23,647 bases of DNA from Candidatus Caldarchaeum sp. GTDB lineage: Archaea; Thermoproteota; Nitrososphaeria_A; Caldarchaeales; Caldarchaeaceae. This document shows, piece after piece, positions 1 to 23,647 of the stretch. Within the stretch, counting starts at the first letter, position 1, and each line of letters begins with the position of its first letter. A program made the translations under genes and the position numbers. The notes under the pieces were generated by a model that saw only the letters and a program-made list of their open reading frames with translations, was not told the DNA's origin and searched no databases. The DNA is taken from assembly GCA_038831915.1 (NCBI GenBank), contig JAWBKB010000020.1:1-23647 (forward strand), written 5' to 3'.

Positions 1-434
1 CATGCACCGAACTTTTCAAGATAGCGTTTGATTCCCGCCTTTCTCTTTAAGCTCTCATCGGTCATTTTCCGAACCTTTCCGTAAATTTTTGACTCGAAGA
101 AAGGTCTGTCGAATGCTCCGAAACACCAACTGATTCCCAGATAGCTGTTCGGGTCCACGCCGTCTAACGCGTATCGGTCGTTGAGATAAACAGCGTATTC
201 GAAAGCTTTTCTCGGGTCTTCAGTCCATTCAATCAGCTTCTTACACCAATACATGCGCATGTAGTTGTGAATTTTCCCCGTGAGCAATAGTTCACGCTGT
301 GCAGCGTTCCAGTAGCGGTCGTGTGTATCTGCTTTTTCCAAGGTCTGGAGGTCGTAGACGTGTTCGCGTCTGTCGCCCTTATGATCTTCTAGAGTCGCCC
401 TTATGATGAGCCCCCTCACTCCTCGTCTTTTCAC
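1..434 (-). pseudogene. phr: Class II CPD photolyase, C-terminal FAD-binding portion only (5'-truncated; runs to window edge)
   Basis: Hand translation of the minus strand: RATLEDHKGDRREHVYDLQTLEKADTHDRYWNAAQRELLLTGKIHNYMRMYWCKKLIEWTEDP...YLNDRYALDGVDPNSYLGISWCFGAFDRPFFESKIYGKVRKM. These are class II photolyase motifs. Similarity begins near 401; an in-frame TGA at 437-435 precedes GTG 434, so the N-terminal ~300 aa are absent. Confidence 0.88.
372..407. repeat. 14-bp direct repeat GTCGCCCTTATGAT (372-385 and 394-407)
   Basis: Exact match read from the sequence; 8-bp spacer; lies at the point where photolyase similarity is lost. Confidence 0.9.
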
Positions 435-460
435 TCACTCTCCTTTCCACCTCAACTCGT

Positions 461-528
461 GAAGCCTACCATTGTTTCATGAGATAATGGATATAACTCA
501 GCGTGTAGTAATGACTGTGGTAGGCTTC
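461..528. repeat. Inverted repeat / hairpin: GAAGCCTACCA (461-471) ... TGGTAGGCTTC (518-528)
   Basis: Perfect 11-bp inverted repeat with a short inner stem TGAG(480-483)/CTCA(497-500). It encloses a TATA-like ATATAA (491-496) upstream of tfe. Confidence 0.8.
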
Positions 529-532
529 TTTG

Positions 533-1036
533 ATGATGCTTGTTGACGAAGAATCTAGTTTAAAAATAGTTCAAATGATCGGGGGTGACGACGCTGTTAA
601 AATTGTTAGGCTGCTTTTAGACCGGCCAGCTTGGACGGATGAGGAGATTTCCATCGCCACGAACCTAGACATCAAGGAAGTTAGGCGAATTCTTCACCGT
701 CTTCACGAAGTCGGTGCGTTATCCTACGAAGTGCATCGGGATAAGACGACTGGCCATAGGATTTTTAAATGGAACGTGCAGCAGGAACAGCTCGTCGGTT
801 ATACCAAGACTTTGATGCGCAAAGTTCTGGAAAGGCTGAAAGCTAGGCTCGAGTACGAGAGCAATAATCAGATCTATTGGTGTGGCACGCCAGGTTGTGC
901 GAAATACAGTTTCGAGCAGGCTATGGAGACGCTCTTTAAATGTAAAGTATGCAAAAAACCGCTCGCGATTTACGACAACTCAAAATTTATCGAAAACTTA
1001 AAGAAAAAAATCGCCGAGCTCGAAGCGATGGTCTAG
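533..1036 (+). CDS. tfe: Transcription initiation factor E (TFE/TFIIE-alpha)
   Basis: N-terminal winged helix (WTDEEIS...IKEVRRILHRLHE...RDKTTG...FKW), LKARLEYE, and a Zn ribbon CGTPGC...FKCKVCKKPL. Start may be 530 (TTG), 533 or 536. Confidence 0.95.
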   Translation: MMLVDEESSLKIVQMIGGDDAVKIVRLLLDRPAWTDEEISIATNLDIKEVRRILHRLHEVGALSYEVHRDKTTGHRIFKWNVQQEQLVGYTKTLMRKVLERLKARLEYESNNQIYWCGTPGCAKYSFEQAMETLFKCKVCKKPLAIYDNSKFIENLKKKIAELEAMV

Positions 1037-1600
1037 TTGCTTGCGGTCCTACGGCTCGGCCACCGAATTGCTAGGGACAAACGCCTATCCACCCATGTTG
1101 CTCTAGTGGCGAGAGCTTTCGGAGCAGACCAACTCTACTACACCGGAGAATTTGACACAGGGCTCGAACAAAGCGTTGAAAAAGTCGTGAAAAAATGGGG
1201 AGGCAACTTCAGGATCGAATACGTTTCATCTTGGCGTAGTTTCCTGCAGTCGTGGAAAGGCAAAAAAGTTCATCTCACCATGTATGGACTACCGCTGAAA
1301 AATGTCATAGGGGAAATACGGGAACTTTTCAAATCCCATGACCTGCTGGTAATCGTTGGAGGAGAGAAAGTTGAGTCGGAAATGTTTTACGTGGTCGACT
1401 ACAACTTGGCCGTTACCAGCCAGCCTCATAGCGAAGCCGCCGCCTTGGCCGTTTTCTTAGATTATCTGTTTGAAGGAGCTGAGATGGACAGAACTTTTCC
1501 GGACGCGATGTTCTACGTCATTCCTTCGCCACGTGGCAAACGAGTCGTGTATCGCCGTTCTTCAGCGAAAGCTGATTTTGGCGTAGAGGGTTTGTTTTGA
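1037..1600 (+). CDS. trm56: tRNA (cytidine(56)-2'-O)-methyltransferase, SPOUT family
   Basis: VLRLGHR..RDKR.STHVALVARAFGA, VHLTMYG, VIVGGEKV, SQPHSEAAALAVFLD. Abuts the tfe stop codon. Confidence 0.95.
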   Translation: MLAVLRLGHRIARDKRLSTHVALVARAFGADQLYYTGEFDTGLEQSVEKVVKKWGGNFRIEYVSSWRSFLQSWKGKKVHLTMYGLPLKNVIGEIRELFKSHDLLVIVGGEKVESEMFYVVDYNLAVTSQPHSEAAALAVFLDYLFEGAEMDRTFPDAMFYVIPSPRGKRVVYRRSSAKADFGVEGLF

Positions 1601-3592
1601 AAGCCCTCTGAATGGCTTCCCAGTTCCATCGTAGAATTTACTGAAGAATTCGTAAACATGGAGCCTCATCGCTTGGATGAAGACGAGGAGGCCTTCGAGT
1701 GCTATTATTCCTGCGTTGCCAACTATCAATAGTGGCAGAGATGCTATTCCCAACGCTTCCCAAGCAGTGTTCAACAAAAGTAATAACGCGATGTGGACGA
1801 TAAGCAATATCGTGATACGGGCGTAGGAAATGGTGTTGGATAGGAAATGTATGATGTTTTCCAGCACCTCCAACAGCCCGAGCCCTATCGAAGAGATGAG
1901 GCTGATTTTATGTCCCAAACCCGCCAGACCTGCGACAAACCTACCGAACATCAAAACTATAATGCAGGCGACCGCTCCGCAAATTCCGATGACGCCTACC
2001 AAGTTCGTTGGAAGGTTAAGCAAGGGCGCGGGTACGTCAGTTGATAGAATTCCAGCGATGCTTCCGCGTGCGCCGAAGAACGCGAGCGCGAATAAAACAC
2101 CAAAGAAATACATTGCCAGCGTCGGTAGCTTGACCGTTAGAGCTTCTGCTTTTTCCCCCTCTTTGAAATATTTGTAGACCGAGAGAGCGTAGCCCACTGA
2201 CATGTGACTGATTCCGAGAAAGAGTGTGAACACTAGCATTTTCTGAACTTCGGCGAGGCTGAACTGCTTGGTTCCCCCATGTTCTTCGACCAGATGGATT
2301 AGTTCGGGCGAGTTGATGTATTTTCCGACTTTGAACCCGAAGGCTTCGCCGATCAGAAATCCGCACACAGCCGATGACAAGCCTAGATACAGCAATAGCT
2401 TGGCCCATTCACGGAGAGGTCCTGACGTCCGCTTATACATGAACATGCCGAACACGAGGATTACCAGCCCGTGGCCGATGTCGGCGAACATCAATCCGTA
2501 GAAGACGGTGAAAAATATGGAAACGAAAGGCGTGGGGTCTATTTCGCCGCTTTTCGGCACTCCCTGAATGTTGGTGATGTTTTCGAACGGCCGCATAATA
2601 CCGGCGTTACGCACAAGGCTAGGCCTGTCAGGGTCGTGATGACCGTGACCTTCTGTGAAATGAACGTAGTATTTTGATGCAATGGATTTTTTGAAATCAT
2701 CCATCTTTTCAGCGGGAATGTATCCTTCAGCGACCGCGAATGACCTCAGCTCACCGGCCCCACCGATACGGGATAGGCTCTCCCTGACCAATAGGTATCC
2801 ATCTCGTATAGCAATAACCCGTTCCCTTTCTTCTGTAATGATTTTTTCAAGTTCACGGGTGATTTCCTCTATTCTATGCTGAGCCTCGGAAATCTGCCTT
2901 TCGATTTTGCCCAGCGCCTCGTCAACTCGCGCTGGATATTCAGATGGGATTGAAAGCGGCTTGATTCCAAGCGCCCTTACAACCCGCTCGACTTCATCGC
3001 CGTCTTTTCTAGATGAAACAACAACCACTAGAATCGTTTCCTCGAGCTTAACTGAAGTAACAAAGCAGCGTGGGAGAGACTTCCTGAGTTCGGCGATTTC
3101 ACCGCCATCTCCAAACCCTATGAACACGTAAAAATCACGTAACTTCCGAAGCTCGTCAAGGTCGAGCTTAAGTACTCTTAAATTTTTTAATAAGGAATAC
3201 AGGCTGTTGAGCGAATTCAGCTTTTCATTTAACTCCTTCTTCTCATCTAAAGAGCGGTTCACTTTTTCAACTATAGGTTTGGATTCGCTGTCCAGCTTGT
3301 CGAGCAACTCGACGAGGTCCTTCGCTGAATAGTTAGATGGATTAATCTGAACAGGTTTTGTCAACTGCTCCAGTATTCCGATGGATTCTTTTATGCCGAG
3401 CTCCTGAACGATTGTCTGAACCGCTGCGTAGCCGAGTTCGGCCCTGTATTCGATTTCATGAAGAAGGGGGTCGCGGTAACGTGTTTTTTCCTTTGGATGA
3501 AAATCTTCGAATTCGAGGAGGTCGCGAACCATTTCCTCCGAGCGGTGCCTTGGAGCGATCACCATAACTTCGACTACTTCGGAAAGGCCCAA
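1562..3592 (-). CDS. atpI: A/V-type ATP synthase subunit I (a subunit)
   Basis: 676 aa with a coiled-coil N-terminal half, EIDPTPF..IFF..FYGLMFADIGHG, SNTISYARI (essential Arg) and RLHVYEFFSKFYDGTGKPF. Confidence 0.95.
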   Translation of the reverse strand: MGLSEVVEVMVIAPRHRSEEMVRDLLEFEDFHPKEKTRYRDPLLHEIEYRAELGYAAVQTIVQELGIKESIGILEQLTKPVQINPSNYSAKDLVELLDKLDSESKPIVEKVNRSLDEKKELNEKLNSLNSLYSLLKNLRVLKLDLDELRKLRDFYVFIGFGDGGEIAELRKSLPRCFVTSVKLEETILVVVVSSRKDGDEVERVVRALGIKPLSIPSEYPARVDEALGKIERQISEAQHRIEEITRELEKIITEERERVIAIRDGYLLVRESLSRIGGAGELRSFAVAEGYIPAEKMDDFKKSIASKYYVHFTEGHGHHDPDRPSLVRNAGIMRPFENITNIQGVPKSGEIDPTPFVSIFFTVFYGLMFADIGHGLVILVFGMFMYKRTSGPLREWAKLLLYLGLSSAVCGFLIGEAFGFKVGKYINSPELIHLVEEHGGTKQFSLAEVQKMLVFTLFLGISHMSVGYALSVYKYFKEGEKAEALTVKLPTLAMYFFGVLFALAFFGARGSIAGILSTDVPAPLLNLPTNLVGVIGICGAVACIIVLMFGRFVAGLAGLGHKISLISSIGLGLLEVLENIIHFLSNTISYARITILLIVHIALLLLLNTAWEALGIASLPLLIVGNAGIIALEGLLVFIQAMRLHVYEFFSKFYDGTGKPFRGLSKQTLYAKISFR

Positions 3593-3647
3593 ACCCGTCT
3601 AAAAGGGGCAAAGAACAGAACAATATTAACTATAGCGTAGACACCGA

Positions 3648-4340
3648 GGGACTGTCAACTTAAGGTCTATGGCCGAGAGCCTTACCTTCAAATCCCTGGG
3701 TGATGCAGAGTTGGGGTAGGCCTCGGCCGTCTTATAGGTTTCTTTGGTGATAGAAATGTCTTTCCTCGTATGCGTTATCCTTCATGGGTTAGGGGGCTTG
3801 CTGTCAGGATGTATGTGGAGGGGCTCAGTCTTAGAGGGGTTGCAGAGGTCTTAGGAGAGCTAGGATTCAGGGTGAGCCATGAGTCTGTTAGGAGGTGGTT
3901 CCTTAGGGCTGGTGAGGCCTTCTCATCTATACCTAGGCGTAGGCGTGGACCGATAGCTGTAGATGAGACAGTAATCCGTAATCTCGTCAGGAGGGCCTAT
4001 CTATGGGCTGCTAGGGAGGTTGGGGGAGGAGAGGTATTCGCCATACAGGTATCGAGGGGTCGTGGAATAGGGGAATGCACAAGGTTCATGGAGAATGTAA
4101 AGAAGGCATGCACTAACAACCCTACAGTCTACACGGATAGGGCTCCATGGTACAGCTGGCCCGTGAAGATTCTGGGCTTTAGGAGGAGGGTAGAGACATT
4201 CGGAAAGAGAAACGCCATAGAGTCTTGGTTCAGCAAGCTCAAGAGAAGAATAAAACAGTTCAACACATACTTCCCAACATACAGACCGAAGGTATCAGAG
4301 AAGTGGATAAAGTCATGGATAGCCTTAAGTTGACAGTCCC
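3648..4340 (+). mobile_element. IS6-family insertion sequence, 693 bp
   Basis: Terminal inverted repeats GGGACTGTCAACTTAAGG (3648-3665) and CCTTAAGTTGACAGTCCC (4323-4340), resembling IS6-type GGnnCTGT ends. Encloses a DDE transposase whose stop lies in the right TIR. No target-site duplication visible. Confidence 0.93.
3770..4333 (+). CDS. IS6-family DDE transposase (true start probably ATG 3703, with a frameshift)
   Basis: GLSLR..AEVL..LG..VSHESVRRW HTH; IAVDET, VYTDRAPWY and NAIESWFSKLKRR form the DDE triad. Confidence 0.9.
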   Translation: MRYPSWVRGLAVRMYVEGLSLRGVAEVLGELGFRVSHESVRRWFLRAGEAFSSIPRRRRGPIAVDETVIRNLVRRAYLWAAREVGGGEVFAIQVSRGRGIGECTRFMENVKKACTNNPTVYTDRAPWYSWPVKILGFRRRVETFGKRNAIESWFSKLKRRIKQFNTYFPTYRPKVSEKWIKSWIALS

Positions 4341-4363
4341 TCCCGACGAGGTGAACAGGTGAA

Positions 4364-5473
4364 ATGCTTCCCGGATACTATTTCCCGAATGAGGCTGCTG
4401 AGCCTCTCCTATGGCATCCCGTCCTATTTGCATACACTCTGCTGATTTCTGGAGCCGACCTGCTTATTCTCGCGTCACTGGCCTATCTTTCCGGTTCTCT
4501 TAAAAGAGCCATTCCTTTGATGACGATGCTGGGCATTGGTTTCTTCGCGGTCGTTCTTCCGGGGCCTTTGGCGGATCTACGCTCAGCCCACAGGGCAACG
4601 CTCATATTCACATCAGCACACATATCGCCCACTGCAGCAAATCCGGGACTCTCGCTGATAGCGTTGCAGACTTATGCATGGCTGTTAGCTCTAATCCTTT
4701 CGATAGTTTTCGCCCTCCTGACGTTTTCATACTACTCTCATCAAGCATCGATAACAGCTACAGGTCCTAAGAAAGCGGTTTACCAGTTTTTCTCGTTAGG
4801 CATAACGACGCCTGAGAAATACAGGAACGCTGAGCTTGTTGCCAAAGCTGTGGCCGTGGTTATGCTGATTCCGCTAACTCTGTGGGGGATTTACCCGGCT
4901 TCGATGCTTTTCACCCAGACATGGAACCCAGTCTGGCGCGGATGGCCGCTGCTTCTAATAATCTACTTCGCCGACACGTTCGTAGTCGCCACGGCTGTTT
5001 TCATCCTCGTCTACTACATTTGGAGGCTCAAAGCCATAGAACGCGAGATTCTCTCACACATCCTGAAGATACATGCGGCTGGCTCTCTTTCGGTTGCTGC
5101 GTTGACGGGCTTGCAGTTGGCTGTCTGGTGGCTTTGGTCCCCGTCGATGGCTGAGATGGTTACTCCCCTCATCCCCCTGATGTACGTCGTGATAGGCCTG
5201 TTGCTCCTGTCATTCTTCCTCTCCCTCCTGTCGATCAGATACCCGCTGGCAAGCATAGCTGTGTCGATAGTGGCTCTGTCGGGAACACTCGCCAACAAAT
5301 GGAACATACTCATCAACGGCCAGCTCATCTCTAAGACAGGGCTTGCGTTTTTCGAAGCAGAGCTCACGGGCCCGTGGCTATTGGAGACGTTGGCGCCTGC
5401 TGCGGCGGGCATAGCTCTGTTCATCCTGCTTTCGATTATTTTCCCGCTGGAGGTGAGGGAGCATGGTCAGTAG
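4364..5473 (+). CDS. ttrC: NrfD/PsrC/TtrC-family membrane anchor subunit
   Basis: Polytopic membrane protein with LLW...FAY.LLISG, PLADL...HRA and KWNILINGQLISK motifs; overlaps the start of the molybdoenzyme gene. Confidence 0.8.
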   Translation: MLPGYYFPNEAAEPLLWHPVLFAYTLLISGADLLILASLAYLSGSLKRAIPLMTMLGIGFFAVVLPGPLADLRSAHRATLIFTSAHISPTAANPGLSLIALQTYAWLLALILSIVFALLTFSYYSHQASITATGPKKAVYQFFSLGITTPEKYRNAELVAKAVAVVMLIPLTLWGIYPASMLFTQTWNPVWRGWPLLLIIYFADTFVVATAVFILVYYIWRLKAIEREILSHILKIHAAGSLSVAALTGLQLAVWWLWSPSMAEMVTPLIPLMYVVIGLLLLSFFLSLLSIRYPLASIAVSIVALSGTLANKWNILINGQLISKTGLAFFEAELTGPWLLETLAPAAAGIALFILLSIIFPLEVREHGQ

Positions 5474-8400
5474 AAGGACGGTGGTCAAGGGGGTTGTGGG
5501 CGCCGCAGCCCTTGGCGTCTTCCTCGCAGGCTACTGGGACACGGTCGATAGAATCGTAAAGCCGTCGAAGATGTTGTACAAGCCCGACAAGCTAACAGGC
5601 ACTGGAGTGAGATATGTTTACACGTCCTGTCTGGGCTGCAACGTAAGATGCGGCATACGGGTCAGGGTCTCGACATACGACGGCGTGGAAGTCATAGACA
5701 GAATTGAAGGCAACCCCTACCACCCATACAACAGATACATCTCAGCAGACCGTCAGCTCAACCGTTACGGCACTTTGGACTACAAAACATCCATCCAGCA
5801 ATCCCTGAAATTCACAGGCACCCTGTGCGCCCGCGGCCAAGACGGAATACACTACGTCTACGACCCCTACAGGATTGTCAAGCCTTTGAAGAGAGCTGGC
5901 CCGAGAGGCAGCGGCAAGTGGAAGGCCATCGGCTGGGAGCAGCTTATCAGAGAGGTTGTCGAAGGCGGCGTCATCGAGGAGACAGGCGAAAAGCTTCCTG
6001 GTCTCAAGGAGTTGTTTGTGTACGGCCGGTTGAAGGAGGCTGGGTTTGAAAACCCAGGCGACATTCTCGCCGGTATCAAGAAAGACGTCGACGACTTGAT
6101 GGCTAAGGCCGCTGACAGAAACGTGAAGGTGGAAGAGCTTGAAAGCCTGCTTAACAGTTTCAAGGAGAAATGGTCTAAGACGCTGGGTGAGAAAGGGCTT
6201 AAGCTCGAAGACGTTCTCGTGGACCCGGACAACCCAGACCTCGGGACGAAAGCCAACATGCTCGTCTTCATCAGGGGTAGAGGACAGGACAACGCCGATG
6301 TTTTCACCAACAGGTTCATAACTGCTCTCGGAAGCGTTAACTGGCTCCGCCACACCTCTTCATGCCAGCTTGGGTTCTACGCAGGAAACTATCTCTGGTC
6401 AGGCTACTACGACATAAACCCCGACGCTTTCAACGCAAAAGTCTTGATAATGGCGGGCGCTGCTATGGGCAGGATGCATCCAGGAGCGACAGGGCAGGGT
6501 CTGCTGGTGGAGAGGGCTGCTGAAGGAAAGCTGAAGGTCTACTACGTCAACCCGCTTTCGCCGAGAACAGCGGCTAGAGGCAACATAGTGTGGGTTCCGA
6601 TAAAGCCCGGCACAGACGCCGCCCTAGCGCTCGCCATGGCGCAGATACTCATCCAGAATGGTTGGATAAACAAGGCGTTCCTTGAAAAGCCGTCGAAGAA
6701 AGCCGCTGAGAAAATCGGCTATCCATACCAGAGCAACGCCACATGGCTTGTTGTGATGGAGGAGGGGCACAGCCTCTACGGCTACGTTCTCACCGATAAG
6801 CTGGCTGGTCTGGGTGAGGAGGGTAAGCCGCTTGTCTACACGAAGGAGGGGCTTGCGGTCAAAAGTCGACAGCGCTGAGCTGGAGTATTCGGGCAGAGTC
6901 AAGCTTGCTACGGGTGAAGAGGTGCTGGTCAAGACAGCTTTCACGACCTTCAGGGAAACGGCTTTCAGCAAAACCGTCGAGCAGTGGGCAGGCATCTGCG
7001 GAGTTCCTGTTGAGACGATAAAGCAGATGGCGAAAGATTTCTGGGAGGCAGCTCCCAAAGCAGCAACATACATCCACAGAGGCGTGGCCCAGCATCCCAA
7101 CGGCGAATACACGGTCTGGGCCCTACGCAGCCTCGACATCCTGATTGGAAACTTCCACCGAGCAGGTGGTTTGCTGGCAAGGCCCTCGACAACGAGCTAC
7201 AACAGCTATCTCTACAACTGCGGAGCAAGCGGCTTCGGCGAGCCAACAAGGTGGGGGCCGCCGATAGACAGGCACAGGGCGGAGTACGAGAAAACACTCC
7301 AATACTACAGGAAGATTAAGAAGGGTGAAAACCCGTACCCAGCGAAGAGGCCATGGTACCCGTTGACGCCTGAGGAAAGCTACACAGAGATGTTCGCAGG
7401 GATAGACCTAGCCTACCCGTATCCTGTGAAGGCTTTGATAATGTACTTCGCCAACCCAGTCATCTCGGTGAACAACGGCCTCAAGTTCGCCGAAGTCCTC
7501 AAAGACACTAGGAAGCTGCCGCTGTTCATCGGCATAACCACAACCATCAACGAAACATATCTGTACGCCGACTACATCGTCCCCGACACAACCTACCTCG
7601 AGACAGGCACCAGCGGCGTCCAATTCCTCTACAGCAGCGGCATGGGAAGACTATTGGCAGAGTCGTGGAGGTCTCCTTCGATAATGCCTTTGACGGAGAA
7701 GATATCTGACGCGCCCGACGGAAGCCCACGCTACGCCTCGATGTGGGAGTTCTTCATAGACGCTGGAAAAGCGGTCAAGTCACCCGGCTACGGCGACAAA
7801 GCAATACCCGGAGTAAAGGGAAAGAAGTATGAGGGCCAGTGGTTCCCGCTCCACAGCTTCTGGGACTACATCATGCGGGTTTACGCCAACGGCGCCGTAA
7901 ACGCCGCAGACAGAGACATAGCTCCTAAAGAGATTCCCGCAGAAGATGTGAGGTTTGTCGAGGAAAACTATCCGATAGCGAGGTTCAAGAACAAGCTGCC
8001 TGAGGACGAGTGGAGGGCCGCCGCATACTGTCTCGTCAGAGGCGGAGTGTACACAACCTATGAAGAATCCTTCAACGAGCTTGAATTCTCGAAAAGAGGC
8101 GTCCCCGGGACAGGCGTTCTCCAGCTCTGGAACGAGACACTCGCAAAAACACGCAACGGCATAACCGGCAAAAAGTTCTGGGGAGGACCCGCATACTTTG
8201 AGCCAGCAACCTACGCTCCCGTCGGACAGTCTTCCAGAACAATCCCGTTTGCAGGAACACCGTTGAGAGAGCTTTATCCCGAAAGCCAGTACCCGTTGAA
8301 CCTCATCTTCGAGTCAGGGCCTTTATACACGAAACACCGAAGCGGCAACTATTACTGGATAAAGACCATTATGCCGGAGAACTTTGTGTTGGTGAACAAG

Positions 8401-8907
8401 GCTGACGCCGACGTTCTTGGCGTGAAGACGGGCGACATCGTGTCGGTAGAGTCTCCCGAAGGCATTTTTGAAGCTCCGGCTGTAGTGACTTCAGCTGTTG
8501 CAAAAGGCGTTGTAGCCGTGCCCTATGGGATGGGTAGGTGGGCTGAAACGCTTGTTGTCAAGCCGGGCTACGTGAGGCTGAGGATGAGAGGCGAGGTCTT
8601 GAACGCTTTACCTGAAAAGGTTGAGATACCGGAGGACGCCGTCAACCCAGTCAAAAAGCTACCAACACTCGTCAAGAAAGTGTTGTTCACCAACAGGCCG
8701 GGCGAATACTTTGAGAAAGGGCTGGCGGTTGACGAGTGGAGGTTCGCCGGCGTGACACCTAACTTGATAGAGTTGAGCGACCAATCTCAAGGCGGCTGGT
8801 CTCTGCTAACTTGGCTGGGAGCTGGATAGTCGTACTACAGCAACCCGGTAAAAGTCTCTAAGACAGGGAAGACGAAGAAGCTGATGCCACATCAGATAGT
8901 CTGGTGA
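5463..8907 (+). pseudogene. ttrA: Tat-exported molybdopterin oxidoreductase catalytic subunit, TtrA clade; frameshift at ~6848-6864 and in-frame TAG at 8827-8829
   Basis: Tat motif SRRTVVKG; FS0 cluster CLGCNVRC...TLCARG; IEGNPYHP; WEQLIREVVEGG; DPDNPDLGTKAN; putative Mo-ligand Cys in RHTSSCQ; ADYIVPDTTYLE; C-terminal dinucleotide-binding domain. ORFs 5463-6878 and 6814-8829 are consecutive halves, and the frame continues after the TAG (SYYSNPVKVSKTG...IVW) to TGA 8905-8907, 4 bp before the next ATG. Confidence 0.88.
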
Positions 8908-8911
8908 AAAA

Positions 8912-9454
8912 ATGCTGGAGCTCGACCCCTTCCAGAGAGCCAGCCTCTACGCGGCGACTCTAACCTTTTTCGAAAAACTCGCCAACATGGAGAGGACACC
9001 TACGGAGATAACCGCTTTCTTCGAAAGCCTGGGCGTTGACATCCCTGACTTCAGCGATGAAGACCTTGAACAAGCCGCCGAATACCTCAAGATGTTCAGG
9101 GCTAGCTTTATGAGGCTGGACATGCCGCCGTTGGCAAGAGCCAACCTACCCTTCCACATCAAATCATTCATGGACAGCCATGGCTACACGGCGGCGGAGC
9201 CTTCCGACGGAATAATCTCCATGACGGCTTTCGCAGCGCGTCTCGCAATAGACGCTTACGCAGCCCACCTGACCGATGGGGAGCAGGCTCTGAAGCTTGA
9301 GAGAACACTCCACAGGTTCAACAAAACTCATCTCATACCCGCGCTGGCGAACGCTAGGCCACAAAACCAAAAGCTTCATCAAGCGATTCAGAAAATAGTC
9401 AAGCTGTTGATTGTAGACAGCGGCATGCTTTTGAAAAAGTTAACTAGAACATAG
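8912..9454 (+). CDS. Putative TorD/DmsD-like redox enzyme maturation chaperone (divergent)
   Basis: Helical 180-aa protein directly after ttrA. EPSDGIISMTAFAARL resembles the TorD E-P-x-D-H-(I/L)...F motif, and HRFNKTHLIP resembles F...HL..W. Confidence 0.6.
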   Translation: MLELDPFQRASLYAATLTFFEKLANMERTPTEITAFFESLGVDIPDFSDEDLEQAAEYLKMFRASFMRLDMPPLARANLPFHIKSFMDSHGYTAAEPSDGIISMTAFAARLAIDAYAAHLTDGEQALKLERTLHRFNKTHLIPALANARPQNQKLHQAIQKIVKLLIVDSGMLLKKLTRT

Positions 9455-9465
9455 CGAGCGTATCG

Positions 9466-9731
9466 TTAAAGTCTCGCTGTCTTACGCTGGCTGTGTGCTA
9501 ACAGGTATTCTCTGAGGGCTACAGCGTTGTTGTGCTCGACATCTTTCGCAGAGAAAAGAAGCGTTACGGTTCCATATGTTTTTTCTTTCTCTAGGATTGC
9601 TTCAACCAGCTGTTTTTACCATCCAATTCCCTGAAGTAGCGGTCTTTGAAAACGGGCCATCTTTCGGGACTGTGTCCAAACCATTTCCTCAACGAGTCCG
9701 TTGGAGCTATTTCCTTCAGCCAAAGGTCTAT
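9466..9731 (-). pseudogene. DUF488 (YeaO-like) protein remnant, 5'-truncated and frameshifted
   Basis: Not in the ORF track. Minus strand reads [39 protein letters not shown], then a frameshift at the T5 run 9613-9617, then [38 protein letters not shown]...* (TAA 9468-9466). Confidence 0.85.
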
Positions 9732-10548
9732 CACAAATCATCGAGAGGATTTGGAGTGTCTATAATATTAGACTACCGCCTACTACTGCTTATGGATGGA
9801 TTACTAAAAGACACACCCTCTATAACGGCATTAGACTGTTATCTCTTAAACCATCCAAGGAGTTAGCTTATATAATTGGAGCTGTTGTTGGCGATGGCTA
9901 TGTCTACCGTTATCAACGTCACGAAAAACACTCCACAGAGTTTCGAATAGGAATACACGTTAAAGATGTTGATTTTGCCAGTGAATTCTCACGTTGTCTA
10001 AGCGAAGTCCTTAAAAGAAGACCACCAAATCCATTCCCTACTGTCCATGGACTTTTCACTGTTCAGGTTCAGTCGAAAACACTTTATGAACTACTAAAAA
10101 ACCTTTTAATTGGAGACGAATCAGAAAATCCATCGAACACTGCGACCAATGTAAACAAGCATTCCTCAGAGGTGTATTTGACAGTGAAGGCTGGGTAACG
10201 TTATATCATGGTGTATCCGTGTGTAACACCGATATAACATTAATCAAGTACGTCCAAAACCTGATGAATACATTAGGCATACCAACATCTGGTCCATACT
10301 TGTGTAGAAATCGCGGAAAATCTTTTATCTCTCCTACAAATGGAAGAACCTACCAAAGGAAAAAGGACTACTATGTGCTCACAATGAGTTCAAAGGCCAA
10401 TCTGACATACTACAAAAAAGTCGGGTTCAGCATCAACAGAAAGCAACGTAAACTTGAAGAATACCTAATAAAACGACCGGCTTATGGAGGCCTCCAGCTA
10501 ACTCTCCCCTCTCTATTCCCTATTTTAAAGTCTGTTTTAGGATACTAA
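9722..10548 (+). pseudogene. Free-standing two-motif LAGLIDADG endonuclease-like gene with N-terminal HTH-like segment; 5'-truncated, -1 frameshift at 10096-10102
   Basis: Motif 1 ELAYIIGAVVGDG. After a -1 shift at CTA AAA AAC the frame reads KKPFNWRRIRKSIEHCDQCKQAFLRGVFDSEG (motif 2) and joins ORF 10219-10548 (NTD..LI..V..L...LGI; YYKKVGFSINRKQRKL). Visibly more AT-rich than its neighbours. Confidence 0.85.
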
Positions 10549-10626
10549 GTTTTATCCATACGTTCTATGACGGAGGTTTCAGGGCAACTGGGTTTTCGCT
10601 TTTTGCAACAGTAGCGTGTTTAATGA

Positions 10627-11961
10627 TTATTTAACACTTGTTGTGAAGTTTACTTTTTCAACAACCGCCGCAGGGGCATAGGTTGGCAAGGTTATTTCCC
10701 ACGTCCTGATCCAGTAGGCTTCGCTGCTTAGAGCTCTGATTCCTTTGAGGATGTTGACGATGTTGTCGCTGAGTCGGAGGCCTTTGAGGGGTTTTTCGAC
10801 GCCGCCGTTTTTGATGAGGAAGAGGCCGTCGCGTGGTATCGTTGAGAATTCACCTGTGCGGTAGTTTTGGTATCGGAGGTACCAGTCGTTGGTTATCCAT
10901 ATGCCGTTGTCGATTGATGAAATGAGTTTGTCGAATGGTTTGTCCCCGGGTTTGCAGACGAGGTTGAAGGGATGTGGGACTATTAGGCCTGCGTTGGCGG
11001 TGGATGACGTGTTGAATTTCTTGGCCGTGGTGCTGTTGTGAAGATAGGTTTTAAGTATTCCATCTTCGAATATAATGTTTCGCCTTGTCGGAAGTCCTTC
11101 GTCGTCGAACGGTGTCGCGCCATACGTGCCTTTCAGCGTGGGGTCGTCGTAAAGGCTGAAAACCTTCGAGGCGGCTTCTTGACCGAGAAGCCCCGTGAGA
11201 AACGACATTTCACCATCCACGTAAAAAGCCGAAGCCCATGAACCAACCTGCTCAAGCAAATGTGCAAACGTCATAAATCCAAGCAAACCTTCATACACTC
11301 CTGCTTCACCTTCTACGGGGTTCAAAGCCATCTTCGCAATTTCTCCTGCTTTAGCCCCCGCCTGCCTCGGGTTAAACTCCTTCGGGTCGCCTGCCACCGA
11401 AACAAAATGGCCCGTGGCATCGTCAGCCGCGAAAGCACGCACCGATATTTCAAGGCCCATCGACGACGCGGTCGCTTCCACATCGGCGTTGGTGAAAAGA
11501 CGTGTTCTTCCACGGCTGTAGACAAGGCTCCCCGCTACACGTGTTGCACCGTTCTCCAAACCGCTGTTCACAGCTTCCTCAACGTAGCCCACCAACATGT
11601 CCGAGGTAACATCGTCGGAAACGGGTTTGAGAAGCTCCTTGCTGTATTTAAAAGGACCTTCTGGAAGCGGGGCGTAGACATCGGGCTGGGGAGCGGATTT
11701 AGCCGTCGCCACCACGTTTTTGACAAGTTCGTCGAGAGATTTCGGCGAAACATCGGTGGTGCTCTGAAGAGCTCGGCGTCCCTTAACGCTGACATAGGCC
11801 TCTATCGCCGTCGTCGAGCCGTTCTTAGAAACTGTGATGCGGTTGTTGGAAAACCGAATCATCTGCCACATGTTTTCATGGCTTGAAACAACAACGTCCG
11901 AAGCTCCAAGCCTTTCAGCGGCCTTCACAATCTTCCTCAACAAAACAGCATTTATCTTCAA
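10627..11961 (-). CDS. pmbA: TldD/PmbA family protein, PmbA/TldE type (no HExxxH)
   Basis: IRFSNNRIT, SLYDDPT, PFDDEGLPT, EDGILKTYLHN..TA, STANAG, TGEFS, LIKNG..EKPLKGLRLSDN. Confidence 0.9.
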   Translation of the reverse strand: MKINAVLLRKIVKAAERLGASDVVVSSHENMWQMIRFSNNRITVSKNGSTTAIEAYVSVKGRRALQSTTDVSPKSLDELVKNVVATAKSAPQPDVYAPLPEGPFKYSKELLKPVSDDVTSDMLVGYVEEAVNSGLENGATRVAGSLVYSRGRTRLFTNADVEATASSMGLEISVRAFAADDATGHFVSVAGDPKEFNPRQAGAKAGEIAKMALNPVEGEAGVYEGLLGFMTFAHLLEQVGSWASAFYVDGEMSFLTGLLGQEAASKVFSLYDDPTLKGTYGATPFDDEGLPTRRNIIFEDGILKTYLHNSTTAKKFNTSSTANAGLIVPHPFNLVCKPGDKPFDKLISSIDNGIWITNDWYLRYQNYRTGEFSTIPRDGLFLIKNGGVEKPLKGLRLSDNIVNILKGIRALSSEAYWIRTWEITLPTYAPAAVVEKVNFTTSVK

Positions 11962-12046
11962 ACTGTTTTTTCATGTCGAAGCCGCTAAATTAATCTATCC
12001 ACCCGCCTGCATAACTATTTTTCCTGGGCAAACATCTTTTCAGCGG

Positions 12047-13549
12047 TTGTTTTCACTCGAATCAATCATCGCCGACAAAAAAATCCGCGCAGACGTAAAG
12101 GCGTTGCTGTATTTACCGTCCAAAAAAACACCCGAATACTTAGTTCTGCTTTCCAAGCTTCGTCAAGGCGTTAAAGTTGAGAGAAATGAACGTTTTAGAA
12201 TCTATTTTGTCGATAAATCGGTTTTAGTCGAAGATGTTGTTCTCGGCTCGTATGCGGAGGTTCTTGCGAGCCGGCTGTTGCTGAGGCATGAGGTTTTGAA
12301 GGGCGAAGAACTCGTCCACACGCTGTCGAAAACCTATCGGCGAGAAGTCGTGACGCAGCTTCTCCGGGATTTAGTGGTTGAACACAAGTACGCGGCCGTC
12401 AACCTGGTCATCGAACCCCGGTATTTTCTCCATGAAAAAGTAAGAAGACTTGTGGAAGTTTTTCCCGTGATTCGAAGCGATTTGGTTGAAGCTTTAGCCG
12501 ATGACCATGAATCGGCGGAGAAATTCCGCGAAACCGCTCAGGAATTCGTTAAAGAAGGTTTGCTGGAATCGGTTGAAGTCGGTTTTTCACCCACTGCCGA
12601 AGCCGTGAAACGGTTTGAAAAATCCTCACCTCTTCCAGGGTTGGAGCAGCTTCGGAAACTTAACCTCCTCAAAATATCGAGAGCTTTTTCTCTTCTGGTG
12701 TTTGAAATGGCTTCTCGTCTCGTTTCACCCGCCGCAGGCCTCCAAGACCCTGAACGGTTTGTTTACGTGCGGACGGCTGTCGGGCTTCAGCCTTTGTCGA
12801 AGCAGTTGGACATGATGGAGTTTGTCCGCGAGTTTTATGGCAGCGAAGGCCGTGTGAAGCGAATCGGCGGCCTGTTCAACTCGACTTATGTTATCGAAGT
12901 GGACTCGGTTAAGCTTTTTGCGAAACGTTACCAGAGCTGGACGGATGTGAAATGGGTTGCGGCACGAGTATGGACCGCGTGGGTGAAAGATTTCTCCATA
13001 GACCCATCGACGCGGATGGCGAAGGAAATCTATTTTCTCGACCTTTTCCGCAAACGTGAATTCAACACCCCTGAAATAATTCATGTCAATTGGCGGGACA
13101 AAATTCTCTACACTTCGTACATCGAAGGCGTGAATTTGGTTGATGCGTGGGTTGAGAAGATGGCTGACCGCGAATCTTTTGCTCGAATGGTTGGGGAAAC
13201 GTTGGCTGATGTTCATTCCGCGGGCATTAGGCTGGGTGACTGCAAGCCCGAATCATTCATCAAAACCGTGGAAAACAAAATATTCATCACGGATGTGGAG
13301 CAGGCGTCGTTTGACGGCGACCCGGCGTGGGATTTGATGGAGCTGATATTTTATCCAGGCCATTATCTTGATGTTGATGATTCGGTGAAGCTGGCGGAAA
13401 ACGTTGTGGAAGGCTATGTTCGGCGTGGTAGTCTTGATGTGGTGAGGAAAGCCTTGCGACCGAGTTATGTGAGGACGATGTCTCTTTGGACACCGCCCTG
13501 GGTTCAGAAGGCCATCATAGACCGTGTCAAGCAGTTTCTAACAGTTTGA
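12047..13549 (+). CDS. Atypical kinase (Bud32/RIO/Kdo-kinase-like C-terminal domain) with a large uncharacterised N-terminal region
   Basis: IGGLFNSTY (Gly loop), LFAKRY (VAIK-like Lys), KEIYFL, TPEII, YIEG, VHSAGIRLGDCKPES (catalytic loop), ITDVEQA, AWDLMELIFY. Start inferred at TTG 12047 because the longer ORF from 11834 overlaps pmbA head-to-head. Confidence 0.75.
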   Translation: MFSLESIIADKKIRADVKALLYLPSKKTPEYLVLLSKLRQGVKVERNERFRIYFVDKSVLVEDVVLGSYAEVLASRLLLRHEVLKGEELVHTLSKTYRREVVTQLLRDLVVEHKYAAVNLVIEPRYFLHEKVRRLVEVFPVIRSDLVEALADDHESAEKFRETAQEFVKEGLLESVEVGFSPTAEAVKRFEKSSPLPGLEQLRKLNLLKISRAFSLLVFEMASRLVSPAAGLQDPERFVYVRTAVGLQPLSKQLDMMEFVREFYGSEGRVKRIGGLFNSTYVIEVDSVKLFAKRYQSWTDVKWVAARVWTAWVKDFSIDPSTRMAKEIYFLDLFRKREFNTPEIIHVNWRDKILYTSYIEGVNLVDAWVEKMADRESFARMVGETLADVHSAGIRLGDCKPESFIKTVENKIFITDVEQASFDGDPAWDLMELIFYPGHYLDVDDSVKLAENVVEGYVRRGSLDVVRKALRPSYVRTMSLWTPPWVQKAIIDRVKQFLTV

Positions 13550-14552
13550 CGTATTCCATTCCCGCGGTTTTCACCGAGCCGATCAGCAACGTCATGTATA
13601 CACGGTTTTCGACAAAATCACGGGTTTGCTCGAGCTTGCCATACGCCTCCACTATGTCTCCTTCTTTGAACAGGCCTGCGAAAGTCGTGTCATAGCAGAC
13701 GAGCTTCTTGACAACGCCTTCGTCGAGGTCTTCCACGTCGTATGAAGCCGGTGTGAACACCCCTTCAGTGGAGTCGATTATTTTGAGGGTTTTTCGGGCT
13801 GTGCCGGCGAATTTGCTGGCGACCGAGCCGTATTGCTTCGTGTTTTCGGCTAGTGTTTTGACGGCGTGTATCGAGTAGGGTATTCCCTCGAAGAAGCCCC
13901 GTGTATGACATCTTTCCGCGAGCTTCGTGGCTTCTTGCTCCGTTATCGGATATTTCGCCATGTAGTTTTTGGTGAGTGTTGAAATTGTTGCGGCTCGGTC
14001 TTCTCGAGTCTGCAAGGCCATGGATGCTTGGACGACTTTGCGGAAATTTGTTCCACCATAGACTACTAAGTCGATGTCCGCCACTGGGTTGTAAAGCTTG
14101 AGAAGAAGCGAGCCCGAAATACCGAAAAACGTATCCACGACATTTGATTCATATGCGAGTTTTTTGACAAGCTCTACACATGTTTGCTCAAATCTGTGCC
14201 GTGGTTTGTTCATCATGTTTTGAAGCCCTTCTTCGCATCGGTGATGTTTCCAGACTTTTTCAACCGGGACGTAGATGAATTCGTCGTCGATGAACGGGTC
14301 GCGGTAGATGAATTCGGGCCTTACGCGGCGGACTGTTTCAAGCATCTGTGAGATTTCACGCATGGAATAGCTGGCTAAAACACGTCTGTAACGTACAGCG
14401 CCCCGCGTCCAAACCCCATCACCGGGCAAATACTTCAAATAAGATAGAATACGGCCCGGAGGATGAACGTTCGACACGACGCCGAAAATCCATCCATCGC
14501 TTGTCTCGACAAAATCATGGTCGAGATAAACGTATTGATTGTTGCGAATCAT
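13527..14552 (-). CDS. Pol-beta-superfamily nucleotidyltransferase, COG1665-like, paralog 2
   Basis: DFVETSDGWIFGV...HPPGRILSYLKY; FGISGSLLL...VADIDLVVYG (GS + DxD); C-terminal OB-like EGDIVEAYGKLE. Confidence 0.8.
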   Translation of the reverse strand: MIRNNQYVYLDHDFVETSDGWIFGVVSNVHPPGRILSYLKYLPGDGVWTRGAVRYRRVLASYSMREISQMLETVRRVRPEFIYRDPFIDDEFIYVPVEKVWKHHRCEEGLQNMMNKPRHRFEQTCVELVKKLAYESNVVDTFFGISGSLLLKLYNPVADIDLVVYGGTNFRKVVQASMALQTREDRAATISTLTKNYMAKYPITEQEATKLAERCHTRGFFEGIPYSIHAVKTLAENTKQYGSVASKFAGTARKTLKIIDSTEGVFTPASYDVEDLDEGVVKKLVCYDTTFAGLFKEGDIVEAYGKLEQTRDFVENRVYMTLLIGSVKTAGMEYVKLLETA

Positions 14553-15459
14553 CGTTTTTCACCGGTAGAATGTAATCATCCACACCGATACCAACGTTAA
14601 TCCTATGATATAGACGTCCCCGTTTCACCACCTTCTCCAGCATCCCGCCTATCAAAAGCTTCTCACCCCGAAACCCCATTTCCGCAAACCTGCTTCGAAA
14701 AGAAACAACTTCAGCAATTTCAGGGCCTTCGCCGATGTTCTTCACACCATATCGTGCGGGTGTGTAGAAAACCTCTGAATCATCGACTATTTCGACGACC
14801 GTTTCAAAATATCTTTCCGGCGTTATGCGTGTTTCACTCCATGTTTCCCAGAAAGTTTTGGGAATTATTTTCATGGTGTAGAGGTGGCCGGCGTACGTGC
14901 CGGTCAAAATTTTTCTCTGTTCTGTTTCGATCGCTGGAAAGGCTTTCGGTGTGTCTGTTCTGCTTTCGGCAAGCAGGTTGATGACTTCTGGGTTCACGGG
15001 TTGGAGCACTCCCTGTTCACGGAGCTGTTTCACCGCTCGGTACTGTTTTTCGCCGCCGTAGACCACGATGTCGATATCTGATTTTTCATCAGCTGTTCCG
15101 AGGAGAAGAGAGCCGGTGAACCCGAAATCTATCCCCATCTCATCGAGAACCCGCGCTAACAGATGTGCTGTTTCAACAAGTTTTTCAGGGCCTTTAGCGG
15201 TTTTCGCTGGAAAGATGACCTGCTTGATGGAATTCCGGGGAACGGCTATGACCGTTCTTCCAAGATAGGGGTCGTCGAACACGTAAATCGGGTTCTTTTC
15301 GGCAACCAGCTTAAACCCTTCAAGGTAATGTTTGACTTTCACACCGCCGATTTGTCTCGGAAAAGCATAGACACGTCCCGGAGGATGAACAAGGCCCTTG
15401 ACAGCGTAAACGTCGCCCGACGTGTCGACGAAATAACAGCCTTCAACCAGCTCACGCAT
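14515..15459 (-). CDS. Pol-beta-superfamily nucleotidyltransferase, COG1665-like, paralog 1
   Basis: EGCYFVDTSGDVYAVKGLVHPPGRVYAFPR; FGFTGSLLLG...KSDIDIVVYG; FYTPARY; RGEKLLIGGMLEKV. Start placed at ATG 15459 because a TATA-like TTTATCAA lies ~25-32 bp upstream. Confidence 0.8.
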   Translation of the reverse strand: MRELVEGCYFVDTSGDVYAVKGLVHPPGRVYAFPRQIGGVKVKHYLEGFKLVAEKNPIYVFDDPYLGRTVIAVPRNSIKQVIFPAKTAKGPEKLVETAHLLARVLDEMGIDFGFTGSLLLGTADEKSDIDIVVYGGEKQYRAVKQLREQGVLQPVNPEVINLLAESRTDTPKAFPAIETEQRKILTGTYAGHLYTMKIIPKTFWETWSETRITPERYFETVVEIVDDSEVFYTPARYGVKNIGEGPEIAEVVSFRSRFAEMGFRGEKLLIGGMLEKVVKRGRLYHRINVGIGVDDYILPVKNDDSQQSIRLSRP

Positions 15460-15603
15460 CCCCAAAGACGACCTGCACCCGCTTTGATAAATCCGACCGA
15501 CGGAAAAAATATGACCGAAAGAAACAGAATTACGGAGTTTCTGCATCATTTCGTTAAAGTAAATACATAACCTAAAAAACCAACGAATTCATTATTAGTA
15601 TTG

Positions 15604-16161
15604 ATGAAGACCTTCACAGACGAACATATCGAATTCATTTTCTTAGGACGGGGAGGGCAGGGAGTCGTAACAGCCAGCCGCGTGCTGGCCGAAGCCGCCC
15701 TCCTCGAAAACAAATACGTACAGTCATTTCCCGAATTCGGGCCCGAAAGGTCGGGCGCTCCCGTCAAAGCATACGCAAGAATCGCCCCCGCTCCGATTGA
15801 GATTCGGGCCCCCGTGGAAAAAGCCGACATCAGCGTTTTCTTCGAAAGCCGTTTGACTCAGGTCTTCAAACCCGGTGACATCACACAACCAAACGGAGTG
15901 GTTGTGATGAGTTGTAGAGAACCGTCGAAAATTTCAGTCGGCGACGGTTTCCAAGTCTTCACCTTAGACGCCCAAGAAATCATAACTTTTCTGAAAAGAC
16001 CCTTAGCGCTGAACATGGTGATGCTTGGAGCTGTCGCTTCTGCAACAAAAGTGGTTTCACTGGATTCGCTGAAAACAGTGGTGGGTAAGAAATTCAGCCC
16101 CATAGACCTTCAAGCCCTTGAACAAGGATATGTGAAGGTGGTGAAACATGAATCAGCATAG
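15604..16161 (+). CDS. porC: Pyruvate/2-ketoisovalerate:ferredoxin oxidoreductase gamma subunit
   Basis: GRGGQGVVTAS, QSFPEFGPERSGAPV.AY.RI, NMVMLGA. Confidence 0.93.
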   Translation: MKTFTDEHIEFIFLGRGGQGVVTASRVLAEAALLENKYVQSFPEFGPERSGAPVKAYARIAPAPIEIRAPVEKADISVFFESRLTQVFKPGDITQPNGVVVMSCREPSKISVGDGFQVFTLDAQEIITFLKRPLALNMVMLGAVASATKVVSLDSLKTVVGKKFSPIDLQALEQGYVKVVKHESA

Positions 16162-16411
16162 CGTATCGATATACATAACGGTTCCCGGCTCCGCGGCTCA
16201 AAGAGACATGAGCGGGTGGCGAAGCAAAAAACCAGTCATCGACTACAGCCGATGCACCAACTGCCTTATCTGCTGGATATACTGCCCCGAGCCAGCCATA
16301 CTACGGGACGAAAAAGGCAAAGTCATCATCGACTACATGCACTGCAAGGGCTGCTGCATCTGCGCCGTCGAATGCCCGCGAAAATGTATCGACATGGTGG
16401 GTGAGCTGTGA
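16148..16411 (+). CDS. porD: 2-oxoacid:ferredoxin oxidoreductase delta subunit (2x[4Fe-4S])
   Basis: GWRSKKPVID..RCTNCLICWIYCPE...IDY.HCKGCCICAVECP. Confidence 0.93.
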   Translation: MNQHSVSIYITVPGSAAQRDMSGWRSKKPVIDYSRCTNCLICWIYCPEPAILRDEKGKVIIDYMHCKGCCICAVECPRKCIDMVGEL

Positions 16412-17583
16412 TGCTGCGGCAGAAACTTCTCCAACTCATGTCCGGGAATGACGCCATCGCGTACGCGGTGATGCAGTCAGATGTCGACGTGGTAGCCGCA
16501 TATCCAATCACACCCCAAACAGTCATAGTCGAAAGACTGAGCGAATACATCGCCGGTGGAAAACTCGACGCCGAATTCGTCCCCGTTGAATCAGAGCATT
16601 CAGCTCTGTCGGTTTGTGTGGGTGCTTCGATGGCTGGTGCACGTGTTTTCACCGCGTCAGCCAGTCAAGGACTCGCCCTCATGCATGAAATGCTATACAT
16701 AGCGTCTGGTCTCCGCTGCCCGATTGTGATGGCTGTGGCGAACAGGGCTCTGTCGGCTCCCATCAACATTCACGGAGACCACAGCGACATAATGGGTTCA
16801 AGGGACAGCGGATGGATACAGATTTTCGCCGAAAACCCGCAGGAAGCATACGACTTCACAGTAATGGCCTATAGGTTGGCGGAAAACCCGAACGTCTTAC
16901 TGCCCGTCGCGGTCAATATTGATGGATTCACGGTTTCCCACTGCTACGAAGGCGTGCGAGTGCTCGAAACAGAGGAAGTCAGGTCTTATTTGCCGCGCGT
17001 CCCCCGTCCTCGACTCGACGCCGAAACACCGATGACCGTGGGAGCCATGTTCTCCCCAGACTACTACCACATGGTAAAAACCGAGCAAGTGAAAATCCTC
17101 AACCAATCCATCAAATATTTCAGAGAAGCTGCTCAGGCTTTTCCATCCCGGGAATCTCATTACGACGTCATGCAAGTGTTGAACCCGGGTTCTTCTGTGA
17201 TGGTTGTCGGGTTGGGAGGCGTGATGGGGACGTTCAGACACGTTGCGAGAAAAATGAACGTCGGAGTGGTTAGCTTGAAGCTGTTCCGCCCGTTTCCAGC
17301 CGAAGACCTGATACATCAGCTCGAAAACGCCGACCTCGTCATAGCTGTCGACAGAGCGTATTCGCCGGGGGCGCCCTCACCACCGCTCGCAACAGACATC
17401 AAAACAATCCTTCACGACAACGCCATCAACACACCTGTCTGGAGCATAGTCGCGGGCCTCGGCGGCCACGAAGTCAAAGTCAGCACCGTCAAAAAACTTC
17501 TCGAAGACGCCGTCGAAGTAGCCAAACACGGCGTCAAAACACCTATCCAGAAATACATCACAGAGGAGGTGGTGATACCATGA
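16411..17583 (+). CDS. porA: 2-oxoacid:ferredoxin oxidoreductase alpha subunit
   Basis: SGNDAIA, AAYPITPQT, VESEHSA, TASASQGLALMHE, NRALSAPINIHGDHSD, FRPFP, GLGG. Confidence 0.95.
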   Translation: MLRQKLLQLMSGNDAIAYAVMQSDVDVVAAYPITPQTVIVERLSEYIAGGKLDAEFVPVESEHSALSVCVGASMAGARVFTASASQGLALMHEMLYIASGLRCPIVMAVANRALSAPINIHGDHSDIMGSRDSGWIQIFAENPQEAYDFTVMAYRLAENPNVLLPVAVNIDGFTVSHCYEGVRVLETEEVRSYLPRVPRPRLDAETPMTVGAMFSPDYYHMVKTEQVKILNQSIKYFREAAQAFPSRESHYDVMQVLNPGSSVMVVGLGGVMGTFRHVARKMNVGVVSLKLFRPFPAEDLIHQLENADLVIAVDRAYSPGAPSPPLATDIKTILHDNAINTPVWSIVAGLGGHEVKVSTVKKLLEDAVEVAKHGVKTPIQKYITEEVVIP

Positions 17584-18488
17584 TAACGCGGCTCGACCAG
17601 CTTCCATCCAGAGAAGCGATAAGCCCAGGACACAACGCATGCGCGGGATGCGGAGCCATGGTAACAATCCGGCAAATCCTCTTAGCCGCACCCCGGCCAC
17701 TAATCGCCGTCAACGCAACCGGCTGCCTCGAAGTAGTAACCTCACCCTATCCCTACACAGCCTGGAACATACCATGGCTTCACGTCGCCTTCGAAAACGT
17801 CGCCGCAGCCGCTTCAGGCATCGAAGCCGCCTTAAAGGCCCTTGAACGAAAAGGACTCGGCCGAAGACACAACATAATTGCTTTCGCCGGCGACGGCGGA
17901 ACATTCGACATCGGTCTTCAAGCTCTGTCCGGTGCTTTGGAACGCGGCCACCGTTTACTGTTCGTGTGCTACGACAACGAAGCATACATGAACACAGGTA
18001 TTCAGCGTTCCGCGGGAACACCGACGGGCGCGTGGACATCGACCACGCCAAGCGGAAAACCCGAAAACAAGAAAGACATCATGGCCATCGTACTCGCCCA
18101 CGGTGTTAAATACGCCGCAACAGCTACCCCGTTCTTCTGGAAAGACCTCGTCAACAAAGTCGCCAAAGCATTCACGTTCGACGGGCCCACCTTCATGCAT
18201 GTCTACGCGCCATGTCCACGCGGATGGTACACAGAACCCGACAAAACGATACAGCTTTCCAAACTCGCCGTCGAAACCCGCTACTTCCCCCTCTACGAAG
18301 TCGAAAACGACAGATACAAAATCAACTACTACGTAGCACAACCCAAACCACTCGAAGAATTCCTCAAACTCCAGAACCGCTACCACATCCTGCTAAGGCC
18401 CGAAAACGGCCACCTACTCGAAAAACTCAAAACCGAAGTCCAAGAACGCTGGATCAAGCTAACCAAGCTCGCCGCCGCATCAGCCTAA
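17580..18488 (+). CDS. porB: 2-oxoacid:ferredoxin oxidoreductase beta subunit (TPP-binding)
   Basis: PGHNACAGCG, NATGCLEV, GDGGTFDIGLQALSG, YDNEAYMNTGIQRS, PCPRGW. Confidence 0.95.
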   Translation: MITRLDQLPSREAISPGHNACAGCGAMVTIRQILLAAPRPLIAVNATGCLEVVTSPYPYTAWNIPWLHVAFENVAAAASGIEAALKALERKGLGRRHNIIAFAGDGGTFDIGLQALSGALERGHRLLFVCYDNEAYMNTGIQRSAGTPTGAWTSTTPSGKPENKKDIMAIVLAHGVKYAATATPFFWKDLVNKVAKAFTFDGPTFMHVYAPCPRGWYTEPDKTIQLSKLAVETRYFPLYEVENDRYKINYYVAQPKPLEEFLKLQNRYHILLRPENGHLLEKLKTEVQERWIKLTKLAAASA

Positions 18489-18499
18489 AATTCAAACCC

Positions 18500-18507
18500 T
18501 TTTATCA
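18500..18507 (+). promoter_or_regulatory. Putative TATA box TTTTATCA for the coiled-coil nuclease gene
   Basis: About 31-38 bp upstream of GTG 18538 in a 49-bp intergenic gap. Confidence 0.5.
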
Positions 18508-18537
18508 CCCAACACACTTTTCACCCACAGGACAGAG

Positions 18538-19178
18538 GTGTCAATTAAAGAGGAATTTCTCAAACTCCTGAAAGAAGACGAAACATTCCGGTATACTGTA
18601 GCGGGATACATTGGGTTAACGGAAATCCTTTCACGAATCGACGCCAACACAGCAGACATCAAAGTTCTTCAAGAACAGGTAAAAACTCTACAAGACCAAG
18701 TCAGAACACTTCAGGAACAGGTGAAGGCTTTGCAAGAGCAGGTGGCTAAACAGGGTGAAATTCTCGCCGAACACACCGTGAGGCTTGACAAGTTAACGAG
18801 AACTTTGGGAGCCATCGGGACTCGGTGGGGCATTTTGTCAGAATCCGCTTTCCGCGAAGGTTTGAAAGGAGTGGTTGAGAAACATTTTGGAGGAAAGATA
18901 TCCCGGTGGGGGCCTTTGACAAAGCGGGCGTCGTGTATGGCCATCCGGCTCTTGTGGAGGTCGATGTATTGGTGCGGGACAAAGAACATTTACTCGCCGA
19001 AATCAAGTCAAGCATCAGCCGCGGAGACGTGGCAGAGCTTCAACGAGTGGCGGCGATGTATGAAACGGAGATGGGTGTCAAACCCAAGCTCTGCATCATA
19101 ACCCCATACATCGACGACAAGGCGAAAGAGCTTGCGAAATCACTTAACATAGATGTGTATTCGGCGACAGAAATCTAG
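18538..19178 (+). pseudogene. Archaeal coiled-coil + PD-(D/E)XK nuclease-like protein (DUF3782-like), split by a -1 frameshift at G5 18908-18912
   Basis: EEFLKLLKEDETFRYTVAGYIG, heptad coiled coil, AIGTRWGILSESAFREG; then in the -1 frame FDKAGVVYGHPALVEVDVLVRD..HLLAEIKSS.SRGDV...IITPYIDDKAKELAKSLNI. Confidence 0.8.
18661..18744 (+). repeat. Four degenerate 21-bp tandem repeats encoding heptads KVLQEQV/KTLQDQV/RTLQEQV/KALQEQV
   Basis: Units start at 18661, 18682, 18703 and 18724. Confidence 0.85.
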
Positions 19179-19576
19179 CATCGTGAAGGCTGTTTTTCTC
19201 TGACCCACTCGGTTGAATAGGGTTTGCTGGTGATGATGCAGAGGAATTCAGCTTCTTCTTTCCCTGTGTTTCGGTAGCTGTGAACGGTTTTCGCGGGAAT
19301 GAAAATCGCGTCGCCCTGCTTAACTCTGTGAACGACCCCGTTCAACACGACCTCATATTCTCCGCGTAACACATATTGAACATGCTCCATGTCGGGATGA
19401 CTGTGGGATGGAATTTCACCGCCCGGCTTGATGACGAACCTGCGCAAGTAAATGTTTTCCGACCCGTCCCTCACATCAACCAGCCACTGAATGTAGGTGT
19501 CTGTGGCGTTTTCAACCGGTTTCAACTCGACGGAGCCGCTGCTCTTGACAGACGGCTCGACTTTCACAGCATCCAT
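19175..19576 (-). CDS. Cupin-domain protein (cupin_2)
   Basis: LRRFVIKPGGEIPSHSHPDMEHVQYVLRGE...GDAIFIPAKTVHSYRNTG...FLCI; TATA-like TTTTATT ~25-31 bp upstream on the minus strand. Confidence 0.9.
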   Translation of the reverse strand: MDAVKVEPSVKSSGSVELKPVENATDTYIQWLVDVRDGSENIYLRRFVIKPGGEIPSHSHPDMEHVQYVLRGEYEVVLNGVVHRVKQGDAIFIPAKTVHSYRNTGKEEAEFLCIITSKPYSTEWVREKQPSRC

Positions 19577-19630
19577 CCGCTTTTTGCATCGTTAAACAGG
19601 AATAAAACCCTTAGCAGTGCCAGATGAATG

Positions 19631-20466
19631 TATCACAACGCGGAAGTAATACCGGGAAATTCTCAGAATACGTATACTGGATGTGACGCGGCGTGATGCA
19701 AAAATAACGCGGTTTACCAAACTGTATTCCAGAAAAAGGTTGAACGACGCATCCGACGGAAAGCCAAAATACGCCGAAATAAGGCGGAAAATCGCGGAAG
19801 ACAAATTTCTCCAAGAACTCGTCAAAAAGTCAAACCTGACGCAGAAACAGGTGGAAACACTTATCTTCGACGTGATATCACAGCGTGACGGCGTGAGGTT
19901 GACATCACAGGAACGTGCCGCGCTACGCGGCGTCACAAAAGGAAGCTTCATACGAACCCGGAAACAGGCGTTGCGCAACATCCAAAAATCATTCATCACA
20001 CTGATCCTGCTCAGCTACCTTGGACTGATTAAACTACCTGAATACAATTGGTTCTATCGGCTGAGCGACGCATTCGAGGAAAAAGACTGGGAAGCCGTCA
20101 GGGAATTTCTAGTCTCTCTGGAGGTTTGAGGCAGGGTTGGAGGTTTTAACAGCTGTCTTCGCCCTTCTTTTCGTCACCCAAACCGCTGTCTTCATTTATC
20201 TATATAGAAGGGCTGTGACGAACCGTGATATCACACAGAAGGACAAAGAAAATCACACACCATCAGGGCCTCAGCAGACTCATGAAACGACAAACCGCTC
20301 AAAAAGCTACGACAAACCAACGCTGCACAGCTCAGCTATCGCTGCTTTAAGGCTAATTAGGGAGAAGGGAAGCGTGACATCAAGGGACGTGAGCCGTAGC
20401 CTGAACCTCAGCAGAGAGCACACAGCCCGCGTCATGAAAAACCTCTACGAAATGGGGCTGGTGACA
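19631..20466. repeat. Dispersed array of the GTGAYRTCAC palindrome and GTGAYR/YRTCAC half-sites
   Basis: Identical CGTGATATCACA at 19871-19882 and 20224-20235; one-mismatch palindromes at 19899-19908 and 20374-20383; TGTGACG-NNN-CGTGAT at 19682-19697 and 20214-20229; 15 hexamer half-sites counted by hand in ~835 bp. Confidence 0.75.
19740..20129 (+). CDS. Tfx-like helix-turn-helix DNA-binding protein
   Basis: SNLTQKQVETL...TSQERAALRGVTKGSFIRTRKQALRNIQKSFITL parallels the Tfx/sigma-region-4 pattern LT..Q...L...TQ.EIA..LG.S...S.....A..NI.K...TL. Start TTG 19740 inferred (the ORF is open from GTG 19683). Confidence 0.6.
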   Translation: MNDASDGKPKYAEIRRKIAEDKFLQELVKKSNLTQKQVETLIFDVISQRDGVRLTSQERAALRGVTKGSFIRTRKQALRNIQKSFITLILLSYLGLIKLPEYNWFYRLSDAFEEKDWEAVREFLVSLEV

Positions 20467-20607
20467 AGGTCTGGCAAACCTTTTAAATACAACTTAACCG
20501 AAAAAGGGCTCGCCATAATCGCCTCAAATAGCACCAAAAACCATGGTTCACAAACTTTTATCGATATCCCAAGAATAGCCCCAAATCCTGCTTCAAATGA
20601 AGAATAG
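20137..20607 (+). CDS. Membrane-anchored winged-helix DNA-binding protein
   Basis: N-terminal hydrophobic helix VLTAVFALLFVTQTAVFIYLY followed by RR, a polar linker, then wHTH ALRLIREKGSVTSRDVSRSLNLSREHTARVMKNLYEMGLVTR..KPFKYNLTEKG; 7 bp after the upstream stop. Confidence 0.8.
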   Translation: MEVLTAVFALLFVTQTAVFIYLYRRAVTNRDITQKDKENHTPSGPQQTHETTNRSKSYDKPTLHSSAIAALRLIREKGSVTSRDVSRSLNLSREHTARVMKNLYEMGLVTRSGKPFKYNLTEKGLAIIASNSTKNHGSQTFIDIPRIAPNPASNEE

Positions 20608-20980
20608 CGCCCTCAAGCTTCTCTGGTGAGGGGTTAACGCTGTAGCCCCTGAGCGTGTAGACAATTAACCTCTCGCTGGGGTCTAAGAATTTCATTAGGT
20701 CAAATTCTAAACGGTGTCTGTTCAAAGGAAGGTCCTGCAGTTCCTCAGCAGTGATAGACGATGAGTCTGACCTTCCGATGACATATAGATACATTTTCGC
20801 AATAAAGAACGTCAGCAACATCAGGTCCTCTCGTCTGGGCAGATTAAACAGCAGATATATATTGCCCTCGTTTGAGACACGGAACAATCTTTCCAAAAAT
20901 TTCTCATGATTTTTGAAGATTTTACTAAGCAGTTGTTTGTCCACTACAAGCTTTCGATATGTGGAGAATTTACGTCGCAA
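20558..20980 (-). CDS. Hypothetical protein, divergent paralog of the upstream gene
   Basis: 140-aa ORF 2 bp after the upstream stop; aligns by eye with 20983-21402. Confidence 0.65.
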   Translation of the reverse strand: MRRKFSTYRKLVVDKQLLSKIFKNHEKFLERLFRVSNEGNIYLLFNLPRREDLMLLTFFIAKMYLYVIGRSDSSSITAEELQDLPLNRHRLEFDLMKFLDPSERLIVYTLRGYSVNPSPEKLEGAILHLKQDLGLFLGYR

Positions 20981-20982
20981 CT

Positions 20983-21402
20983 TCAGTCAACTTGTTTTTT
21001 CTCTTTCAGCGTTTCAAGCCTTCTTGACAACCTGTCCCTGAGGCTTTTGATGCCTACTATGGTGATTTCATACCTTCCTCTTTCTCTACGGACTATTTCG
21101 GTCCGAGCTATACTTTCAGTGAGACGGGCCGCCACAACCTTCTGAGGCAGGTTTGTTTGTTTCACTATTTCGCCTAGCTCTGCTTCGGCTGTTGACGCGA
21201 GGCCTGCTATGTTTGCCAGCTTCTTACCTGTTAAGTAGAGATGCAAGAGGTCGGTGGATGTGGCGTTTGCTGTGTCTAGCAGCACGAAAACCCGCCCATC
21301 CTCTGTAATCCTTAGAAATTCCTTGAAAAACTTCACGTCATCAGGAGTTATCTCTTGCTTAACGACAAGCTCCTTCTTTATCAGGTCTTTGAGCTCGTCC
21401 AT
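20983..21402 (-). CDS. Hypothetical protein with probable C-terminal winged helix
   Basis: Start ATG 21402 (MDELKDLIKK) with TTTATAA 26-32 bp upstream; ELGEIVKQTNLPQKVVAARLTE...IVRRERGRYEIT is wHTH-like. Confidence 0.7.
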   Translation of the reverse strand: MDELKDLIKKELVVKQEITPDDVKFFKEFLRITEDGRVFVLLDTANATSTDLLHLYLTGKKLANIAGLASTAEAELGEIVKQTNLPQKVVAARLTESIARTEIVRRERGRYEITIVGIKSLRDRLSRRLETLKEKKQVD

Positions 21403-21427
21403 CTTAACCTTATCCGTCGCTCGGTGG

Positions 21428-21434
21428 TTATAAA
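21428..21434 (-). promoter_or_regulatory. TATA box TTTATAA for the 21402 operon
   Basis: Canonical archaeal TATA at -26 to -32 from the ATG, consistent with a leaderless transcript. Confidence 0.65.
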
Positions 21435-21473
21435 TGTTCAAAAGATGGTTTTTGGCGGTATTTGAGTTTGGCA

Positions 21474-21500
21474 ATAACTCGGTTATACAGTGGTTTATAT
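21474..21500 (+). promoter_or_regulatory. Palindrome ATAAC-N3-GTTAT (21474-21486) plus TATA box TTTATAT (21494-21500) of cytX
   Basis: TATA at -26 to -32 from ATG 21526; the palindrome lies just upstream of the BRE position. Confidence 0.55.
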
Positions 21501-21525
21501 TGTAGACGCGGGCTTGGCTAAGCAA

Positions 21526-22824
21526 ATGAGGATGAGGCTTCCGCCAGAGTGGGGTCCTGAAGCCGTTCCGCAGGTGGCGCGTCAACTAAGGTTCTTTGAC
21601 TACTTCGTTCTCTGGTCAAGCCTAGGCGTAGGTCTTCTGGTGATGGTTGCGGGTTCTTTCCTTTCCTCGCTCGGCTTGGTCGAGGTGTTGGCTGTGGCTG
21701 TCGCAGGCTCGGTCGTCGGCAGCTTGATGCTGGCTGTAGCCGGCGCTGTGGGCAGCAGGTACGGCGTCCCAACCATGGTCAGCCTAAGGCCTGTTCTGGG
21801 GCTGAGGGGAAGCTACGTACCGACGGCGCTCAACATAGTCCAGCTAGTTGGCTGGACTGGGTTTGAGATAATGATAATGGCTCAGGCAGCGTCTGTTTTG
21901 ACTGGCTGGCTTTTCGGCGGCCTCAGCTTCCCCATCTGGGTGATTGTGTTCAGCCTCTGGTGTATGTTTCTTGCCTTGGGAGGGCCTCTCGTCGTCGTCA
22001 GGAAATGGCTTGAAAGGGTTGCGATCTGGCTTGTCTACATATCATCCATCTGGATAACATATTTGGTGGTAAGCTCACCCGCCTTCAGCGGATGGTTTAC
22101 AGCCCGTAGCCCCGAGGCAATCCCTATACTGTTGGCCCTAGACCTCGTTGTGGCCATGCCGATATCATGGTGGCCGCTTGTCTCCGACTACAACAGGTTT
22201 TCCCTCAAGCCGTCGGGAAGCTTCCTCGGAACGCTCACAGGATACACCGTATCCAACGCATGGTTCTACTTCCTCGGAGCAGCCCTCGTAGCCGTCTTAG
22301 GCATCAACGACATAATCTCGGCGATTGGTGCTCTTTTCCTCGGAAACGCGGCGCTGCTTCTAATCCTCGTCGACGAAACAGACAACGGCTTCGCTGACAT
22401 CTACTCCTCGGCGGTTTCATTCCAGAACATTTTCACCAAGACGCCGCAGTGGGTTTTCGCAGCCTTCACAACAGCCGCCGGCGCTGTTCTCGCCCTAACA
22501 GTTCCGCTCATGCAGTATGAGTGGTTCCTTCTGTTGATAGGCTCGCTGTTTGTTCCGCTTCTCGGAGTCATGGTGTCAGAGTTCTTCATAAACAGGAGAG
22601 CTAGCCAGCCCAATGTTGAAGAGTTTTACAAACCAAGCGGCTTCAAGCCCGGAAACTTCATAGCATGGTTTTCAGGAATCGCTGTTTACATCACCATAGT
22701 CCAGCTGGCTCCAACCATCGGAGCATCAATTCCATCTTTCGCCGTTGCCGTAGCAGTGTCAGTCATCGCCCACCAAATAGCCAAACGTGTCGCAAAACCA
22801 ACCGCAGAGAAAATAGCCGAATGA
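21526..22824 (+). CDS. cytX: NCS1/purine-cytosine permease family transporter, CytX-like (putative hydroxymethylpyrimidine uptake)
   Basis: About 12 TM helices; LWSSLGVGLLV, GVPTMVSLRPVLG.RGS..P..LNIVQLVGWT.FEI, AMPISWWPLVSDYNRF, DETDNGFADIYS, FLLLIGSLFVPL.GV. Confidence 0.85.
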   Translation: MRMRLPPEWGPEAVPQVARQLRFFDYFVLWSSLGVGLLVMVAGSFLSSLGLVEVLAVAVAGSVVGSLMLAVAGAVGSRYGVPTMVSLRPVLGLRGSYVPTALNIVQLVGWTGFEIMIMAQAASVLTGWLFGGLSFPIWVIVFSLWCMFLALGGPLVVVRKWLERVAIWLVYISSIWITYLVVSSPAFSGWFTARSPEAIPILLALDLVVAMPISWWPLVSDYNRFSLKPSGSFLGTLTGYTVSNAWFYFLGAALVAVLGINDIISAIGALFLGNAALLLILVDETDNGFADIYSSAVSFQNIFTKTPQWVFAAFTTAAGAVLALTVPLMQYEWFLLLIGSLFVPLLGVMVSEFFINRRASQPNVEEFYKPSGFKPGNFIAWFSGIAVYITIVQLAPTIGASIPSFAVAVAVSVIAHQIAKRVAKPTAEKIAE

Positions 22825-22870
22825 ACAACCCTCCTTTACGGCTTAAGGTATAGGCAGACAAAAATCTGAA

Positions 22871-22878
22871 TTTTAAAT
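22871..22878 (+). promoter_or_regulatory. TATA box TTTTAAAT for ATG 22903
   Basis: At -25 to -32 from ATG 22903. Confidence 0.55.
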
Positions 22879-22902
22879 TCCAGTTCCAAAAGACTGCTAA
22901 AC

Positions 22903-23323
22903 ATGCCTATATTCCGGCTGGGAAATGATGGCAAAATTAGAGTACACAGAGGTAAAAATCGCGGAAGAAAGGCTTAGGTCATTATTTGAAAGCCACGGCT
23001 TGGTCTTTATCGAGAGAGAAATCACTTTTGTTGATAGAAATGTACCAGCGGGCGATGGGTTTATCGATACATTAGGTCTTGATGAACAACTCCGTCCGGT
23101 TATTATCGAGTACAAGGTCAACAAAGAAGCGTCTGCAGACGCACTCGTCCAAGCACTATCCTACTCCTACCACATCGCTAACGACCAAGAATACTATGCC
23201 AAGTTGTTTAAACAAAAGTTACCGAAGCTCAAAGACATAGATTTCGATAACGTGAGGATAGTGATTGTAGCTCCAGAGTTTTCTAGACATGTGGTAGATG
23301 CAGCGAAAGCGGGTCAGGTATGA
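22903..23323 (+). pseudogene. NucS/EndoMS-like PD-(D/E)XK nuclease-domain gene, 3'-truncated, probable frameshift at A4 22933-22936
   Basis: EERLRSLFE, GFIDTLGLDEQLRPVIIEYK, ALVQALSY, RIVIVAPEF. MPIFRLGNDGK from ATG 22903 joins LEYTEVK if one A is removed; ends abruptly in antisense AbrB sequence. Confidence 0.7.
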
Positions 23324-23444
23324 ACTCCAGAACAAGCCTACTGCCTTCAACCCTCATCAGAACTTTGTCGTTCTCGTCTATCCCTAACTGCTCACATACA
23401 TGCTTAGGAATGTAAACTGCTCCTTTCTTACCAATCTTCGACAC
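23283..23444 (-). pseudogene. AbrB/MazE/SpoVT-family antitoxin remnant (3'-truncated)
   Basis: Not in the ORF track (53 aa): VSKIGKKGAVYIPKHVCEQLGIDENDKVLMRVEGSRLVLEFIPDPLSL, then nuclease antisense sequence. TATA-like TTATATTT at 23500-23493. Confidence 0.8.
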
Positions 23445-23520
23445 TACCGTCTGACTCGAATGACCCTACCATACTACGGAAAGAAGCCAGATAAATATAA
23501 GAATTCTGGTAGAAGCTTAA

Positions 23521-23647
23521 GGTACTGTCAACCAAGTAATACGCCTCCTTCTGTCTTGGTTTTTATGAGTGTGTTGTGTATTAGGGCTATTGCTGCTGCT
23601 ATCTCCTCAACACTCTTGACAGTCTTTGAGTTTATGTTGTTGTAGAA
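23521..23647 (-). mobile_element. Right end of a second, different IS6-family element (continues beyond the window)
   Basis: TIR GGTACTGTCAAC at 23521-23532 (11/12 identical to the first IS end). The minus strand encodes a transposase-like C-terminus FYNNINSKTVKSVEEIAAAIALIHN...GGVLLG* with TGA inside the TIR (23530-23528), the same layout as the first IS. Confidence 0.8.

What the first reader, a model, noticed from the sequence alone, without database searches (positions are those of the whole stretch)
19631..20466. Dense GTGAYRTCAC palindrome array inside an operon of two DNA-binding proteins: candidate centromere-like or membrane-tethering locus
Seen: GTGAYR/YRTCAC hexamers at 19631, 19683, 19693, 19872, 19876, 19885, 19903, 19931, 19994, 20172, 20215, 20225, 20229, 20374 and 20461. 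That is 15 in ~835 bp, against about 1.6 expected at uniform base composition (8/4096 per position). The 12-mer CGTGATATCACA occurs exactly twice, once in each gene. TGTGACG-NNN-CGTGAT, two half-sites 10 bp (one helical turn) apart, occurs twice, once upstream of the inferred start. The sites lie in different reading frames and in non-coding DNA, so protein constraint alone does not explain them. Another perfect GTGACATCAC is at 15875-15884 in porC. Established: parS, ram and SegB sites are short repeats that cluster in or near the genes of their binding proteins. Inference: one of the two encoded proteins binds this array cooperatively and the membrane-anchored wHTH ties the locus to the membrane, an undescribed chromosome anchoring/segregation module. 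An elaborate autoregulatory operator is the alternative.
Basis: partly seen in the sequence, partly recalled or inferred. Interest (0 to 1): 0.85.

Follow-up and report, generated by a model that had tools for sequence, protein, structure and literature searches.

The report
Binding-site array in origin-linked archaeal operon
A dense cluster of short GTGAY half-sites sits in and around two small genes for DNA-binding proteins, one of them membrane-anchored; the same cluster and gene pair recur in many related archaea, usually beside the replication origin gene, so it is a good candidate for an unstudied chromosome-organising or self-regulating module.

Summary
There are 15 GTGAYR/YRTCAC hexamers in 19631-20466. 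That is the densest such stretch in the 1.59-Mb genome (14 per 836 bp, next best 8, mean 1.55). GTGATATCAC occurs only twice in the genome, both times here. Codon-aware shuffles do not explain the count (12 seen against 3.7 expected).

The organism is a Candidatus Caldarchaeum. The two genes are P1 (no known family) and P2 (N-terminal membrane helix, linker, winged helix). P1 was found as a single match in 105 of 201 sampled genomes of the phylum, and P2 lies downstream in most fetched loci.

The half-site array is kept across families. It lies in coding DNA in Caldarchaeum, in the P1-P2 spacer elsewhere, and at synonymous sites in marine ammonia-oxidiser-type genomes. It was not detected in the three lineages that lack P2.

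Outside Caldarchaeales, P1 lies 1.9-10 kb from the best orc1/cdc6 gene in 53 of 64 genomes. The other 11 could not be judged.

Best reading: these are selected binding sites, most likely for P2, forming a membrane-tethered, self-regulating complex near the origin. No binding was tested. A plain autoregulatory operator remains a live rival. I found no description in print.

The parts
19577..19739 (.). Non-coding region between the divergent cupin gene (19175-19576, minus strand) and P1. It holds the promoter-like block and three half-sites.
   Evidence: ORFs; cupin Pfam hit; homologue starts; alignment.
19631..19636 (-). Single half-site (TATCAC on the plus strand). It is not kept at this place in the same-genus loci.
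19683..19698 (+). Cluster A: tandem pair GTGACG-N4-GTGATG directly 5' of the promoter-like block. The pair is kept in 8 of 9 same-genus loci; the ninth keeps one hexamer.
19699..19730 (+). Conserved A/T-rich, TATA-like stretch followed by the palindrome-like element GGTTTACCAAACTGTATTCC (19711-19730). A similar element lies 5' of P1 in the four loci of other families that I printed.
   Evidence: The promoter role is inferred.
19740..20129 (+). P1 gene, 129 aa from the TTG at 19740. All-helical protein with a possible helix-turn-helix. No known family.
19872..19936 (.). Cluster B inside P1: the palindrome GTGATATCAC plus four more hexamers (19885, 19903 and 19931, with the overlapping one at 19876). 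It lies over the codons FDVISQRDGVRLTSQ...GVT.
19994..19999 (-). Single half-site in P1. It is not kept in the same-genus loci.
20137..20607 (+). P2 gene, 156 aa: N-terminal hydrophobic helix, disordered linker, winged helix, C-terminal helix.
20172..20177 (-). Single half-site in the codons of the P2 membrane helix. It is not kept in the same-genus loci.
20215..20234 (.). Cluster C: GTGACG-N4-GTGATATCAC just after the membrane helix. The peptide differs between same-genus genomes, yet two to four hexamers are kept in changed arrangements.
20374..20379 (+). Cluster D remnant in the first helix of the winged helix (SVTSRD). Seven of 9 same-genus loci carry a 10-bp-spaced pair here; this genome and L004 keep one hexamer.
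20461..20466 (+). Single half-site in the wing region of P2. It is not kept in the same-genus loci.

Best explanation
The hexamers are half-sites (core GTGAY) of a selected protein-binding array. The array belongs to an old two-gene module: P1, a small helical protein of unknown family, and P2, a winged-helix protein held in the membrane by an N-terminal helix.

The most likely binder is P2, possibly together with P1. Many copies bound at the promoter (cluster A) and inside the operon (clusters B to D) would form a membrane-attached nucleoprotein complex. That complex would also feed back on transcription of the operon.

In most lineages the module lies beside orc1/cdc6, so the complex would mark the origin region. 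In Caldarchaeum the P1-P2 spacer has shrunk to 7 bases and the sites now lie inside coding DNA.

Shown here:
- the excess of sites;
- selection at the DNA level;
- co-occurrence of the array with P2;
- linkage of the module to orc1/cdc6.

Inferred:
- who binds the sites;
- membrane insertion of P2;
- autoregulation;
- any role in anchoring, segregation or replication control.
For: 1. Excess of sites. This locus is the genome maximum and the two 10-mers are unique to it. The count exceeds both codon-aware shuffles.

2. Conservation within the genus. Positions are kept in 9 loci. Cluster A is non-coding. Cluster C persists while the peptide changes (VTNRDITQ, VTRHSITQ, VMQRDVMV, VMRRDVSRD). Among columns with an invariant amino acid, 3 of 5 with the third base inside a motif use a single codon, and the other two vary only C/T as the motif allows. 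Outside motifs the figure is 1 of 47 (Fisher p = 0.0018; the sequences are related, so this overstates).

3. Conservation in distant families. In 6 of 8 f5 loci the script found the P2 peptide TSRDI, and in all 6 it is written ACR-TCA-CGT-GAY, at GC 0.32 to 0.58, although CGT is only 7-18% of local Arg codons.

4. Clusters across families. GTGAY clusters beating 200 shuffles at P <= 0.01 were found in f1 4 of 9, f4 2 of 10, f5 7 of 7, f6 1 of 1, f14 7 of 7, f18 4 of 4, f22 1 of 1 and f31 2 of 2. They were found in f2 0 of 9, f3 0 of 5 and f21 0 of 1. In the four loci I printed (one each of f14, f31, f18 and f6) the array fills the P1-P2 spacer; in two of them the P1 stop codon lies inside GTGATATCAC, and in a third inside a different hexamer.

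5. Link to P2. The loci with no P2 nearby (f2 9 loci, f3 genus g6 4 loci, f21 1 locus) are the ones without an array. A P2 profile finds nothing or only weak winged-helix hits in larger proteins in 5 such genomes.

6. Locus-specific. The pair pattern GTGAYG-N4-GTGAYG falls in the locus in 3 of 3, 2 of 2, 2 of 2, 2 of 2 and 2 of 2 matches in five f1 genomes, and in 2 of 4 in two more. In G000 composite sites elsewhere are few and scattered, no more than 13 per pattern in the whole genome.

7. P2 architecture. HTH_27 scores 36.4 bits (cut-off 22.2) and MarR 28.0 (24.6). The model has a helix at 2-38, a disordered 39-63 and a winged helix with pLDDT around 95. Top fold matches are MarR proteins and AspA, the centromere-binding protein of plasmid pNOB8.

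8. Origin linkage. P1 lies 2.8-5.9 kb from the best Cdc6_C hit in 17 of 17 complete or near-complete genomes, and 1.9-10 kb in 36 of 47 further genomes of 14 families. ORB-like inverted repeats lie between the module and cdc6 in one f5 locus.
Against: - No binding, expression or localisation data exist for any of these proteins.
- In this genome the distance to orc1/cdc6 is unknown, because it lies on other contigs. In Caldarchaeales it is 11.5-152 kb (18 same-contig cases of 39), so the module is not origin-adjacent in this order.
- One P2-bearing locus (f3 genus g9, L030) shows no significant cluster, and most f4 loci are weak by the hexamer measure (2 of 10).
- In the f5 genomes the perfect 10-bp palindrome also occurs 1-10 times per genome (35 in one larger, 4.3-Mb genome). 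Every listed f5 match but one lies away from the module. The reversed control gives 0-6 (16 in the larger genome). Other targets may therefore exist, and the array is not always exclusive to the locus.
- Spacings between half-sites vary (7, 10, 13 bp), so no single binding geometry emerges.
- Gene 2 alone is only marginally enriched after codon-aware shuffling.
- Several of the 15 sites in this window (19631, 19994, 20172, 20461) are not conserved and may be chance.
- The lineages compared are related, and the three P2 losses are only three events.
Confidence: 0.55

Rival explanations
1. The array is a plain autoregulatory operator. P1 and/or P2 are ordinary transcription factors that repress or activate their own operon through several sites. 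Membrane attachment serves to control the factor (sequestration or release), and the position near the origin is inherited gene order without function.
For: - Cluster A sits directly 5' of a TATA-like block, where archaeal regulators usually act.
- In the loci I printed from other families the array lies in the spacer upstream of P2, and in some loci also upstream of P1, which are promoter regions.
- MarR-type winged helices usually bind palindromes in their own promoters (recalled). P2 passes the HTH_27 and MarR cut-offs.
- Extra palindromes elsewhere in f5 genomes could be a regulon.
Against: - Eight to fourteen half-sites per 300 bp is far more than the one to three sites usual for autoregulation (recalled).
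- In G000 and the f1 genomes no other loci carry the composite sites. A factor that regulates only itself has no output.
- The sites persist inside coding DNA at a cost to codon choice.
- P2 has no extracytoplasmic sensor domain, only 1-3 residues before the helix.
Confidence: 0.3
2. The array is bound mainly by something other than P2. Candidates are P1, the third conserved small winged-helix protein (P3), or Orc1/Cdc6. In this reading it acts in replication control, for example by titrating or sequestering an initiation factor near the origin.
For: - The module sits 1-2 kb from ORB-like repeats in one f5 locus.
- P3 lies between P2 and cdc6 in the f5 and f31 loci read.
- P1 has a helix-turn-helix-like conserved core.
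- In one genus (g5 of f2) a ParA/MinD ATPase lies just upstream of P1, in 5 of 6 loci examined.
Against: - Lineages that keep P1 (and P3) but lack P2 have no array.
- The half-site is unlike the ORB-like repeats found beside cdc6.
- In G000, P3 lies on another contig.
Confidence: 0.1
3. The cluster is a by-product of the peptide sequences and codon usage (Val-Thr, Arg-Asp, Val-Ile-Ser codon pairs) and has no function as DNA.
For: The peptides do raise the expectation: 3.7 against the genome mean of about 1.6 for this length. Gene 2 alone is only marginal.
Against: - Three sites are non-coding, and cluster A is nearly invariant in the genus.
- Sites lie in three reading frames.
- They persist where the peptide changes.
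- They are intergenic in the loci I printed from other families.
- Synonymous positions inside motifs are frozen.
Confidence: 0.03

Closest known systems
Plasmid and chromosome partition sites with their binding proteins (parS/ParB; parC/ParR; the pNOB8 centromere with AspA; SegB sites of Sulfolobus)
   Same: Short repeats or palindromes are clustered in or beside the gene of the protein thought to bind them, and they double as an operator. The position is origin-proximal in most lineages. The P2 winged helix superposes on AspA (TM 0.74-0.82 on the AspA length, E about 1e-4).
   Different: - No ParB, ParR or SegB domain was detected in the Pfam and NCBIfam scans.
- No motor ATPase lies in the operon. 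A ParA-type gene is adjacent only in one genus, which lacks P2 and the array.
- The candidate binder is an integral membrane protein.
- MarR proteins match P2 as well as AspA does.
Membrane-tethering DNA-binding systems of bacteria (RacA with ram sites; Noc with its binding sites) - recalled, not tested here
   Same: A site-specific DNA-binding protein joins defined chromosomal sites to the membrane or cell pole. RacA sites cluster near the origin.
   Different: Those proteins reach the membrane through a partner or an amphipathic helix, and their sites are spread over large regions. Here a transmembrane helix is predicted and the sites form one compact array inside the protein's own operon. 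No homology was found.
MarR-family autoregulators
   Same: P2 has a winged helix that passes the HTH_27 and MarR cut-offs and matches MarR folds. Palindromic sites lie at its own promoter.
   Different: There is no MarR-type N-terminal dimerisation helix; the N-terminus is a hydrophobic anchor followed by a disordered or coiled-coil linker. The array is ten or more half-sites rather than one or two palindromes. No ligand pocket is evident.
Membrane-bound one-component regulators (ToxR, CadC; ArnR/ArnR1 of Sulfolobus) - recalled
   Same: A DNA-binding domain and a membrane anchor lie in one polypeptide.
   Different: Those have an extracytoplasmic or cytoplasmic sensor domain and regulate other genes. 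P2 has almost nothing outside the membrane, and in this genome no target is seen other than its own operon.

Membership tests
ParB/parS partition system | Binding protein with ParB-type HTH and N-terminal ParB/Srx domain | tested here: not met
   The Pfam scan of P1 and P2 lists no ParB family. The NCBIfam scan lists none either.
ParB/parS partition system | Partner ParA-type ATPase in the same operon | tested here: not met
   There is none in the window next to P1-P2. A ParA/MinD gene is adjacent only in genus g5 of family f2.
ParB/parS partition system | Origin-proximal position of the sites | tested here: inconclusive
   Met in other orders: 53 of 64 genomes have P1 within 10 kb of the best orc1/cdc6. 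In Caldarchaeales the distance is 11.5-152 kb, and it is unknown in G000.
MarR-family transcription factor (P2) | Winged helix matching the family models above their cut-offs | tested here: met
   HTH_27 36.4 bits (cut-off 22.2); MarR 28.0 (24.6). Foldseek top hit is a MarR protein, E 9.9e-5.
MarR-family transcription factor (P2) | N- and C-terminal helices forming the soluble dimer interface | tested here: not met
   The N-terminus is a 22-residue hydrophobic helix followed by a disordered linker. Only the roughly 75-85-residue winged-helix part aligns to MarR structures.
Sigma-70 region 4 / LuxR-type HTH (P1) | Sequence or fold match to the domain | tested here: inconclusive
   - No Pfam or NCBIfam hit.
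- The PDB profile search gives only de novo helical bundles.
- Foldseek finds nothing below E 2.3, with sigma region 4 at E 9.6.
- One neighbouring Atlas cluster carries Sigma70_r4 on 14% of its members, score 0.88 (a lead only).
Archaeal replication origin (ORB elements with an unwinding element) | Inverted ORB repeats flanking an A/T-rich stretch beside orc1/cdc6 | tested here: not met
   The array lies in coding DNA and has no such repeats. In f5 locus L090 the ORB-like repeats lie at 3399-3556, apart from the array.
Structured RNA family | Match to an Rfam model | tested here: not met
   No match at E <= 1 in 19400-20800 on either strand. Half-sites occur in both orientations.

The most novel reading that the evidence does not exclude
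The array, P2 and P1 form an undescribed chromosome-to-membrane anchor of the origin region. It would be shared by Caldarchaeales, ammonia-oxidiser-type archaea and many of their relatives. An integral-membrane winged-helix protein loads onto a compact centromere-like array next to oriC. It thereby positions, segregates or licenses the origin, which would be an archaeal realisation of the old idea that the replicon is attached to the membrane.
Probability: 0.3. Interest if true: 0.9.

Novelty: new variant of a known kind. Interest (0 to 1): 0.78.

Why it matters
The 2024 review I read (PMC7617429, passages) describes archaeal chromosome segregation as poorly understood, naming only SegAB in Sulfolobus. 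It names no mechanism for Thaumarchaeota, so how these archaea place and segregate their chromosome appears to be open.

This locus offers a concrete candidate that can be tested directly. P1 was a single match in every genome where it was found, and the gene pair lies beside orc1/cdc6 in most of them. It has a built-in cis element and a membrane anchor.

It also shows how binding sites can be carried into coding DNA when a spacer is lost. In that case they are kept there at the expense of codon choice.

Even if the module is only an autoregulated pair of factors, the two proteins form a widespread family pair with no annotation.

Tried and rejected
- **Complex prediction, P1 with P2 residues 24-135.** No verdict (score 0.00). 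Not used either way.
- **RNA evidence.** No RNA holder was listed. The one metatranscriptome run laid (X16) gave 0 reads on the stretch, which is no test.
- **Fold search of the P1 model against PDB.** Nothing significant.
- **Profile of the P1 family against PDB sequences.** Only de novo designed helical bundles matched the C-terminal part. I take this as a composition effect.
- **P3-like neighbours.** The two small genes on the minus strand next to P2 in this window (20558-20980 and 20983-21585) show no BLASTP similarity to the P3 proteins of other lineages. They have no Pfam or NCBIfam family. I left them out of the module.
- **The por gamma site at 15875.** Rejected as part of the system.
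- **Origin reading.** Rejected for the array itself.
- **RNA reading.** Rejected (and both orientations of the half-site).
- **Second densest hexamer stretch (C13, about 46.5-47.1 kb, 8 hits).** Scattered sites without composite structure. Not followed further.
- **Literature.** Three full-text searches and passages of two reviews (PMC4010727 and PMC7617429) gave nothing on this gene pair or motif. The primary paper that mapped the Nitrosopumilus origin was not in the library and I did not read it. Supplements were closed.
Full report
**The observation.** Of 48 GTGAYR/YRTCAC hexamers in the 23,647-base window, 15 lie in 19631-20466. The window is a whole contig (C20) of a 1.59-Mb, 34-contig genome. 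Over that genome the hexamer occurs 2,959 times, 1.55 per 836 bp on average (sd 1.29). This locus is the maximum (14 in sliding windows), and the next best is 8. GTGAYRTCAC occurs five times in the genome. GTGATATCAC and its 12-base extension occur only at 19872 and 20225. The composite of two direct half-sites 10 bp apart occurs at 19682 and 20214. A contig from a different study carries the same sequence with six differences and one inserted base, all outside the 15 hexamers.

**Codon control.** With the peptide sequences held fixed, the two ORFs are expected to hold 3.7 +/- 1.7 hexamers under genome codon usage, or 6.0 +/- 1.8 when each gene's own synonymous codons are permuted. They hold 12 (1 of 5000 and 6 of 5000 shuffles reach that). 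They do not explain the total.

**The genes.**
- Protein searches name the relatives Candidatus Caldarchaeum. Related loci come from Caldarchaeum, Pelearchaeum and Terraquivivens.
- Gene 1 (P1) most likely starts at the TTG at 19740 and gives 129 aa, because homologues begin there. The 48 bases upstream are conserved as DNA. One of the frames through them carries a stop in this genome and in several same-genus loci.
- P1 has no Pfam or NCBIfam family, no PDB relative and no significant fold match. Its model is all-helical (pLDDT 74).
- The conserved core of P1 reads like a helix-turn-helix followed by a long hydrophobic helix. One neighbouring Atlas cluster carries Sigma70_r4 on 14% of its members. 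That is a lead only.
- Gene 2 (P2, 20137-20607) passes the HTH_27 and MarR cut-offs.
- The P2 model shows an N-terminal helix (2-38, hydrophobic for about 22 residues and followed by Arg-Arg), a disordered linker and a confident winged helix. Its best fold matches are MarR proteins and AspA, the centromere-binding protein of pNOB8.
- Membrane insertion with the winged helix in the cytoplasm is inferred from sequence. It was not tested.

**Conservation within the genus.** P1 is found in 39 of 41 related genomes, with P2 directly downstream in the loci read. In nine same-genus loci the half-sites keep their positions:
- **Cluster A:** a tandem pair just 5' of a TATA-like block.
- **Cluster B:** over the codons FDV(I/M)SQRDGV.
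- **Cluster C:** just after the membrane helix.
- **Cluster D:** a pair in the first helix of the winged helix.

Cluster C is the clearest case. The peptide differs between genomes, yet each keeps two to four hexamers, sometimes as a different palindrome. At columns with an invariant amino acid, third positions inside motifs are frozen (3 of 5 use a single codon, and the other two vary only within the motif's own degeneracy), against 1 of 47 outside. These genomes are related, so the p-value of 0.0018 overstates.

**Conservation beyond the order.** A profile of the P1 family finds 290 clusters in the representative library. It gives a single match per genome in 105 of 201 sampled genomes of the phylum. 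P2 lies downstream in most fetched loci.
- **Spacer arrays.** In the four loci I printed (one each of f14, f31, f18 and f6) a 200-450-bp spacer before P2 is filled with GTGAY half-sites in several arrangements. In two of them the P1 stop codon lies inside GTGATATCAC, and in a third inside a different hexamer. Some loci have a second cluster about 500 bp upstream of P1.
- **Family f5.** The sites run through the 3' part of P1 and into P2. In 6 of 8 f5 loci the script found the P2 peptide TSRDI, and in all 6 it is written ACR-TCA-CGT-GAY at GC contents from 0.32 to 0.58.
- **Counts of clusters.** GTGAY clusters beyond 200 shuffles (P <= 0.01) are seen in f1 4 of 9, f4 2 of 10, f5 7 of 7, f6 1 of 1, f14 7 of 7, f18 4 of 4, f22 1 of 1 and f31 2 of 2. 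None is seen in f2 (0 of 9), f3 (0 of 5) or f21 (0 of 1).
- **Terraquivivens-type f4 loci.** These carry TGAYRTCA palindromes at fixed places upstream and inside the genes instead.

**The array follows P2.** The loci without a cluster are almost exactly those without P2 nearby: f2, f3 genus g6 and f21. A P2 profile finds no orthologue in five such genomes, only weak winged-helix hits in larger proteins. One P2-bearing locus (L030, f3 genus g9) has no significant cluster. This amounts to about three independent losses, so it is suggestive rather than strong. It points to P2 rather than P1 as the binder.

**Locus specificity.** In G000, pairs and palindromes outside the locus are few and scattered, no more than 13 per pattern in the whole genome. 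In f1 genomes most or all matches to the pair pattern fall in the module. In f5 genomes the perfect 10-mer also occurs 1-10 times per genome (35 in one larger, 4.3-Mb genome), and every listed f5 match but one lies away from the module. The reversed control gives 0-6 (16 in the larger genome). Further targets there cannot be excluded.

**Link to the replication origin.**
- In 17 of 17 complete or near-complete genomes (16 of f5, one of f31), P1 lies 2.8-5.9 kb from the Cdc6_C domain of the best-scoring orc1/cdc6, on the same strand. Two of these cases wrap round the start of the record.
- In 47 further genomes of 14 families it lies 1.9-10 kb away on the same contig in 36. In the other 11 the two genes are on different contigs or the top orc1/cdc6 was not found. 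None is on the same contig but far away.
- In f5 locus L090 the order is P1, P2, a third small winged-helix gene (P3), a spacer with four ORB-like inverted repeats, orc1/cdc6, then the small subunit of DNA polymerase D.
- In Caldarchaeales the module has moved away. The distance is 11.5-152 kb in the 18 of 39 genomes where both genes share a contig. In G000 orc1/cdc6 lies on contigs C18, C6 and C33, so the distance here is unknown.
- The position of the origin is inferred from orc1/cdc6 and, in one locus, from the repeats. I could not compute skew on other genomes.

**Other associations.**
- In genus g5 of family f2 (5 of 6 loci examined) a ParA/MinD-type Walker A motif lies upstream of P1. 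In the one locus whose ORFs I read (G018), an RHH-like small gene and a ParA/MinD ATPase (AAA_31, 170 bits) lie directly upstream of P1 on the same strand. Those genomes lack P2 and the array.
- P3 accompanies P1 in many lineages. In G000 it lies on C6, 18 kb from a second orc1/cdc6 paralogue.

**Reading.** The sites are selected as DNA, belong to the module and track P2. If P2 is a membrane protein that binds them, then the locus is physically tied to the membrane and the operon is probably self-regulated. Both follow from the same act of binding. The open question is which effect is the selected function.
- **For a structural role:** the large number of sites, the absence of other targets in this genome and the origin linkage.
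- **For an operator:** the promoter position of cluster A and of the spacer arrays.

I give 0.55 to P2-bound array with tether plus feedback, 0.30 to a plain operator, 0.10 to another binder or a replication-control role, and 0.03 to a coding by-product.

**Comparison and novelty.** The system works like centromere-operator cassettes (parS/ParB, parC/ParR, AspA, SegB) and like bacterial membrane tethers (RacA, Noc). It is a member of none of them: it has no ParB, ParR or SegB domain and no motor in the operon, and its candidate binder is an integral membrane protein. P2 is a MarR-like winged helix by domain but lacks the MarR dimer architecture. Three full-text searches and two reviews gave no description of the gene pair or the motif.

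Noticed in passing
window 18538-19178: A DUF3782 domain (18538-19101) and a PD-(D/E)XK nuclease domain, PDDEXK_10 (18906-19178), are read in two overlapping frames. It looks like one gene broken by a frameshift, or an assembly error.
   Followed up: no
window 3770-4333 and 5463-8829: There is an IS240-type DDE transposase gene. Next to it a molybdopterin oxidoreductase is read as two overlapping ORFs (5463-6878 and 6814-8829). Same-genus genomes have orc1/cdc6 about 12-15 kb upstream of P1, where this contig has these genes instead, so the region may be rearranged.
   Followed up: partly
window 19711-19730; L080, L088, L077 and L087 around 1440-1470: A palindrome-like element (GTATACAAAA-TGTATCC type) lies shortly 5' of the P1 coding region in the four loci of other families that I printed, and in this genus. 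It may be the promoter, or a second operator for a different protein.
   Followed up: partly
L090 2840-3295; L095 4033-4440; L099 1744-2166; G000 C6:30339-30728: A third small protein (P3, with a conserved STASTYLSRL motif and no Pfam family) accompanies the module. In f5 and f31 loci it lies between P2 and the orc1/cdc6 upstream region, and in several Caldarchaeales families it lies beside P1. In this genome it is 18 kb from a second orc1/cdc6 paralogue.
   Followed up: partly
L099 2129-3780 (G018) and L021, L025, L027, L035: In one genus an RHH-like 115-aa gene and a ParA/MinD ATPase lie directly upstream of P1 on the same strand. These genomes have neither P2 nor the half-site array.
   Followed up: partly
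L090 3386-3560: Four ORB-like repeats in inverted orientation lie in the spacer upstream of orc1/cdc6 of an f5 genome, about 0.8 kb from the end of P2.
   Followed up: partly
window 19866-19897 and 20212-20422: Contigs of one low-depth DNA run (X7) end near both GTGATATCAC palindromes, while another run spans them. This may be strain variation or an assembly effect.
   Followed up: no
G000 C13 about 46500-47100: This is the second densest stretch of the hexamer in the genome (8 hits). The hits are scattered and form no pairs or palindromes of the kind seen in the module.
   Followed up: partly
window 20558-21585, minus strand: Two small ORFs (140 and 200 aa) lie convergent with P2 and have no Pfam family above cut-off. 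The 140-aa one has a homologue at the same place in a same-genus locus (L003).
   Followed up: partly
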